A stretch of DNA of 63,976 nucleotides, the filler included, from a bacterium (lineage in GTDB: Bacteria; JBBIVP01): NCBI GenBank assembly GCA_037439705.1. It is 5 parts of 5 records of this genome, joined end to end, with 100 filler letters (N's around TTAATTAATTAA, not from the genome) between each part and the next. Parts side by side here need not be neighbours in the genome. Positions count along the whole stretch, not along the records: positions 27,363 to 40,569 come from JBBIVP010000038.1; 4 more parts are not named here. One strand, given 5' to 3'. A program made the translations under genes and the position numbers. Shown piece after piece: positions 1-63,976 of the stretch (its first letter is position 1; each line of letters opens with the position of its first letter). The notes below the pieces were generated by a model that was not told the DNA's origin, ran no database searches, and worked only from the letters and a program-made list of their open reading frames with translations.

Positions 1-327
1 TCTTCATAAGATGATAAAGAAAATTGTTGAAATAGGGGGCTTCCCCCATTAGGATATCTTATGAAAATGATAGAAGGAGTAAGCCCATGAAAGTAGGAAA
101 CCCTTTCCCCTCAATCTCCCTGAATCCATCGCACTTTTCCCCTCCATCATCATCCACCACCTCACACCCCCAAATTAAAATCTTCTTCCCTCTTAAACAA
201 AACATAAATTCTCATACAAAGGATACCATCTATTAACCAATGACCACCTATACAAATCAAACTTTGATATTTTTACCTTTTGATTTATACTGTTTTAGAT
301 GATAAAAAATTAAAAAAGGAGAAAGAG

Positions 328-1383
328 ATGGCTAAAAAGGCTCTTATTACAGGAATAAGGGGACAGGATGGAGCATATCTTGCAAAATTTCTTCTTGAAA
401 AGGGATACGAGGTATGGGGGGGTGACAGAAGAAACGGTGAGACCACAAACTGGAGGTTGAGGGAATTAAACATAATAAAAGATGTAAAAATTGTCTACAT
501 GGACCTCCTTGAACTCACAAACATAATGAGAACAATAGAAAAAATAAAACCGGATGAGGTCTATAACCTTGCAGCACAGAGCTTCGTTGAATCCTCCTTT
601 GAGATGCCAATTTTCACAGCAGATGTGAATGCACTCGGCGTTTTGAGGCTTCTTGAGGCTCTGAGAATGATAAAACCAGATACGAAATTCTATCAGGCTT
701 CAACAAGTGAGATGTTTGGAAGAACTCAAGAAACTCCGCAGAAGGAAAGAACGCCGTTTTATCCGAGAAGTCCATACGGCGTTTCAAAACTTTTCGCTCA
801 CTGGATAACTGTGAATTACAGGGAATCCTACGGGCTATTTGCATGCTGTGGCATATTTTTCAATCACGAATCACCCTTAAGAGGGCTGGAATTTGTTACG
901 AGGAAGATAACCTATGGATTAGCAAGGATAAAGTTCGGGCTTCAGGAAAAAATTCTTCTCGGCAATTTGGATGTAAAAAGGGACTGGGGATATGCTCCTG
1001 AATATGTGGAGGCAATGTGGCTCATGCTACAGCAAAAAGAACCCGACGATTATGTTATCGCTACGGGAGAAACACACTCGGTTAGGGAGTTTGTTGAAAA
1101 GGCGGGTAAAATAGCTGGCTTTGAAATATAATGGGAGCGAAAGTAAGAAAATACCAAGGGAATTGACAGAAAGAGCGGGAAGGTAATAGTAGAGGTTTCA
1201 AAAAGGTTTTACAGACCCGCGGATGTGGAATTTCTCATAGGTGACCCGTCAAAGGCAAGGGAAAAATTGAACTGGAGGCCGAGGACAAAATTTGAAGACC
1301 TCGTCCGCATAATGATGGAGGCAGATTTAAAAAAGGGGGAATATGAAAGAAAAAATAGTGGAAATTCCCGAACTTTCAAATAA
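328..1383 (+). pseudogene. gmd: GDP-mannose 4,6-dehydratase interrupted by two in-frame TAA codons (1129-1131, 1144-1146)
   Basis: [34 protein letters not shown] and RDWGYA motifs. The same frame continues past the stops with the Gmd C-terminus (FYRPADVEFLIGDPSKAREKLNW...IMMEADL). SD AAGGAG precedes ATG 328. The stops could be sequencing errors. Confidence 0.85.
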
Positions 1384-3064
1384 AGAAAAATCCCTTCTTT
1401 TTTTAATTCTTCTTTTTGGATTTCTTTTTAGGTTCATCGGGATATGGAAAAACCTGCCCTTTTCTGCAATTCCTGATGAAAATCTAATTCTCAGAGAAAC
1501 CCTGAAATTCGGATACAATCTGAATGTAGGAGAGGCTGTAAAATCAGCTCCCCATACCTTCATAAATTTTTTCTTCTGCTCAATTTATTATTTAATAAAC
1601 AGGATAGCGGGAATTTTTCAATCTCCAGAGGACATGGCTATAAAATTTGTGAGAGATCCATCCGACCTTTATTTTATTTTGAGAACTATAAGTTCAATTC
1701 TATCAACATTTTCTATCTTTTTGATGGCAATTTTTGTATACAATGTTATCAAAAAAAAGGAAGGATTTTTCTTGTCCGCTTTTTTGTATTCAATCCTTCC
1801 TGTTTCTGTTGTCATAGGAAGGGTTATGAAGGAAGATAACACTGCAATTCCCCTTTTCCTTATAGCCCTTATTTATCTTTACAGCCTTTATAATGAGGGT
1901 GGGACAAAAAAATTTTTCATAGAGGGATTTCTTACAGGATTAGCAGTTGCTGGGAAGGGATATGCTGTTTTTTTATACCCAATAATTTTCCTGATATGGT
2001 GGGAAAGAAGGGAAAAATTTTTGGTTCTTGTCATTTCTTTCTTGGGAGTAATAGTTGGAAACTCCATAATAAATCCATATCCATACTTCAACCTTGATAG
2101 AAACATCACCCTTACATTCCTTGGACCAGCCCTGCCCATTATTCTTGATATATTAGGGATAACCTCTTCGGAAGGGGCTTTCAGATATGCAAAGGTTGCT
2201 GGTGGATTAGGCGGAACAATTGGTGAGGGAATTTTTGGTATCAAAACTGCTATTGAGGATGCTACAGGATGGTTTTTCATATTCATCTCCGCTATTGGAT
2301 TCTTTTATTGCCTTTTAAAAAGAAAAAAAAATGTGCTTCTCCACCCCGCATTTCTATTTGTTCCACTTTATTTTTCTTCACTAATTCTTTACCCTCAGTG
2401 TTTTGATAAATACCTTCTTCCGCTCATCCCATTTCTTTTGATTTTATTGTTCACCTTTCTATTTGATATAAAACAATTTTACAGATACATCCTTTTTGGA
2501 TTGACATCATTTACCCTTTTGTTTATATCCCTCAAAAAGGTGATTTCTCAGATTACAGAGACTCCAACAGAAAAAATGGCTTTTGAATGGATAATAAGAA
2601 ATATAAAGTCAGGTGAAAAATTACTCATTGAGACAGGCATACTCCATTACACCCTTCCTGAAAAAATGGAATCTGTTATGAGGGAATTTGAGGAATATAA
2701 AAAATTTGAGCCATACATAAGCGGAAAGACATTTGATATAAGAATGAAATTCGCAGATGAAAACGGTTATGATATTTACAGAATATACCATTACAACCCC
2801 GAACTTTTTGGGTTTTCAGATGAAAAACCAGGCACTTACAACATTGAAGATATAAAGAAAAAATTTGATTATGTAATAATTGGAGAACCTTCTGAAGCTA
2901 TTGAGAAATGGAAGAGAGTTTCCAGAAGGTCACATGGATATATTTGGATGATAGAACTCTATTCTGCTATTAAGAAGGAACTTCAACCAGTTGCTGTATT
3001 TCCAACAAAAGGAGCAAAACCCTATGAGGGCTCAATCGTTATATATAAGGTAAAGAGAGAATAA
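1343..3064 (+). CDS. GT-C fold membrane glycosyltransferase (ArnT/PMT-like)
   Basis: PDE motif after the first TM helix, many hydrophobic segments, GLAVAGK motif, soluble C-terminal domain, glycan-cluster context. Confidence 0.65.
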   Translation: MKEKIVEIPELSNKEKSLLFLILLFGFLFRFIGIWKNLPFSAIPDENLILRETLKFGYNLNVGEAVKSAPHTFINFFFCSIYYLINRIAGIFQSPEDMAIKFVRDPSDLYFILRTISSILSTFSIFLMAIFVYNVIKKKEGFFLSAFLYSILPVSVVIGRVMKEDNTAIPLFLIALIYLYSLYNEGGTKKFFIEGFLTGLAVAGKGYAVFLYPIIFLIWWERREKFLVLVISFLGVIVGNSIINPYPYFNLDRNITLTFLGPALPIILDILGITSSEGAFRYAKVAGGLGGTIGEGIFGIKTAIEDATGWFFIFISAIGFFYCLLKRKKNVLLHPAFLFVPLYFSSLILYPQCFDKYLLPLIPFLLILLFTFLFDIKQFYRYILFGLTSFTLLFISLKKVISQITETPTEKMAFEWIIRNIKSGEKLLIETGILHYTLPEKMESVMREFEEYKKFEPYISGKTFDIRMKFADENGYDIYRIYHYNPELFGFSDEKPGTYNIEDIKKKFDYVIIGEPSEAIEKWKRVSRRSHGYIWMIELYSAIKKELQPVAVFPTKGAKPYEGSIVIYKVKRE

Positions 3065-3072
3065 AAAATAAA

Positions 3073-4296
3073 ATGACAAAAGAGATATTTAATACCTTTG
3101 GAGCAAAAATTTTTTGTTCTGCAGGAATGATGTTTATGGTTTTTTTGACTGCAAAACTCCTTGGAGCAGAAGGGAGGGGGACTGTGAGCCTTCTTGGAAC
3201 ATCCATATTTATAACCTCTATTTTTGGGGGATTCGTTGGAGGACCCTCGCTGGTTTATATATACCCAAGGCACAGAAATAAAAAAGAAACTGCTGGGATT
3301 ATTAAGCTCTCTTATTTATGGGAAGTTATAATAAGTTTTTTTATTGCAGCAATTTTTTACATCGGAAGATGGGTTCCCATGGCTCTGATACCCCACATAT
3401 TTTTTCTCGGATTCTTTCTATCAATATTTATGACCAACCTTTTCCTTTTCCAATCCTTTGAAAAGATGGGGATTTACAACCTATCCCTCGTCCTTCAGAT
3501 GTTTTTCCTCATCATGATTTTTTGTGTATTGAGTTTCTTGTTTGACAAAAGGACTGTGGATTCCTATATAATTTCTCTTTACATATCTTATCTTATAGGA
3601 ATATCTTTTCAGATATTCTTTATTTATCATACGATAAAATTCCTTGAGGATGGGGAAAGACTCTCCTTTTCTGTTATAAAAGAGATGTTAAACCTTGGTT
3701 TCATGAATCAACTTGCTAATTTTTTTCAATACCTGAACTACCGGTTCACTTATTTCGTCCTTAATGAGTTAAAAGGACCTGCTGATGTTGGCATATATTC
3801 AGTTGGGGTGGGAATAGCAGAATCTCTGTGGATAATTTCCTCAAGTTTATACACGGTTCAGTACGCAAAAATAACAAATACAAATGATTTAAATTATGCA
3901 AGAAAACTAACCCTCAAGTTCTCAAGGATGAGTTTTCTTTTTACACTTCTTGCCCTTATTCCAATTTTTTTTATTCCTTCCCATTTTTTCGTGATAATTT
4001 TTGGAAACGAATTCAATGAGGTAAAAAGGGTTATACTTTATCTTTCACCGGGAATTTTAATTTTTGCAGTTGCTATTATATTTTACCACTACTTCGCTGG
4101 CATCGGAAAGTATCACATATATGCCCTCGGAGCACTTTTTGGCTTCCTTTTCACCCTAACATTCAATCTCCTCCTCGTTCAGAAATATGGCTGGCTCGGC
4201 TCAGCGTTATCCACAGACATTTGCTATATCGCTATTTTTGCATTTGCCCTTTTTGCTTTTTTCAGGAAAGAAAAAAGCTCAAGATGTGTGGAATAG
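3073..4296 (+). CDS. Wzx-like oligosaccharide flippase / polysaccharide biosynthesis protein
   Basis: About 12 TM segments; LLGAEGRG, VGIYSVG and YGWLGSA motifs typical of MOP-family flippases. Confidence 0.8.
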   Translation: MTKEIFNTFGAKIFCSAGMMFMVFLTAKLLGAEGRGTVSLLGTSIFITSIFGGFVGGPSLVYIYPRHRNKKETAGIIKLSYLWEVIISFFIAAIFYIGRWVPMALIPHIFFLGFFLSIFMTNLFLFQSFEKMGIYNLSLVLQMFFLIMIFCVLSFLFDKRTVDSYIISLYISYLIGISFQIFFIYHTIKFLEDGERLSFSVIKEMLNLGFMNQLANFFQYLNYRFTYFVLNELKGPADVGIYSVGVGIAESLWIISSSLYTVQYAKITNTNDLNYARKLTLKFSRMSFLFTLLALIPIFFIPSHFFVIIFGNEFNEVKRVILYLSPGILIFAVAIIFYHYFAGIGKYHIYALGALFGFLFTLTFNLLLVQKYGWLGSALSTDICYIAIFAFALFAFFRKEKSSRCVE

Positions 4297-6224
4297 CGGG
4301 AATATTCAGTCAGAGATATATCTCATCTCATATAATAAAGGAGATGACAGATGCCTTCAGAAGGAGGGGACCTGACGATGAAGGATATATTGCAATAAAC
4401 ACATTTGACGAAAGTTTACAAGTCCTCTCTGGAAGGGAAAGCATGATTTCTGGGAAATCAATTGATGATTTCAAGGGAAAGGCTAACCTTTACTTTGGAG
4501 TAAGAAGGCTTGCAATAATTGACCTTTCAGATAAAGCCCATCAGCCAATGGGAAATGAAGATGGAAATCTCTGGCTTGCCTACAACGGAGAGATTTACAA
4601 CTACATAGAATTAAGGGAGGAACTGAAGAAAATGGGTTATAGATTTTTTTCAAATTCTGATACAGAGGTTCTTCTGAGAGCATACGAGGAATGGGGAGAA
4701 ACCTGCGTTGAGAGATTTAACGGGATGTGGGCATTTGTGATATACGATAAAAGGAAAAAAATCCTTTTCGGTTCAAGGGATAGAACGGGCGTAAAGCCTC
4801 TGTATTATTACCTTGAACCCGGAATTTTTATTTTCTCATCCGAAATAAAATCAATTCTGAAAAGTCCTTATGTAAAAACAGGAATAAATCCAAAAGCAGT
4901 GTTTTATTACCTTCTTTTCGGGGACGACAATCCAGAAGAAGGATTTTTTAAAAACATTCACGAACTTCCGCCCGCATTCTCTTTTGTTTATGACCTTTCA
5001 ACAGGAAATTTTAGAAAGTTTTCCTACTGGAAACCTGAAATAAATTTTAAAATGGAAAAATTTGATGAAAAAAAATTTAAAAATTATGTGGAGGAAACGA
5101 AAAATTTTATAGTTGATGCCATTTCACTGAGGCTTCGTTCCGATGTTCCTGTTGGAACATGCCTGAGCGGAGGACTTGATAGCTCAACGGTTGCTTGTTT
5201 AATCAACGAAATAAATAAAAAGATGAGGTTAAAGGAAATAGGTGAAAAACAGAAGGTCTTTACAGCAATTTTTCCCGGAAAAGAAATTGATGAGGAAAAG
5301 TGGGCTGAAGCGGTGGTAAACAAAACTGGCGCTGAATGGCACAGGGTATCACCGTCTTCTGATGAACTTCTTCACGATCTGGAAGAACTTATAATGGCAC
5401 AGGAGATTCCATTTGCATCCACAAGCATATATGCCCAGTTCAGGGTTATGAAAATGGCAAAGGAAAACGGAATAAAGGTGCTTCTTGACGGACAGGGTGG
5501 AGATGAAATATTCGCAGGATACCCCCACTTTTACATATCTTTTTTTCTGGAAATGATAAAAAATTTTGCAGTTCTTTCCTTCATTAAAGAATTTTTGAAA
5601 ATCTCAAACTCTCCAATTCGCTATGAATACATCCTCAAAGGGATTCTGAAGTTTTTTGCCTGGAAAACCCTTCCATCATTTTTGAGGGGAAAACTTAGGG
5701 AGATGGCAAAAATTGAAGGAATGTGTTTAAAGAAGGATTTTTTAGATTCTTATAGAAAACATCTCAGAGAATATGAGGAATTTTTCATTTCTTCACTGAA
5801 CGAACTCTCAAAAAAACTCCTTGAAAGGAGTTTGAGAACCCTTTTAAGGTATGAGGACAGAAATTCTATGTGGTTTTCCATAGAGGCAAGAACCCCATTT
5901 TCAGATGACATAAACCTGATAAATCATCAGATGAGCATTCCTGGAGCCTTCAAAATACACAATGGATGGAGCAAATTCATTCTTAGAAATGCAGTAAAGG
6001 GAATTGTTCCTTACGAAATCAGATGGAGGAAAGACAAAAAGGGTTTCCTAACACCTGAAAGGGAATGGCTTATTGAAAAGTGGAACTGTTTTGAAGAATT
6101 TCTTCTTTATGAGGACGAATTCTTTGATCCTAAAAAAGTTAAGAAATACAAAACACATCTTCTTAAAAAAGAGAGCCTCTGGAGATTTATAAATTTAGTT
6201 ATCTGGAAAAAAATTTTTTTCTGA
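4284..6224 (+). CDS. asnB: Asparagine synthase (glutamine-hydrolysing) family amidotransferase, probably glycan-modifying
   Basis: N-terminal MCGIAG at ATG 4284 (the ORF-track start 4221 is too early); RGPD, NGEIYN, LSGGLDSS, LDGQGGDE and KKGF motifs. Confidence 0.92.
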   Translation: MCGIAGIFSQRYISSHIIKEMTDAFRRRGPDDEGYIAINTFDESLQVLSGRESMISGKSIDDFKGKANLYFGVRRLAIIDLSDKAHQPMGNEDGNLWLAYNGEIYNYIELREELKKMGYRFFSNSDTEVLLRAYEEWGETCVERFNGMWAFVIYDKRKKILFGSRDRTGVKPLYYYLEPGIFIFSSEIKSILKSPYVKTGINPKAVFYYLLFGDDNPEEGFFKNIHELPPAFSFVYDLSTGNFRKFSYWKPEINFKMEKFDEKKFKNYVEETKNFIVDAISLRLRSDVPVGTCLSGGLDSSTVACLINEINKKMRLKEIGEKQKVFTAIFPGKEIDEEKWAEAVVNKTGAEWHRVSPSSDELLHDLEELIMAQEIPFASTSIYAQFRVMKMAKENGIKVLLDGQGGDEIFAGYPHFYISFFLEMIKNFAVLSFIKEFLKISNSPIRYEYILKGILKFFAWKTLPSFLRGKLREMAKIEGMCLKKDFLDSYRKHLREYEEFFISSLNELSKKLLERSLRTLLRYEDRNSMWFSIEARTPFSDDINLINHQMSIPGAFKIHNGWSKFILRNAVKGIVPYEIRWRKDKKGFLTPEREWLIEKWNCFEEFLLYEDEFFDPKKVKKYKTHLLKKESLWRFINLVIWKKIFF

Positions 6225-6226
6225 AT

Positions 6227-6682
6227 CTATTTTATCCCTCTCAAGAATTCTTCAACAACTGTGATAGTTCTTTGTGCCCGTGTCACCAGTTCTTTAGCTA
6301 TATCCTCCGTGCAAAGGTCTACTACAGGAATCCAGCCGCTTCCATCATCTTTTTCTTTCCCGTATACAGACAACCCATGCCATGGAGCTGACACCCTTAT
6401 ATCTTCGATTACATTAGATAATAAATTCAGAAATTGATACCCAAACATAGTTTTTATTTCCTCTTTTTTATCCTCAATAATTCTATTAAGTTGTCCATCG
6501 GGACTATGTGTCCAGTCCTGTTCTTCAAATAAAGCAATCACTGCCTTTACTGAAAGTTCAATTGCTAACTGAGCGTTCTGAACCGCACCACGCCAGTATC
6601 CTTCGTTAAAACATCTTTGTGCGTGGTTAAAACAATCCCTCGCATCTTTCATCCAGCGCTCAGATTCAGAATAATTCTCCAT
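6227..6682 (-). CDS. HEPN domain protein (MNT-HEPN toxin-antitoxin partner)
   Basis: W..DA...F..A....EG.W..AV.NAQLAIELSVKA...WTH pattern; TGATG overlap with the upstream MNT gene. Confidence 0.8.
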   Translation of the reverse strand: MENYSESERWMKDARDCFNHAQRCFNEGYWRGAVQNAQLAIELSVKAVIALFEEQDWTHSPDGQLNRIIEDKKEEIKTMFGYQFLNLLSNVIEDIRVSAPWHGLSVYGKEKDDGSGWIPVVDLCTEDIAKELVTRAQRTITVVEEFLRGIK

Positions 6683-7187
6683 CAGTCTTCTACCTCTAAT
6701 ACCAATCTCTCACCGAGTTTCAGATTTGGGGCGGACCAAACTTTGTGGCTTCCGATCTCTCTTTCCACCAGACCCGCCTTTCTGGCAGTGGTTAATATTT
6801 TCTCAAACAGTTCTTTTATGCCTCCTTTATCATATACAAGAACCCCTTCCGAAGCAAGCCTTAATACATACCAGTTGGATATCTTTTTCAGTCCCTCAAC
6901 AGAATAGGTTATAACTGTTACATCCCTTCTGAACTTACTCAGAGCATCCTTTATCCTTTCCCACCAGATTCGGTCAGCATCATAATTGGATCTTCTTTCC
7001 TTCACCACCACAAAAACATCTATGTCGCTTTTCTCATTAAAATCTCCCCTGGCTAAAGAACCCATAATCCCTATCGCTTCCGCTTCTTTCAGGACCTCTC
7101 CGAGAGAAAGAATCGCTTCTTTAACTGCTGAAAGAGAAGGCGAAATGCCCGCCCTTTTTCGTTCTTAGATTTCAACTGAGCCTCCAT
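6682..7187 (-). CDS. Minimal nucleotidyltransferase (MNT), apparently frameshifted near its 5' end
   Basis: GSLARGDF..SDIDVFVV motif. The frame stays open upstream of 7065 to a TAA at about 7166. The best start (ATG 7187, MEAQLKSKNEK) is one base out of frame at an A5 run (7155-7159). Confidence 0.75.
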
Positions 7188-7248
7188 ACTCTTCCAAAAA
7201 TTATAGGATATATAAATTTTATAAATTTCAGCGGGAATTATCAAATCT

Positions 7249-7576
7249 CCCCGGAGGAGGTAATAAGCCGGATTCTGTATCAGCGGTCATTACTCTGAGC
7301 GACCTACCCGGGGTTAACGGGCGGGCCACCCAAACCCCTGCTTGGTCTTGCTCCGGATGGGGTTTTGCCACTTCTGCCCTTTCGAGCAGAAGGGGTGAGC
7401 TCTTACCTCACCGTTTCACCCTTACCCGCATTAGCGGGCGGTATAGTTTCTGTGCCACTTTCCTTCCTAGCGCCTCGCGACGCCAGTATCCTGCCTTTCG
7501 GCAGGACATCCTGCCCTGCGGAGTCCGGACTTTCCTCCTGTGCATAAGGCACAGGCGACCGCTACCTCCTTCGGAG
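7249..7576 (-). ncRNA. rnpB: RNase P RNA (type A-like, compact, lacking P18 and P19)
   Basis: Universal motifs GAGGAAAGUCCGG and ACAGAAUCCGGCUUA; P1 CCGAAGGAGGUA/UACCUCCUCCGG; P2 GCGGUCG/UGACCGC; AAGGGUGAAACGGUGAGGUAAGAGCUCACC; L15 GGU motif. Confidence 0.97.
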
Positions 7577-7608
7577 CTTTTATAATTATACAAAATTTTA
7601 TGTGTTTT

Positions 7609-8580
7609 TTAAATGTGATTAACCGGAATGAGCCTTAACACACACTCGTCAAGTAAAACCTTTAAAAACAAATATTCTGCTTGTGTCCCCCTTTTCAGAT
7701 AGGTGTTATTCTTCAGAAATATAACCGTGTCGGTTTTGTGAAGGCTTTTTGTGTCGAATTCATCTGTAGCGAGGAAAATTCTTGGTGGCTTTGTTTTATC
7801 AAAAATGTCTTTTATTTTTTTTATATCTTCAACAGGAATTACATAAAATGAATAAACGAAAAACCTCGCCCTGAGCACCTCATCTTTTCTTTCAACTTTA
7901 AAGCCCATTTTATTCCATATATTCTCAAAGGATTGAACCACATATTGAAGTTTTTCTCTAATTTCATACTCCTTTTTATAAGTGTGCTCCTCACGCTGTG
8001 GCGCGCACGGTATTCCTGCACAAAATGTTCTATCCGGCAGGGATTTTGTGATAATTGAACCTGTTCCTACTATTGTGAACTTTCCTATCTCTGTATCAGG
8101 TAGGACAATGCACGCAGGCGGAAGCCATGCACCCTCTTTTATCCTGACAGGACCATATTTATAAGGATATCCGTCTGCCTTTGATGGAAAGTATCCGTGC
8201 GTCCATATCTGGGATCTCGCTCCTATTCCCACATTATCCTCTACAATTACATCCCTTTTCACATCTATAATTGACTCATCACCTACCCATGAGTTGTATC
8301 CGATATAAACACTTCCCCTTTCAAAAATATGCCCGGAAATTACTACTCCTCTCTTTATTTTTGCATAATCCTTTATCTCAATCCTTTCTATCCTTTCAAT
8401 CACAACCCCATCTTCTATCACTACACCATCCCCTATTTTAAGGTTCTTCGGAGGAATTTTTAACTTTATTTTTCCAATAGTTACCCTTTTGCCAATTTCT
8501 GCTCCTCTTAATTTAAGGAGAATTTTGCGAAAAAATGAACTTATAACTCTAAATCCATATTTTATCAACTCCTTTCCCAT
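7609..8580 (-). CDS. Hexapeptide-repeat (left-handed beta-helix) acyltransferase with C-terminal extension
   Basis: Repeated IG.. hexapeptides; IWTH, GPVRIKEGAW and CAGIPC motifs. Confidence 0.8.
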   Translation of the reverse strand: MGKELIKYGFRVISSFFRKILLKLRGAEIGKRVTIGKIKLKIPPKNLKIGDGVVIEDGVVIERIERIEIKDYAKIKRGVVISGHIFERGSVYIGYNSWVGDESIIDVKRDVIVEDNVGIGARSQIWTHGYFPSKADGYPYKYGPVRIKEGAWLPPACIVLPDTEIGKFTIVGTGSIITKSLPDRTFCAGIPCAPQREEHTYKKEYEIREKLQYVVQSFENIWNKMGFKVERKDEVLRARFFVYSFYVIPVEDIKKIKDIFDKTKPPRIFLATDEFDTKSLHKTDTVIFLKNNTYLKRGTQAEYLFLKVLLDECVLRLIPVNHI

Positions 8581-8646
8581 TGTATTGATAAAGTTTATGC
8601 ATAATATAAAATTTTATCAAGAAAAAATGAAAGGTAATAAAAGAAA

Positions 8647-9612
8647 TTGAGGAATAGAAATTCCATTCAAGAACGGAAGTGGTTCAAAATTTTAAGGATA
8701 ACGCTTATTATTATAGCGATAGGGTTTATTGTTTATTATTTAGAAAAAAACTGGAACAATTTAGAAAATCACGCCTTCACGATAAGATACAGATGGCTAA
8801 CAATAGCCTTCATTTTTGCTTTTCTTTACTACTATGCAAAAGCATTTTTGTGGGTTTTATTAAACAAATGGGCAGGGAATTCTTTTTCACCTTTTCTTCT
8901 TATGAAAGGATGGATATATGGAATATTTGGGAAATATATACCTGGCAAGGTATTCTACTGGATATCCCGGACCCAATTTACAGCCCATAATTTTTCAGAA
9001 GCTTTTGCAATAATAACGATTTCTGCTTTTGAAGTTCTGTTGGATATAACTTCTTCATATATTACAATGGTCTTGAGTATTCCATTTTTCATCTTTTCGG
9101 AATTGCGAGTTCCTTATTTAGAAGTTATATCAACGGGTGCAATTTTAAGTTTAATTCCTTTGATACGACCAGAGAGCATTTTCAAAATAGCAAGAAAAAT
9201 CGGAAAAAGAATTACGAGGGATCCGGAATTCATGAAAAAAACGATAAAACCAAAAGTATTTTATAAACTCCTCTTTTTATATTTTTTAAATACCGTAGTA
9301 ACAGGTGGTATTGGATTGTTCGCATTCGTAAATGCATTTTACACATTAAATATAACCCACATATTTTACATAGCCTTTGTCCTCTCTTTTACATCAGTTT
9401 TAAGTATCCTTATTTTGCCAGTCCCTGCCGGAATAGGGATTAGAGAAACTGCTTTCATACTACTTTTAAATAAAATCATTCCTGAGGAAACTGCGCTCAT
9501 TATAAGTTTATCTTCTCGTTTATGGATAACTTTTACCGAAATTTTGGTAATTTTACTCTGGATTTTAATAGATAAAGCATTCACTAAATTATTTCGTTTT
9601 AAGAAAAGATAA
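8647..9612 (+). CDS. Lysylphosphatidylglycerol-synthase TM-domain / flippase-like membrane protein
   Basis: FGKYIPGK and PAGIGIRE motifs, multiple TM helices. Confidence 0.75.
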   Translation: MRNRNSIQERKWFKILRITLIIIAIGFIVYYLEKNWNNLENHAFTIRYRWLTIAFIFAFLYYYAKAFLWVLLNKWAGNSFSPFLLMKGWIYGIFGKYIPGKVFYWISRTQFTAHNFSEAFAIITISAFEVLLDITSSYITMVLSIPFFIFSELRVPYLEVISTGAILSLIPLIRPESIFKIARKIGKRITRDPEFMKKTIKPKVFYKLLFLYFLNTVVTGGIGLFAFVNAFYTLNITHIFYIAFVLSFTSVLSILILPVPAGIGIRETAFILLLNKIIPEETALIISLSSRLWITFTEILVILLWILIDKAFTKLFRFKKR

Positions 9613-10716
9613 AATTTTATTTACGGAGTTCTCAATATCAAATTCTTTATATAAAAGTTTCATCCCTTCCCTAAATTGTTGAGGCTTACACTTCAAAAAA
9701 TTGATTATGCCCTCTGCTATGCTGGAAGAAGTGGGTTCTACCACCACACCTGCTTCATATTTATTCACAATTTTTCCCATATCTCCCACGTCCGTAGCAA
9801 TGACCGGAATACCCGCTTGAGCTGCATCTGAAAGAATTACCGGGATACTTTCAATCCTGGAAGGAATTACAAGAGCATCACAGGCGTGAAGGTATGAAGA
9901 CGCTGTAATCGGATTGGCATATCCTTTTAATGAAATACAATTTTTTAACTCCTGATTTTTTTCTAATTTTTTTTCTATCTCCATTTTTAAAGGGCCGTCT
10001 CCAAAAATGTGAAAATGACACTTTTTCTTCACTTCTTCAGGAAGAAGGAATATCGCATCTACAAGAATGTCAATTCCTTTATTGGGGTGAAACCTCCCTA
10101 TAAAAAGGAAATGGGTTTTGTCGCTTTCAAACTTTAATTTGCGCGGAGGAGGAAGCAATCTTGATGAAGGTAGAAACGAGCAGGGTTTACCCGCTATCTC
10201 CTCAACATCCTTTGCAAGCGTCCATCCATCTGCAAATATATTCTTGGCACTCTTTAAAATTATTTTGAGGAATACTTTTCCTAACCTATTCTTTTTAAAC
10301 ATCCATATATCTGACCCTAAAGCCCATACAGAATAGGAAATGCGGGTAAATAAATAAAGAATATAAGCAATAACTCCTGACGGAATTGCCCACATGGCTA
10401 AAATGTGGTGATATCGTTCCTTTGCACACAGGTATAGTCCAGTTATTAAACCGCTACACAGAAGAGAAAAGGCTTTAAAAATATTGATGGGATTTTTGAA
10501 GTTTAGATTGGTGAGTGTTTTTTCCTCTCCAAGCCACCAGAAGTAGATGACATCTATTTCATCATCATAGTTGTTCTTTCCCTTTCTCGGGGTAAGAACA
10601 GTAACTGAATGCCCCTTCTTTTTCAATGTCTTTGCAAAATCGCGAACAAATACCCCTGCATTTACAGAATCCTCTGGATTTTCAGGATAGGAACTGGTTA
10701 TTATCAGGATTTTCAT
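9589..10716 (-). CDS. Glycosyltransferase family 4
   Basis: MKILIITSSYP, FIGRFHPNKG, PSRIESIPVILSDA and PVIATDVG motifs. Confidence 0.9.
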   Translation of the reverse strand: MKILIITSSYPENPEDSVNAGVFVRDFAKTLKKKGHSVTVLTPRKGKNNYDDEIDVIYFWWLGEEKTLTNLNFKNPINIFKAFSLLCSGLITGLYLCAKERYHHILAMWAIPSGVIAYILYLFTRISYSVWALGSDIWMFKKNRLGKVFLKIILKSAKNIFADGWTLAKDVEEIAGKPCSFLPSSRLLPPPRKLKFESDKTHFLFIGRFHPNKGIDILVDAIFLLPEEVKKKCHFHIFGDGPLKMEIEKKLEKNQELKNCISLKGYANPITASSYLHACDALVIPSRIESIPVILSDAAQAGIPVIATDVGDMGKIVNKYEAGVVVEPTSSSIAEGIINFLKCKPQQFREGMKLLYKEFDIENSVNKILSFLKTK

Positions 10717-11870
10717 TTTTTTATTTTGGAGATTACCTTTTTCACACTTCTTATAACATATTCTACTTCCCCGTCCTTCATGTATGGGTAAAATGGAAGA
10801 GAAATAGTTCTGTTAGATATATATTCGGCATTAGGAAACATTCCTCTTTTAAATCCATACTTCTCCTTATAGAATTTGTGAAGGTGCAATGCTATAAAGT
10901 GAATTCCCGTACCAACTCCTTCCTGATTGAGCATTCTTACAAATTCTTCGCGAGTTCCTGTTATCTTCTCTAATTTGAGAAGAATCGTATAAAGGTGACG
11001 GGCGTGATACGTTCCTTCTCTCTCATCACTTTTCAAAAGTTCAATCTCTTCCATGGTAGAAAAAGCTTCGTCGTATTGCCTCCATATTTCTTCCCGCCTT
11101 TTCTGGAGGTACTCAAATTTCGCAAGTTGATGTAGCCCAATAGATGCTTGAATGTCAGTCATATTATATTTAAAGCCGGGAAGGACAACCTCATAATGTC
11201 TTGTCTCTTCCTCAATGTACCTTTTCCATGCATCCCTTGAGAGACCGTGCAGTCTCAAAATCTGGGCTTTAGTAGCCAGCTCTTCATCGCCAGTTGTTAG
11301 TATTCCTCCTTCTGCAGTTGTGATGTTTTTGGTAACATAAAAACTAAAAGATGTAATATCACCTATTGTGCCAATTTTTTTTCCTTTATAAATGCTCCCA
11401 AAGGCGTGAGCGGCATCCTCTACCACCTTTAAATTATATTTCCGCGAAATATCCATTATCCTGTCCATATCACATGGCATACCGTACAGATGCACAGGAA
11501 TTACCGCTTTTGTCCTTTCTGTAATCGCTTCTTCAATTTTTTGAGGAGAAATGTTTCCTGTGGTTCTATCCACATCCGCAAAAACTGGTGTTGCACCAAC
11601 ATTTACTATAACATTTGCTGTTGCAGAAAAAGTAAGAGGAGTTGTTATCACCTCATCTCCCTCTTTAACATTATACAAAAGAAGAGCTAAATGTAATCCA
11701 GCAGTGCAGGAATTCAAAGCGACAGCGTACTTGCTTCCTATAAAATCTTTGACCCTTTTTTCAAATTCTATTGTCTTTGGACCAGTTCCAATCCATCCCG
11801 ATTTAAGTGTATCTATAACTTCTTCAATCTCATTTCTGTCAAGTTCAAGTCTGTAAAAAGGCACACGCAT
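10713..11870 (-). CDS. DegT/DnrJ/EryC1/StrS PLP-dependent sugar aminotransferase
   Basis: SCTAGLHLAL, PVHLYG, EDAAHA and SFYVTKNITTAEGG (PLP lysine) motifs. Confidence 0.93.
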   Translation of the reverse strand: MRVPFYRLELDRNEIEEVIDTLKSGWIGTGPKTIEFEKRVKDFIGSKYAVALNSCTAGLHLALLLYNVKEGDEVITTPLTFSATANVIVNVGATPVFADVDRTTGNISPQKIEEAITERTKAVIPVHLYGMPCDMDRIMDISRKYNLKVVEDAAHAFGSIYKGKKIGTIGDITSFSFYVTKNITTAEGGILTTGDEELATKAQILRLHGLSRDAWKRYIEEETRHYEVVLPGFKYNMTDIQASIGLHQLAKFEYLQKRREEIWRQYDEAFSTMEEIELLKSDEREGTYHARHLYTILLKLEKITGTREEFVRMLNQEGVGTGIHFIALHLHKFYKEKYGFKRGMFPNAEYISNRTISLPFYPYMKDGEVEYVIRSVKKVISKIKK

Positions 11871-11904
11871 TTTACTATCTTATTAAAATCACACTGAAAT
11901 TCAA
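11871..11904 (-). promoter_or_regulatory. Sigma70 promoter, leaderless arrangement (degT)
   Basis: TTGAAT-16-TAAGAT-6 nt-ATG, no SD. Confidence 0.55.
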
Positions 11905-11929
11905 TTTTATCATTCAGTCAAAAAGAGCA

Positions 11930-12862
11930 TCACTCCCTCACCTCCCTTTTTATCATATAAATTACTTCTTCAAGGAGTCTTCTTATGTTTCCGAGCATGT
12001 CTGCGAGCAATCCGAGAATGAGCAGGAGGAAACCTGTCAGGAAAAGGATGCCCGAGGCAATCACGGATTGAATGTGTCCCCTTCCTTCACCTATGCTTAT
12101 AAAGTAGAAATACCTTCCAGCAAAAAAAAATGAAGAGAGAAAGAAAATGAGGGAGAGGATTAGAAAAACAAATAATGGTCTATAATATGTGAAAACCCTT
12201 ATTATCGTTGCTCCCTGGTTAAAAATGAACTGAGGAAGGCTTTTAAAAAGCCTTGACGAACGAAGGGGTGGATTTGTTTTTACATCAACTGTTGCTACTG
12301 GAATTTTTTTCATGGCACACTGAATGACGGTATCAACAGTATAGGAATAATTGGTTGCTACGGAAAGCCTCATGATTGCTTCTTTTGAAAGGGCTCTGAA
12401 CCCACTCGTTGGGTCTTTTAAATCAAGCCCTGTAAGAAACCTGACAACCCACGCACCTATCCTGTAAAAAATTCTTTTTATAAGAGCCGTTTTTTTCTTA
12501 TCATATATATCCCTTTCTCCAATGACCATTCCTGCGCTTCCCTCCAGAATTGGTTTTATGAGCTGAGGAATCATTTCCCCCGGATAATGATTGTCTGCAT
12601 CTATGTTCACCACTATATCTGCTCCTCTTTTAAGCGCATTCTCCAGACCTGACGAAAACGCCCTCGCAAGTCCAACCCGTGGAAGGTCAACCACATAAAG
12701 CCCGAGGCTTCTTCCCACTTCTGCTGTTCTATCAGTGCTGCCGTCATTTATAACCATAATCTCCACCTCATCAATTCCTTCCACACTTTTTGGAATATGC
12801 TTTATCGTTTCTGTAAGGGAGCTTTCCTCATTATAGCATGGAATCTGAACTATGAGCTTCAT
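11930..12862 (-). CDS. Glycosyltransferase family 2 (polyprenol-phosphate glycosyltransferase-like) with two C-terminal TM helices
   Basis: IPCYNEE, INDGSTD, NIDADNH and DPTSGFRA motifs. Confidence 0.9.
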   Translation of the reverse strand: MKLIVQIPCYNEESSLTETIKHIPKSVEGIDEVEIMVINDGSTDRTAEVGRSLGLYVVDLPRVGLARAFSSGLENALKRGADIVVNIDADNHYPGEMIPQLIKPILEGSAGMVIGERDIYDKKKTALIKRIFYRIGAWVVRFLTGLDLKDPTSGFRALSKEAIMRLSVATNYSYTVDTVIQCAMKKIPVATVDVKTNPPLRSSRLFKSLPQFIFNQGATIIRVFTYYRPLFVFLILSLIFFLSSFFFAGRYFYFISIGEGRGHIQSVIASGILFLTGFLLLILGLLADMLGNIRRLLEEVIYMIKREVRE

Positions 12863-12874
12863 AATTTCTATTTA

Positions 12875-13633
12875 TCACATGTAATTTTTTAATTCCTCTA
12901 TCACCTCAAAAACCCTCCTTCCTGTTGATGTCCTTCTGTGGATGAGACCCTTTGATTTTATTATTTCACCGAGTGCCACAGCATCTTTTATGACCTTCTC
13001 AATTTCCTTATTCATTCCCAGTTTTTTCAAAATCAAAATTTTCAATCTGTAGAGTTCAATCAGATCAATTACTTCATTGTTATTAGCAGAAAGAAGAATT
13101 TTTTCAAGAGAAAGCCCTCTCTCCACTATTCTCATAGCCTCCATCTCCATTCCGTTTCTGAATGCCAATTCTCCAGCATATACATAGGGTTTAGGGCATT
13201 GGGAACAAAGAGAAATTGATTTTTTAAAACTTGTGAGTGCAGACTTTATATCGTTTAAATACAGGTATACAGTTCCCATGTTCATATAATGGATGTAGTT
13301 CTTTTCTTCAAGGTCAATTGCCCTTTCGCCAAATCCTTTTGCCTTCTCAAGACAATCCTTTTCACCTGTCCTCCTGAACTTTTCAAGGAAGAGATTGGAA
13401 AGTGTGGTTGCCCTTTGCGCTGAAATTGGAAAAGTAGCATAGGATAACCTCCCCCATTTTATTGAGGCATCAAGGCTCTTTCCTATTTTTGAAAGACAAA
13501 GAAATGTGTCAGAAAGGGTAAAAATGAAAAGGAATAGGGATGTAATAAATAAAAATCCCTTCTGCCAATTGAACTTTTTGAAACCCTTTCCGTTTATTAT
13601 TGTTAAAAAAATTCCAATACTTGCAGGTGAAGA
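12875..13633 (-). CDS. Partial (5'-truncated by contig end) membrane protein with TPR-like C-terminus
   Basis: The frame is open from the contig edge through a hydrophobic segment into the tracked 136-aa ORF; TPR-like YMNMGTVY...ALTSFKKSISL. Confidence 0.6.
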   Translation of the reverse strand, partial: SSPASIGIFLTIINGKGFKKFNWQKGFLFITSLFLFIFTLSDTFLCLSKIGKSLDASIKWGRLSYATFPISAQRATTLSNLFLEKFRRTGEKDCLEKAKGFGERAIDLEEKNYIHYMNMGTVYLYLNDIKSALTSFKKSISLCSQCPKPYVYAGELAFRNGMEMEAMRIVERGLSLEKILLSANNNEVIDLIELYRLKILILKKLGMNKEIEKVIKDAVALGEIIKSKGLIHRRTSTGRRVFEVIEELKNYM

Positions 13634-13733
13634 NNNNNNNNNNNNNNNNNNNNNNNNNNNNNNNNNNNNNNNNNNNNTTAATTAATTAANNNNNNNNNNN
13701 NNNNNNNNNNNNNNNNNNNNNNNNNNNNNNNNN
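13634..13733. other. Artificial contig linker
   Basis: N44-TTAATTAATTAA-N44 (stops in all six frames), identical at four places. Confidence 0.98.
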
Positions 13734-13735
13734 TT

Positions 13736-14464
13736 GACCCGTTTGCCATAAAAAGGCTGGAAGAACGACTCCTTCCTTATAAAGAATTTTGTAAAATAGT
13801 TCACGGAAATTTTGCCTCTTTTGAAAATTATCTTGAAAAGGAATTTTTCCTTGACGGTGCTCTTCTTGACCTTGGAGTTTCTGCCGAACAGCTGCTTTCT
13901 GCAGAAAGAGGATTCAGTTTCAGATTTCATGCTCCTTTGAACATGAGGATGGATGGTAGCGATAAATTTATTACTGCGTGGACAGTTGTGAACAAATATC
14001 CCTTTGAAGACCTTGTGAGAATTTTTGAAGAATACGGTGAGGAGAGATTTGGGAGAAGAATTGCGGAGGAGATTGTAAAAAGAAGAAAAAAGAATCCTAT
14101 TGAATATGCGGATGAACTTGCTGAGATAGTTTTAACATTTTACAGGAGCAGAAGAAGAATTCATCCCGCCACAAAGGTTTTTCAGGCAATAAGAATAGAG
14201 GTCAACGGAGAGATAGAAAATCTGAAAATTTTTCTTGGCAAAATTCCATATTTTATGAAAAGAAATGGAAGGATAGTGATTATAAGCTTTCATTCGGTGG
14301 AGGATAGAATTGTGAAAAACCACTTTAAAGCATGGGAATCCTATGGATGGGGAAAGATGGTTTTTGGCAAGGCGATTCAACCTTCCGAAGAGGAAATAGC
14401 TAAAAATCCACGAGCTCGCTCTGCAAAGATGAGGGTTTTTGAATTTTATGGTAGAAATGGGTAG
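13736..14464 (+). CDS. rsmH: 16S rRNA m4C1402 methyltransferase (5'-truncated)
   Basis: DLGVS, RGFSF, LNMRMD, HPATKVFQAIRIEVN, SFHSVEDRIVK and NPRARSAK motifs; head of the dcw cluster. Confidence 0.95.
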   Translation, partial: DPFAIKRLEERLLPYKEFCKIVHGNFASFENYLEKEFFLDGALLDLGVSAEQLLSAERGFSFRFHAPLNMRMDGSDKFITAWTVVNKYPFEDLVRIFEEYGEERFGRRIAEEIVKRRKKNPIEYADELAEIVLTFYRSRRRIHPATKVFQAIRIEVNGEIENLKIFLGKIPYFMKRNGRIVIISFHSVEDRIVKNHFKAWESYGWGKMVFGKAIQPSEEEIAKNPRARSAKMRVFEFYGRNG

Positions 14465-14780
14465 CACCACAAGAACGAGAAAAAGAAAGGAAGATTCTGT
14501 AGCTTTCCTTCCGATGATGATAATTGGTTCACTTCTTGTTGGATTACCACTTCTTGGAAGAATAATTTTAAGGCATACTACCATTGAGATGAGAAGAGAG
14601 ATAACCCGTATGGAAATGGAGAAAAACAAACTGACCTCAGAGATTTCTGAACTTGAACTTCAGAAAGCAACCCTTTCCCGTCCGGAAAGGATAAAAGAAA
14701 TTGCCCGTAACAGGCTCGGGATGAAAGAACCAGCGGATGGAACAGTAATAATTATTCCTGTTATAAAAAATGAGAAGTAA
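14448..14780 (+). CDS. ftsL: Cell division protein FtsL
   Basis: Single TM plus coiled coil, LSRPERIKEIARNRLGM; lies between rsmH and ftsI; exact start uncertain (14448 or 14457). Confidence 0.85.
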   Translation: MVEMGSTTRTRKRKEDSVAFLPMMIIGSLLVGLPLLGRIILRHTTIEMRREITRMEMEKNKLTSEISELELQKATLSRPERIKEIARNRLGMKEPADGTVIIIPVIKNEK

Positions 14781-16494
14781 GAAGGGAAAAAACAACAATA
14801 GAATTTCCAGGAGGATAAAATTCATTTCCGTATTATACATCTTTATAATCATAATTTTTGTGGCAAGAACAGGATATCTCCAGATATTAAAAGGCGAGAA
14901 ATATAAAGAGAAAATGCTTTCTCAAAGTTATAAGAGTATCAAAATTTCTTCAAGAAGAGGAGTTATAGTGGACAGAAATGGTAATCTTATGGCTTTGAGT
15001 CTGAAGGTTCCGTCGGTATACATTCGTCCACCTGAAATTCAGAGTCCCGAGAAAACAGCCAAGAAAATCTCTTCTATTCTTGAAATTCCTTATGATGATG
15101 TTCTTTCAAAAATAAGGGCGAAAAGTCCCTTTGTATGGGTTAAAAGATGGATAACTCCATGGGAAGCTGAAAAAATTTTATCTTCGGGAATAAAGGGAGT
15201 TTACATTCATGAGGAATATAAAAGACACTATCCCAACAAAGAACTGGCAGCTCCGGTTTTGGGGTTCGTAGGTGTGGATGGTGATGGTCTGGCAGGACTT
15301 GAAAAGTATTACGACGAGTATCTAAAAGGTGAAAATGTGGAAATTCTGGTGGAGATGGATGGCAAGAGGAATTTTATATACATAGAACCCACTGAAAAAG
15401 CTTCAGAGATTAAAATGGTTCTTACGATTGAAAGGGATTTTCAATATGAAGTAGAAAAAGTACTTCGTGGGGCCGTAGAGGAATACAGGGCAAAGAGCGG
15501 AATTGGTGTTTTTATGGACCCGAAAACAGGAGAGATTCTTGCAATGGCTTCGTATCCAGCATTTAATCCCAATGTTTTTAATAAATATCCTACGGATTCT
15601 TATAGAAATAGAGCAGTTACTGACATTTTTGAGCCGGGTTCCACATTTAAGGTGTTTACCCTATCAGCTGCTATTGAAGAAGGGGTGGTGAAACTTTCGG
15701 ACAGGATGTTCTGTGAAAATGGAAGCATGGTTGTTGATAACAGTTTAATTTCCGATTATCAACCTTTTGGATGGCTTACGGTAAAGGATGCGATTGTCTA
15801 TTCATCAAATATATGCTCAGCAAAAATTGGATGGAAACTCGGGGCTAATTTACTGGGGCATTACATTTACGAATTTGGGTTTGGCAGAAAGACGGGAATA
15901 GATTTTCCGGGAGAAAGCGCTGGAATTATTAAGGATTTTTTAAAATGGGTTCCCGTAGAGCTAAGCACAATTTCTTTCGGACAGGGAATAGGAGTTACAG
16001 CCATTCAGATGCTGGTAGCGTTTTCAAGCATAGTGAATGAGGGTTATACGGTAAAACCTTTTCTTGTTTCTTCAATAATAAAAAATGGAAAGGAGGTTTA
16101 CAGAGCCACTCCCACCTTTTTAAGAAGAGTGATTTCAAAGGAAACCGCTGAAAAAGTTAAAGAAATTATGGTTGAAGTGGTTGAAAGAGGAACCGGGAAG
16201 GCAGCATCTGTGAATGGATACTTTGTGGGAGGAAAAACAGGAACATCTCAGAAATATGATGAAAAGATTGGAGGATATTCGCGCTCAAGATACATATCAA
16301 GCTTTCTGGGATTCGTCCCTTTGAAGGATACAAAAATTATAGGAATAGTTGTGATTGATGAACCTCAGGGAGAAATCTATGCGAGTAAAGTTGCTGTCCC
16401 GGCGTTCGGGCGGATAATTTCAAGAGCAATGTCCTTTTACAGAATTCCGTATGAAAGAGAAATAAAAAAGGCTGAGGCTATAAATGAGAATTAA
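14770..16494 (+). CDS. ftsI: Penicillin-binding protein 3 (class B transpeptidase)
   Basis: RG.I.DRNG, EPGSTFK (SxxK), SSN and KTGT motifs. Confidence 0.93.
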   Translation: MRSKKGKNNNRISRRIKFISVLYIFIIIIFVARTGYLQILKGEKYKEKMLSQSYKSIKISSRRGVIVDRNGNLMALSLKVPSVYIRPPEIQSPEKTAKKISSILEIPYDDVLSKIRAKSPFVWVKRWITPWEAEKILSSGIKGVYIHEEYKRHYPNKELAAPVLGFVGVDGDGLAGLEKYYDEYLKGENVEILVEMDGKRNFIYIEPTEKASEIKMVLTIERDFQYEVEKVLRGAVEEYRAKSGIGVFMDPKTGEILAMASYPAFNPNVFNKYPTDSYRNRAVTDIFEPGSTFKVFTLSAAIEEGVVKLSDRMFCENGSMVVDNSLISDYQPFGWLTVKDAIVYSSNICSAKIGWKLGANLLGHYIYEFGFGRKTGIDFPGESAGIIKDFLKWVPVELSTISFGQGIGVTAIQMLVAFSSIVNEGYTVKPFLVSSIIKNGKEVYRATPTFLRRVISKETAEKVKEIMVEVVERGTGKAASVNGYFVGGKTGTSQKYDEKIGGYSRSRYISSFLGFVPLKDTKIIGIVVIDEPQGEIYASKVAVPAFGRIISRAMSFYRIPYEREIKKAEAINEN

Positions 16495-18007
16495 AAAAAT
16501 TAAAGAGATTCTGGATGGATTTGAATATTCGGTCATTTCAGGTTCACTGCAGGTTGAAATTTCCGGGATTGCGACACATTCTGATATGGTCAACAAAGGA
16601 GATGTTTTTATAGCACTGAAGGGGGAAAGGACGCACGGAAAAAGATACATAAATTCCGCTTTAAATAATGGAGCGGTGGCTATATTTTGTGAAGAAGAGA
16701 TTGAGGTACCGACGGGCGGTTTTCCTGTAATAAAGGTAAAAAATCTGAAGGATTCCCTTATTTCCCTTCTTATGAAATTTTACGATAATCCTTCCGAAGA
16801 CCTTCATGTTACAGGAATTACCGGCACAAACGGAAAGACAACAACAGCCTTTCTCATACATAACATAAACACTCATAGCCAAAATAAGAGCATTTTGATA
16901 AGCAGTGTGGAGGTATCAATAAATGGAGATAAGCTCCCTTCCCTGCTCACAACCCCGGATATGGCAGATTTGTTCAGGATATTTTTCAGAGGAAGGAAGA
17001 TTGGCTGTAAAAATGCGGTAATGGAGGTGACTTCAATCGGACTTGATAGAAAAAGATGTGATTGGATGAATTTTGATGTTGGAATTTTTACCAACATCAC
17101 AAGAGATCACCTTGACTATCACAAAACTTTTGAAGAATACAAAAAAGCAAAGATGAGGTTTTTTAAAGAGCTTCTTCCTTCTTCCAAGAAGCCGAAAAAA
17201 ACAGCGATATTGAATATGGATGACCCGTTCTGGAAGGAGTTTCTTCCCGGAGAAGGTGTAGAGGTTATTACATTTTCTCTTTTCAATCCCTCAGCAGACA
17301 TTTATGCGGAGAAGAAAATTCTTTCAGAAAATGGAATAAAAACTGAGGTAAAAACTCCTGATGGAAGTTTTAAAATAAAAAGTCCATTGATTGGTGAGCA
17401 CAACCTTTACAACATTCTTTCAGCAGTTGCTTACGGGGTAATTTCAGGATTTTCGGAAGAATCCATTGTCAAGGGGATAGAAAATCTGAAGGTAGTTCGT
17501 GGAAGACTTGAAAGGGTGGAAGTCCCGAAAGGCTCTGTGTTTGTGGATTATGCTCATACTCCAGATGCCCTTTTTAGAGTTCTCAAAGCATTAAGGAATA
17601 TCACAAAAGGGAGATTGATGGTGCTGTTCGGATGTGGCGGGGACAGGGACAGAGGAAAAAGACCCGAAATGGGAAAGATAGCATATTCTCTTGGTGATGT
17701 GCTTTTTATAACCTCAGATAATCCGAGGACAGAAGACCCCTTGAAGATAATTGAAGACATAATGAAGGGGATTGATGAAGCGAAAAGGGATACATCAAGG
17801 GAAGTTTCATGTATAGTTGAGCCTGACAGGGGAAAGGCGATAAGGATGGCTGTATCCACTTTGAAAGAAGGCGATGTGCTTGTTATTGCTGGAAAGGGAC
17901 ATGAGAGGTCTCAGATAGTAGGTGACAGGAGCATTCCTTTTGATGATGTGGAGGAAGTGAAGAAGGCAGTAAGAGAAATTTGGGGTCGGAATGTTGAATG
18001 TAGATGA
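16484..18007 (+). CDS. murE: UDP-MurNAc-Ala-Glu:meso-DAP ligase
   Basis: GTNGKTTT, DHLDYH, DYAHTPD, DNPR (DAP specificity) and AGKGHE motifs. Confidence 0.96.
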   Translation: MRIKKIKEILDGFEYSVISGSLQVEISGIATHSDMVNKGDVFIALKGERTHGKRYINSALNNGAVAIFCEEEIEVPTGGFPVIKVKNLKDSLISLLMKFYDNPSEDLHVTGITGTNGKTTTAFLIHNINTHSQNKSILISSVEVSINGDKLPSLLTTPDMADLFRIFFRGRKIGCKNAVMEVTSIGLDRKRCDWMNFDVGIFTNITRDHLDYHKTFEEYKKAKMRFFKELLPSSKKPKKTAILNMDDPFWKEFLPGEGVEVITFSLFNPSADIYAEKKILSENGIKTEVKTPDGSFKIKSPLIGEHNLYNILSAVAYGVISGFSEESIVKGIENLKVVRGRLERVEVPKGSVFVDYAHTPDALFRVLKALRNITKGRLMVLFGCGGDRDRGKRPEMGKIAYSLGDVLFITSDNPRTEDPLKIIEDIMKGIDEAKRDTSREVSCIVEPDRGKAIRMAVSTLKEGDVLVIAGKGHERSQIVGDRSIPFDDVEEVKKAVREIWGRNVECR

Positions 18008-19352
18008 AATAATTAATTGGGCGGAACTGGAAGTGGTAAAAAAGGGCGAAAGTTTATTTTTTGATGGGGTAAGTACAGATACAAGAAAGGAAGTTAACGG
18101 AAAAATTTTTATAGCCCTGAAGGGTGAGAGGTTTGATGGACATAACTTCATTAGTGAGGCTGTAAAGAAAGGAGCAAGGGGCGTGATCTGTGAAAGAAAA
18201 GTTGATGTGAAAGAAGATGTCTGGGTTTTTCTTGCGAGAGACCCTCTCAAAGCCTTAGGGGATATAGCAATGGGTTACAGGATGAAAAAAGGATTTAGAA
18301 TTTTTGCGATAACAGGAAGCAGTGGAAAGACCACCACCAAGGAATTCCTGCATTTTCTTATCTATCCTGATTTAAAATGGGGAAAGAATGAAGGAAATAT
18401 GAACAACCTTATAGGAGTTCCCCTTACAATCCTCTTTTTAAGGAATGAGGAAGGAGCGGTGCTTGAACTTGCTACCAACCGAAAGGGGGAGATAAAAAGG
18501 CTGTGTGAGATATCGGGTCCCGATTATGGGCTCATCACCTGCATAGGCAAGGCACACACCGAAGGATTGGGAGATGTGTGGGAAATTGCTGAAGAGAAAG
18601 GGTGGCTTTTCAGGAGCCTTCCTGAAAACGGAACAGGGTTTGTAAATCTGGATGACCCTCATGTTTTAAGGGTATCCGAATTTTTGAGGGGCAAAAAAAT
18701 TACTTACAGTATGACCTCAGAAGCAGATTTTTGCGGAAAAATAATTTCTGTTAATGAAAACGGAATGATGGGTGAGATCTGTGGAGAGGGTGTAAAAATA
18801 TCTTTTAAAACTGTCTTGAAAGGAAGGCATATTTTGCAGAATATCCTTGCTGCTTCTTCCGCAGCGATTTATCTCGGAATAAAACCATCTGAGGTAAGGG
18901 ATAGAATTGAAAAACTAGAAATTCCAGAAGGCAGGGGAAAGATCTGGAAGCTCCGCGGAATTACCATTATAAATGATTCCTATAATGCCAATCCGATTTC
19001 TTTTCAGTCAGCTCTTGATACCGTTTCAATTTTTAAAGGGAGAAAAATTTTCGTTATAGGAGATATGCTTGAACTGGGAGGAGATTCGGAAAATGAGCAT
19101 TGCGAACTTGGCAAAAAAATCTCTGCCCTTTCTCCCCATATTGTTTTTTACAAAGGCGATTATTTTGAAGAGGTGGAAAAGAGTTTGAAGGGGAAAATAA
19201 AAAGGTTTGAGGATTCCATAGAATGTGTTGAGAAGCTCCTCAAAATTCTGGAAAAAGGAGATGTTGTTCTTCTGAAAGCTTCTAACCGGATTGGAATTCA
19301 TGAAGTTTTCAGGATTTTAAAAGAAAGATTAGGAGGAGAAGATGTTTCTTGA
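17991..19352 (+). CDS. murF: UDP-MurNAc-tripeptide:D-Ala-D-Ala ligase
   Basis: TGSSGKTTTKE, NNLIGVP, NDSYNANP, GDMLELG and LLKAS motifs. Confidence 0.95.
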   Translation: MLNVDEIINWAELEVVKKGESLFFDGVSTDTRKEVNGKIFIALKGERFDGHNFISEAVKKGARGVICERKVDVKEDVWVFLARDPLKALGDIAMGYRMKKGFRIFAITGSSGKTTTKEFLHFLIYPDLKWGKNEGNMNNLIGVPLTILFLRNEEGAVLELATNRKGEIKRLCEISGPDYGLITCIGKAHTEGLGDVWEIAEEKGWLFRSLPENGTGFVNLDDPHVLRVSEFLRGKKITYSMTSEADFCGKIISVNENGMMGEICGEGVKISFKTVLKGRHILQNILAASSAAIYLGIKPSEVRDRIEKLEIPEGRGKIWKLRGITIINDSYNANPISFQSALDTVSIFKGRKIFVIGDMLELGGDSENEHCELGKKISALSPHIVFYKGDYFEEVEKSLKGKIKRFEDSIECVEKLLKILEKGDVVLLKASNRIGIHEVFRILKERLGGEDVS

Positions 19353-20415
19353 ACTTCTTTATCCACTTTCAAAATACTTCTTCGGTTTCAATGTTTTTAA
19401 GTACATAACATTCAGAACTGGAGGGGCAATCCTTTTCTCCGCCTTGTTAATGATATTGCTCGGTGAAAAATTTATAAAATTTTTGAAGAAATTCAATCTC
19501 GTTCAGGAAAAGAAAAGAGAGGATATTCCTGAAAGGCATGCGAAAAAAGAAGGGACCCCGACTATGGGAGGAATTCTCATCACCATTTCAATTCTTATCT
19601 CAGTTCTTCTATGGGGTAATCTGAGAAACGGGTATGTCCTTTTATCTCTCCTTATCATTCTGATTTTTGCAGGTATCGGACTGGCAGATGACATCTCAAA
19701 GAAGCGTAGAAGCCTCGGTATAAATGGCAAAATAAAATTTCTTTTAGAATGTGCATTCGTTTTTCTCATTTTTCTTTACATATATTTCAAAACCGATTTC
19801 TCCACCGTTTTGAACTTTCCCTTTTTTAAAAAATTGAGCACAGAAATAGGAATTCTTTATTTTGTTCTCGCTATCCTCGTAATTGTGGGAAGTGCGAATG
19901 CGGTAAACCTGACGGATGGTCTTGACGGTCTTGCAATAGGTTCTACAATAACAACTGCAGGCGTTCTGCTTATTGTAGCTTATGTGACAGGAAATGTTAA
20001 GCTCTCAAGCTATCTTTTGCTTCCCTATGTCAAAAATTCAGGAGAACTTGCAGTTTTGTGCGGAGCAATGGTCGGGACAGGACTTGGTTTTTTGTGGTTT
20101 AACGCCTATCCCGCACAGGTTTTTATGGGGGATGTAGGTTCCCTTGCTCTCGGTGCCGGTCTCGGAACAGTAGCAGTTTTATCAAAAAGCGAGTTCGTTC
20201 TTTTCATAGCAGGAATGGTTTTCGTTATAGAGACCGTCTCAGTTATAATTCAGGTGATTTCTTTCAAACTTACAGGAAAGAGGGTATTCAGGATGACCCC
20301 AATTCATCACCATTTTGAACTAAAAGGACTTCCCGAATCAAAGATAATTGTCCGCTTCTGGATTCTTTCCATTCTTTTCGGAATTTTTGCATTAAGTACA
20401 TTAAAACTGAGATGA
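19342..20415 (+). CDS. mraY: Phospho-N-acetylmuramoyl-pentapeptide transferase
   Basis: KEGTPTMGG, NAVNLTDGLDGLA, FMGDVGS and PIHHHFE motifs. Confidence 0.97.
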   Translation: MFLELLYPLSKYFFGFNVFKYITFRTGGAILFSALLMILLGEKFIKFLKKFNLVQEKKREDIPERHAKKEGTPTMGGILITISILISVLLWGNLRNGYVLLSLLIILIFAGIGLADDISKKRRSLGINGKIKFLLECAFVFLIFLYIYFKTDFSTVLNFPFFKKLSTEIGILYFVLAILVIVGSANAVNLTDGLDGLAIGSTITTAGVLLIVAYVTGNVKLSSYLLLPYVKNSGELAVLCGAMVGTGLGFLWFNAYPAQVFMGDVGSLALGAGLGTVAVLSKSEFVLFIAGMVFVIETVSVIIQVISFKLTGKRVFRMTPIHHHFELKGLPESKIIVRFWILSILFGIFALSTLKLR

Positions 20416-21728
20416 AGGCGGTGGTAATAGGTGGTGGCAAAACAGGGATTTCTGTGGCGAGGTTTTACAGGAAGATGGGGTATGATGTGATAATAAATGA
20501 CATAAAAAGGGAGAATGACTTTTCACCAGATGATATGAAGAAGATAAAGGAAGTTGCTGAGTTTGTGGGCGGCGGGCATTCAAAAGAGATATTTGATGGA
20601 GCAAAAAGGATTGTGGTAAGTCCGGGCGTGCCACCTTTCTCAATAAAGAAATTTGTGGATGATGAGAGGAAGCTTAAAGGAGATATAGAAGACGCATACG
20701 AGTGGATTGATGGGAATGTAATAGGAATTACAGGAACGAAGGGGAAGACATCCTTTTCCTTATTAATCTCAATGGTTTTAAAGAGCGCGGGATACAGTGT
20801 TTTTACCGGTGGAAATATAGGGGTTCCATACATTGAGGCATACGGTGGGAATTACGATTATATTGTTCTTGAACTTTCAAGTTTTCAGCTTGAATGGGTT
20901 GAAAAATTCAGACCGAAAGTGGCGGTCCTTCTTAATCTCAAGGAGGACCATCTTGATCGGTACAAAGATATGAGAGAATACTTTGTGGCGAAGGCTAAAA
21001 TTTTTAAAAATCAAAAAGAAGAAGACATTGCTATAGTATCAGCAGATATTCCTTTTATAAAGGGTTTTAAATTGAAAGGAAATACTTTCTTTTTCAGCAC
21101 AGAAAATGAGGTAGAGAGAGGCGCGTATAAATTCTCGGACAGGGCGGTCTTAAAAGTTTTTGAGAGAAAAGAATTTCCGGTTGAGAAGGAGGTTCTCATG
21201 AGGGTTCTTTCATGGGAAAACACTCTCGCCTACCTTATTTTTTGTGAGGTTATGGGCATAAAAGAGGAAATTTACCTCAGAGTTCTCAGGTCATTCGCAC
21301 CACCTCCTCACAGGCTTCAAAAATTCGGAGAGTTTAATGGAATGAAGTTTTACAATGATTCAAAATCAACCACTCCAGCATCTGTTATGAATGCCCTCCA
21401 GATAATAGACCCGCCTATTATTCTTATTATGGGAGGAAGAAACAAAAACCTTTCATTTTATGGACTCAGAGACGAGATAAGAAAAAAGGTAAGGAGCCTG
21501 GTTCTTTTCGGGGAATCAAAGGAAGAGATAAAAAGGGAAATTGAGAATTGTGGCGTTGATATTTTTATAGCTCAGAACCTGGAGGAGGCTGTTGAAATTG
21601 TAATGAGAATTGGAAGGAGCGGAGATAGGGTTTTGTTTTCTCCCGGTTGCGCTAGTTTTGATATGTTCAGAAACTATGAGGAGAGGGGAGAAAGGTTTAT
21701 GGAGCTTTTGAGGAAATATTCGCAATGA
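20412..21728 (+). CDS. murD: UDP-MurNAc-L-Ala:D-Glu ligase
   Basis: VVSPG, ELSSFQL, DHLDRY, NDSKST and SPGCASFD motifs. Confidence 0.95.
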   Translation: MKAVVIGGGKTGISVARFYRKMGYDVIINDIKRENDFSPDDMKKIKEVAEFVGGGHSKEIFDGAKRIVVSPGVPPFSIKKFVDDERKLKGDIEDAYEWIDGNVIGITGTKGKTSFSLLISMVLKSAGYSVFTGGNIGVPYIEAYGGNYDYIVLELSSFQLEWVEKFRPKVAVLLNLKEDHLDRYKDMREYFVAKAKIFKNQKEEDIAIVSADIPFIKGFKLKGNTFFFSTENEVERGAYKFSDRAVLKVFERKEFPVEKEVLMRVLSWENTLAYLIFCEVMGIKEEIYLRVLRSFAPPPHRLQKFGEFNGMKFYNDSKSTTPASVMNALQIIDPPIILIMGGRNKNLSFYGLRDEIRKKVRSLVLFGESKEEIKREIENCGVDIFIAQNLEEAVEIVMRIGRSGDRVLFSPGCASFDMFRNYEERGERFMELLRKYSQ

Positions 21729-22807
21729 GAAAAAGGGAATGGATAATTTTTATTGTTTTCCTCCTTTCCTTTCTCGGAATAATGATGGTTCTCAGCGCAA
21801 GTTATGTCAAATCCCTGGAGAAATTTGGGGATGGATTTTTCTATTTCAAAAAACAGGTGGGATTTGTGGCTGTGGGTTTTGTCCTCCTGACCATTACTTC
21901 TTTGTTTAAACCGAGATTCTATTACAGATTTTCATATATCCTCCTTCTCATTGTTACTGTCCTTTTAATCCTTGTTTTTGTGCCTGGCATAGGTGTGAAA
22001 ATAAATGGAGCATACCGGTGGATAAAAGTTGGGGGATTCACACTTCAGCCATCAGAGTATGCCAAAATAGTACTTGTCGTTTCTTTCGCAAGGATTTTTT
22101 CGGATGAAGGAAGGGCTTTGAAGAAATTTGTGATTCCTCTGGTTCTATATCTTATCATAGGCGGGCTTATTCTGGTTGAACCGGATTTTGGAACAGCAGG
22201 CTTTCTTTTTGCAGTTACCATTACTGCCTGTTTTGTTGGAGGGGTACCTTTAAAGTATATTTTTTCCGCATCGCTTATTGTGGTTTCTATTTGTGGCCTA
22301 TTTCTTATGAATAATAAAGTTATAGGTGAGAGGAAGGAGAGGATAGTAGCCCTCATTAATCCAGATGAATATGCGAATTCTAAGGGATATCAAATCCTTC
22401 AATCACTTTATGCTATTGGGGCTGGCGGGATAACAGGAGTGGGTGCCGGTGAAGGTAAATCAAAACTTCACTATTTGCCGGAGCCATTTACCGATTATAT
22501 ATTTTCTGTGCTCGGTGAAGAACTGGGTTTTTTAGGAACCTGTTTTTTACTCTGTCTTTTCACCGCACTTTTCATACTGGGTGTCAGGATTTCTATTTCA
22601 GCGAACGAACCCTTCATAGCACTTTCCACTTTTCTCATAACTTTTGTGCTTTGCTTTCAGGCAGCAATCCATATAGGAGTTGCCCTTGCCCTTCTTCCTC
22701 CGAAGGGTATAACCCTTCCTTTTGTGAGTTATGGAGGAAATTCCATTTTTTCATCGTTTATTGCGATAGGAATTATTCTTTCAATGGCGGGAAGAAATGA
22801 AAGATAA
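21725..22807 (+). CDS. ftsW: SEDS peptidoglycan polymerase FtsW
   Basis: QPSEYAK, EPDFG, TDYIFSVLGEELG and LPFVSYGG motifs; dcw position. Confidence 0.95.
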   Translation: MRKREWIIFIVFLLSFLGIMMVLSASYVKSLEKFGDGFFYFKKQVGFVAVGFVLLTITSLFKPRFYYRFSYILLLIVTVLLILVFVPGIGVKINGAYRWIKVGGFTLQPSEYAKIVLVVSFARIFSDEGRALKKFVIPLVLYLIIGGLILVEPDFGTAGFLFAVTITACFVGGVPLKYIFSASLIVVSICGLFLMNNKVIGERKERIVALINPDEYANSKGYQILQSLYAIGAGGITGVGAGEGKSKLHYLPEPFTDYIFSVLGEELGFLGTCFLLCLFTALFILGVRISISANEPFIALSTFLITFVLCFQAAIHIGVALALLPPKGITLPFVSYGGNSIFSSFIAIGIILSMAGRNER

Positions 22808-23873
22808 GAAACTGCTCATAATAGGTGCAGGTGGAACCGGCGGGCACATATACGCGGGGATATCAATTGCTCAAAAATGGAGGGATGAAGGTGGGGAGGT
22901 GATTTTCGTGGGAAGTTCTTACGGGATGGAGGGTAAACTTATAAAGGATTTTCCAGTTGAACTTCTGAAAATAGGTCCTTTTAAGAGGAAAGGCATCCGC
23001 GGACTTTCCATTTTCTTTCAGATCCCCTTCAGCCTCTTGAAGGTGATCTTGCTATTTCTTCGTAAAAAACCTGTGGTCGTTCTCGGCATAGGAGGATATG
23101 CCTCCTTTCCTGTCTGTCTCTCTGCATGGATTATGGGAATTCCCTTAGCCATAATGGAACAGAACACGATTCCGGGATTAACAAACAAAATCCTTTCAAG
23201 ATTGAGCAGGGTATGTTTTACAGGCTTTGATATGACAAGGAATTATTTAAAGGCTAAAAAAATTATTCTCTCAGGCAATCCTGTAAGAAAGGAGTTGAAA
23301 AATTTCTTATATCCGGGTCTGGAAAATAGGTCTGATTATCCAACCATAATAGTTCTGGGTGGAAGTCAGGGCGCGCACTTTTTGAACGAACTCATGCCAG
23401 AGGTTTTTAAAAACCTTTTGAATTTCGGAATCCTTCCAAAAGTCATTCATCAGACAGGAAGAGGCGACAGGGAATATGTGGAGAGAAAGTACAGGGAATA
23501 TGGAATAAATGCTGAGGTTTTTGATTTCAATCCTGAAATACATCAATTCCTTGCAAGGTCTCACCTTGCTGTGTGCAGGGCAGGCGCAATGACAATTGCT
23601 GAACTTTCTATAGCCGGAGTTCCTGCTATTTTCATTCCGTATCCCTATGCAGCATATAACCACCAATTAACAAATGCAAAAGAAGTTGAGAGTAAAGGCG
23701 GAGGAATATGCGTTGAACAGAAAGATGCTACTCCGTTAAGGATTTCTGAACTGATAAGGGACCTCGTGGAGAGCAAAAAGCTCTTTGAAATGTCAGAAAA
23801 GATAAAAGAATTTTCTAAACAGGAGGCGGACAGAATAATCACAGATACCCTGAGGAGCATTTTGAGATGTTAG
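22797..23873 (+). CDS. murG: Undecaprenyl-PP-MurNAc-pentapeptide GlcNAc transferase
   Basis: GGTGGH, GGYAS, EQN, GNPVR, GGSQGA and HQ..NA motifs. Confidence 0.96.
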   Translation: MKDKKLLIIGAGGTGGHIYAGISIAQKWRDEGGEVIFVGSSYGMEGKLIKDFPVELLKIGPFKRKGIRGLSIFFQIPFSLLKVILLFLRKKPVVVLGIGGYASFPVCLSAWIMGIPLAIMEQNTIPGLTNKILSRLSRVCFTGFDMTRNYLKAKKIILSGNPVRKELKNFLYPGLENRSDYPTIIVLGGSQGAHFLNELMPEVFKNLLNFGILPKVIHQTGRGDREYVERKYREYGINAEVFDFNPEIHQFLARSHLAVCRAGAMTIAELSIAGVPAIFIPYPYAAYNHQLTNAKEVESKGGGICVEQKDATPLRISELIRDLVESKKLFEMSEKIKEFSKQEADRIITDTLRSILRC

Positions 23874-25237
23874 GAAAAGTTAAAAAAATTCACATGGTGG
23901 GAATAGGCGGAATAGGGATGAGTGGAATTGCTGAGGTTCTTCTCAATTTGAAATTCACCGTGAGTGGTTCGGACATAAAGAGGTCTAAAATTACTGAAAG
24001 ACTTGAAAAACTTGGAGCAAAGATTTTTTACAATCACAGACCAGAGAACATAGAGGGAGCGGATGTGGTAGTGATTTCTTCAGCCATTAAACCTGATAAT
24101 TCAGAGGTTATAAGGGCTAAAGAACTCAGAATCCCGATAATTCCAAGAACGGAAATACTTTCTGAACTGATGAGAATGAAGTTCAGCATTACGGTTAGCG
24201 GAAGTCACGGAAAGACCACAACCACTTCTCTTATAGGAGAGGTTCTTGCTGCAGCAAATATGGATCCCACCCTTATAGTGGGCGGAAGACTAAGAAGCCT
24301 TGGCACCAATGCCCGTCTCGGTAGCGGAAAGTATTTTGTAGCAGAGGTTGATGAAAGCGACGGGACATTCAGAATGATAAGTCCTGTTATAGCAGTAGTA
24401 ACAAACATTGATAAGGAACACCTTGATACATATAAAACTTTAAAATCCTTGAAATCAGCATTTCTCCATTTCCTGAACTCCGTTCCGTTCTGGAGCCTCT
24501 CCATTGCCTGTCTGGACGACAGAGGGGTAAGAAGCATTATTTCAAAGGTGAAAAGGAGGCTTTTTACATACGGAACGCACCCTGACGCAGATTTCAGAGT
24601 TTCTTCGGTAGAAAGGTCAGAAAGAGGGTCTTTTTTCAAAGCAAACTATCGTGAAAAGGAACTCGGCAAATTTTTTATTCCTCTTCTCGGTTATCACAAT
24701 GTGCTCAACGCTCTTGCCTGTATATGTGTGGCACAGGAACTTGGTATCTCATTGAATGAGGTGAAGTCTGCGTTTGAGAATTTTTCAGGTATAGAGAGGA
24801 GGTTAGAATTCAAAGGAGAGAAAAATGGAGTTTATTATTACGATGATTACGGACATCATCCGACCGAGATAAAAAGCACTCTATCAGCAATAAGGAAGCA
24901 TTTGAAAGGCGGAAGACTGCATGTGATTTTTCAACCTCACAGGTTTACGAGAATATTCCTCCTGATGAACGAGTTTTCTAAAGCATTTTTTGATGCGGAT
25001 ACGCTTTTTGTTATGGACATATATCCTGCAGGAGAAAATCCCATTGAAGGAGTTAATTCAAAAAATCTTGTTAAGAAAATAAAAGAAGCTGGGCATCTCC
25101 GAGTCAGCTACCTATCAAGTTTTGGGGAAATTCGAGATTACATAAAAAAAATAGCAAAAAATGGAGATATAGTTTTAACCCTCGGTGCAGGCGATGTCTA
25201 CAAATTTCATGAGGAGGTTCACCGTGGAGAGATTTGA
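23867..25237 (+). CDS. murC: UDP-MurNAc:L-Ala ligase
   Basis: GIGGIGMSG, HGKTTTT, DESDG, DDYGHHPTE and FQPHRFTR motifs. Confidence 0.97.
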   Translation: MLGKVKKIHMVGIGGIGMSGIAEVLLNLKFTVSGSDIKRSKITERLEKLGAKIFYNHRPENIEGADVVVISSAIKPDNSEVIRAKELRIPIIPRTEILSELMRMKFSITVSGSHGKTTTTSLIGEVLAAANMDPTLIVGGRLRSLGTNARLGSGKYFVAEVDESDGTFRMISPVIAVVTNIDKEHLDTYKTLKSLKSAFLHFLNSVPFWSLSIACLDDRGVRSIISKVKRRLFTYGTHPDADFRVSSVERSERGSFFKANYREKELGKFFIPLLGYHNVLNALACICVAQELGISLNEVKSAFENFSGIERRLEFKGEKNGVYYYDDYGHHPTEIKSTLSAIRKHLKGGRLHVIFQPHRFTRIFLLMNEFSKAFFDADTLFVMDIYPAGENPIEGVNSKNLVKKIKEAGHLRVSYLSSFGEIRDYIKKIAKNGDIVLTLGAGDVYKFHEEVHRGEI

Positions 25238-26141
25238 AGAAAAGATGATGGAGAAGTTCGGAGAAAGGTTTGTGAAGAATTATCCCATGTCAGAATACAC
25301 ATCTTTCAAAATAGGAGGACCGGCAGATTTTATAGTTTTCCCGTTTACGAAGGAAGAAATTAAGTATGCTCTTGATGAGGTAAGAAGTGCAAACCTCTCT
25401 TACATTCTCCTCGGATGTGGGACGAACCTTCTTGTTAAGGACGGAGGAATAGAGGGAGTTGTAATTTCCACGAAGAAGGCGCTGGATGGTCTTGAGATAT
25501 TTGTTGAGGGAGAAAAAATTCGCCTTTTTGCTGAGTGCGGAGTGCGTTTGAGTACCATTGTTTCGGAAGTAAGCAATGCTGGAGGAAAAGGGATTGAATG
25601 CCTGGCAGGAATTCCAGGAAATTTAGGAGGAGCGCTCAAAACAAATGCAGGAACAAAAGAAGGGAGTATCTCTCAGTTTGTGAGGGAGATAACGGTTTAT
25701 GATGAAAAGGGCAGAGAGAGGGTAATTCCCTCAGAAGAACTTAATTTTTCCTACAGGAAACTTTCCATACCGAGAAAATGGGCAATTCTTTCTGCAACAC
25801 TTGAGTTTGAGAAAATTTTTCCTGAACTTGCAAAGGAAAAGGTTAAAGAAATCATTGAAAGAAGGATGAAAACCCAGCCACTGAATTTACCTTCCGCTGG
25901 ATGTATATTCAAAAATCCGAAAGGTGAATCTGCCGGAAAAATTATAGATGAATTAGGGCTCAAAGGAATGAGAGTAAGAGGTGCAAGAATTTCTCCGGTT
26001 CATGCCAATTTCATAGTAAACGAAGGAAATGCAAAGGCAAGTGATGTCCTTGCTTTAATAGATGCGGTTCAGAAGAAGGTGAAGGAAGAGATGGGAATTT
26101 CTCTTGAACTGGAGATAGAGATTATAGGGAGGGAAAGATGA
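25224..26141 (+). CDS. murB: UDP-N-acetylenolpyruvylglucosamine reductase
   Basis: SFKIGGPA, GIPGNLGGA, FSYR, SAGCIFKNP and HANFIVN motifs; GTG 25224 follows a GGAGG SD. Confidence 0.95.
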   Translation: MERFEEKMMEKFGERFVKNYPMSEYTSFKIGGPADFIVFPFTKEEIKYALDEVRSANLSYILLGCGTNLLVKDGGIEGVVISTKKALDGLEIFVEGEKIRLFAECGVRLSTIVSEVSNAGGKGIECLAGIPGNLGGALKTNAGTKEGSISQFVREITVYDEKGRERVIPSEELNFSYRKLSIPRKWAILSATLEFEKIFPELAKEKVKEIIERRMKTQPLNLPSAGCIFKNPKGESAGKIIDELGLKGMRVRGARISPVHANFIVNEGNAKASDVLALIDAVQKKVKEEMGISLELEIEIIGRER

Positions 26142-27061
26142 AAGATTTGAAAAGAAAAAAAATAGGGGTTTTGATGGGTGGAATTTCTTCAGAAAGAGAG
26201 GTTTCTATGAGAAGCGGAAATGCTATTCTTTCCAGCCTTCTCAGAATGGGATTTAACGCTGTGGGGATAGATGTAAAGGAAGACCTTTTTGAGAAACTCA
26301 GAAAGGAAAAGATCGATGTGGCTTTTGTGGCTCTTCACGGAAAGTTTGGAGAGGATGGATGCGTTCAGGGAATTCTTGAGTTTATGGGCATTCCATATAC
26401 CGGAAGCGGAGTATTGGGAAGTGCTCTTTCAATGAACAAACTTTATTCCAGGATTATTTGGGAGAAGCACAAATTGCCAGTTCCTCCGTACAGGGTCATA
26501 AAGAAAGGCATGGATTTCTCAAATCCTTTCGGTTTTCCTGTGGTAATAAAACCTGTGGATGAAGGTTCAAGCATAGGGGTTTCCATAGCAAGAAATGAGA
26601 AGGAAATGAGGAAAGCAATAAAGAATGCATTTCGTTTTTCGGATACGCTTCTTCTTGAGAAATTCATAAAAGGGAAGGAGGTTCATGTTGGAATTCTCAA
26701 CAATTCCATTCTTGGTTCGGTGGAGGTAAGACCCTCAAGGGAGTTTTACGATTACATAGCGAAATATCAACCGGGAACAACAGAATACATCATTCCACCT
26801 TCAATAAATAAAAGGGTTAGAGAAAGGCTTGAAAAGGCGTGTTTAAAGGCTCACATCCTTTTAGGTCTTGAAGGCGTTTCCAGAATAGATGCCATTGTGA
26901 AAGGCAACAAATTCTACATCTTAGAAGCAAATTCCATACCCGGTATGACGGTGACAAGCCTTATTCCAAAAATAGCAAATTCAAAAGGAATTTCGTTTGA
27001 CCGGCTTATTTTAAAAATTTTAAAGGGTGCGAGTTTAAAAATAAAAAGGAGGGAAATATGA
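26138..27061 (+). CDS. ddl: D-alanine--D-alanine ligase
   Basis: GGISSEREVS, LHGKFGEDG, EGSSIG, YDYIAKY and EANSIPGMT motifs. Confidence 0.96.
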   Translation: MKDLKRKKIGVLMGGISSEREVSMRSGNAILSSLLRMGFNAVGIDVKEDLFEKLRKEKIDVAFVALHGKFGEDGCVQGILEFMGIPYTGSGVLGSALSMNKLYSRIIWEKHKLPVPPYRVIKKGMDFSNPFGFPVVIKPVDEGSSIGVSIARNEKEMRKAIKNAFRFSDTLLLEKFIKGKEVHVGILNNSILGSVEVRPSREFYDYIAKYQPGTTEYIIPPSINKRVRERLEKACLKAHILLGLEGVSRIDAIVKGNKFYILEANSIPGMTVTSLIPKIANSKGISFDRLILKILKGASLKIKRREI

Positions 27062-27262
27062 AAAGAAAAAACAAGATGAAAAGGAAAATAAAAGTCAGGG
27101 AGAAAAGAATAGGGGTTGGCCCCTTCAAAATTCTGGGGCTCGTGATTGCTCTGATGCTTGGCGTTCTGTTTGCCGGAGCAAGTGCTTACCTTACTTCCGA
27201 GGGGATGAATAGAATAAGAAACTCTCCATATTTTTATGTGAAATTCCTGAAGATAAATGGTG
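27058..27262 (+). CDS. ftsQ: Cell division protein FtsQ (3'-truncated)
   Basis: Basic N-terminus, TM helix, start of POTRA domain (SPYFYVKFLKING); follows ddl. Confidence 0.75.
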
Positions 27263-27362
27263 NNNNNNNNNNNNNNNNNNNNNNNNNNNNNNNNNNNNNN
27301 NNNNNNTTAATTAATTAANNNNNNNNNNNNNNNNNNNNNNNNNNNNNNNNNNNNNNNNNNNN
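27263..27362. other. Artificial contig linker
   Basis: N44-TTAATTAATTAA-N44. Confidence 0.98.
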
Positions 27363-27364
27363 AT

Positions 27365-27883
27365 GGAAATGAAAGTAGAACCCGTTCAGCATTTATCTTA
27401 AGGGAAAAAGAGGCAAGGAGATGGAATGTGCGGTGGGTTCTTGGAGAATTCGGAATACTTTTTCAGACAAAAAATTCGGAAAAGTATCTTGAGGACCATA
27501 TGAAATTGATTGAGGAGTTCAGCATTTCCTCCTTTTACTGGAATTACAACAGGGAAAGAGACGATATGAGTCCTGTGGATGAAGAAGGAAATGAAAAATG
27601 TTTATCCTATTGCCCCCTTGATGTCCTTTCAAGAGCCTATCCACAGAAAACCTATGGCGAACTTCTCAGGTTTAGTTTTGACAGAAGTAAAAAAGAATTC
27701 GTTATGGAGTTTAAGAGTTATGGAGAAGAATATCCCACCGAGATTTACCTTCCAGAAAGGCATCTCGGAAAAAATCCGAAAATATCGGTAGAAGGAGGGC
27801 CTTATGAGTATTACATAAAAGACCAGATTCTTTATCTGTTTGCAAACGAAAAAGGGAAATATAAAATAAAGGTATCCCGATAA
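27365..27883 (+). CDS. Glycoside hydrolase family 5 (endoglycoceramidase-like), C-terminal part; 5'-truncated
   Basis: VLGEFG nucleophile motif, YWNY, LSRAYPQKTYG and PTEIYLP; the frame is open from the contig edge. Confidence 0.75.
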   Translation, partial: GNESRTRSAFILREKEARRWNVRWVLGEFGILFQTKNSEKYLEDHMKLIEEFSISSFYWNYNRERDDMSPVDEEGNEKCLSYCPLDVLSRAYPQKTYGELLRFSFDRSKKEFVMEFKSYGEEYPTEIYLPERHLGKNPKISVEGGPYEYYIKDQILYLFANEKGKYKIKVSR

Positions 27884-27896
27884 TCAAAACGAAAAC

Positions 27897-31265
<3,369 letters not shown>

Positions 31266-31543
31266 AATACCTGTGTAGTGTACACATATATTGTTACCAC
31301 CCATGGGGTATTTTTGAGGGGATTCGCCCCCAAACCCACCATTTTTATTTTCTTATCTTTTTTGATGAATGGGATATGTTGGTAAGCCCTATTCCTTTCA
31401 AGGCACTCTCTATCACCAAAATAGAAACCTTTTACCTCAAATCTCCAACCCCTTTCCCCTGGTCACAATGTGTAGGTGCTTCTACAAACGGATACTTGAA
31501 AACTATTTCTGAAAAATGTAATTATAATTGAAAGAGGGTTAAA

Positions 31544-32273
31544 GTGAGAATAGAGGTAGAATTAAATAATGATTCTCCCTTTAAATTTCCCAGGGACTAT
31601 AGACATTATTTCATCTCCTTTCTAAAGAAAATTTTCTCAGAAACTTTATGAAGATAAGAGAACAAAGCCATTTACATTTTCTGTTTGGTTAGGTGATAAA
31701 TTTGACATAGAAGATGATGAAATTCAGCTGGGAGAGCACCTCTATTTTCTCTTTTCCTCAGGTGAGCCTTCCATTCTTACTCACTTCTACAATGGCATAA
31801 TTAGTATAAAAGACGAGATTATCCCATTAGGAAAATCTAATTTTAAAATAGGGAAAATATCCCTTCAGCCTCTAAAGAAGATTAGAGGAATAAAGATTCT
31901 ATGCAAAACAATTGGAATTTCCATTATTACAAGCCCGGATGAATCAGCCAGAGATTTCAAAAAATGGTATGTAATCTCTATAGATGAGTTGACATTCTTC
32001 AACGATGTCCTGAAAAAAAGGACAAATGATAGGTTTGAACGAATAAAGGGAAGAAAAGGGAGCTTTGAGATTGAATCAAAACCTTTAATGGGCTATAAAG
32101 ACTCAATAAAAGAAACTGTTGTGAAGCATTATGGGGCATATTTAAGGGGTTTTAGAGGATTTTTTTGGCTTGAAGGAGACGAAGAGATATTGCAGTTTGT
32201 CTATGATTTCGGCCTCGGCGTAAGAATAGGGCAGGGATTTGGGATGATTGAAGTTATAAAGGAAGCAGAATAA
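31544..32273 (+). pseudogene. cas6: CRISPR-associated endoribonuclease Cas6, frameshifted near 31640
   Basis: GTG 31544 gives MRIEVEL...FPRDYRHYFISFLKKIF, then TGA at 31649-31651. Another frame is open from about 31641 (LYEDKRTKPFTFSV...) to the G-rich loop GLGVRIGQGFG at the C-terminus. Confidence 0.88.
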
Positions 32274-32392
32274 AAGGAATGACCGAGAAGAATCCCCTTG
32301 AAAATTTTGAAGGATCAGATTGTAGCTATAAAAATTGTCCAAAAGGTAAGGAGTGAATGGCTAAATTAGAAATTAATTATAGGTAAGGAGAA

Positions 32393-32602
32393 GTGGTAAA
32401 AGATAAAAAACTTCTTGAAAAGTTTGAAATAGAACTCACCAAAAAAGAACTCCCAAACATTGAAAAAAATCTTGCAATCTTTAATGAAATGCTTGAATTT
32501 GCGAAGGAAATGAAAAAAATTCCCCCTCCTGATCCTTTTGAAGGAATAGAAATCGATATAAAATATGCAGGAGCAATAAATGGAATTAAAAGAACTTCTT
32601 AA
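32393..32602 (+). CDS. Small hypothetical protein, partner of the downstream nucleotidyltransferase (putative antitoxin-like)
   Basis: Strong SD TAAGGAG before GTG; 69 aa with P.DP.EGIE.DI motif; overlaps the next gene. Confidence 0.7.
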   Translation: MVKDKKLLEKFEIELTKKELPNIEKNLAIFNEMLEFAKEMKKIPPPDPFEGIEIDIKYAGAINGIKRTS

Positions 32603-33140
32603 AAATCTGGCAAGGGAATTTGAAAAAAATAATCTTAATTACATGATAATAGGTGGCCAGGCGCTTTTAATTTATGGGGAACCAAGGTTAACCAATGATA
32701 TAGATATTACAATTGATGGTGGACTTGAAAAATACAATTTGCTCATTGACATTTCAAATAATCTTAAATTGAAAATCTTACCCGAAAATCCATTTGAGTT
32801 TGTAAAAAAGACAATGGTTTTACCAATGCTGGATGAAAAAACAGGATTAAGAATAGATATTATTTTCTCATATTCTCTTTATGAAAAAGAGGCTTTTAAA
32901 AGGGTAAATAAAATCAAAATTGATGATGTAGGCGTGAACTATGTTTCTGTAGAAGACCTTATAATCCATAAGATAATAAGCGGTAGGGAAAGGGACTTTG
33001 AAGATGTGAAAAATATTATATTGAAGAATAAAAATATAGATGAGGAATATATTTTAAAATGGCTTAAAGAATTTGAAAAAACCCTTGATACTCCACTTAC
33101 AAACATTTTTTTGAAGATGAAAGGGGAAATCGGAGAATGA
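32580..33140 (+). CDS. Pol-beta superfamily nucleotidyltransferase (DUF6036/AbiEii-like)
   Basis: YMIIGGQA...YGEPRLTNDIDI, RIDIIF and EDLIIHK..SGRERD.ED motifs. Confidence 0.82.
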   Translation: MELKELLKNLAREFEKNNLNYMIIGGQALLIYGEPRLTNDIDITIDGGLEKYNLLIDISNNLKLKILPENPFEFVKKTMVLPMLDEKTGLRIDIIFSYSLYEKEAFKRVNKIKIDDVGVNYVSVEDLIIHKIISGRERDFEDVKNIILKNKNIDEEYILKWLKEFEKTLDTPLTNIFLKMKGEIGE

Positions 33141-33180
33141 GGATTTTGCAACTGAGAATCTATCAACCCATGCTCACTAA
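33137..33180 (+). pseudogene. cas5: Stub of cas5 (type I-B-like N-terminus)
   Basis: ATGA-coupled start gives MRILQLRIYQP; restoring one C gives QPHAH, matching the usual Cas5 start M..L.L.IYQP.AHY; similarity is lost afterwards. Confidence 0.6.
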
Positions 33181-33404
33181 ATTTTTTTTTGGAAAATTTA
33201 AGATATGAGCGACATTAAGGAGTGGGGTTTTGATAAATTATTTTTGTAAAAGGATTTCGCTCTTTGGCAACTAAAATGAGATTGCAAAACCGGGGGTTTG
33301 GCGCAAAAATACCCCACAAAATCCAAAAAATTCTCACAAATAAGCAACTTAACCTCGGGGGTCCAATCTGCCAATTTAAAGAATTTGAAAATGAGGGAGG
33401 AAAG

Positions 33405-33438
33405 TTGAATAGAGAATTTAAATTGGTAAAATTGATTT
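33405..33438 (+). promoter_or_regulatory. Sigma70 promoter, leaderless arrangement (DUF1844 gene)
   Basis: TTGAAT-16-(TGg)TAAAAT-6 nt-ATG, no SD. Confidence 0.6.
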
Positions 33439-33903
33439 ATGCCAAAAGAAGAGAAAGAGGGATTAAAAATAATTGATAAAAGAAGGTTCAGACTGAAGGA
33501 GGATGGAACTGTAGAGGGAGTGGAGGAAACGGAGGAAAAAGCCGGGGCGGAGAAAGAAATAAAAAAAGAGGAAATAAAATCAGCAGAGGAAAAGATAAAA
33601 GAGGGTAAGAAAATTATGGATGAGGTGGAGGAAGAAGAACTAATTCAACTTCCACCTGTTGATTTCTAAACATTCATTGCATCTCTCGCCACAACTGTCC
33701 TTGTAAATCTCGGACATATCCCTGATCCATCAACCGGAGAGCTTCTAAAAAATCTTGAGGTGGCAAAATATCACATAGATATAATAGACATGCTCGTTGA
33801 AAAAACGAGAGGAAATCTCTCTCCCGATGAGGAAGAATTTATAAAAGAGGTTTTAAAGGATTTGAAAATCAGATATGTGGAAGAAATAAAAAGCAGTAAT
33901 TAA
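33439..33903 (+). pseudogene. DUF1844-family protein with one in-frame TAA at 33667-33669
   Basis: IIDKRRF N-terminus, then LPPVDF*TFIASLATTVLVNLGHIPDPSTG...NLEVAKYHIDIIDMLVEKTRGNL..DE...LKIRYV; the frame continues to TAA 33903. Confidence 0.8.
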
Positions 33904-33919
33904 TAAGAGGAGGCAAAAG

Positions 33920-35409
33920 ATGAAAAAGGCTATTGGTGGTATTTTGCTCTTTTTTTTAGGCTTTGCGGGTGGGGCAATTCTTTCGGTTGCCGAAGATTTT
34001 CACGGATGGAGTTTTTTTAAATCAAAAACAATTGCGGAAAAAAGTGAACAGATTGAAAAATCAAGCGAACCTTCAAAAATCACAAAACAGGAAGAATGCG
34101 TTACCCTTCCTTCCTTTTCGGAAATTGTTAAAAAGGTAAAGCCCGCTGTTGTGAACATAAAAGCAACGAAGGTAGTAAAAACCCAGCCATCTCCATTTTT
34201 CAGATGGTATGGGGACCCGTTTGAGGAATTCTTCAGGAGATTTTTTGAAGGAATTCCAAGAGAACATGTTGAAAGGAGTCTCGGTTCAGGATTCATAATT
34301 GACGAGGAAGGGTTCATACTTACAAATTACCATGTGGTAAGTGCTGCGAGGGAAATAAGAGTAAGCCTTGAAAGCGGAAAGGAATTTGATGCAGAGGTTA
34401 TAGGAACTGACCAGAAAACCGATATTGCTCTCATAAAGATAAAATCCAATGGCCCATTCCCCACAGTGAAAATGGGAGATTCGGATATCCTTGAGATAGG
34501 AGATTTGGTAATTGCCTTCGGAAATCCATTTGGGCTGGGTCATACTGTAACTGCTGGAATTGTGAGCGCCAAAGAAAGGGTTCTTGGAACAGGTCCTTAT
34601 GACTCCTACATCCAGACCGATGCCCCAATAAACCCTGGAAACAGCGGTGGTCCACTCATAAACATAAAGGGAGAGGTGGTAGGAATAAATGCAATCATAT
34701 ATTCGCCAACTGGCATTCCACAGAACATAGGAATAGGGTTTGCCATTCCAATAAATCTTGCAAAAACTCTTCTTGATCAGCTGAAAAAAGGAAAGGTGGT
34801 GAGAGGATGGCTCGGCGTTTACATTCAGGAAGTAACTGAAGACCTTGCTGAAAGTTTGGGACTGAAAGAACCGATGGGAGCNNNNNNNNNNNNAGTCCGG
34901 CAGAAGAGGCTGGAATAAAAAGAGGAGATGTTATCATCTCCTTTGAAAGAAAGGAAATCCGGAATTCCAGAGAGTTACCAACTATTGTAGCTTCAACCCC
35001 TGTCGGTAAAGTTGTGGATGTCGACATATTAAGAGATGGCAAAAAAATGACACTGAAGGTGAAAATCGGAAAAATGCCCGAGGAAGGAGAAATGGTTGCA
35101 GAAGGTGAAGAAGAAACAGTGGTAGAAGAAAAAATAGGGCTCAGAGTTCAAAATCTGACAAAGGAGATGGCTGAATCCCTTGGCATTAATGAGCCATACG
35201 GAGTTATAGTAACCGAGGTGCTTCCAAATACACCCGCTGAAAATGCTGGTTTTCAAAGAGGAGATGTAATATTTGAGGTAAACAGAAAAATTGTCCGGGA
35301 TGTTGAGGAATTTAAAAGCCAGATTAAACAGGCGCTTGAAAAAAAGGTTGTCCTCTTTCTTGTAAAAAGAGGAAGGGCAACAATCTACATCGCCTTGAAA
35401 TTGAGATAA
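33920..35409 (+). CDS. DegP/DegQ (HtrA) serine endoprotease with two PDZ domains, spanning a 12-N scaffold gap
   Basis: [34 protein letters not shown] and RGWLGV motifs; PDZ sequence resumes after the gap at 34882-34893 ([14 protein letters not shown]). Confidence 0.92.
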
Positions 35410-35448
35410 AGACCGAAATTAGTTTTTATTTTAAACAAAATTCACTCA

Positions 35449-35463
35449 TGGTAGTATTAAGAG
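35449..35463 (+). promoter_or_regulatory. Extended -10 promoter, leaderless arrangement (tauE-like gene)
   Basis: TGgTAGTAT-6 nt-ATG. Confidence 0.5.
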
Positions 35464-36243
35464 ATGAAAATTTTGTTTATACTTCTTTGTCTTATCACAG
35501 GATTCATCAGTGGATTTTCTGCAGGGTTTTTTGGTATAGGTGGAGGAATAATAAATGTTCCATTTCTTCTCGCCCTGTTCTATTTTTTTCAGAATGTTGG
35601 AGATCCGGTTAAAAAAAGCATTGCAAGTTCCCTTGCTGTTGTATTTATTGCTTCCCTTTCTTCCTCCTACACACATTTTAAAACAAACAGAAACCTTCTT
35701 CTTAAAAATATCATCATACTGGGCTCTGCAGGAGGAGCGGGAGCAATTATTGGAGCCCATATTGCAATTTCCATTAAATCCTTATATCTAAAAAAAGCCT
35801 TTGGTCTAATTGAAATTCTGGCATCCCTCTACATACTGTTTCACAAAGAATCTGAAGACGGGAAAAAAAACGGCAATTCAGTTCTCCCCGGCATTTTCGC
35901 ATTTATTGCAGGAATTTTTTCTGCAACCTTTGGAATAGGCGGAGGTGTAATTTTTATACCTCTTATGAGATTTTCTACCTCATACTCCCTTCATGATATC
36001 ATAGGGTATTCAAGCGGAATGATACCATTTGCTTCTTTGTTCGGGATTTCCCAGTATTTATGGGTTGGACTCTCAAAGGGAAAAAATTTAATAAATTTTC
36101 AGGCTGTTATTCCAATGGCTTTAACAAGTATCATCGGAGCAAGGTTCGGAGCAAGGTGGGTTTATAAATTGAATAAAGAAAAACTGAAGGTTTTTTATTC
36201 ATTATTTCTTTTTCTGATAGGATGTTATCTTATTTTCTCTTGA
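35464..36243 (+). CDS. TauE/SafE (TSUP) family transporter
   Basis: Duplicated GFFGIGGG / TFGIGGG motifs, about 8 TM helices. Confidence 0.88.
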   Translation: MKILFILLCLITGFISGFSAGFFGIGGGIINVPFLLALFYFFQNVGDPVKKSIASSLAVVFIASLSSSYTHFKTNRNLLLKNIIILGSAGGAGAIIGAHIAISIKSLYLKKAFGLIEILASLYILFHKESEDGKKNGNSVLPGIFAFIAGIFSATFGIGGGVIFIPLMRFSTSYSLHDIIGYSSGMIPFASLFGISQYLWVGLSKGKNLINFQAVIPMALTSIIGARFGARWVYKLNKEKLKVFYSLFLFLIGCYLIFS

Positions 36244-36287
36244 TGGTTATGGGAAAATTTAATAAAATTTAAAAAAAAGGAGGAGAA

Positions 36288-36839
36288 ATGGAGGTAAAGG
36301 TCGGAAATCTAATTATAGAGTGCATAAGGGGAGATATTGCGAATCAGCAGGGTATTGATGCGGTGGTAAATGCAGCCAATGCAATGTTAAAACCGGGAGG
36401 AGGAGTTGCGGGTGCCATTCACAGGGCTGCAGGTCCTGAACTTGAAAAAGAGTGCCGAAAATATGCGCCGATAAAACCGGGAGATGCTGTAATTACAAAA
36501 GGATACAGACTTCCAAACAAGTATGTGATTCACTGTCTTGGACCGGTTTATGGAGTTGACCATCCTGAAGATGAACTCTTGAGTAAATGCTACAGAAATG
36601 CCTTAAAACTCGCGGAAGAACACAAAATTGAATCAATTGCATTTCCAGCCATTTCCACTGGAGCATTTGGATACCCTATGGAAGATGCAGCGGAGGTCGC
36701 TTTCAAAACCATTCTTTCAATGGTTGATGAATTAAAAAATGTAAAAAGAATAAGGTTTGTCCTTTATGCTGAAAAGGACCTCAAAATTCATGAGGAGGTT
36801 CTAAAAAAAATCCTTGAAGAAAAGGGACTGGCAAAATGA
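36288..36839 (+). CDS. Macro domain protein (YmdB-like ADP-ribose binding/hydrolase)
   Basis: GDI, VNAAN, GGGVAGAIHRAAG and FPAISTGAFGYP motifs. Confidence 0.93.
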   Translation: MEVKVGNLIIECIRGDIANQQGIDAVVNAANAMLKPGGGVAGAIHRAAGPELEKECRKYAPIKPGDAVITKGYRLPNKYVIHCLGPVYGVDHPEDELLSKCYRNALKLAEEHKIESIAFPAISTGAFGYPMEDAAEVAFKTILSMVDELKNVKRIRFVLYAEKDLKIHEEVLKKILEEKGLAK

Positions 36840-36852
36840 AAGAAAATGATAA

Positions 36853-38373
36853 ATGCGTATAAGGGAATTTTTTCTAATTTTATTTATCATTTCATGTTCC
36901 TCAGAAAAAAGTAAAGACCAGATTTACGGAATAATAAGCTCTGAACCACCATCACTTGACCCTGCTCTTGCTACAGACAGCGTTTCATATCTCATTCTAA
37001 ATAACATAATGGAGGGACTCACAAAATTTGATGAGAATATGAATGTGGTTCCGGGTCTTGCAGAAAGATGGGAAATCCTTGATGGAGGAAGAAAATTTGT
37101 TTTTCATTTAAGGGAAGCAAAGTGGTCTGACGGAAAAGAAATAACGGCAGATGACTTCATTTATGGATGGAAGAGGCTTTTAAACCCAAAAACCGGGGCG
37201 GAATACGGCTATTTTCTATATCCTGTAAAGGGAGCGATGGATTTTAATACAGGAAGAATTAAGGAAATAGGCATCCAGGCAATTGATAAAAAAACAATAC
37301 TTGTTGAACTTGAGGAGCCGATAGTTTTCTTTCCAGCAATGGTAGCATTTATGTCAACATATCCACAGAGAAAAGACCTTGTTGAGAAATATGGAGAAAG
37401 GTGGCTATACCCTCCACACGGTGCATACTGCGGTCCTTTCATCCTGAAAAGATGGAAAAGGGATTATTCCATTGAACTTGAAGGAAATCCTTTTTATTAC
37501 AGACCTGTTTCAAAAAAGGTGAAACTCTTTGTTGTAAGCGATGTGTCCTCTGCCATATCCCTTTACAAAAAGAATTTTATAGATTATATGGGCATCCCTT
37601 CATTTCTTCTCTCTCATATAAAAAAGGGTGAGTTTGAAGGAGAAATTTTTTCCTTCCCCGCATTCAGGGGCTCGTATATTGGATTTAACACAAAAAAAGA
37701 GCCATTTGATTCTCCTCTTATAAGAAAGGCATTCGCCATGGCAATAGATAAGAATGAAATAATAAAGGTAATAGGAACTGGAATTCCAGCAAACTCCTGG
37801 ATACCTCCCGGAATGTTCGGACACAATCCATCAATAGGATTGGAGTTTGACCCCGAAAAAGCAAAGGAACTTCTGAAAGAGAGTGGAAAGGAAATAAAGG
37901 AAATTTCGCTTTATTACAACTATACACCAGAAAATCACCTCATAGCCCAGAACATTCAGGAACAATGGATGAGAAATCTCGGCATAAAGGTCAAACTTGA
38001 AACAATGGAATGGAAGGCATTTCTCCAGATGGTAAAACTCTCTCCACCTCCTGCGTACAGGCTTGGATGGGCTGCAGACTATCCCGACCCTGATAACTTT
38101 ATGACATTGTTTACATCCACAAGTGGAAACAACCATACAGAATGGAAAAACGAAAGGTATGACAGGTTAATAGAACTTGCCAGGTCTGAACCGAATTTAT
38201 CCCGAAGGCTAAAACTCTATAATGAAGCCCAGAAAATTCTTGTTGAGGAAGATGTTCCGATAATTCCACTCTTTTTCAATACGAACAATTACCTCGTTCA
38301 TCCCTGTATAAAAAACTTCAATCCCGGAGCACTTGATATTATTTCATTTTATTCTGTAGAAAAGGAATGCTGA
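36853..38373 (+). CDS. Peptide ABC transporter substrate-binding lipoprotein (OppA-like)
   Basis: Lipobox IISC; EPPSLDP, EGL, AKWSDG, TADDF and GWAADYPDP motifs. Confidence 0.9.
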   Translation: MRIREFFLILFIISCSSEKSKDQIYGIISSEPPSLDPALATDSVSYLILNNIMEGLTKFDENMNVVPGLAERWEILDGGRKFVFHLREAKWSDGKEITADDFIYGWKRLLNPKTGAEYGYFLYPVKGAMDFNTGRIKEIGIQAIDKKTILVELEEPIVFFPAMVAFMSTYPQRKDLVEKYGERWLYPPHGAYCGPFILKRWKRDYSIELEGNPFYYRPVSKKVKLFVVSDVSSAISLYKKNFIDYMGIPSFLLSHIKKGEFEGEIFSFPAFRGSYIGFNTKKEPFDSPLIRKAFAMAIDKNEIIKVIGTGIPANSWIPPGMFGHNPSIGLEFDPEKAKELLKESGKEIKEISLYYNYTPENHLIAQNIQEQWMRNLGIKVKLETMEWKAFLQMVKLSPPPAYRLGWAADYPDPDNFMTLFTSTSGNNHTEWKNERYDRLIELARSEPNLSRRLKLYNEAQKILVEEDVPIIPLFFNTNNYLVHPCIKNFNPGALDIISFYSVEKEC

Positions 38374-39263
38374 AAAAAATCTTCGCTGGACTGATTACTC
38401 TCTGGATTGTGTTAACCCTAACTTTCTTCATATTGAGGTGGATACCGGGTGGTCCATTTGACGAAGAAAAGGCATTGCCACCGGAAGTAAAGGAAAACAT
38501 CTCTACGCTTTACGGACTGAACCTTCCGCTTCATGTTCAGTACATAAAATATATAAAATCCCTTTTAAAGGGAGATTTGGGACCATCTTTAAAATTCAGG
38601 GATTTGAGGGTAAATAACATCATTTCTCAAGCGCTTCCTGTTTCGGCAAGAATTGGAATACTTGCCTTTTTTCTATCTCTCTTTCTTGGCATATCTTTAG
38701 GACTGATGGAAGGGACCGGAAAAAATTTTTCAAGACCTGTTTCAGCGTTTTTCAGCATCCTCATCTCCTTTCCATCCTTTGGCTGGGCATCTCTTCTTCT
38801 GTTCTTTTTTTCCTACAAAACAGGCATTTTCCCACCCGCACTTCTTGAAACACTTTCTCATTATTTTCTCCCTGTTATAACACTTTCCATAATTCCCACT
38901 GCCCACATAGGAATGCTTGTGGGTACGAGAGCAAGGGAGGAAAAGGAAAAAGGCTATTTTACCTTTCACCGCTCCCTTGGATTCAGTGAGGCAAAAATAT
39001 ACGGAAAGTTTTTACTCAAGAATGTTCTTTCTCCTGTGCTTTCCTCCATTGGACCACTTTTTGCCTATTTAATCACGGGGTCTTTCATTGTTGAAAAGAT
39101 ATTTGCGATTCCCGGACTTGGAAAATTCTTTGTCACATCTGTAATAGACAGAGACTACACCACTGTAATGGGGCTAACCCTTCTTTTCTGTTCAATCCTC
39201 ATTGTGGTTAACATAATGACTGAATGGCTTTTGAGAATTATAGACCCGAGGGAAAGAAAATGA
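38367..39263 (+). CDS. Peptide ABC transporter permease (OppB-like)
   Basis: PGGPF, GDLGPS, GSFIVEKIFAIPGLG and IDPR motifs. Confidence 0.9.
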   Translation: MLKKIFAGLITLWIVLTLTFFILRWIPGGPFDEEKALPPEVKENISTLYGLNLPLHVQYIKYIKSLLKGDLGPSLKFRDLRVNNIISQALPVSARIGILAFFLSLFLGISLGLMEGTGKNFSRPVSAFFSILISFPSFGWASLLLFFFSYKTGIFPPALLETLSHYFLPVITLSIIPTAHIGMLVGTRAREEKEKGYFTFHRSLGFSEAKIYGKFLLKNVLSPVLSSIGPLFAYLITGSFIVEKIFAIPGLGKFFVTSVIDRDYTTVMGLTLLFCSILIVVNIMTEWLLRIIDPRERK

Positions 39264-40024
39264 AGTGGGTTCTTCTTACATTTCTTTCCATTATTGCTCT
39301 TGCCTGTATTTTTGCTCCATACATCACAAAAAAATCGCCCTACGAACAGAATATAGCCAAAATTCTCTCTGCACCTTCTTCTGAACATCCATTTGGAACA
39401 GACCAGCTCGGAAGAGACCTTTTTTCAAGGGTTCTTTATGGAGGAAGGACAACATTCATTATATCAACCATTTCAGCCTGTTTGAGCCTATTAATTGGTA
39501 CAGCAATAGGAATTCTTTCGGGATATAAAGGAGGAATTTTTGATACGCTCATCATGAGAATTCTTGACGGAATATATTCGTTTCCTGACCTTCTCACAAT
39601 AATTATTCTTACTGTGCTACTCGGAAGAAAACCATCGGGAATTATCCTGTCCTTAAGCCTCACCACATGGGTGGTGGTGGCAAGAATAGTCAGAGGAGAA
39701 GTTATAAGGTTAAAAAATCTTGAAATGGTGGAAGCAGGGATAGCGCTCGGAGCAACTCACTGGCGGATAATCTTTTTTTACATTCTACCAAACCTGAAGA
39801 ACCTTTTAATCACTCTATTTGTTATGAGAATCCCGGGAGCGATTCTATCAGAATCCGTGCTTTCCTTTCTCGGACTTGGACTTGCTCCCCCATCTGCAAG
39901 CTGGGGAATACTTGTAAACGAAGGCTGGAACCTTTTATTCTTCGCTCCTCATCTTGTTATTTTCCCGAGCATTTTCATCTTTCTCACCGTCCTTTCACTT
40001 TATCTTCTGGGGAAAAACCTGTGA
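39260..40024 (+). CDS. Peptide ABC transporter permease (OppC-like)
   Basis: HPFGTDQLGRD, EAGIALGA and ESVLSFLGLG motifs; ATGA overlap at 39260. Confidence 0.9.
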   Translation: MKWVLLTFLSIIALACIFAPYITKKSPYEQNIAKILSAPSSEHPFGTDQLGRDLFSRVLYGGRTTFIISTISACLSLLIGTAIGILSGYKGGIFDTLIMRILDGIYSFPDLLTIIILTVLLGRKPSGIILSLSLTTWVVVARIVRGEVIRLKNLEMVEAGIALGATHWRIIFFYILPNLKNLLITLFVMRIPGAILSESVLSFLGLGLAPPSASWGILVNEGWNLLFFAPHLVIFPSIFIFLTVLSLYLLGKNL

Positions 40025-40569
40025 AGGAAGCACAATCTTTTCAATGGCACATAACAAACTTATGCAATTTCAGATGTTCACACTGTTACCAGGAAGACTT
40101 TTCTTCAGAGCACGACCTTCCATCTGATAAAATAAAAACAATTTTAGAAAATTTAAAAAATCAGTTTGGAAAAATTTTCATAAACATAACAGGCGGTGAG
40201 CCTTTTCTAAAAAAGGATTTTTTTGGAATTCTTGAACTCATTGAAAAATTTGACGGAGTTGAAGGATTTAACATCATAACAAACGGGATATTTCTTGATG
40301 AAGAAAAAATTGGAACCTTAAAAAAATCTCAAAAGTTGAAAGAATTAAAAATTTCCATTGAAGGAATAAAATCCAACGACTTCATAAGGGGAAAAGAGGC
40401 TCTAAATGCGGTCAAAAAGAACTTAGAAAAAATTTCTGGAATTAAAAGGATAATTATGTTCACAGTGGCCAGTTATAACTACAAAGAGATTGAGGATGTA
40501 TTTGACTTCGCAAGAAATAATGCTGATGGATTGATAGTTGAAAGGTTTGTTCCCCTTGGAAATGGTTTG
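40021..40569 (+). CDS. Radical SAM protein (3'-truncated)
   Basis: CNFRCSHC (CxxxCxxC), TGGEP and TNG motifs. Confidence 0.88.
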
Positions 40570-40669
40570 NNNNNNNNNNNNNNNNNNNNNNNNNNNNNNN
40601 NNNNNNNNNNNNNTTAATTAATTAANNNNNNNNNNNNNNNNNNNNNNNNNNNNNNNNNNNNNNNNNNNN
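40570..40669. other. Artificial contig linker
   Basis: N44-TTAATTAATTAA-N44. Confidence 0.98.
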
Positions 40670-41218
40670 TCTTTCCTTTTGAAGGGAACTTATTTCCTGA
40701 TATCTTTTTTTCAGTTCCCTTATTTCCCTTACAATCCCTTTCAACTCTTTGTGAAGGGAGATTGCATCACAGAAGGCATCAAGGTACTCAGCATGTTTTT
40801 GTGGTTTTAAAAGTTCAACAGCTCCTCCCTGTCCGGTTATCTCTACGAGTTCCTCGCCTATTTCCTTTAAGGTTCCAACTGTTGAAATGGAACCTCCTAT
40901 GTAAACCCTTGACCTTCCATCTGATTCAAGAATTCTCTTTATCAGAAGTCTGTCGTCATCAAGAGTAATTCCTCTTTCTTCAAGCCAGCCTTTTAACTCC
41001 TTTTTTTTGATCTGAAAAAGGGCTTCAACCTCACAGGATTTCTGACCCTCTTTTATCATTGAAGTGGATGCCCTCCCGCCCAGGAGAAATTGAAGGGAGC
41101 CAATGAGCATTGATTTTCCTGCGCCTGTTTCGCCCGTTACTACATTGAATCCTTCAGAAAATGTAAGAAATATCTCAGAAAATATGCCGAAGTTTTTTAT
41201 CCTTATTTCCTCTATCAT
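40670..41218 (-). CDS. recN: DNA repair protein RecN (3'-truncated)
   Basis: TGETGAGKS Walker A, GRSRVYI; follows nadK. Confidence 0.92.
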
Positions 41219-42045
41219 TCACTTCCCCATCCCAGTTTCTTTCTTAAAATTGAGAAGTAATCCTTTCCTTTTGGCATAATCAAATTTGCTGTATATGGAG
41301 ACCTTTCTACAATAACTATGTCATCTTTTTCAAGAATAAATCCCACCTGTCCGTCAAGGGTGATGTATACCTCATCACCCCTTTCTATAAGGATTTTGAT
41401 TACCGCATCCGGAGAGATTATTATCGGTCTGTTTGTGAGGGTATGGGGACAGATAGGAGACAGAATGATGCATTCAACAGAAGGATGAACAACCGGACCA
41501 TCCGCAGCGAGGGAATAGGCGGTGGAGCCTGTGGGAGTTGAAACTATGAGACCATCCGCCCTGTACCTTGACAGAAATTTGTTGTTAACTTCAACATATA
41601 TCTGAATAATCCTGGCAAGTGCTCCTTTATTCACAACCACATCGTTTAGCACATCCATCGCCAGAATTTCATTTTCCTTCCTCAAAACCATTCCTCTGAG
41701 CATCATCCTCTTTTCAACTTTCAGTTCACCCTTTTTAAATGCCAGGATTGTTTCCTCTACCTCTCCAACATTTGTCCATGTCATAAACCCTAATCCGCCG
41801 AGGTTTATTCCCATTATCGGGACATTCCTTCCCTGAAGAAACCTTATTCCTCTCAAAAGGGTTCCATCTCCTCCCATTACGATGAGAATGTCTATTGGAG
41901 AGGAAGGTTGAAGTACCTCTTCTTTTAAATCAACTTCTTTTTCAACAAATACTGTAAATCCTTCTTTTTTTAAAAATTGAAGAAGCGGATTCAGTTCTTC
42001 TACAGCTTTTGGGTTTTTCCATTTTCCTATTATTCCAATTTTCAT
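41215..42045 (-). CDS. nadK: NAD kinase
   Basis: GGDGT, GINLGGLGF, LNDVV, ADGLIVSTPTGSTAYSLA and DGQ motifs. Confidence 0.96.
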   Translation of the reverse strand: MKIGIIGKWKNPKAVEELNPLLQFLKKEGFTVFVEKEVDLKEEVLQPSSPIDILIVMGGDGTLLRGIRFLQGRNVPIMGINLGGLGFMTWTNVGEVEETILAFKKGELKVEKRMMLRGMVLRKENEILAMDVLNDVVVNKGALARIIQIYVEVNNKFLSRYRADGLIVSTPTGSTAYSLAADGPVVHPSVECIILSPICPHTLTNRPIIISPDAVIKILIERGDEVYITLDGQVGFILEKDDIVIVERSPYTANLIMPKGKDYFSILRKKLGWGSE

Positions 42046-42080
42046 CTCTATAAATATACCTTTTATTTTTTCCCTTTCAA
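42046..42080 (-). promoter_or_regulatory. Sigma70 promoter, leaderless arrangement (nadK)
   Basis: TTGAAA-16-TATATT-7 nt-ATG. Confidence 0.5.
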
Positions 42081-42124
42081 GAAAGGTTTAAATTTTTAAT
42101 ATCAGAGAAGGAACTTTCTTGCAA

Positions 42125-45118
42125 TTAAAAAAATGCCCTGAACATCTCAATTACATTATGAGGTGGCGAACCGAGGTAGATGTAATAAACTCCTCCTTCC
42201 TTCCTTACGAAAATTTTGTTAACATCGTATGCGTTGAATTTGGCATATTTTAATGGAATGGTTGGGTCTGAAACATCGTAAACATATCCGAATCCCTTAT
42301 CCGTTCCGTATATTGATACATCGTCCACTGCGAGGAAGAGATACTGGTTTAAGAGGAATATGTCATAAACCTGATAATATTCACTACCAATGAATGTGGA
42401 GGATAGAAGCACGGGAGAAGAGGGGGATGAGATATCGTGGATTATTAAATATCCTCGCGAACCTATGAAAAGGATTCCGTTTTTGAGATAAATAGATTTT
42501 GGAAGGGTTCCAACAGCTGAAAGGGTTAACTCTCCAAGAGATTCAAATGGCTCTGCTCTGAAAAGGTAAAGTCTTCCGGATTCTGAAAGAATCACAATCA
42601 ATCCATTATCAATTGCGCAGTCTTGTGCGTCTTCAAGGGATAGAACTCCGATTTCTTGGGGACTGGAAGGGTTTGATACATCTATTTTTCGCAGGTTGCC
42701 TGTTCCAGCTGCATACAGATAATTTCCTTCCTTCATAATACAGCTCATATAATCAGGAGGGCGGAAAAAGGTGAGCGGGGCAGGATAACTGATGTTTTCA
42801 AGGGATATAATCTCAATTCCATCGTCAGCCAGTGCATAGAGAATGTCGTTGCTCAGGACAAATTTTCCGTAATTTTTTCCGTCCTGAAATGAAGAGATGA
42901 AATAGGGGTCATTTATATCCGTCACATCGTATATCATAATTCCGCTTTTTTCAATTGAAAGGATGAGATAGATTTCTGAATCCTTCGGATATTCTATTAA
43001 GTCAATCAACTTTCCTGAGAAAAAAAGGATTTTTTTCATATCCGGATTTTGGAAATCTGAAAAATCAACCACCCCGAGTTCTGCTCCTGTTATGACGAAT
43101 CCGGTTCTTGTGTTCTCAGCCTCATATCCTCTTAATCTTATACATCCGGAGAAACCAAAATTTCTCATTATCTCAAAACTCGTGAGGCTTTTAGGATAAT
43201 AGGGGTCTGAGAAATCTAAGAGTTCAAGATACTGAAATGGTTCAAGCCCTGGAACAGGAGCATCACAGGTTAAAACCTTCAATTTTGAAAAACTTGTAAA
43301 TGCGCCTATGTCATTTAAAAGGGTTATCCCGGATGAGAGTTCTGATGTGATGGAACTGTTATACCTTTTTATTTCCCACATCCTGAGCTCTCCTGCGTAA
43401 TCATAATTAAACATTCTGTTCACACCGGCGAAAAGAATTGCAGGCACAGTATAGGTTGCTGAGTAAGTCCAGGATGGATATTGATAATTTTCGTAGAACC
43501 AGTCTTTAAGGATTACTCTCTTTCTGTCAAAAAAGTCATAATGTGAGCCATCAAGTTTAAAAGTTGTTGTCCCGTTGCAAAATATTTCTACATCTTCTTT
43601 TCTGCCTGTGCTAAAGAGGCTTAAGGTCAATACAGCTGTTAAAGATGGTGGATAGGTAACGGGAACCAAAAATTCGTTTTCAACCCTCTCTTCTTTTCTT
43701 CCGCTCATTCCTGCAACCATGCAATAATTGGTGGAAGAACAGTTCGGAATTCCCAGAAGGAGTTCAGGTGGTGGATTCTCGTACGGATATTCTCCAAACC
43801 TAAAATTTAAAAGGTCATAGTTATAAACCCCTATCCCGCAATTGGGATCTGTTATCATTTCAGGGGAAAGGAAAGCAAATGGAAGAAGCGAAAATACATA
43901 TTTTGGAGTTCCACACCCTGTCACCTCAACAATCCTGTCTGTTTCTCTTATATCCATGGGATTTGATAGATTTACAGAATAGGCTGCACCTTCCTCAATT
44001 AAAAAGCCCGTTATTCCTTCCACATATATCTGAGACGGTGTGAATGGAATTGAATTAATGTCATTCCATCTGGAAGAAATGGGGTTGAAAATAAAAGTAT
44101 TGGTGGCAGCAAAGACATATACTCCGGCTCCCTCTCCGTTCATGTGAAGATACCCGTTATCAGAGAATTGAAGTTCTCCTTTTGATTCGTCTCCGTGATA
44201 AACATGAATGAGTTCCATCTTCCACGGCTCTGTAACAGGTGCCTGATATATCATTATTGAAGGACTTTTTGGAACTTTTCCTATTGCTGGGACCCATCTG
44301 CTCGCTGATGTGGAAAGGTATATGAAAAGATCATCGGTTATTCTCTGTGGATATACATCTGAAACGCCAAGTTCTACTGTTATGGCGGATGTCATGGATT
44401 CTACATATGGGAAAACCTCCATTATATTGTCCGGGGTATTTCTGGAACATCCGCAGGCATTATAAACACTTCCTCCTATTCTGTATTTGCCGGTCTCTAA
44501 GAACATAAAATTTCTTGTATGATAGGAACTATACTCCTCAAAAATTTTTTCTCCGTTTCTCTCTTCAACCCAGTAATATGTTAGTGGCTGAGTGTAAATG
44601 TCCGTCGCCTCTATGTGGAAATCACATCCTCCTCCCACATTCAATTCGCACCAGGATTCCACACAGCAGGTGTTAGTCAAATACTTAACAACAGGATAGG
44701 GACATTCCACAACACCTATCTGAACTACAGAAGTGAACGGTGCAGGAGCATCACAGCCCTTTATTTCTGGAAAGGATGCCACGGAAATCTGGAAATTTCC
44801 TTCCGGAAAGTAGTAGCAGAATTCTCTATTCGGTGATACCACTTCAGTTGTCCCATCTCCGTAGCTGGCTATGTAGGTAGTTTCAACATTTTTTGTTTTG
44901 CACAATTTATCAAAAGGGATGAATCGGATGTTTTCAATAAGAAAACAGAACTTTAATTTTTCATCGCTTCCGCAATCCTTCATTCTTGTTTCTTTTCCGT
45001 CTGATACCGAAAGGGTGAATACCACCTTTCCGCAGCAGGTCTTTTCTTCATTGGATTCTCCACATCCGCATCCACTAAAAAGGATAAGAAACAGAAATAA
45101 AAAAACCCCTTTTTTCAT
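42125..45118 (-). CDS. Large Cys-rich lipoprotein with PKD-like N-terminal region and C-terminal LVIVD-like beta-propeller repeats
   Basis: Lipobox LFSGC; YGDGT and F.ETGKY PKD-like motifs; repeated (I/L).D(V/I/F)SDP..P units. Confidence 0.7.
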   Translation of the reverse strand: MKKGVFLFLFLILFSGCGCGESNEEKTCCGKVVFTLSVSDGKETRMKDCGSDEKLKFCFLIENIRFIPFDKLCKTKNVETTYIASYGDGTTEVVSPNREFCYYFPEGNFQISVASFPEIKGCDAPAPFTSVVQIGVVECPYPVVKYLTNTCCVESWCELNVGGGCDFHIEATDIYTQPLTYYWVEERNGEKIFEEYSSYHTRNFMFLETGKYRIGGSVYNACGCSRNTPDNIMEVFPYVESMTSAITVELGVSDVYPQRITDDLFIYLSTSASRWVPAIGKVPKSPSIMIYQAPVTEPWKMELIHVYHGDESKGELQFSDNGYLHMNGEGAGVYVFAATNTFIFNPISSRWNDINSIPFTPSQIYVEGITGFLIEEGAAYSVNLSNPMDIRETDRIVEVTGCGTPKYVFSLLPFAFLSPEMITDPNCGIGVYNYDLLNFRFGEYPYENPPPELLLGIPNCSSTNYCMVAGMSGRKEERVENEFLVPVTYPPSLTAVLTLSLFSTGRKEDVEIFCNGTTTFKLDGSHYDFFDRKRVILKDWFYENYQYPSWTYSATYTVPAILFAGVNRMFNYDYAGELRMWEIKRYNSSITSELSSGITLLNDIGAFTSFSKLKVLTCDAPVPGLEPFQYLELLDFSDPYYPKSLTSFEIMRNFGFSGCIRLRGYEAENTRTGFVITGAELGVVDFSDFQNPDMKKILFFSGKLIDLIEYPKDSEIYLILSIEKSGIMIYDVTDINDPYFISSFQDGKNYGKFVLSNDILYALADDGIEIISLENISYPAPLTFFRPPDYMSCIMKEGNYLYAAGTGNLRKIDVSNPSSPQEIGVLSLEDAQDCAIDNGLIVILSESGRLYLFRAEPFESLGELTLSAVGTLPKSIYLKNGILFIGSRGYLIIHDISSPSSPVLLSSTFIGSEYYQVYDIFLLNQYLFLAVDDVSIYGTDKGFGYVYDVSDPTIPLKYAKFNAYDVNKIFVRKEGGVYYIYLGSPPHNVIEMFRAFF

Positions 45119-45179
45119 TTTTTAATTATACCAGTTTTTTGCAGTTGTATTCAAATTCAAAAACCGATATAATTTAAAA
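45119..45179. promoter_or_regulatory. Divergent overlapping sigma70 promoters, both leaderless
   Basis: Plus strand: TTGTAT(45145)-17-TATAAT(45168)-6-ATG(45180). Minus strand: TTGAAT(45154)-18-TGgTATAAT(45130)-6-ATG(45118). Confidence 0.7.
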
Positions 45180-45836
45180 ATGGAACTCTTAAGGAGCAAA
45201 GAAGATGTAATCAAAAAGTTTGGAAAGTTTTATAAGAAGGGAACAATCCTTTTCAAGGAAGGGGAAGAGGGGGATAAAATGTTCATAATTCATCAGGGGA
45301 AGGTTAAGGTTTTCAGAATAATAAAAGGGGTTGAGAGGGTTCTTGCAGTTCTTGAGAAAGGAGATTTCTTCGGAGAAATGGCAATTTTCACAGAGCATCC
45401 CCGTTCTGCTTCAATAGAAGTAATAGAGGACAGTATACTCATTGAACTGACAGAGGATCAGCTTTTAGAGTTCATAAAGGAAGAACCTGCCATAGCCTTA
45501 AAGATGCTCACAATTATGGCAAAAAGGTTAGAGAACTCCAATAAATTGGTGGAGAATCTACTTCTAAAGGATGAAAGGACACAGAGCCTTAGTGCCATCA
45601 TTCAGATAGCAGAGGAGATGGAGAAAATGGGAAAGAGTGGAGATTGGTTCAGATTTGAGCCAAATTCATTTATAGCGAGAGCGGGTGTTTCCCTTGAAAC
45701 TGCTAAAATGGTCCTTGCCACAATCAAAAGAATGGGTTTAATTGAAGTAAAGGGTAAGAATATTAAGATAGTGAATCCCGCAAAGTTAAAGGAGTTCATA
45801 AACTTCCTTTTGTGGAGCAGGACTATAACACAGTGA
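45180..45836 (+). CDS. Crp/Fnr family cNMP-binding regulator
   Basis: FKEGEEG, GDFFGEMA and PRSAS cNMP-binding motifs; C-terminal wHTH-like region. Confidence 0.88.
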   Translation: MELLRSKEDVIKKFGKFYKKGTILFKEGEEGDKMFIIHQGKVKVFRIIKGVERVLAVLEKGDFFGEMAIFTEHPRSASIEVIEDSILIELTEDQLLEFIKEEPAIALKMLTIMAKRLENSNKLVENLLLKDERTQSLSAIIQIAEEMEKMGKSGDWFRFEPNSFIARAGVSLETAKMVLATIKRMGLIEVKGKNIKIVNPAKLKEFINFLLWSRTITQ

Positions 45837-46204
45837 AAAAATACAGAATAACTGTGCAGGGCAGATTTTCATCTGCACATTTTCTCAGGGGTTATAAGGG
45901 AAAGTGTGAAGCCCTCCACGGACACAATTACCTCGTTCAGTGCACAATTGAAGGAAAAGGGGTTGACGATCTTGGGATGGTGATGGATTTTAACAGGTTG
46001 AAAGGGTTACTATCAAAGGTTCTAAATGAGCTTGACCACAAGCTACTCAATGACCTTCCTCAGTTTAAAGCAAAAAACCCGACTGCTGAAAACATAGCAG
46101 AGTTTATCTATGAAGAGGTAAAAAAAGAACTTCCTCCTGATTCATTCCTCCACATAAAGGTATGGGAGACAGATGAGAGTTGTGCTGAATACTGTGACCT
46201 GTGA
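45833..46204 (+). CDS. queD: 6-carboxy-5,6,7,8-tetrahydropterin synthase
   Basis: FSSAH, CEALHGHNY, LDHKLLN, NPTAENIA and VWET motifs; GTGA overlap with crp. Confidence 0.93.
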   Translation: MKKYRITVQGRFSSAHFLRGYKGKCEALHGHNYLVQCTIEGKGVDDLGMVMDFNRLKGLLSKVLNELDHKLLNDLPQFKAKNPTAENIAEFIYEEVKKELPPDSFLHIKVWETDESCAEYCDL

Positions 46205-46863
46205 GCGGAATAGCCCTCATATCAGGAGGTCTTGATTCAACATTAGCACTTCATCTTGCAGTTAAGAAAAAAAGGTGCTCACTGGCTTTAACCTTTGACT
46301 ATGGACAGGTTTCAGGAAAGAAAGAACTTCTGGCATCCCGAAAGATATGCAAAAAGTATGGAATTAAACATATCGTCATTAAGCTTCCCTTTCTTAAAAA
46401 AATAAGCAAGAAAAGTGGACTCATATCAGGAAAAATTCCTTCAATTGAAAATCCATCGGAGGAAACTGCAAGGGCTGTCTGGATTCCAAATAGAAACGGA
46501 TTGTTTGCAAATGTAGCTGCTTGCTTTTGTGATGCAATGAACCTGAGATGGGTTATCATGGGTTTAAACAGGGAAGAGGGAATGAGTTTTCCTGACAACT
46601 CAGAAAGTTTTGTCCAAAAAATGAACGAGCTCTGGACATTTTCAACCCTCGCCAGACCAAAGCTGTGGGCTCCTCTTATTGATAAAACAAAGGAGGAGAT
46701 TCTAAAAACTGCCATTGAAGAAAAAATTGACCTTTCCTATATATGGGTTTGTTATAAAGTCGGGAAGAAGCATTGTGGAATATGTGAATCCTGTTTCAGG
46801 TTAAAAAGGGCTATGAAAAATCTCGGTGTTTTTGATAAATTTACGGAAATGTTTGAAAGATGA
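46201..46863 (+). CDS. queC: 7-cyano-7-deazaguanine (preQ0) synthase
   Basis: SGGLDS, FDYGQ, PNRNG, FPD and CY....HCGICESC Zn motif. Confidence 0.93.
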   Translation: MSGIALISGGLDSTLALHLAVKKKRCSLALTFDYGQVSGKKELLASRKICKKYGIKHIVIKLPFLKKISKKSGLISGKIPSIENPSEETARAVWIPNRNGLFANVAACFCDAMNLRWVIMGLNREEGMSFPDNSESFVQKMNELWTFSTLARPKLWAPLIDKTKEEILKTAIEEKIDLSYIWVCYKVGKKHCGICESCFRLKRAMKNLGVFDKFTEMFER

Positions 46864-47414
46864 AGACGGTTTTTACAAAAGAAGATATATTCTATGATGG
46901 AAGCCAGCTTTCTGAAAGATGGATATACAGAAAATTTGGGGTTTTGGGGGATGCGTGCGTGGCTTTTGTGGGAGGCTGTGATGTGAAACCTGAATACATG
47001 GCAGACCTTGAGGACCTTAAAGGAGAAAAACTTATAAGGGCTCAAAAGATGCTCCATTTTATTTCCGAGATATTTTCCTTTCCCCAAAAATCCTGCGTTC
47101 TCCTTCAGAAACTTTTTGTCGTTAACTTAAAGGAATTGCTTGAAATGAAGACGAAAAAACACTTTTTAAGAAGGGGAAACGACCTGTACCTTGATGAAAA
47201 GAAACTAAACATCTCGGTGGCAATTCCATCCATTTCTTCATCGCTCATCCACATAGGGTTAAACATAGATGGAACCGGAGCACCTGTTCCTGTGATTACA
47301 CTTCCAGAACTGGGAATAGAACCCGGGGTTTTCGCAGTTGAAGCCCTTGACCGAATAAGTTCAGAATTTGAAAACTCCCTTAATGCGCTTTTCAAAACCC
47401 GCTCCTCAAGATGA
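46860..47414 (+). CDS. DUF366 family protein
   Basis: YDGSQL...W.Y..FG..GD..VAF.G.CDV, D.ED, MLHFI.E, R.GNDLY, KLNISVA and H.GLNI patterns. Confidence 0.82.
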   Translation: MKTVFTKEDIFYDGSQLSERWIYRKFGVLGDACVAFVGGCDVKPEYMADLEDLKGEKLIRAQKMLHFISEIFSFPQKSCVLLQKLFVVNLKELLEMKTKKHFLRRGNDLYLDEKKLNISVAIPSISSSLIHIGLNIDGTGAPVPVITLPELGIEPGVFAVEALDRISSEFENSLNALFKTRSSR

Positions 47415-48127
47415 AAGGGTATATAAGCGAGGGATTCGTATCAATTCAGGGGGAGGGTGAATTTGCAGGAAAACCACAGTTCTTTTTGAGATTTGCTGGA
47501 TGCTCAATGAGATGTTCCTATTGCGACACAAAATATGCATGGAGAAGAAAAGAAGATTTTCTCATTCATTTTCCAGATGGGAAAAAAAGATTCAAAAATC
47601 CAGTTGACCCATTTGAGATGGCAAATTTTTTAAATTCTAAAAGAGAAAAGGGAGAGATTCCGAAAAGTATCTCAATTACTGGCGGTGAACCCTTGGAACA
47701 GGTGGAATTTTTTGAAGACCTTATTAAGGGGTTAAAAAATTTTGAAATACTTCTTGAAACAAATGGAATGCATACAGAGATAAAGGAAGAACTTGTAACA
47801 CTCGTTAATTTTTTTTCCGTTGACATAAAACTTCCGTCTTTTGTGGGTAAAGAAATCGATTATTCAGTTCATGAGGCATTTTTGAAAAAACTGAAAACCA
47901 TGGGAGCAAAGGGATACATAAAAATTGTTTTTACAAAAAAAACATCTTCAGAGGAGGTAAAAAGAGCGCTTGATTTATTTTCTTCTTCGGGAATTTACTG
48001 GAACATTTATCTTCAACCAACCTCTCCATCCCTCATCAAAAAGGGCTTGAAAATAATAAGGCAGGAACTTTATCCATTTCACTTGAGAATTCTTCCCCAA
48101 ATTCATAAAATTTTAAACCTGAAATGA
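47411..48127 (+). CDS. queE: 7-carboxy-7-deazaguanine synthase (radical SAM)
   Basis: SIQGEG, FLRFAGCSMRCSYCDT, TGGEP, LETNG, DIKLPS and PQIHK motifs. Confidence 0.93.
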   Translation: MKGYISEGFVSIQGEGEFAGKPQFFLRFAGCSMRCSYCDTKYAWRRKEDFLIHFPDGKKRFKNPVDPFEMANFLNSKREKGEIPKSISITGGEPLEQVEFFEDLIKGLKNFEILLETNGMHTEIKEELVTLVNFFSVDIKLPSFVGKEIDYSVHEAFLKKLKTMGAKGYIKIVFTKKTSSEEVKRALDLFSSSGIYWNIYLQPTSPSLIKKGLKIIRQELYPFHLRILPQIHKILNLK

Positions 48128-49542
48128 AGAGATACCCAATAATAGTTAACGGAGAAGAAAGGTACAAATCTGATTTCAGAGAAATAAGGGACCCTTATAC
48201 CGGGGAAATAATCGCTGAATTTTCACTTGCAGATGAAAAAGATATTGAAGAAGCATCTGAGGGAGTTCTGAGAGCGTTTAAAAAATTTAAACTGAGTTCA
48301 TCGGAAAGAAGAAAAATTCTTTTTCAGATTTCAAAGAAAATAAGGGAAAGGGCCGAGGAACTTGTAAAATGGGTTGTGAGGGAAGCGGGAAAACCTCTTA
48401 CACTTGCAAAAATGGAGGTTGAGAGGTGTGCTCAGACCTTTGAGATGGCAGGCGGAGAGATTCTTAACTACGGTGGAGAGGTCATTCCAATTGATGTGAC
48501 AGACTGGACCGGAAATTATTTCGGGTTTTTCAGATATTTTCCAAGAGGTCCTGTTCTTGCAATTACTCCATTTAATTTTCCATTAAACCTGCTCGCTCAT
48601 AAGATAGCCCCTGCAATAGCCATTGGTGCTCCGTTTGTGGTAAAACCCGCACCTCAAACCCCTGTTTGCGCCTACAATCTTTTGAAAATAGCATATGAAA
48701 GCGGACTCCCATCTGAATTTGCAAGTCTCATATACTGCACAAATGAATTGGCAGAAAAAATGGTAAAAATGGAAGAATTTGAAATCCTTTCGTTTACTGG
48801 AAGTGCCAAAGTTGGATGGTACCTTGAAGGGATTGCCGGTAGGAAGAAGGTTCTTCTTGAACTCGGCGGAAACGCTCCTGCAATAGTCCATAAGGATGCG
48901 GATATAAAATGGTCTGCAAGAAGGATTGTTCTTGGTGGGTTCATGTATGCTGGACAGATATGCATATCCGTTCAGAGGGTTTATGTTCATAATGAAATCT
49001 ACGAAAAGTTTAAAGAAGAATTGATTTCCGCCACAGGTGATTTAAAGGTCGGAAACCCTTTTGAAAAAGATGTGGTGGTTGGTCCGGTTATAAACGCCGA
49101 ATCAGCGGAAAGAATTGAAAACTGGATTGAGAAGGCTGTTAAAAATGGAGCAAGGTTACTTACCGCGAAGAGAAGGGAAGGAAATCTCATTTATCCTGTT
49201 ATTCTTGAGAATCCTCCTGAAGGCGAAGAGGTGGTTCGTGAGGAGATATTTGGTCCCGTTATATGCATTTTTCCTTATAATGACATTCGTTCAGCAATAG
49301 AAAAAGCAAATGATACGAAGTACGGGCTTCAGGCTGGAATTTTTACAAAGGATATAAACCTCGCCCTTTCAGCCTATGAAGAACTTGATTACGGAGGAGT
49401 AATAATAAATGACTACCCAACATTCAGAACCGACAACTTTCCATACGGAGGAATAAAGGCTTCTGGAATGGGAAGGGAGGGGATAAAATATGCAATGCTG
49501 GAAATGTCAGAGATAAAAATGTGCGTGATAAGGAAAGACTGA
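48124..49542 (+). CDS. Aldehyde dehydrogenase (GAPN/lactaldehyde dehydrogenase-like clade)
   Basis: ITPFNFP, FTGS, LELGGN, GQICIS (catalytic Cys), EEIFGPV and PYGGIKASG motifs. Confidence 0.93.
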   Translation: MKRYPIIVNGEERYKSDFREIRDPYTGEIIAEFSLADEKDIEEASEGVLRAFKKFKLSSSERRKILFQISKKIRERAEELVKWVVREAGKPLTLAKMEVERCAQTFEMAGGEILNYGGEVIPIDVTDWTGNYFGFFRYFPRGPVLAITPFNFPLNLLAHKIAPAIAIGAPFVVKPAPQTPVCAYNLLKIAYESGLPSEFASLIYCTNELAEKMVKMEEFEILSFTGSAKVGWYLEGIAGRKKVLLELGGNAPAIVHKDADIKWSARRIVLGGFMYAGQICISVQRVYVHNEIYEKFKEELISATGDLKVGNPFEKDVVVGPVINAESAERIENWIEKAVKNGARLLTAKRREGNLIYPVILENPPEGEEVVREEIFGPVICIFPYNDIRSAIEKANDTKYGLQAGIFTKDINLALSAYEELDYGGVIINDYPTFRTDNFPYGGIKASGMGREGIKYAMLEMSEIKMCVIRKD

Positions 49543-49662
49543 ACAGTGAAGAGAAAATAACTAAGGCTCTGAAAAAGAGTGGAGGGCTTTTTAGTTTCAC
49601 GATGTCAACAGAATTTTTTTGAAGAGCTCACCACGAAAAAAATTAGGGCAAATTTGAAAAAT

Positions 49663-51066
49663 TTAAAATGTCCATTTTATTCCAAAAAATCCCTCATCGT
49701 TTTCCCTGAAAAATCCGAAGGGGCTCGCCCTTCTTCCATCAAGTATGTGGGTTCCTAAAATGATTTTAAAATTGTCGTTTAATGAATAAGAGGTTCTGAC
49801 ATCAACTGCCCAGCTCATATAATTTGCATCAAGAACAAATCTTCCCTCCATTGTAAGTTTATCTTCAAGGATGCTTTTTCTTAAATAGAGACCGAGAACA
49901 GGATTAAACTGCCGGACTATAAAAAGTTTTTCTGAATAATCAGGAATAAAATACCCGCTGAATAAAAGGTTGCCGTAAATGTCCTTCGGAAATATGTAAT
50001 CAATGTTTGATGATATGGAAAGGAGGACTTTTTCACGAACCCTGAAATTCTCGTCATAAAAAATGGAAGGATAGGAAATTCCGATGTCGCCCATGAATCC
50101 TATTCCCTTCCAGGCTGTTGAAAAAGAAGCCCCTGTTGTGAGTGAGCGAACAGGGGAGGCAGTTATAAAGTGGTCTTTTGTTTTTTCATCTCCATCCGGT
50201 GTGGAATAGGCTATGATTTCAGCAGGTGTAATTGAGGCAAGTTTCTCCTCAGGAGTTCCTTTTGTCATTTCAAGGGATCTTAGAAAATCCTCATGAAAGT
50301 AAAAGGCTGGAATGTCAGTCCATCCGTAAAAGAGGACGAAAGAATAATCAAGCATACTGATTGAGGAAGCGAAATGAACTCCAATTTCTCCATTCCTTAT
50401 GTCTTTGTCGGGATAATCAAAATATACTGGGGTTATCTGCTTTTCTATTGCCTTTATACTTTCATAATCTCCTGTTTGTGTAAGAAGTTCCGGAATGAAT
50501 ATTGACCAGTCATCCTTTATTATGTTGAAATCAGGCGGTTCATAAAAGGGTATAAAAACTCCTTCAAGCGTCCAGTTTTCCTTCATCCATGAAACCTTTC
50601 CAAGAAGGATTGGCTTGTTGAAAAATTCTTCTTCCATGAACATGAACTCTCTGTAATCAAATGGTGTTGCTATGTTTAGAACGCTTACATCAGATTTTCC
50701 CCAGCTCAGAAACTGCTTTCCTACTGAGAAATCAAACTCCCCTTTTGAAAACTTTATGTAAGCCTCATAAACATCAAAGAAAAAATCTGAATCCTCCTCT
50801 TTTTCGTTCCAGAGAAGGTTGTAGAAAGACCTGCCCGAAAAAATCATCTCTCCATTTTTAAATGGAAGTTTGAGTTCAAGGAAAAACTTGTTTCTCCACT
50901 CAACGAAGTCCTCCATGAAGTTGTCCTTTTTGTAGTCAAGGTTTATCCTTGAATAAAGAATTCCCTTTACTTCAACCTCCTTTCCAAAAACCTCCATCTC
51001 CTGAGCATAAAGGGGGATATAAATAAAAAAAAACAGAGGAATCAGAATTTTACTGAAACTTTTCAA
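49663..51066 (-). CDS. Outer-membrane beta-barrel protein (DUF1302-like)
   Basis: Signal peptide, YEAY, VGKQ..SWGKSD, terminal aromatic pattern GIKWTF. Confidence 0.7.
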   Translation of the reverse strand: MKSFSKILIPLFFFIYIPLYAQEMEVFGKEVEVKGILYSRINLDYKKDNFMEDFVEWRNKFFLELKLPFKNGEMIFSGRSFYNLLWNEKEEDSDFFFDVYEAYIKFSKGEFDFSVGKQFLSWGKSDVSVLNIATPFDYREFMFMEEEFFNKPILLGKVSWMKENWTLEGVFIPFYEPPDFNIIKDDWSIFIPELLTQTGDYESIKAIEKQITPVYFDYPDKDIRNGEIGVHFASSISMLDYSFVLFYGWTDIPAFYFHEDFLRSLEMTKGTPEEKLASITPAEIIAYSTPDGDEKTKDHFITASPVRSLTTGASFSTAWKGIGFMGDIGISYPSIFYDENFRVREKVLLSISSNIDYIFPKDIYGNLLFSGYFIPDYSEKLFIVRQFNPVLGLYLRKSILEDKLTMEGRFVLDANYMSWAVDVRTSYSLNDNFKIILGTHILDGRRASPFGFFRENDEGFFGIKWTF

Positions 51067-52252
51067 GGAATATCTCCTCCTCTGAAGAGAGTGGACTGGT
51101 GGTTTTCAATGTTTCAGGATGGAGTAAGGATGAGGAAAATTTTTTTCCTGAGAAAAACCTCTTTACAAATTTCTCCTTTTTCTCAAGAGGTACATATCTT
51201 AACCATATCAAAAGCCTTAGATACCAGAGTTTTTCCACGACTCCTCGGTAGGAATATGCCCTATCCATACCTTCCATTGCCCTTGGTGAAGGTGGTGGAA
51301 GGTATGGGAAGAGGTGGGGAAATATACCGAGTTTTATGCATTCCTTGATAATAAGTGTGCTCTTTTCCTCTTCAAGGATGAGTTTGTTTTCTGCAAGAAG
51401 CCTTTCCTGAGGCAGTTTCTCCAAAAGAAGATTTTTCTTCACACCTTCCATCTGAAGCAAAAAATCCTCTGAGATTTCAAAACAAAGCCTTATTGAAAGC
51501 CTTATCCCTCTTTGAAGCCTTGTTGGGTCTACATAAAATGATATGGGGGTAATCGGCGTGATAATTTTTCTTTCAATATCTTCAAGTCCACCGGTTACAT
51601 CAATCAAAAGGTTTTCTTTCAAATCAAAAATCAATGCATTCACCGTAAAATCTCTTCTGAACGGGTCCTCTTCTGCTTTTACCCATTTTATTACGGGATC
51701 TGCACCTGGAGAGGTATATAAATCTCTTCTCGCTTTCGCGAGGTCTATTCTTATACCCTGAAAATCAAGCGTGGCTGTCCCGAAGTGGGGATGGGTATTT
51801 TTTATGTTGCTACCGGTTTTTTTTGCCAGTTCTTTGGCAAATTTCAAAACATCACCTTCAACCATTATATCAATTTCTTTCGGCGGGATGGAAAGAATAA
51901 GGTCTCTTAAACTTCCTCCAACAAGGAAAACCCTTTCTTTTGATTCCATAAAAAATTTATTAAGCTTTTTAAAATCTGGAAAAAACTCGTTCAACTTCTT
52001 TAAAATTTCTCTCTCCCTTTTTTCTTTTTTCGTGTAGGAGGTTCTGCTGAATGTAAATTCCCATACAGGATTTGAACCGAGTCCCATCTTCAACGCCTCT
52101 TCAAGGTATTTTTTCAGAATGAACCTTTCTGAAGAACCCTTTATAATTGCAATTTTACTTTTAAATTTTGCCATTTTGTTAACCGCAGAGGCAATCCTTT
52201 CATCAGGAGAAAAACTTAAAATTTCATTTTGCTCGCGGATGGTGCTCTTCAT
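51050..52252 (-). CDS. tRNA nucleotidyltransferase / poly(A) polymerase family protein with a degenerate CBS-like N-terminus
   Basis: LVGGSLRD, EID, HFGTA, RIDLA, EDPFRRDFTVNA and SF..DPTR motifs. Confidence 0.85.
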   Translation of the reverse strand: MKSTIREQNEILSFSPDERIASAVNKMAKFKSKIAIIKGSSERFILKKYLEEALKMGLGSNPVWEFTFSRTSYTKKEKREREILKKLNEFFPDFKKLNKFFMESKERVFLVGGSLRDLILSIPPKEIDIMVEGDVLKFAKELAKKTGSNIKNTHPHFGTATLDFQGIRIDLAKARRDLYTSPGADPVIKWVKAEEDPFRRDFTVNALIFDLKENLLIDVTGGLEDIERKIITPITPISFYVDPTRLQRGIRLSIRLCFEISEDFLLQMEGVKKNLLLEKLPQERLLAENKLILEEEKSTLIIKECIKLGIFPHLFPYLPPPSPRAMEGMDRAYSYRGVVEKLWYLRLLIWLRYVPLEKKEKFVKRFFSGKKFSSSLLHPETLKTTSPLSSEEEIFLEKFQ

Positions 52253-53126
52253 ATATCTTTTTTAATCTCTCTCTATTAACAAGGGTGTATATCTGGGTTG
52301 TTGTGAGCGAAGAGTGTCCGAGGAGGTTCTGAACGGAAACTATATCCGCTCCCCTCTCAAGGAGATGTGTTGCAAAGGAATGCCTTATCACATGTGGACT
52401 TATTTTTTCTAACGGGATTCCGCATTTTTTTGCATATTCCTTTATAATTCCCCAGAACCTCTGCCTTGTCATCCTTTCACCCCTTCTATTCAAAAAAAGA
52501 TACTCGCTTTCTTTCTTTTTGCCGAGAAGTTTCCCCCGACAACTTTCTATGTATTCTTTCACTCTCTCCATTGCCACCTCCCCCATTGGAACCAGCCTTT
52601 CTTTTTTCCCTTTTCCTTTGACTCGCACATATCCGTAGGTAAGGTTCACATCCTCAGCGCTTAAAGATAAAAGCTCGCTTACCCTCAATCCGCTTGCATA
52701 CATCAACTCAAGCATTGCAGAATCCCTCAATCCAAGTAGGGTTGAAGTATTTGTGGAAGAAAGCAGTCTTTCCACCTCTTCAAGTGTAAGCGGTTTTGGA
52801 AGACTTTTTTTGACCTTTGGAAGGACTATTCCTTTTACAGGGTCTTTTTTTATCAACTCCTCCCTCAGGAGATATTTAAAAAGTCCTCTAACCGCAGAAA
52901 AAATCCTCATTATTGAAGATGGAGAGTAGTTCATTTTATAAAGTTCTGCGACGAACGCCCTTATGTGCATCTTTTCCAAATTTTCAAGTTCTCCGTTGAA
53001 CTTTTCGTTCAAAAATTTTTCAAAGATAGAAAAGTCATTTGTGTAGGAAGAGATAGTGTTTTGCGATGCTCCTTTTTCAATCTGAAGGTAGGAAAGATAA
53101 TCCCTTATAGCCTTCTTCAATCTCAT
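52224..53126 (-). CDS. xerD: Site-specific tyrosine recombinase XerD
   Basis: RDSAMLELMYASGLRVSEL, KGKGKKERLVP, SPHVIRHSFATHLL and LGHSSLTTTQIYT...HHPR motifs. Confidence 0.92.
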   Translation of the reverse strand: MRLKKAIRDYLSYLQIEKGASQNTISSYTNDFSIFEKFLNEKFNGELENLEKMHIRAFVAELYKMNYSPSSIMRIFSAVRGLFKYLLREELIKKDPVKGIVLPKVKKSLPKPLTLEEVERLLSSTNTSTLLGLRDSAMLELMYASGLRVSELLSLSAEDVNLTYGYVRVKGKGKKERLVPMGEVAMERVKEYIESCRGKLLGKKKESEYLFLNRRGERMTRQRFWGIIKEYAKKCGIPLEKISPHVIRHSFATHLLERGADIVSVQNLLGHSSLTTTQIYTLVNRERLKKIYEEHHPRAK

Positions 53127-53328
53127 TTCGTTCTATTCTATCAAAAAAATGTTTTATTTAAAGTTTTGGGTTGAAAAGTAACAGGGGGGTTTTTCAAAAA
53201 TGAATTTCTTATAAAAACTTTCCTCATTGTCCTGACGAGATTATCCTCAAAAAAGGTTATCTTTTGTTCCTAACTCCTCTAACAGTTTGGCAACAAAACT
53301 CCCCCTTCCTGCCTGACTATGTTGATAA

Positions 53329-53517
53329 TTACAATTTAATTTCATTTCTTATTTTACCTATCTCTACTGCTCGGTAGTTTATTTGAAATTTAGTGTCACA
53401 TTTTAGGCACTCACAGAGTAATGTAATCCATTCGTTGTCATAATCTTCATCAAAAGAGATATATTCGGAACTCTTACAAGTAGGGCATTCAATATCTACA
53501 GGTTTTATGTTAGCCAT
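53329..53517 (-). CDS. Small Zn-ribbon-like hypothetical protein
   Basis: GGAGG SD then ATG 53517; CPTC and CLKC pairs; 62 aa. Confidence 0.65.
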   Translation of the reverse strand: MANIKPVDIECPTCKSSEYISFDEDYDNEWITLLCECLKCDTKFQINYRAVEIGKIRNEIKL

Positions 53518-53556
53518 TTTAGTACCTCCATTAGTTTTTAAACTCATAAAAGTTTT

Positions 53557-53727
53557 TCATAAAAGACCCACCTCTTGAAGAAATTTACTCCACGAGTCTT
53601 TTTCCCATTTTAGTTCATTAATTAGAATTAAATATCTTTCTTCCCGTACCTCGCCTAAGTAAGGCAGTATTGTACCTTTTTTAACAGGTTTATATTCACC
53701 TGTCTTAAAATAACCGCAAATTATACC
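53557..53727 (-). CDS. Partial hypothetical protein running off the contig end
   Basis: Open frame GIICGYFKTGEYKPVKKGTILPYLGEVREERYLILINELKWEKDSWSKFLQEVGLL*. Confidence 0.4.
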   Translation of the reverse strand, partial: GIICGYFKTGEYKPVKKGTILPYLGEVREERYLILINELKWEKDSWSKFLQEVGLL

Positions 53728-53729
53728 TT

Positions 53730-53829
53730 NNNNNNNNNNNNNNNNNNNNNNNNNNNNNNNNNNNNNNNNNNNNTTAATTAATTAANNNNNNNNNNNNNNN
53801 NNNNNNNNNNNNNNNNNNNNNNNNNNNNN
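53730..53829. other. Artificial contig linker
   Basis: N44-TTAATTAATTAA-N44. Confidence 0.98.
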
Positions 53830-54603
53830 AAAACCGAGTTTTGAAGCCATTTTTTTCTTTGAGATTCTCGTTTCCCATTTTCTTTTTTCCGAATGAAAAC
53901 ACCTTACTGATTGAAGATACGGAAGTTCTTTTCCCCAGATGAAAAAAGAGGATTCGGTCTTTCCTCCGCAATGGGAATGATAATAGGGTTCAATAAGCTC
54001 CCCTTTATATGTTAGAACTTCTCCCTTTGTGCTTTCTACAGCGAGAAGAACATTAGGAGACGTATTTTGAATGCCATTATAAACCTGATGTATATGGGTA
54101 GATGTCAGGTCATAAATGGAATCCCTGTTTTTCCTCAAAAGTTTATATGCGTATGTTCTTGCAGCAACCGCCTGAGCCTTTAATGCTTCAACAGGCCATC
54201 CCGAGGGGGTTTCCGATGCTACAACCCCTGTAATGTACCTTTCAAGGTCTATGTCATTTATTAAATAAAGGTGACCCTCTCTGAGAATTATCTCCATTTT
54301 TCCCGGATAAACCTTTCCATCCACCTCTATTATGTTTTTTTTATTTTTCACAATTATGTAGGTTTTCAAGATAGGTTTTTCATTCAAGAGTATTCCTGAT
54401 TCGTTGAATGATATTTTAAGCCTTCCTTGGAGTGGAGAGATAATCGGTGAATAGGAAAATGGGTCTATGACTTCAAGTTCATTGCCTGTGATTATAATTG
54501 ATGATGATGTCTTCAAAAGAATTCTGATAAAAGGAGGAAGAGCCTGTGCTTCTGTTAAGAACGGATATATCAATGGAAAGGATAATAAAAGAAGCCTCTT
54601 CAA
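53830..54603 (-). CDS. SpoIID/LytB domain lytic transglycosylase-like protein (3'-truncated)
   Basis: LERYITGVVASE, EALKAQAVAARTYA, QVY.G, YHSHCGG and PYLQSV motifs. Confidence 0.9.
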
Positions 54604-55556
54604 ACCGAAATGAATTTTATCAACGGCCCCTTTGTGATCCTTAAATTGGTCAATGATTTAAAAGGGATAACCTCTCCGTCAACAGCATATCCGTCCTGTG
54701 TAGTGATGAGGACTTCATTTGCCATTCCATTGAACGACTTTGTTCCTGGTAATCTTCCTGTCAGAAGTTGAAACAGATTTCTCAATATCTCTCTGTTCTC
54801 CATTGAGTTGGCAAGAAAATAAAATCCTTCCCTCGGAATTCCATTTGAATTGTAGAAAGGGCGAAACCACATCAGTGGATTTGGAAGGATTGTTGCCAGC
54901 GTGATCAGGACTTCTTTATAGGGATATGTATTACCGTCTATTATTATTTTTACTGGAATCTTTCTGAAATAGTTACTTCTCGGCCCTTCCCCTTTCATAG
55001 TTGAGGCAATAAATTCTGCCATAGCAGAATATACAACGCGCATTGTGCTTCTCATTCCTGGGGTATGTTCAAGATATCTTCTTGTAAGTTCAAACGCTAT
55101 TCCGTTGGTAAAGGTTATTCCGTAGATAGGTAATTTCAGTCTTTCATCTTCAATTTTCAAAACATTTGAATAATGAACCGATGGCTCTTTTCCCTTTTCT
55201 ATCACTCTGTTTATATACCTTCTTATAACCATTACAGGTCCTTCATGCATATTCAGATTTTTTGAAAGGACATTTGTAGCACCTCCTGGAACATGAAGGA
55301 TAGCTGGTTTCCAGTCCTCGCCAAATTTTAAAATCATATTTGTCAAAACTTTCTGCACACTTCCATCGCCACCGCATATAAGCAGGTGTTCAACTCCCTT
55401 TGATGAAAATTCGTCAAGAGTAGGCGGTATTTCTATAAGTTCGTTTGTAACTTTCCATATAATTTTCCCGGAGGTTTTTGACATAAGCCTCCACAAAAAC
55501 CATCTCGTCCTTTTTATTCTTGTAGCCTTAGCGTTTATAATTGCTCCTGTTTTCAT
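54600..55556 (-). CDS. Diacylglycerol/lipid kinase catalytic-domain family protein
   Basis: IIN, CGGDGS, PGGATN.LS and VDGE motifs. Confidence 0.8.
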   Translation of the reverse strand: MKTGAIINAKATRIKRTRWFLWRLMSKTSGKIIWKVTNELIEIPPTLDEFSSKGVEHLLICGGDGSVQKVLTNMILKFGEDWKPAILHVPGGATNVLSKNLNMHEGPVMVIRRYINRVIEKGKEPSVHYSNVLKIEDERLKLPIYGITFTNGIAFELTRRYLEHTPGMRSTMRVVYSAMAEFIASTMKGEGPRSNYFRKIPVKIIIDGNTYPYKEVLITLATILPNPLMWFRPFYNSNGIPREGFYFLANSMENREILRNLFQLLTGRLPGTKSFNGMANEVLITTQDGYAVDGEVIPFKSLTNLRITKGPLIKFISV

Positions 55557-55592
55557 TTTTTATAGTTTATAAAATGAAAAATAAAGAGTAAA
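55557..55592 (-). promoter_or_regulatory. Sigma70 promoter, leaderless arrangement (DAGK-like gene)
   Basis: TTTACT-17-TAAACT-7 nt-ATG. Confidence 0.5.
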
Positions 55593-55696
55593 GTAAAATT
55601 TGAACTGCATCTGGCGGGTCAGATTTTTAAAAAGCAGGCATTTTGAAGGAAATAATCCCTTTTCATAGAGATTATTTTTTAGGAACGCCGTTTTCC

Positions 55697-55732
55697 TTGA
55701 CTTTTATTTTTTGATTTTGTAAAATTTTATTA
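55697..55732 (+). promoter_or_regulatory. Sigma70 promoter, leaderless arrangement (barrel-LytR_C gene)
   Basis: TTGACT-17-TAAAAT-7 nt-ATG, no SD. Confidence 0.65.
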
Positions 55733-57328
55733 ATGAAAAAGTATTTTCCAATTTTTTTAATTTTATGTTTGCCTTCAAAGGTTTTTTCTCTCCCTTCTGT
55801 AAGTGGAGGAAGCGGGCTTGTCTTTTTGAGGTCTGCTGACCTTCTTTTGAAAAAACAATGGGATGTAAGCATTTTCAGTGATTTCCGTTTTTATTCTATT
55901 CCATCTGCTCACAAATTTTCCTTTTATGAACCAAAAAACGATTTTAATTTCTACACTCATTTCAATTACGGGATTATTGACGGTCTGGAAACAGGTCTAT
56001 CTCTTCCTTTCTATGTAGGAAGGGCACTTGACGGAGAAAGCACATCCGACTATTCGGGACTTGGAAATATCGGACTACATCTAAGGTATTCTCCGTTTCC
56101 GGGAAGGAAAAAGGAATCCTCCATTGCCTTTACCACTTATGTTTCTTTTCCGAGTTCTTCAAAAAAGGGAGAACTGGGAAGCAATGAGGTTAATGGAGGA
56201 ATTGAGTTAAATCTTTCAGGTTATTTTACCGAATCAAAATCTCTTGCAGGTCATTTCAGTATCGGCATTGATTATGCTGATTATTTTGAGGAAAACAAAT
56301 CAAATACCAACGCAGATATTGTTCCTGCTACGAGATTGACCGCGGGAGCCGGGATTGAATTTGCACCTATTCAATGGATGAGCCTTATGTTTGAGCTTTG
56401 GGGATGGAGGATTTTTTATGTAAGGGATGATTCCTTTGATGCAACCATAGGTTTGAGATTTCTTCCCCATGAAAACCTTTCTCTCGTTGCAGCAACTGCT
56501 TTCAGAGTTACAGATGAGTGGAAGGCAAATTACGATTTTATAGGCACAATTGGTATTTCATACATCTCGGGGGAGAAAATTTATTCCTACACTCCTTCTG
56601 CAAAAGTAGCAAAACCTGCAAAAGAGGAAGCACTTCCTCCTCCAGAGATAACAGTTAGAATTATGAATGCCTGTAAAGACGAGAGCGTAATAAAAACAAT
56701 AATGGATTCATCTACAAAACTCGGATTTAAAGTTGTTGGTGTGGGCGTTTATACAAAAGAAGTAAAAGAAACATCCATTTATTTCAATCCTGATAAAATG
56801 AAAGAAGCGCTTGACCTTTCAAGGGCTATTCCTGGCAGACAGAAAATAAAAAAGACAAAAGAACCCATGAAAACATCGGATATTCTTGTTATTTCAGCCT
56901 GCGATTTGCTTCCTCCGGAAAAAATTCCAGTTCCTGAGATTTCTCCACCACCTTCACCTCCACCTTCTCCACCATCTCAGGTTGTTCCTCCTCCACCATC
57001 TCCGCCACCTGCAGTTTTACCTCCTCCTGTTACTGAAGTTAAAAAATCAATAAAGGAATTGAGGATAGGTATTTTCAATGCCTGTGGAACACCAGGGCTT
57101 GCGAGGACTGCTGCAAAGACACTGATACTGAGGGGTTTGAATGTCACCCAGATAGGAGAGGCGGAGGTAAAAGGTTTACAGAGAACGAGGGTAATATATC
57201 GTCCGATATATAAGGAAGAGGCATTTGTTCTTGGAATACCTTTTTCAAAGAATCCCGAATTGATAGAAGACCCAAATTTAAAAGACCTTGAGGTACGAAT
57301 TGAGGTAGGATGCGAATATCGTCCCTGA
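55733..57328 (+). CDS. Exported protein: putative outer-membrane beta-barrel plus two LytR C-terminal-like domains separated by a poly-Pro linker
   Basis: Signal peptide; amphipathic strands ending GISY; two V.I.NAC...G..V..G....T...Y...A..L....V...CD/E units; PPPSPPPSPP linker at about 56940-57030. Confidence 0.65.
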   Translation: MKKYFPIFLILCLPSKVFSLPSVSGGSGLVFLRSADLLLKKQWDVSIFSDFRFYSIPSAHKFSFYEPKNDFNFYTHFNYGIIDGLETGLSLPFYVGRALDGESTSDYSGLGNIGLHLRYSPFPGRKKESSIAFTTYVSFPSSSKKGELGSNEVNGGIELNLSGYFTESKSLAGHFSIGIDYADYFEENKSNTNADIVPATRLTAGAGIEFAPIQWMSLMFELWGWRIFYVRDDSFDATIGLRFLPHENLSLVAATAFRVTDEWKANYDFIGTIGISYISGEKIYSYTPSAKVAKPAKEEALPPPEITVRIMNACKDESVIKTIMDSSTKLGFKVVGVGVYTKEVKETSIYFNPDKMKEALDLSRAIPGRQKIKKTKEPMKTSDILVISACDLLPPEKIPVPEISPPPSPPPSPPSQVVPPPPSPPPAVLPPPVTEVKKSIKELRIGIFNACGTPGLARTAAKTLILRGLNVTQIGEAEVKGLQRTRVIYRPIYKEEAFVLGIPFSKNPELIEDPNLKDLEVRIEVGCEYRP

Positions 57329-57888
57329 TTTTTTGCCTTTTTATTTTTTTATTTTCATTAAATTCTTCAGCGCAGGAAAAGGGTGAGGATGTGAAAACAA
57401 TGATAAAAAATGCCTTGAAGTTTTATGAGGAAGGAAATGTTCTCCTCACCCTCAGAGAGATGGATAAGGCACTGGAGATTATTGTTAAAGAGGCTGGAAA
57501 GAAAATAGAGAAAGCACTGCCTTCAGGTGGTGAAGTATGGTCTGCTGGTGAAACACAGATTTTAAGGTTTGGAAAGGGAGGAGTCACCGTGGTACGGACA
57601 TATACAAGTAAAGAAAAAAAGGATGTGAAGGTAAAGCTGAACATAACATTTGGTTCACCAATTTTGCCATACATAAATTCCCTTATGCAAAACGAATTTT
57701 TTTTAGAAAGAAAGGATGTGATTGATGTAGATGGTTTGAGAGTGCTTTTTATTGCTCTTCCTGATGAAAAGGGTTACGAATGTTATACGATGGTGGAGCC
57801 AGGATACCTTATAACCGTGAAGGGAAATATAACAAAGGAAAGCATAATAAACCTTTTAAAGTCTATTGATTACAGCAAACTTCATTGA
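57310..57888 (+). CDS. Hypothetical exported protein
   Basis: Signal peptide ending SSA-QE; 192 aa; overlaps both neighbours. Confidence 0.65.
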   Translation: MRISSLIFCLFIFLFSLNSSAQEKGEDVKTMIKNALKFYEEGNVLLTLREMDKALEIIVKEAGKKIEKALPSGGEVWSAGETQILRFGKGGVTVVRTYTSKEKKDVKVKLNITFGSPILPYINSLMQNEFFLERKDVIDVDGLRVLFIALPDEKGYECYTMVEPGYLITVKGNITKESIINLLKSIDYSKLH

Positions 57889-59171
57889 AGAAGCCGTTAA
57901 TTGTAACGGATTTTGATGGTACAGTTAATTTAAAAGATGTAAGTTTCAGTATATTGAATTACTTTACTAACGGGACATGGGAAGGAATTGATAAGGATTT
58001 TATAAGTGGAAAAATAGGTTCTTTAGAAGCCTACACAAGAATTTCAAGACTTCTCAAGGGAAATGAAGAGGAATGGAAAAGATATTCAAGGAATATAGCA
58101 GATGTAGACCCATGGTTTAAAAAATTCATAAAGGAAACATCAGATTTTCTTGAAGTGGTTATAGTGAGTGATGGATTTGATATCTACATAAAGGAAATTC
58201 TTCAAAAAGAAGGAATAAAAGGAATAGAGTTCTATGCCAATATAGTAGAATTTAAAGGTGATAAAATAGAAATCAAATTTCCATACCGTTCAGAGGAATG
58301 TGAGGAATGTGGAACATGTAAAAAAGAGATTTTGCTCAAAAAGAAAAATGAAGGATATGCTCCAGTAATATATATTGGAGATGGATATTCTGATAGATGC
58401 GCGTTTCAATATGCTGATTGGGTTTTTGCAAGAAGAACACTTGCAAAAATTATTATTTCAAAAAGAATTGGATTTTCCTATCTAAAAAGTTTTGAAAGCA
58501 TTTTAAGGTGGATAAAAGAAAGAAAGAAGGGAATAATTTTTGACCTTGATGGAACAATAATTGATTCCTACAGGCCAATAATAAAATCAATGAAAATGGC
58601 ATTAAGAGAAATGGGAGTAAACCCTCCTCAGGATGGTGAAATAAGGAAAATGGTGGGTATCCCGGTAAATGAGATTATGGAGAAATTTTTTAAATGTGAT
58701 GCTGAAAAAGGAGTTAAACTTTTTAGAAAATTTTATGGGGAGGAATTCAGAAACGGAACAAGGGTGATAAATGGTGTGAGAAAGGCGCTAAATGAACTGA
58801 AAAGGGATTATACCCTTGCCTTAATAAGCAATAAAAGCGAGCGGTTTGTGAAGGAAATCCTGAACTGGAAGAAACTTGATAAAATTTTTAAATTCTCAAC
58901 AGGAGAATCTGAAAGCATCCCGCCAAAACCATCACCGAGAATGCTTGAGGTGGCTATGGAATCTCAAAAATTGCTACCGTCGGAGTGCGTGTTTGTGGGA
59001 GATACCCATATTGATTTTATTACCGCTGAAAGGGCAAGGGTTGAATTTGTAGGAGTATATTCTGGAAGTGAAACCGCTGAAACCCTGTATGAACTTCGTC
59101 CTTCTTCCCTTCTTCCTAACCTCAGAGAACTTCTCAGGATGATGAAGGTGAGGGAGAAATTTTGGAGATAA
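57885..59171 (+). CDS. Tandem HAD phosphatase: MtnX-like HAD-IB domain fused to a Gph-like HAD-IA domain
   Basis: First domain: DFDGTV, VSDG, CEECGTCK, IGDGYSD. Second domain: FDLDGTIIDS, SNK, KPSP, VGDT..D. Confidence 0.85.
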   Translation: MKKPLIVTDFDGTVNLKDVSFSILNYFTNGTWEGIDKDFISGKIGSLEAYTRISRLLKGNEEEWKRYSRNIADVDPWFKKFIKETSDFLEVVIVSDGFDIYIKEILQKEGIKGIEFYANIVEFKGDKIEIKFPYRSEECEECGTCKKEILLKKKNEGYAPVIYIGDGYSDRCAFQYADWVFARRTLAKIIISKRIGFSYLKSFESILRWIKERKKGIIFDLDGTIIDSYRPIIKSMKMALREMGVNPPQDGEIRKMVGIPVNEIMEKFFKCDAEKGVKLFRKFYGEEFRNGTRVINGVRKALNELKRDYTLALISNKSERFVKEILNWKKLDKIFKFSTGESESIPPKPSPRMLEVAMESQKLLPSECVFVGDTHIDFITAERARVEFVGVYSGSETAETLYELRPSSLLPNLRELLRMMKVREKFWR

Positions 59172-59854
59172 AAAAATGCATTTTCCTTTCCGACCTTCAC
59201 ATTGAAACCGATAAAGAGATTGAAAAATTTTTAAAATTTATTAAAAAAACCGATGCGTCCGCAATTTTTCTTCTCGGTGACATCTTTGAGTTTTTTGCCT
59301 ACGATAACTCCATCTGTGTGAAAAAATATGAACATATTATAAATGAGTTAAAGGAGATATCTCTCCAAGGAAAAAAGGTGGTAGTTGTGGAAGGCAATCA
59401 TGATTTTGCTTTAAATGGAAAATTTGTTTCTGAAAGTAAAATAGAAATTTCAGAAAAGGAATACAGAATTGACTTAAACGGAAAAGGAGCGGTTTTAATT
59501 CATGGCGATGTATTTTTTATGAACAGAATTTTCAAAAGCATACTTACTTCCAAGATAACAAAAATAATAATTAAATTTATACCTGAAAACTTTGTGATGA
59601 AGTTGGGGTTCTGGTTTTCTTCACTGGGAAAGAATAAGAGAGAAATTGTTAAAGAAGAAATGATAGAAAGACAGATAAGATATCTGCTAAAAATGTTTAA
59701 AGATAGTGCCGAAATTCTTATTTCGGGACATCTTCATAAGCCTCTTATGAGGAAATTTTTACTGGGAGATAAAACTTTGCTCTGGATAAATCCAGGAGGT
59801 CCCGATTATTTCTGTGAGTACTGTGACGGGGATTTTTATATAAAACCCTATTAG
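59162..59854 (+). CDS. LpxH-like calcineurin-family metallophosphoesterase (UDP-2,3-diacylglucosamine diphosphatase-like)
   Basis: SDLH, LGDIFE, GNHD, HGD and GHLH motifs. Confidence 0.8.
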   Translation: MEIKKCIFLSDLHIETDKEIEKFLKFIKKTDASAIFLLGDIFEFFAYDNSICVKKYEHIINELKEISLQGKKVVVVEGNHDFALNGKFVSESKIEISEKEYRIDLNGKGAVLIHGDVFFMNRIFKSILTSKITKIIIKFIPENFVMKLGFWFSSLGKNKREIVKEEMIERQIRYLLKMFKDSAEILISGHLHKPLMRKFLLGDKTLLWINPGGPDYFCEYCDGDFYIKPY

Positions 59855-59856
59855 CC

Positions 59857-60654
59857 CTAACGGTAGATGGAAGAAGCAGTGTCGCAAAATTCTTTGAAAT
59901 TGAAAATCCCTTTCTCAGTTATAAATCCTTTTATTAAATTTTCAGGAATAATGTCAAAACCTTCTTCAAGTTTTTCCATTTTTTCTCCGAATTTATCAAG
60001 TCCCGTAAGGAACCACACGGGCTTTTGAAGGTTATGAAGTCTCAGACACAATTTCAGAGATGGCTTTCCGTTTATCACATATCCGTCGGAGGTTATTCCA
60101 TCTGCTCCGAGTATTCCACAATCCATCCCAGAAAGTTTTTTCATTTCATCGTCGGAGATGATAGATATTTTTGGAGATTGAATTGTCAGGTATTTTTTTC
60201 CATAGGAGATATGTCCCACCCTCACCCTTGACTCACATACAAAAACATTCTTGAGGTCATTAATGAATTTTTTCAAAAATCCTTCTACAATAGAACTATA
60301 ACTGCATGTAATTATTGTTGAGTTTTTAAGAAATCGGGCATTTTCTATTATTTTTATGTTTCTTTCCTTAATTTCAGCTGTGTATAGGGAGAGAATTTTT
60401 AAAGCTTCTGTTCTGTCTTCTGTATTATAAAGGAGATTTCTCAGCCTTTTAGCATGATTTGCCAGTGGAAACATTGATGGACGAACCTTGGAGATTATTT
60501 CAACAAGTTCATCTATTTTCTCATTTTTGTTTTCAACTTCATCAATAAATATCCTGAATGCTTCGATCACCTCAAAGACAAGTTCGCTTGCTCCCTTTTC
60601 TCTGTCATTTTTTATTGATTCAATTTTTCCCTTTACCCTTTCAGGGATTTCCAT
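59857..60654 (-). CDS. eIF-2B alpha/beta/delta-like family protein
   Basis: DR..GASEL, RPSM, T.SYSS, VCESR, GADGI and EGFDIIP...FITEKG motifs. Confidence 0.78.
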   Translation of the reverse strand: MEIPERVKGKIESIKNDREKGASELVFEVIEAFRIFIDEVENKNEKIDELVEIISKVRPSMFPLANHAKRLRNLLYNTEDRTEALKILSLYTAEIKERNIKIIENARFLKNSTIITCSYSSIVEGFLKKFINDLKNVFVCESRVRVGHISYGKKYLTIQSPKISIISDDEMKKLSGMDCGILGADGITSDGYVINGKPSLKLCLRLHNLQKPVWFLTGLDKFGEKMEKLEEGFDIIPENLIKGFITEKGIFNFKEFCDTASSIYR

Positions 60655-62035
60655 CAGGATTTATTTTTTTCAAAAATTGTCCTCTTTTGTAAAGGGCAAA
60701 CATAGCCCTTACCGCTCTTTCCGGAACTTCCATAGTGGGAATTCCGTGGTTGTTCAAAAATACATCTTCCTGTCCTATAACTCCTACAAAACAGGTAATA
60801 ACGGGTTTTGAGTTTTTGAAGTTTTCCAGGGAGATTATCAGATTTTCTGAAATTTCCTCAAGTCTTGTGAGTCCCTGCCGGCTTACCATGAAAATAATTC
60901 CTCCAACTTCCGGAGCGGACAAGAGTATTTCAAACACATTTTTGAACCTTTCAGGGTCAGCGTCTCCTATTATATCCACTGGATTCCCTTTACTCCATGT
61001 AGGATGGCATACTTCAGAAATTTTTGAGAGCGTATGAGAAGAAAGTGTAGCAAGAGGTAATCCAAGTCTGGAACACATATCCGCTGCGATTATGCCAGGT
61101 CCACCAGCATTTGTTAATATGGCCACATTACCAAATAAAGGAGGTTGATAAGCAAGTGCTCTGGAGAAGTCAAAAAATTCAAGCATTGTCCTTGCTCTTA
61201 ATGCCCCTGCCTGCTTCATTGCAGCATCGTAACCAAAGTCGTTTCCAGCAATTGAGCCTGTATGGGATTTGGCTGCGAGAGCGCCAATTTCAGTTGTTCC
61301 AGCTTTCAGAATGACAACAGGTTTTTTCCTGATAACTTCTTTCAGAACATCAAAAAATTTTCTTCCATCCTTTGTTGATTCCATATAAATAGAGACACAA
61401 CTTACTATCTCTTCCTCAGAGAAAAATCTCATAAGGTCCGTATCCTCAACATCCATTTTGTTGCCAAGACTGGCAAAATACGAGATGCCAAAAAGTTCCT
61501 CTCTCGCATAATCTATCACAGAAGAACCTATGGCACCGCTTTGGGAAATAAAGGCTATTTTTCCGGGAGGGGGAGAGAATTTAGTAAATGAAAGATTCAT
61601 TTTACATTTGGAACTTATTACCCCGAGGCAGTTTGGACCCATTGCTCTTGCCTTTCCTCTTATCAGTTCATAAAGTGCCATCTGCCTTTTTATTCCTTCT
61701 TCTCCACTTTCCGAAAACCCAGCACTGATGATGACGAATCTTTCAATCCCTTTTAAAATTCCTTCTTTTACCACATCAATCACTGATTCTGCTGGAACAG
61801 CAATTGCTACCACATCTGGTATTTCAGGAAGTTCTTTTATTGACTTAAACGATTTTATTCCAAATATGATTCCTCCTTTTTTATTGACAGGATAGAGCTT
61901 ACCTTCATATCTGTATTCATATCCTCTATATACCTCTCCATAAAGTAGATTTTTCATCAATGTGTATCCCACCTTCCCGGGAGTAGAACTTGCACCGACC
62001 ACACATATTGAAGAAGGACAGAAGAATTTTTTCAT
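60641..62035 (-). CDS. Acetate/acyl-CoA ligase (ADP-forming) alpha subunit
   Basis: VVGAS, ISAGFSE, GPNCLG, SQSGA, SLGNK.D, SHTGS (phospho-His), TNAGG and NPVD motifs. Confidence 0.9.
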   Translation of the reverse strand: MKKFFCPSSICVVGASSTPGKVGYTLMKNLLYGEVYRGYEYRYEGKLYPVNKKGGIIFGIKSFKSIKELPEIPDVVAIAVPAESVIDVVKEGILKGIERFVIISAGFSESGEEGIKRQMALYELIRGKARAMGPNCLGVISSKCKMNLSFTKFSPPPGKIAFISQSGAIGSSVIDYAREELFGISYFASLGNKMDVEDTDLMRFFSEEEIVSCVSIYMESTKDGRKFFDVLKEVIRKKPVVILKAGTTEIGALAAKSHTGSIAGNDFGYDAAMKQAGALRARTMLEFFDFSRALAYQPPLFGNVAILTNAGGPGIIAADMCSRLGLPLATLSSHTLSKISEVCHPTWSKGNPVDIIGDADPERFKNVFEILLSAPEVGGIIFMVSRQGLTRLEEISENLIISLENFKNSKPVITCFVGVIGQEDVFLNNHGIPTMEVPERAVRAMFALYKRGQFLKKINPDGNP

Positions 62036-63084
62036 TCATTCCCTCCGAGTTTTTCTTTGAGTTTTTTCAATTCTTCTATAGATTCAGGAGGTATATTGCT
62101 TTTCGCTATCTCGTTTTTTTCATCTATTTCTGTATAAAAGGCTCTTGAATAAAACTTGCTATAGTTCCATAATGCACCTGAGTTTTTTCCTTCATCTATT
62201 GTTTCATAAACATTTTTAAGGCTTGAATCTACATAGTCAGCTAGATGAACGAGCAGTGCTTCTATTGTTTGGGGTTCAACCGGGGAACCTGCCTCTTTTG
62301 TCCCATGATGGCTCAGAATTATGTGTTCTAATAAGAGGAGTTTTTTTTGAGGAAAATCTTTTATTGTTCCAGCCTTCTTTTCAACGAGCATAACCCCCTG
62401 AACGAGATGTCCCAGGAGTTTTCCCTTCATGGTATAAACTTCCGGTGCGGTAATTTCAAGTTCATAAATTTTTCCTATGTCATGAAGGAATCCCCCAGCC
62501 AGTGCGATGTTTTTATCGATCTCCGGATAGGAGCTGGAAAGAAATTTGATGATATTTGCTACTGAAATTGTATGTTCAAGGAGTCCATGAATGTAAGCAT
62601 GATGGATACTTTTTGCTGCAGGATAATATGAGAATTTCTGCCATATATAATTATCACGGAATATGGACTCCAGAAGTTTTTTCAATGCCCAATCATTTAT
62701 ACTTTCAATAATTTTAAAAAACTCATTTTTCATATCCTCAAAGTTTCTTTTACTCGTTTTGAAAAAGTCGCTCAATTCAATATAAGAAATTGGCAGCTTG
62801 AGTCTTTCTATACTGGAAACTGCCATCTGAAATCTACCCTGATGAATACGAATCTCACCCTTTAGTTTTACGAAGTTCCCTTCTTCAAAGTTTAACCCGA
62901 GGCTCTCCGCATTGTCCCATATTCTTGCATCCATTTCACCTGAACTGTCTGCCACTATTAAAGAAATGTAAGGTTTTCCTGTTTTCCCCTTTGCTTCTAA
63001 TTTGCTTTTGACGAAGAAATAATCCTCAACTACATCATCTTCCTTTAATTCGGCTAAATACACGCTCTTTTTTATTTTTTCCAC
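62032..63084 (-). CDS. YhaM-like 3'-5' exoribonuclease (OB fold plus HD domain)
   Basis: KTGKPY, D.SG...RIW, PAAKSIHHAY..GLLEH, LHDIGK, LLGH and HIILSHHG motifs. Confidence 0.88.
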   Translation of the reverse strand: MEKIKKSVYLAELKEDDVVEDYFFVKSKLEAKGKTGKPYISLIVADSSGEMDARIWDNAESLGLNFEEGNFVKLKGEIRIHQGRFQMAVSSIERLKLPISYIELSDFFKTSKRNFEDMKNEFFKIIESINDWALKKLLESIFRDNYIWQKFSYYPAAKSIHHAYIHGLLEHTISVANIIKFLSSSYPEIDKNIALAGGFLHDIGKIYELEITAPEVYTMKGKLLGHLVQGVMLVEKKAGTIKDFPQKKLLLLEHIILSHHGTKEAGSPVEPQTIEALLVHLADYVDSSLKNVYETIDEGKNSGALWNYSKFYSRAFYTEIDEKNEIAKSNIPPESIEELKKLKEKLGGNE

Positions 63085-63096
63085 AGGATTAAATAA

Positions 63097-63594
63097 TCAA
63101 ACTTCAAGCAGTTTTTCAAGTTGAATGCGAAGTTCTTCTTCTTTTTTATTAAGCACATAGGCTATCTCTTCACATAATATATCTTTTATTGAATCAAATA
63201 TCGCCCTTTCACCAAAAGAAAGCGGTTTTATTTTGTTGTAGGCGACCAATTCAGCAAAGATGTTTGCCAGTTCCATGGGAGTAGCGTTTTTTACCCTTTC
63301 TGTGAGTTCCTTATACCTTTTTATCCATTTCTTTCCGTCCTGTTTTATTGCCCTTTTTTTCTTGAACATTATTTTCAGAAGCTCATTAGCAACCTTTTTA
63401 CTCACCGGTTTTCTTATCTGGGAATCTTCAAAACTGTAAGTTGGAATGTATATAACTGTTTTTTCCTTTGCTTTTACGAACCTAAAAAATTTAACAGAGT
63501 TCCCGTTTAGTTCTCTTACTTCCTCACCATCAGGGATGACAAGCCCGTATTTACCGTATACCATAATTTCATTGTTATTTTTCTTTCTTTCCAT
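63097..63594 (-). CDS. CarD/CdnL family RNA-polymerase-binding regulator
   Basis: VY...G RNAP-interaction-domain-like start, KWIKRY (wedge Trp), LSFGER and EIAYV motifs. Confidence 0.8.
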   Translation of the reverse strand: MERKKNNNEIMVYGKYGLVIPDGEEVRELNGNSVKFFRFVKAKEKTVIYIPTYSFEDSQIRKPVSKKVANELLKIMFKKKRAIKQDGKKWIKRYKELTERVKNATPMELANIFAELVAYNKIKPLSFGERAIFDSIKDILCEEIAYVLNKKEEELRIQLEKLLEV

Positions 63595-63628
63595 GTTTTT
63601 ATTATAAAAAATCCAAAATTTTAGTCAA
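63595..63628 (-). promoter_or_regulatory. Sigma70 promoter, leaderless arrangement (carD)
   Basis: TTGACT-16-TATAAT-6 nt-ATG, no SD. Confidence 0.65.
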
Positions 63629-63734
63629 ATTTTTTGCAATCCTCCCTTTGTCTTTTTGGCGAACAGGATGAGTTTGAAAGCTCAAATTCTACTTTTCCAC
63701 TTGGGAACAATGTGTGTGCTTCTACGACGCTACC

Positions 63735-63763
63735 TTTACAATTTGAATAATTAGTGGTATAAT
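63735..63763 (+). promoter_or_regulatory. Sigma70 promoter of the last ORF (SD-led mRNA)
   Basis: TTTACA-17-(TGg)TATAAT, then AAGGAG SD and ATG 63790. Confidence 0.65.
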
Positions 63764-63789
63764 AAATCAAAATTTTAAAGGAGAGAAAG

Positions 63790-63976
63790 ATGAAGAAATG
63801 GGTGGGATTGACGATGGTGGTGTTGTTTTCATCAGCGCATGCTGGATGGGAAATTGAGTTGAAATTTCAATCAAAGCCCGAAGTACAACAGTATCCTGAT
63901 ACCTCAGTTTATTATGTAGAAGGTGAAACGCTATATTATTACGGAGGGCTCTGGTATCTTTTCAAAGACGGAGATT
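63790..63976 (+). CDS. Exported hypothetical protein (runs off the window)
   Basis: MKKWVGLTMVVLFSSAHA signal peptide, SD and promoter. Confidence 0.65.
   Translation, partial: MKKWVGLTMVVLFSSAHAGWEIELKFQSKPEVQQYPDTSVYYVEGETLYYYGGLWYLFKDGD

Follow-up and report, generated by a model that had tools for sequence, protein, structure and literature searches.

A putative MenT1-like toxin-antitoxin pair that probably outlived a type I-B-like cas operon

The locus described in this work is the remnant of a type I-B-like cas operon with no complete system, and our preferred reading, to which we assign a probability of about 0.65, is that two nucleotidyltransferase (NTase) toxin-antitoxin (TA) modules once stood in tandem between its cas7 and cas5 genes and that the second of these, a MenT1-like module, outlived the operon. 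The first module, of AbiEii type, is reduced to a relic of ~90 bp, and the second, encoding proteins of 69 and 186 aa, is intact. The window, meaning the whole stretch of 63,976 nucleotides that was analyzed, consists of several MAG contigs joined by runs of N, taken from a genome of 239 contigs that is 88% complete. The locus lies within one 13.2-kb contig (C38, window 27363-40569), internally and with gyrB adjoining. Positions are given along the window, and all features lie on the + strand.

The locus was compared with that on L033, a near-identical contig from an independent assembly, which is 88% identical to the window at the nucleotide level over cas6 and 95% identical over the intact pair and the cas5 stub. 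The gyrB of the MAG holding L033 is only 67-73% identical to that of the window; L033 could have been binned wrongly, or the locus could have moved by transfer. Sixty species genomes were also compared, none closer than 'same domain', so that vertical comparison was impossible.

The upstream end of the remnant is a cas6 pseudogene of Cas6b type (31544..32273; PADLOC Cas6b, E 2.6e-40; Pfam Cas_Cas6_C, 4.3e-18), which reads from 31544 to a stop at 31649-51 and resumes in another frame from 31626 to 32273. Alignment to L033 placed the break at a 17-bp deletion between 31643 and 31644, with no homopolymer slip. The dN/dS of cas6 relative to L033 was 0.18 over 212 codons, so selection on cas6 appears to have lasted until recently, which weakens the earlier view that only the pair survives. 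At the downstream end, a cas5b relic (33137..33179), recognized from Cas5b N-termini and the 5' DNA of 22 loci, retains codons 1-16, with 1 nt deleted, and breaks off at the border of a dispersed repeat; the ATG at 33137, with which it starts, shares ATGA with the stop codon of the NTase. L033 also has a cas5 relic, with the identical breakpoint and the identical 1-nt deletion. Judged by type I-B gene content, then, cas6b is present but frameshifted, cas8b, cas7 and cas3 are missing, and cas5 amounts to 16 codons. The frameshifted cas6, the stub ORFs discussed below, the intact 69-aa and 186-aa genes and the ATGA overlap of the original prediction were all present in the sequence, and its description of a decayed type I-B-like operon, with cas6 broken, cas5 a stub and the Cascade genes missing, was borne out.

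Cas8b, Cas11b, Cas7b, Cas5b and Cas3 from related loci gave no match on C38 by tblastn, and this contig carries no further cas gene and no array. The claim that cas8, cas7, cas3, cas1, cas2 and an array are absent is thus correct for C38 and does not extend to the genome, in which C153 holds cas6 and the start of cas8b, C42 holds cas4 and a cas1 stub, and C62 holds csx1, cas1 and cas2. No CRISPR array was found in the window or, by k-mer scan, among the genome's contigs; the genome's sole array-like signal, at the start of C29, was rejected as a 63-bp tandem repeat without unique spacers between its copies. Rfam searches over 30800-34000 returned nothing at gathering score, the best match being CRISPR-DR45 at 33835-33858 (20.8 versus 37 bits).

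Between cas6 and the intact pair lies the relic of a first small-protein and AbiEii nucleotidyltransferase pair (32279..32369), identified by comparison with L033, in which an intact 96-aa gene and a 189-aa gene (Pfam AbiEii, 2.3e-13) stand between cas6 and the 69-aa gene. In the window, a deletion of ~750 bp, with its junction within 32298-32327, has joined the start of the 96-aa gene to the final ~14 codons of the 189-aa NTase gene, leaving the ~90-bp relic. The two stub ORFs seen here (32279-32356, and MAKLEINYR at 32357-32386) had been taken for independent small genes and are instead remains of this additional, AbiEii-type pair; an origin as cas8 or cas7 relics was likewise ruled out, since L033 shows them to be the two ends of the deleted pair. 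MAKLEINYR overlaps the old stop codon of the first-pair NTase and was rejected as the true start of the 69-aa gene, with which it is in frame with one TAA between; the ATG of L033 sits at the GTG of the window.

The 10-mer AGGTAAGGAG occurs at 32344-32353 and 32381-32390, with three copies in the window versus 0.15 expected. Two copies had been noted near the stubs and do exist, the first starting at 32344 rather than 32343, and the suggestion that they mark deletion junctions was not upheld: the real junction is at 32298-32327, and the copies are old coding sequence and a Shine-Dalgarno site, respectively. At the place of the first copy L033 reads AAGTTAAGAAAC, and four clustered substitutions made the 10-mer repeat. 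The second copy (32381..32390) is the Shine-Dalgarno site of the 69-aa gene, 2 nt before its GTG start, and at this place L033 reads AGGTAAGGGG followed by ATG.

The 69-aa gene (32393..32602), encoding the putative antitoxin from a GTG start, and the 186-aa NTase gene (32580..33140) are both intact and overlap by 23 nt, and of 119 loci, 108 have a homologous small ORF that lies upstream of the NTase gene and runs into its start. Pfam, PDB profile and Foldseek searches identified the 186-aa protein as a DUF6036 nucleotidyltransferase and a MenT1-like putative toxin. The Pfam DUF6036 match had an E value of 4.2e-11 (43.4 bits versus a cut-off of 23.6), the profile of alignment A1 found MenT1 (8AN4) as its best match in the PDB (E 6e-9, positions 5-147), and the AF2 model (pLDDT 93.6) gave five top Foldseek matches that were all MenT1, at a TM of 0.75. 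Residues G25, G26, D40, D42 and D93, which supply the Pol-beta hG[GS] and DxD motifs and the third carboxylate, are invariant in A1; within the window's NTase clade, all 28 members keep G25, T38 and D42, and 27 of the 28 keep each of G26, D40 and D93. In the alignment with MenT1, T38 is paired with the Thr of the 'RFTRDVD' motif and is a candidate phospho-acceptor. The median dN/dS of the NTase was 0.15 over 167 pairs, and searches for CARF, SAVED or other sensor domains in it detected none. The NTase was found in 0 of 50,697 phage records and, at 28% identity, in 2 of 72,556 plasmid records, and a free-standing paralogous pair is present on C10 of the same genome. From the homology to MenT1 we infer that the 186-aa enzyme works in the same way.

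The AbiE system (AbiEi/AbiEii, type IV TA or abortive infection) shares the NTase superfamily, and Pfam places the deleted first pair in AbiEii. The window NTase differs in that its match to Pfam AbiEii (PF08843; 7e-4, 19.9 bits) is below the gathering score of 22.5, and PADLOC returned AbiEii alone for it, weakly (4e-3). AbiEi antitoxins are larger DNA-binding proteins of COG5340 type, whereas the partners here are of 69-96 aa with no DNA-binding family detected.

The 69-aa protein has no named relative in Pfam, PDB sequences or the ESM Atlas, and its family shows no sequence similarity to MenA1 or any solved chain. Its AF2 model consists of three helices (pLDDT 82), and we infer it to be the putative antitoxin of a previously unnamed helical family. 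When modelled as a complex with the NTase, it scored 0.89 (best control, 0.01), a mark that 116 out of 157 solved complexes attained, as did 2 out of 215 mismatched pairs; this pass may come partly from the model's memory, because the alike MenAT1 complex has already been solved. Three runs agreed in at least 90% of contacts, with a partner pLDDT of at least 72. The modelled interface includes NTase residues 35-37, 39-40, 42 and 93, so that the modelled 69-aa protein covers the active site, as would be expected of an inhibitor more than of an adaptor. Reading the pair as toxin and antitoxin, as originally predicted, fits both the MenT1 homology (E 6e-9, TM 0.75) and the complex model (0.89).

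Homologous loci were examined for neighbouring cas genes. All 27 loci of the window's NTase clade (28 tree rows, of moderate SH-like support at 89, not ≥95) lie inside cas operons, a count that overstates independent events, since many members are metagenome contigs from possibly related organisms. Seventeen of the loci are just upstream of cas5b (I-B) and six follow cmr5 (III-B), four of these six preceding cmr6; the other four comprise one each at cas6/cas8b, after cas3 and at cas6/cas3, plus L033. The gene order in related operons is cas6-cas8b-cas11b-cas7b-(93 aa + 202 aa AbiEii)-(small + NTase)-cas5b-cas3-cas4-cas1-cas2. Gaps between the module and flanking cas genes range from -11 to +43 nt, and the stop/start overlap ATGA with cas5b is found in 11 of 22 cas5b loci. 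Outside the clade, 81 of 89 loci have no cas gene among the neighbours examined; another clade, separate from this one, is found at the edge of type III modules. The position directly before cas5b in 17 of 27 clade loci and the frequent ATGA overlap support the idea that the pair belonged to the operon before its decay, and the residency of all clade loci in cas operons supports the core proposal of a protein TA module resident in effector operons. In three otherwise intact I-B operons (L147-149), the NTase is internally deleted and the small gene is intact; on contig C223, too, the small gene is kept and the NTase broken. That the module is disabled in intact operons, and that its sister pair is gone from this locus, means that addiction is not absolute, which weakens the claim that the pair cannot easily be lost.

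If the preferred reading is right, the 186-aa Pol-beta-fold enzyme would, by homology, add nucleotides to tRNA 3' ends and so stop translation, and the 69-aa helical antitoxin would span the catalytic cleft and may, in addition, set off an inactivating auto-phosphorylation of Thr38. Genomic context suggests that the clade's module is resident in cas effector operons, co-transcribed and translationally coupled with the effector genes, so that, once operon expression was shut off or lost, no more antitoxin would be made and the toxin would be released. Toxin release could serve operon addiction, an abortive-infection backup, or both, and in this genome the module would have outlived its operon. 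Extended to the clade, the proposal is more tentative and, to us, possible rather than probable: the module might act as a protein-based guard in I-B and III-B effector operons, where, with its transcription tied wholly to that of the operon, cas silencing, deletion or phage shut-off would free a tRNA-modifying toxin, making it a cross-type counterpart of CreTA/CrePA that can outlive its operon. If true, a protein TA pair at fixed effector-operon positions would be a different, simpler way to hinder cas silencing, or could alternatively add an abortive-infection layer. The pair would also serve as a cheap genomic marker for such operons, Pfam DUF6036 would gain a testable function, and an unnamed putative antitoxin family of ~69 aa would be defined.

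MenT1 is described in the accessible text of two reports as a tRNA-nucleotidyltransferase toxin, and MenA1 as inducing auto-phosphorylation of a MenT1 Thr (T39) (PMC10435456, PMC11375011). The window pair resembles MenAT1 (PDB 8AN4, 8AN5, 8RR5) in the size of the toxin (186 versus 196 aa), in its fold and profile match (TM 0.75, E 6e-9), in keeping the GG...EPRxT+D+D motif, including the Thr of the MenA1-induced auto-phosphorylation as described there, and in having a short all-helical partner (69 versus 68 aa) encoded just upstream and modelled over the active site. It differs in that the NTase is 14-18% identical to MenT1, the small protein is unrelated to MenA1 in sequence and has three modelled helices rather than two, and the window's clade is embedded in cas operons; the accessible text of the same reports contains no link to cas, and the term CRISPR is absent from PMC11375011.

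According to the available portions of two papers, CreTA and CrePA are CRISPR-repressed toxin-antitoxin guards of type I systems, in which a crRNA-like RNA, working by way of Cascade, serves as the antitoxin (PMC9458426, PMC12737573). As there, a toxin module located in a cas locus could make cells depend on an expressed effector operon. Unlike there, both partners here are proteins, and the overlap of their genes leaves no space for a mini-array; none of the CRISPR-repeat families came up to its Rfam gathering score over 30800-34000, and Cascade is missing from this locus. The CRISPR-TA couplings listed in the accessible part of a recent review (CreTA, CreR, CrePA) all use crRNA-like RNAs that need the effector (PMC12737573). 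Literature searches returned nothing on DUF6036 and, for DUF2204, a single unrelated paper. In the accessible text of papers on CRISPR-linked genes, whose supplements may list the family, a search for NTase toxins found one table row alone, 'nucleotidyl trans.' C3a174, an accessory family linked to III-B and III-C (Shah et al. 2018, Table 1; PMC6546367). C3a174 is, like the window NTase, a nucleotidyltransferase, reported as linked to III-B/III-C modules and comparable with the window NTase at the level of that table row, and Shah et al. report, in the same accessible text, finding no TA pairs.

Three other explanations were weighed. The pair could be an ordinary mobile TA cassette with no CRISPR tie, which landed once in a cas locus and then hitch-hiked in a defence island, and in keeping with this the 81 cas-free loci outside the clade stand alone among housekeeping, TA or other defence genes, the paralogous pair on C10 is free-standing in the same genome, and clade members share descent, many of them coming from similar metagenomes. 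We regard such a cassette as unlikely, given that the module occupies at least five positions in two CRISPR types (I-B, III-B), and so must have moved repeatedly, yet is inside an effector operon at each locus examined; it also shows translational coupling with the cas genes that precede and follow it, as well as purifying selection (median dN/dS 0.15), and there is, besides, the other, separate clade at the type III module border. Alternatively, the NTase could be a CRISPR ancillary enzyme with the small protein as its regulatory subunit, perhaps acting on the 3' ends of crRNA or target RNA, or on tRNA only after effector activation. In its favour are the fixed placement at cas7|cas5 and cmr5|cmr6, of a kind usual for components of a complex, the strong purifying selection with conserved catalytic residues, and the III-B/C linkage of C3a174 in the accessible text of Shah et al. 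2018 (PMC6546367). Against it, the nearest relative to have been characterised is a genuine toxin paired with a short antitoxin, the model puts the partner on top of the active site, otherwise intact I-B operons manage with an NTase that carries an internal deletion, the same two genes often occur together at a distance from cas genes, and the searches for CARF, SAVED or other sensor domains detected none, making this enzyme, too, improbable.

Finally, with a MAG this fragmented, the collapsed operon could be an artefact of assembly or binning, produced for example by chimeric joins or indel errors. The genome is indeed in 239 contigs and 88% complete, dispersed repeats, often found at contig ends, flank the locus, and the nearby DUF1844 gene has an in-frame TAA. 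The same order (cas6, pairs, cas5 relic), the same cas5 breakpoint and the same 1-nt deletion recur in L033, losses of 17 bp and ~750 bp are atypical of sequencing error, and the locus is internal to a 13.2-kb contig beside gyrB, all of which leave an artefact very improbable.

The repeats around the module were examined by own-genome BLAST and by inspection of their flanks. A solo end of a multicopy short repeat (33180..33224) starts exactly where cas5 homology ends; its 35-bp core occurs at 25 places, spread over 25 contigs, and for 12 of these copies a contig end is less than 150 bp away. An insertion-sequence end was considered and rejected, as no transposase was found beside two full copies, and the element is a short dispersed repeat. 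Just upstream of cas6 lies a MITE-like dispersed repeat of ~215 bp (31274..31489), which is context outside the module; it has 10 matches of at least 40 bp across 10 contigs of the genome, the best copy being on C19 (91% over 217 bp).

The locus is a decayed type I-B operon that retains one of two embedded, putative nucleotidyltransferase (NTase) toxin-antitoxin modules. The core of the original prediction, a protein module resident in a cas effector operon, is supported; two of its details were wrong, among them the reading of a repeated 10-mer. The window, 63,976 bases long, is made up of several contigs of a single metagenome-assembled genome, linked by N runs; that genome (G000) comprises 239 contigs and 2.03 Mb and is 88% complete. 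The cas locus lies inside one contig (C38, 27363-40569), flanked upstream by gyrB and downstream by genes for a DUF1844 protein and an HtrA-like protease. The features originally described were all present in the sequence: a broken cas6, stub ORFs, the 10-mer copies, intact 69-aa and 186-aa genes and an overlapping stub. cas6 (PADLOC Cas6b, 2.6e-40; Pfam Cas_Cas6_C, 4.3e-18; TIGR01877, 4.5e-11) starts at 31544, meets a stop at 31649-31651 and runs on in another frame to 32273. Sequence scanning placed 10-mer AGGTAAGGAG copies at 32344 and 32381 (three occurrences in the window versus 0.15 expected). The uninterrupted 69-aa ORF (32393-32602) had no family match in Pfam, NCBIfam or PADLOC; the equally uninterrupted 186-aa ORF (32580-33140) matched Pfam DUF6036 (4.2e-11), with weaker DUF2204 and AbiEii matches, and its stop is overlapped by the start of a short ORF at 33137. 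The downstream DUF1844 gene (33439-33903) carries an in-frame TAA at 33667-33669, past which both the frame and the Pfam DUF1844 match (8.9e-14) continue.

The NTase alignment was scanned against one genome per species, giving relatives in 590 of 599 matched stretches, from which 80 loci were kept. The best match (L033), 2,521 bp long, is a contig from a MAG that carries the label Candidatus Aminicenantes; its nucleotide identity to the window is 88% over cas6 and 95% over the pair and stub. Alignment to L033 shows that 17 bp are deleted from the window between 31643 and 31644, which accounts for the frameshift in cas6; the longer open cas6 reading is kept in L033 and in a second cas6 of G000. 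Between cas6 and the 69-aa gene, L033 holds a further pair (pair 1): the first gene, of 96 aa, begins with an ATG that overlaps the stop of cas6, and the second encodes a 189-aa AbiEii NTase (Pfam, 2.3e-13). About 750 bp of pair 1 is absent from the window relative to L033, with the junction within 32298-32327; the ORF at 32279-32356 is the beginning of the 96-aa gene, and the frame ending at 32369 (...IKIVQKVRSEWLN, then stop) is the end of the 189-aa gene. The 10-mer had been proposed to mark a deletion junction; it does not, because its first copy lies within the old pair-1 coding tail, where L033 reads AAGTTAAGAAAC, and its second serves as ribosome-binding site for the 69-aa gene, which starts with GTG in the window and ATG in L033. 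Between 32344-32354 and L033:1482-1492 there are four substitutions in 11 nt, against about 5% divergence nearby, changing AGTTAAGAAAC to AGGTAAGGAGT; these clustered changes made the first 10-mer copy and may reflect micro-conversion from the Shine-Dalgarno site 37 bp away.

The stub after the NTase is common to the window and L033 up to 33179. The gene in this place is Cas5b in 22 related loci (e.g. L040, PADLOC Cas5b, 2e-42), where its N-terminus reads MK[VI]LKLKI[YF]QPTAHYRIPF; the 4-nt overlap between ATG and NTase stop that is seen in the window recurs in 11 of these 22. The window DNA retains cas5 codons 1-16 with a 1-nt deletion (CAACC-CATGCTCACTA, compared with CAACCGCATGCTCATTATA in the related locus L035), and by its sequence the stub is a cas5 relic. 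Position 33180 onwards belongs to the end of a short dispersed repeat (33180-33224). Its 35-bp core (TGGAAAAGTTAAGATATGAGCGACATTAAGGAGTG) was counted 25 times in the genome, on 25 contigs (e.g. C147, C62 and C52), and 12 of these copies lie within 150 bp of a contig end. This repeat runs on into two different downstream variants, and no transposase was found next to two full copies. Directly upstream of cas6 lies a MITE-like repeat of about 215 bp (31274-31489) with imperfect terminal inverted repeats; BLAST against the genome gave 10 matches of 40 bp or more, spread over 10 contigs and often with promoter-like sequence after them.

For the ancestral operon, PADLOC annotations of Cas proteins in 21 loci served as phmmer queries against the full set of 119. 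The common order was cas6-cas8b-cas11b-cas7b-[93-aa + 202-aa AbiEii pair]-[small gene + NTase]-cas5b-cas3-cas4-cas1-cas2, the AbiEii pair being present in six loci. The window and L033 between them retained cas6, both pairs and the cas5 start, without cas8b, cas11b or cas7. In a FastTree phylogeny of 111 NTases, all cas-embedded copies but three fell in one clade (SH-like support 89) of 28 rows, that is, 27 loci and the window, and the cas/no-cas label changed four times on the tree versus 27.4 in shuffles (0 of 500 as low). The pair lies directly before cas5b in I-B operons in 17 of the 27 clade loci, after cmr5 in III-B operons in six (before cmr6 in four of these), and in one locus each between cas6 and cas8b, after cas3, between cas6 and cas3, and, in L033, as in the window. 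Gaps to flanking cas genes were -11 to +43 nt and therefore leave little space for a promoter of the pair's own. Since kin are not independent, 27 of 27 is not the strong point; that is the pair's repeated change of position and CRISPR type, yet always inside the effector operon in every clade locus examined. In three otherwise intact I-B operons (L147, L148 and L149) the small gene is whole and the NTase lacks residues ~31-118, catalytic aspartates included; toxin-first decay with the antitoxin retained is a prediction of toxin-antitoxin logic.

Outside the clade, a cas gene was found within 4 kb in 8 of 89 loci: six in a second clade, which is separated by one or two genes from RAMP...Cas10 modules downstream of it, plus L084 and L105. 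No cas gene was found near the NTase in the remaining 81 loci (six with short flanks), which were checked by PADLOC within +/-5 kb (13 loci) or by Pfam on the two nearest genes on each side (68 loci: 36 with 125 proteins, and 32 of another 35 with 109 proteins). The second clade (L132, L134, L136-L138, L140, L142-L146 and L151), about 51% identical to the window's NTase and upstream of RAMP/Cmr1...Cas10 genes, may have become associated with type III modules independently.

The NTase family comprised 668 proteins at E <= 1e-5, named at source only as 'nucleotidyltransferase', DUF6036 or AbiEii/AbiGii. The best solved relative of its profile was the toxin MenT1 (8AN4/8AN5/8RR5; E 6e-9), and for the AF2 model (pLDDT 93.6) the five best Foldseek matches were MenT1 chains (TM 0.75), ahead of LnuA, ANT(2'') and CCA-adding enzymes. 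Residues G25, G26, D40, D42, D93 and T38, the last aligned with the phospho-acceptor of MenT1, were each kept in 27-28 of 28 clade members, and median clade dN/dS was 0.15 (167 pairs). As described in the available portions of two reports, MenT1 adds nucleotides to tRNA acceptor ends, and its 68-aa helical antitoxin MenA1 spans the active site to bridge two MenT1 molecules and induces the toxin to phosphorylate itself at T39 (PMC10435456, PMC11375011). A homologue of the window's small protein overlaps the NTase start in 108 of 119 loci. Its model has three helices (pLDDT 82), and it had no relative in Pfam or PDB and no named one in Atlas. The modelled complex of both proteins scored 0.89 versus 0.01 for the best control, passing a mark that 116 of 157 solved complexes attained but only 2 of 215 mismatched pairs; this pass may partly reflect likeness to the solved MenAT1 system instead of the behaviour of the window's copy. 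Contact agreement between runs was at least 90% and partner pLDDT at least 72. The C-terminal helix of the small protein was placed on NTase residues 35-42, 78-82 and 93-102, the catalytic cleft, and the modelling supports binding there. By analogy with MenAT1, the surviving module is a new variant of that kind, resident in cas operons, whose putative antitoxin belongs to an undescribed family.

The data show the anatomy of the locus and its homologies, as well as a conserved unit of two genes that resides in cas operons. On the MenAT1 precedent, the NTase would extend tRNA 3' ends and so block translation, and the small protein would neutralise the enzyme by lying over its cleft, with phosphorylation of Thr38 as a possible additional route. 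As the pair sits inside cas operons without an evident promoter of its own, operon silencing would end antitoxin supply; judging from this context, loss of operon transcription would then free the toxin, as a penalty on cas-gene silencing, an abortive-infection backup, or both. Any addiction would be leaky, given the loss of pair 1 at this locus and the existence of intact operons whose toxin is dead.

A literature search returned nothing on DUF6036 and nothing relevant on DUF2204. 'Toxin' and 'transferase' are absent from the main text of a preprint on CRISPR-linked genes, a 2024 type III survey contained no NTase or toxin term, and the main text of a 2025 review of toxin-antitoxin-CRISPR coupling covers CreTA, CreR, CrePA and AbiF/Cas13 and no NTase toxin. 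In the portions available, Shah et al. 2018 (PMC6546367) list one III-B/C-linked 'nucleotidyl trans.' cluster of three members (C3a174) and state that no toxin-antitoxin pairs were found; C3a174 may correspond to the window's NTase family.

Between the window and L033, dS was 0.40 for cas6 (dN/dS 0.18), 0.18 for the small gene (dN/dS 0.36) and 0.067 for the NTase (dN/dS 0.41, from 19 changes only), and this six-fold difference between adjacent genes points to recombination. Since the cas5 truncation and the absence of Cascade genes are common to both, cas6 remained under selection after the effector genes had gone, and may have acted in trans for another system. The 17-bp deletion, the pair-1 loss and the ATG-to-GTG change are recent and confined to the window's lineage. 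gyrB in the genome of L033 (G061:C29; L154, L155) is 67-73% identical to the window's (27932-30346), versus 88-97% for the cas6-pair segment, a contrast suggesting either that the segment passed from one lineage to another or that the L033 contig is mis-binned.

Elsewhere in G000, C153:1-1563 (L031) holds an intact 256-aa cas6, 44% identical to the window's, followed by about 640 bp without a convincing ORF and, where the contig stops, the first ~50 codons of cas8b; the assembly may have split a live I-B operon here. The cas6-cas8b spacer is the site of CreTA-type RNAs in other I-B loci. Another decayed remnant is C42:79-806 (L004), whose contig opens with cas4, then an 82-aa N-terminal piece of cas1 (one in-frame TAA reported within the match), then unrelated genes. 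The end of C62 carries csx1, an uncharacterised gene, cas1 and cas2. cas7, cas5 and cas3 were not found in this incomplete genome (Pfam Cas5d, tblastn). A free-standing paralogous pair (C10:4479-5237; L002:1295-2055), an 82-aa gene overlapping a 185-aa DUF6036 NTase (33% identity), is flanked by TPR and membrane protein genes and has no cas gene in its vicinity. A second, orphan small-gene copy (C223:2136-2400; 78% nucleotide identity to the window's), after which the NTase is cut at ~17-25 codons, may have an anti-addiction role. Small PADLOC 'PDC-S09' candidate-defence proteins lie inside III-B operons carrying the pair (L035:6180-6482, L038:4281-4679), and a copy 55% identical is present on C204 of G000.
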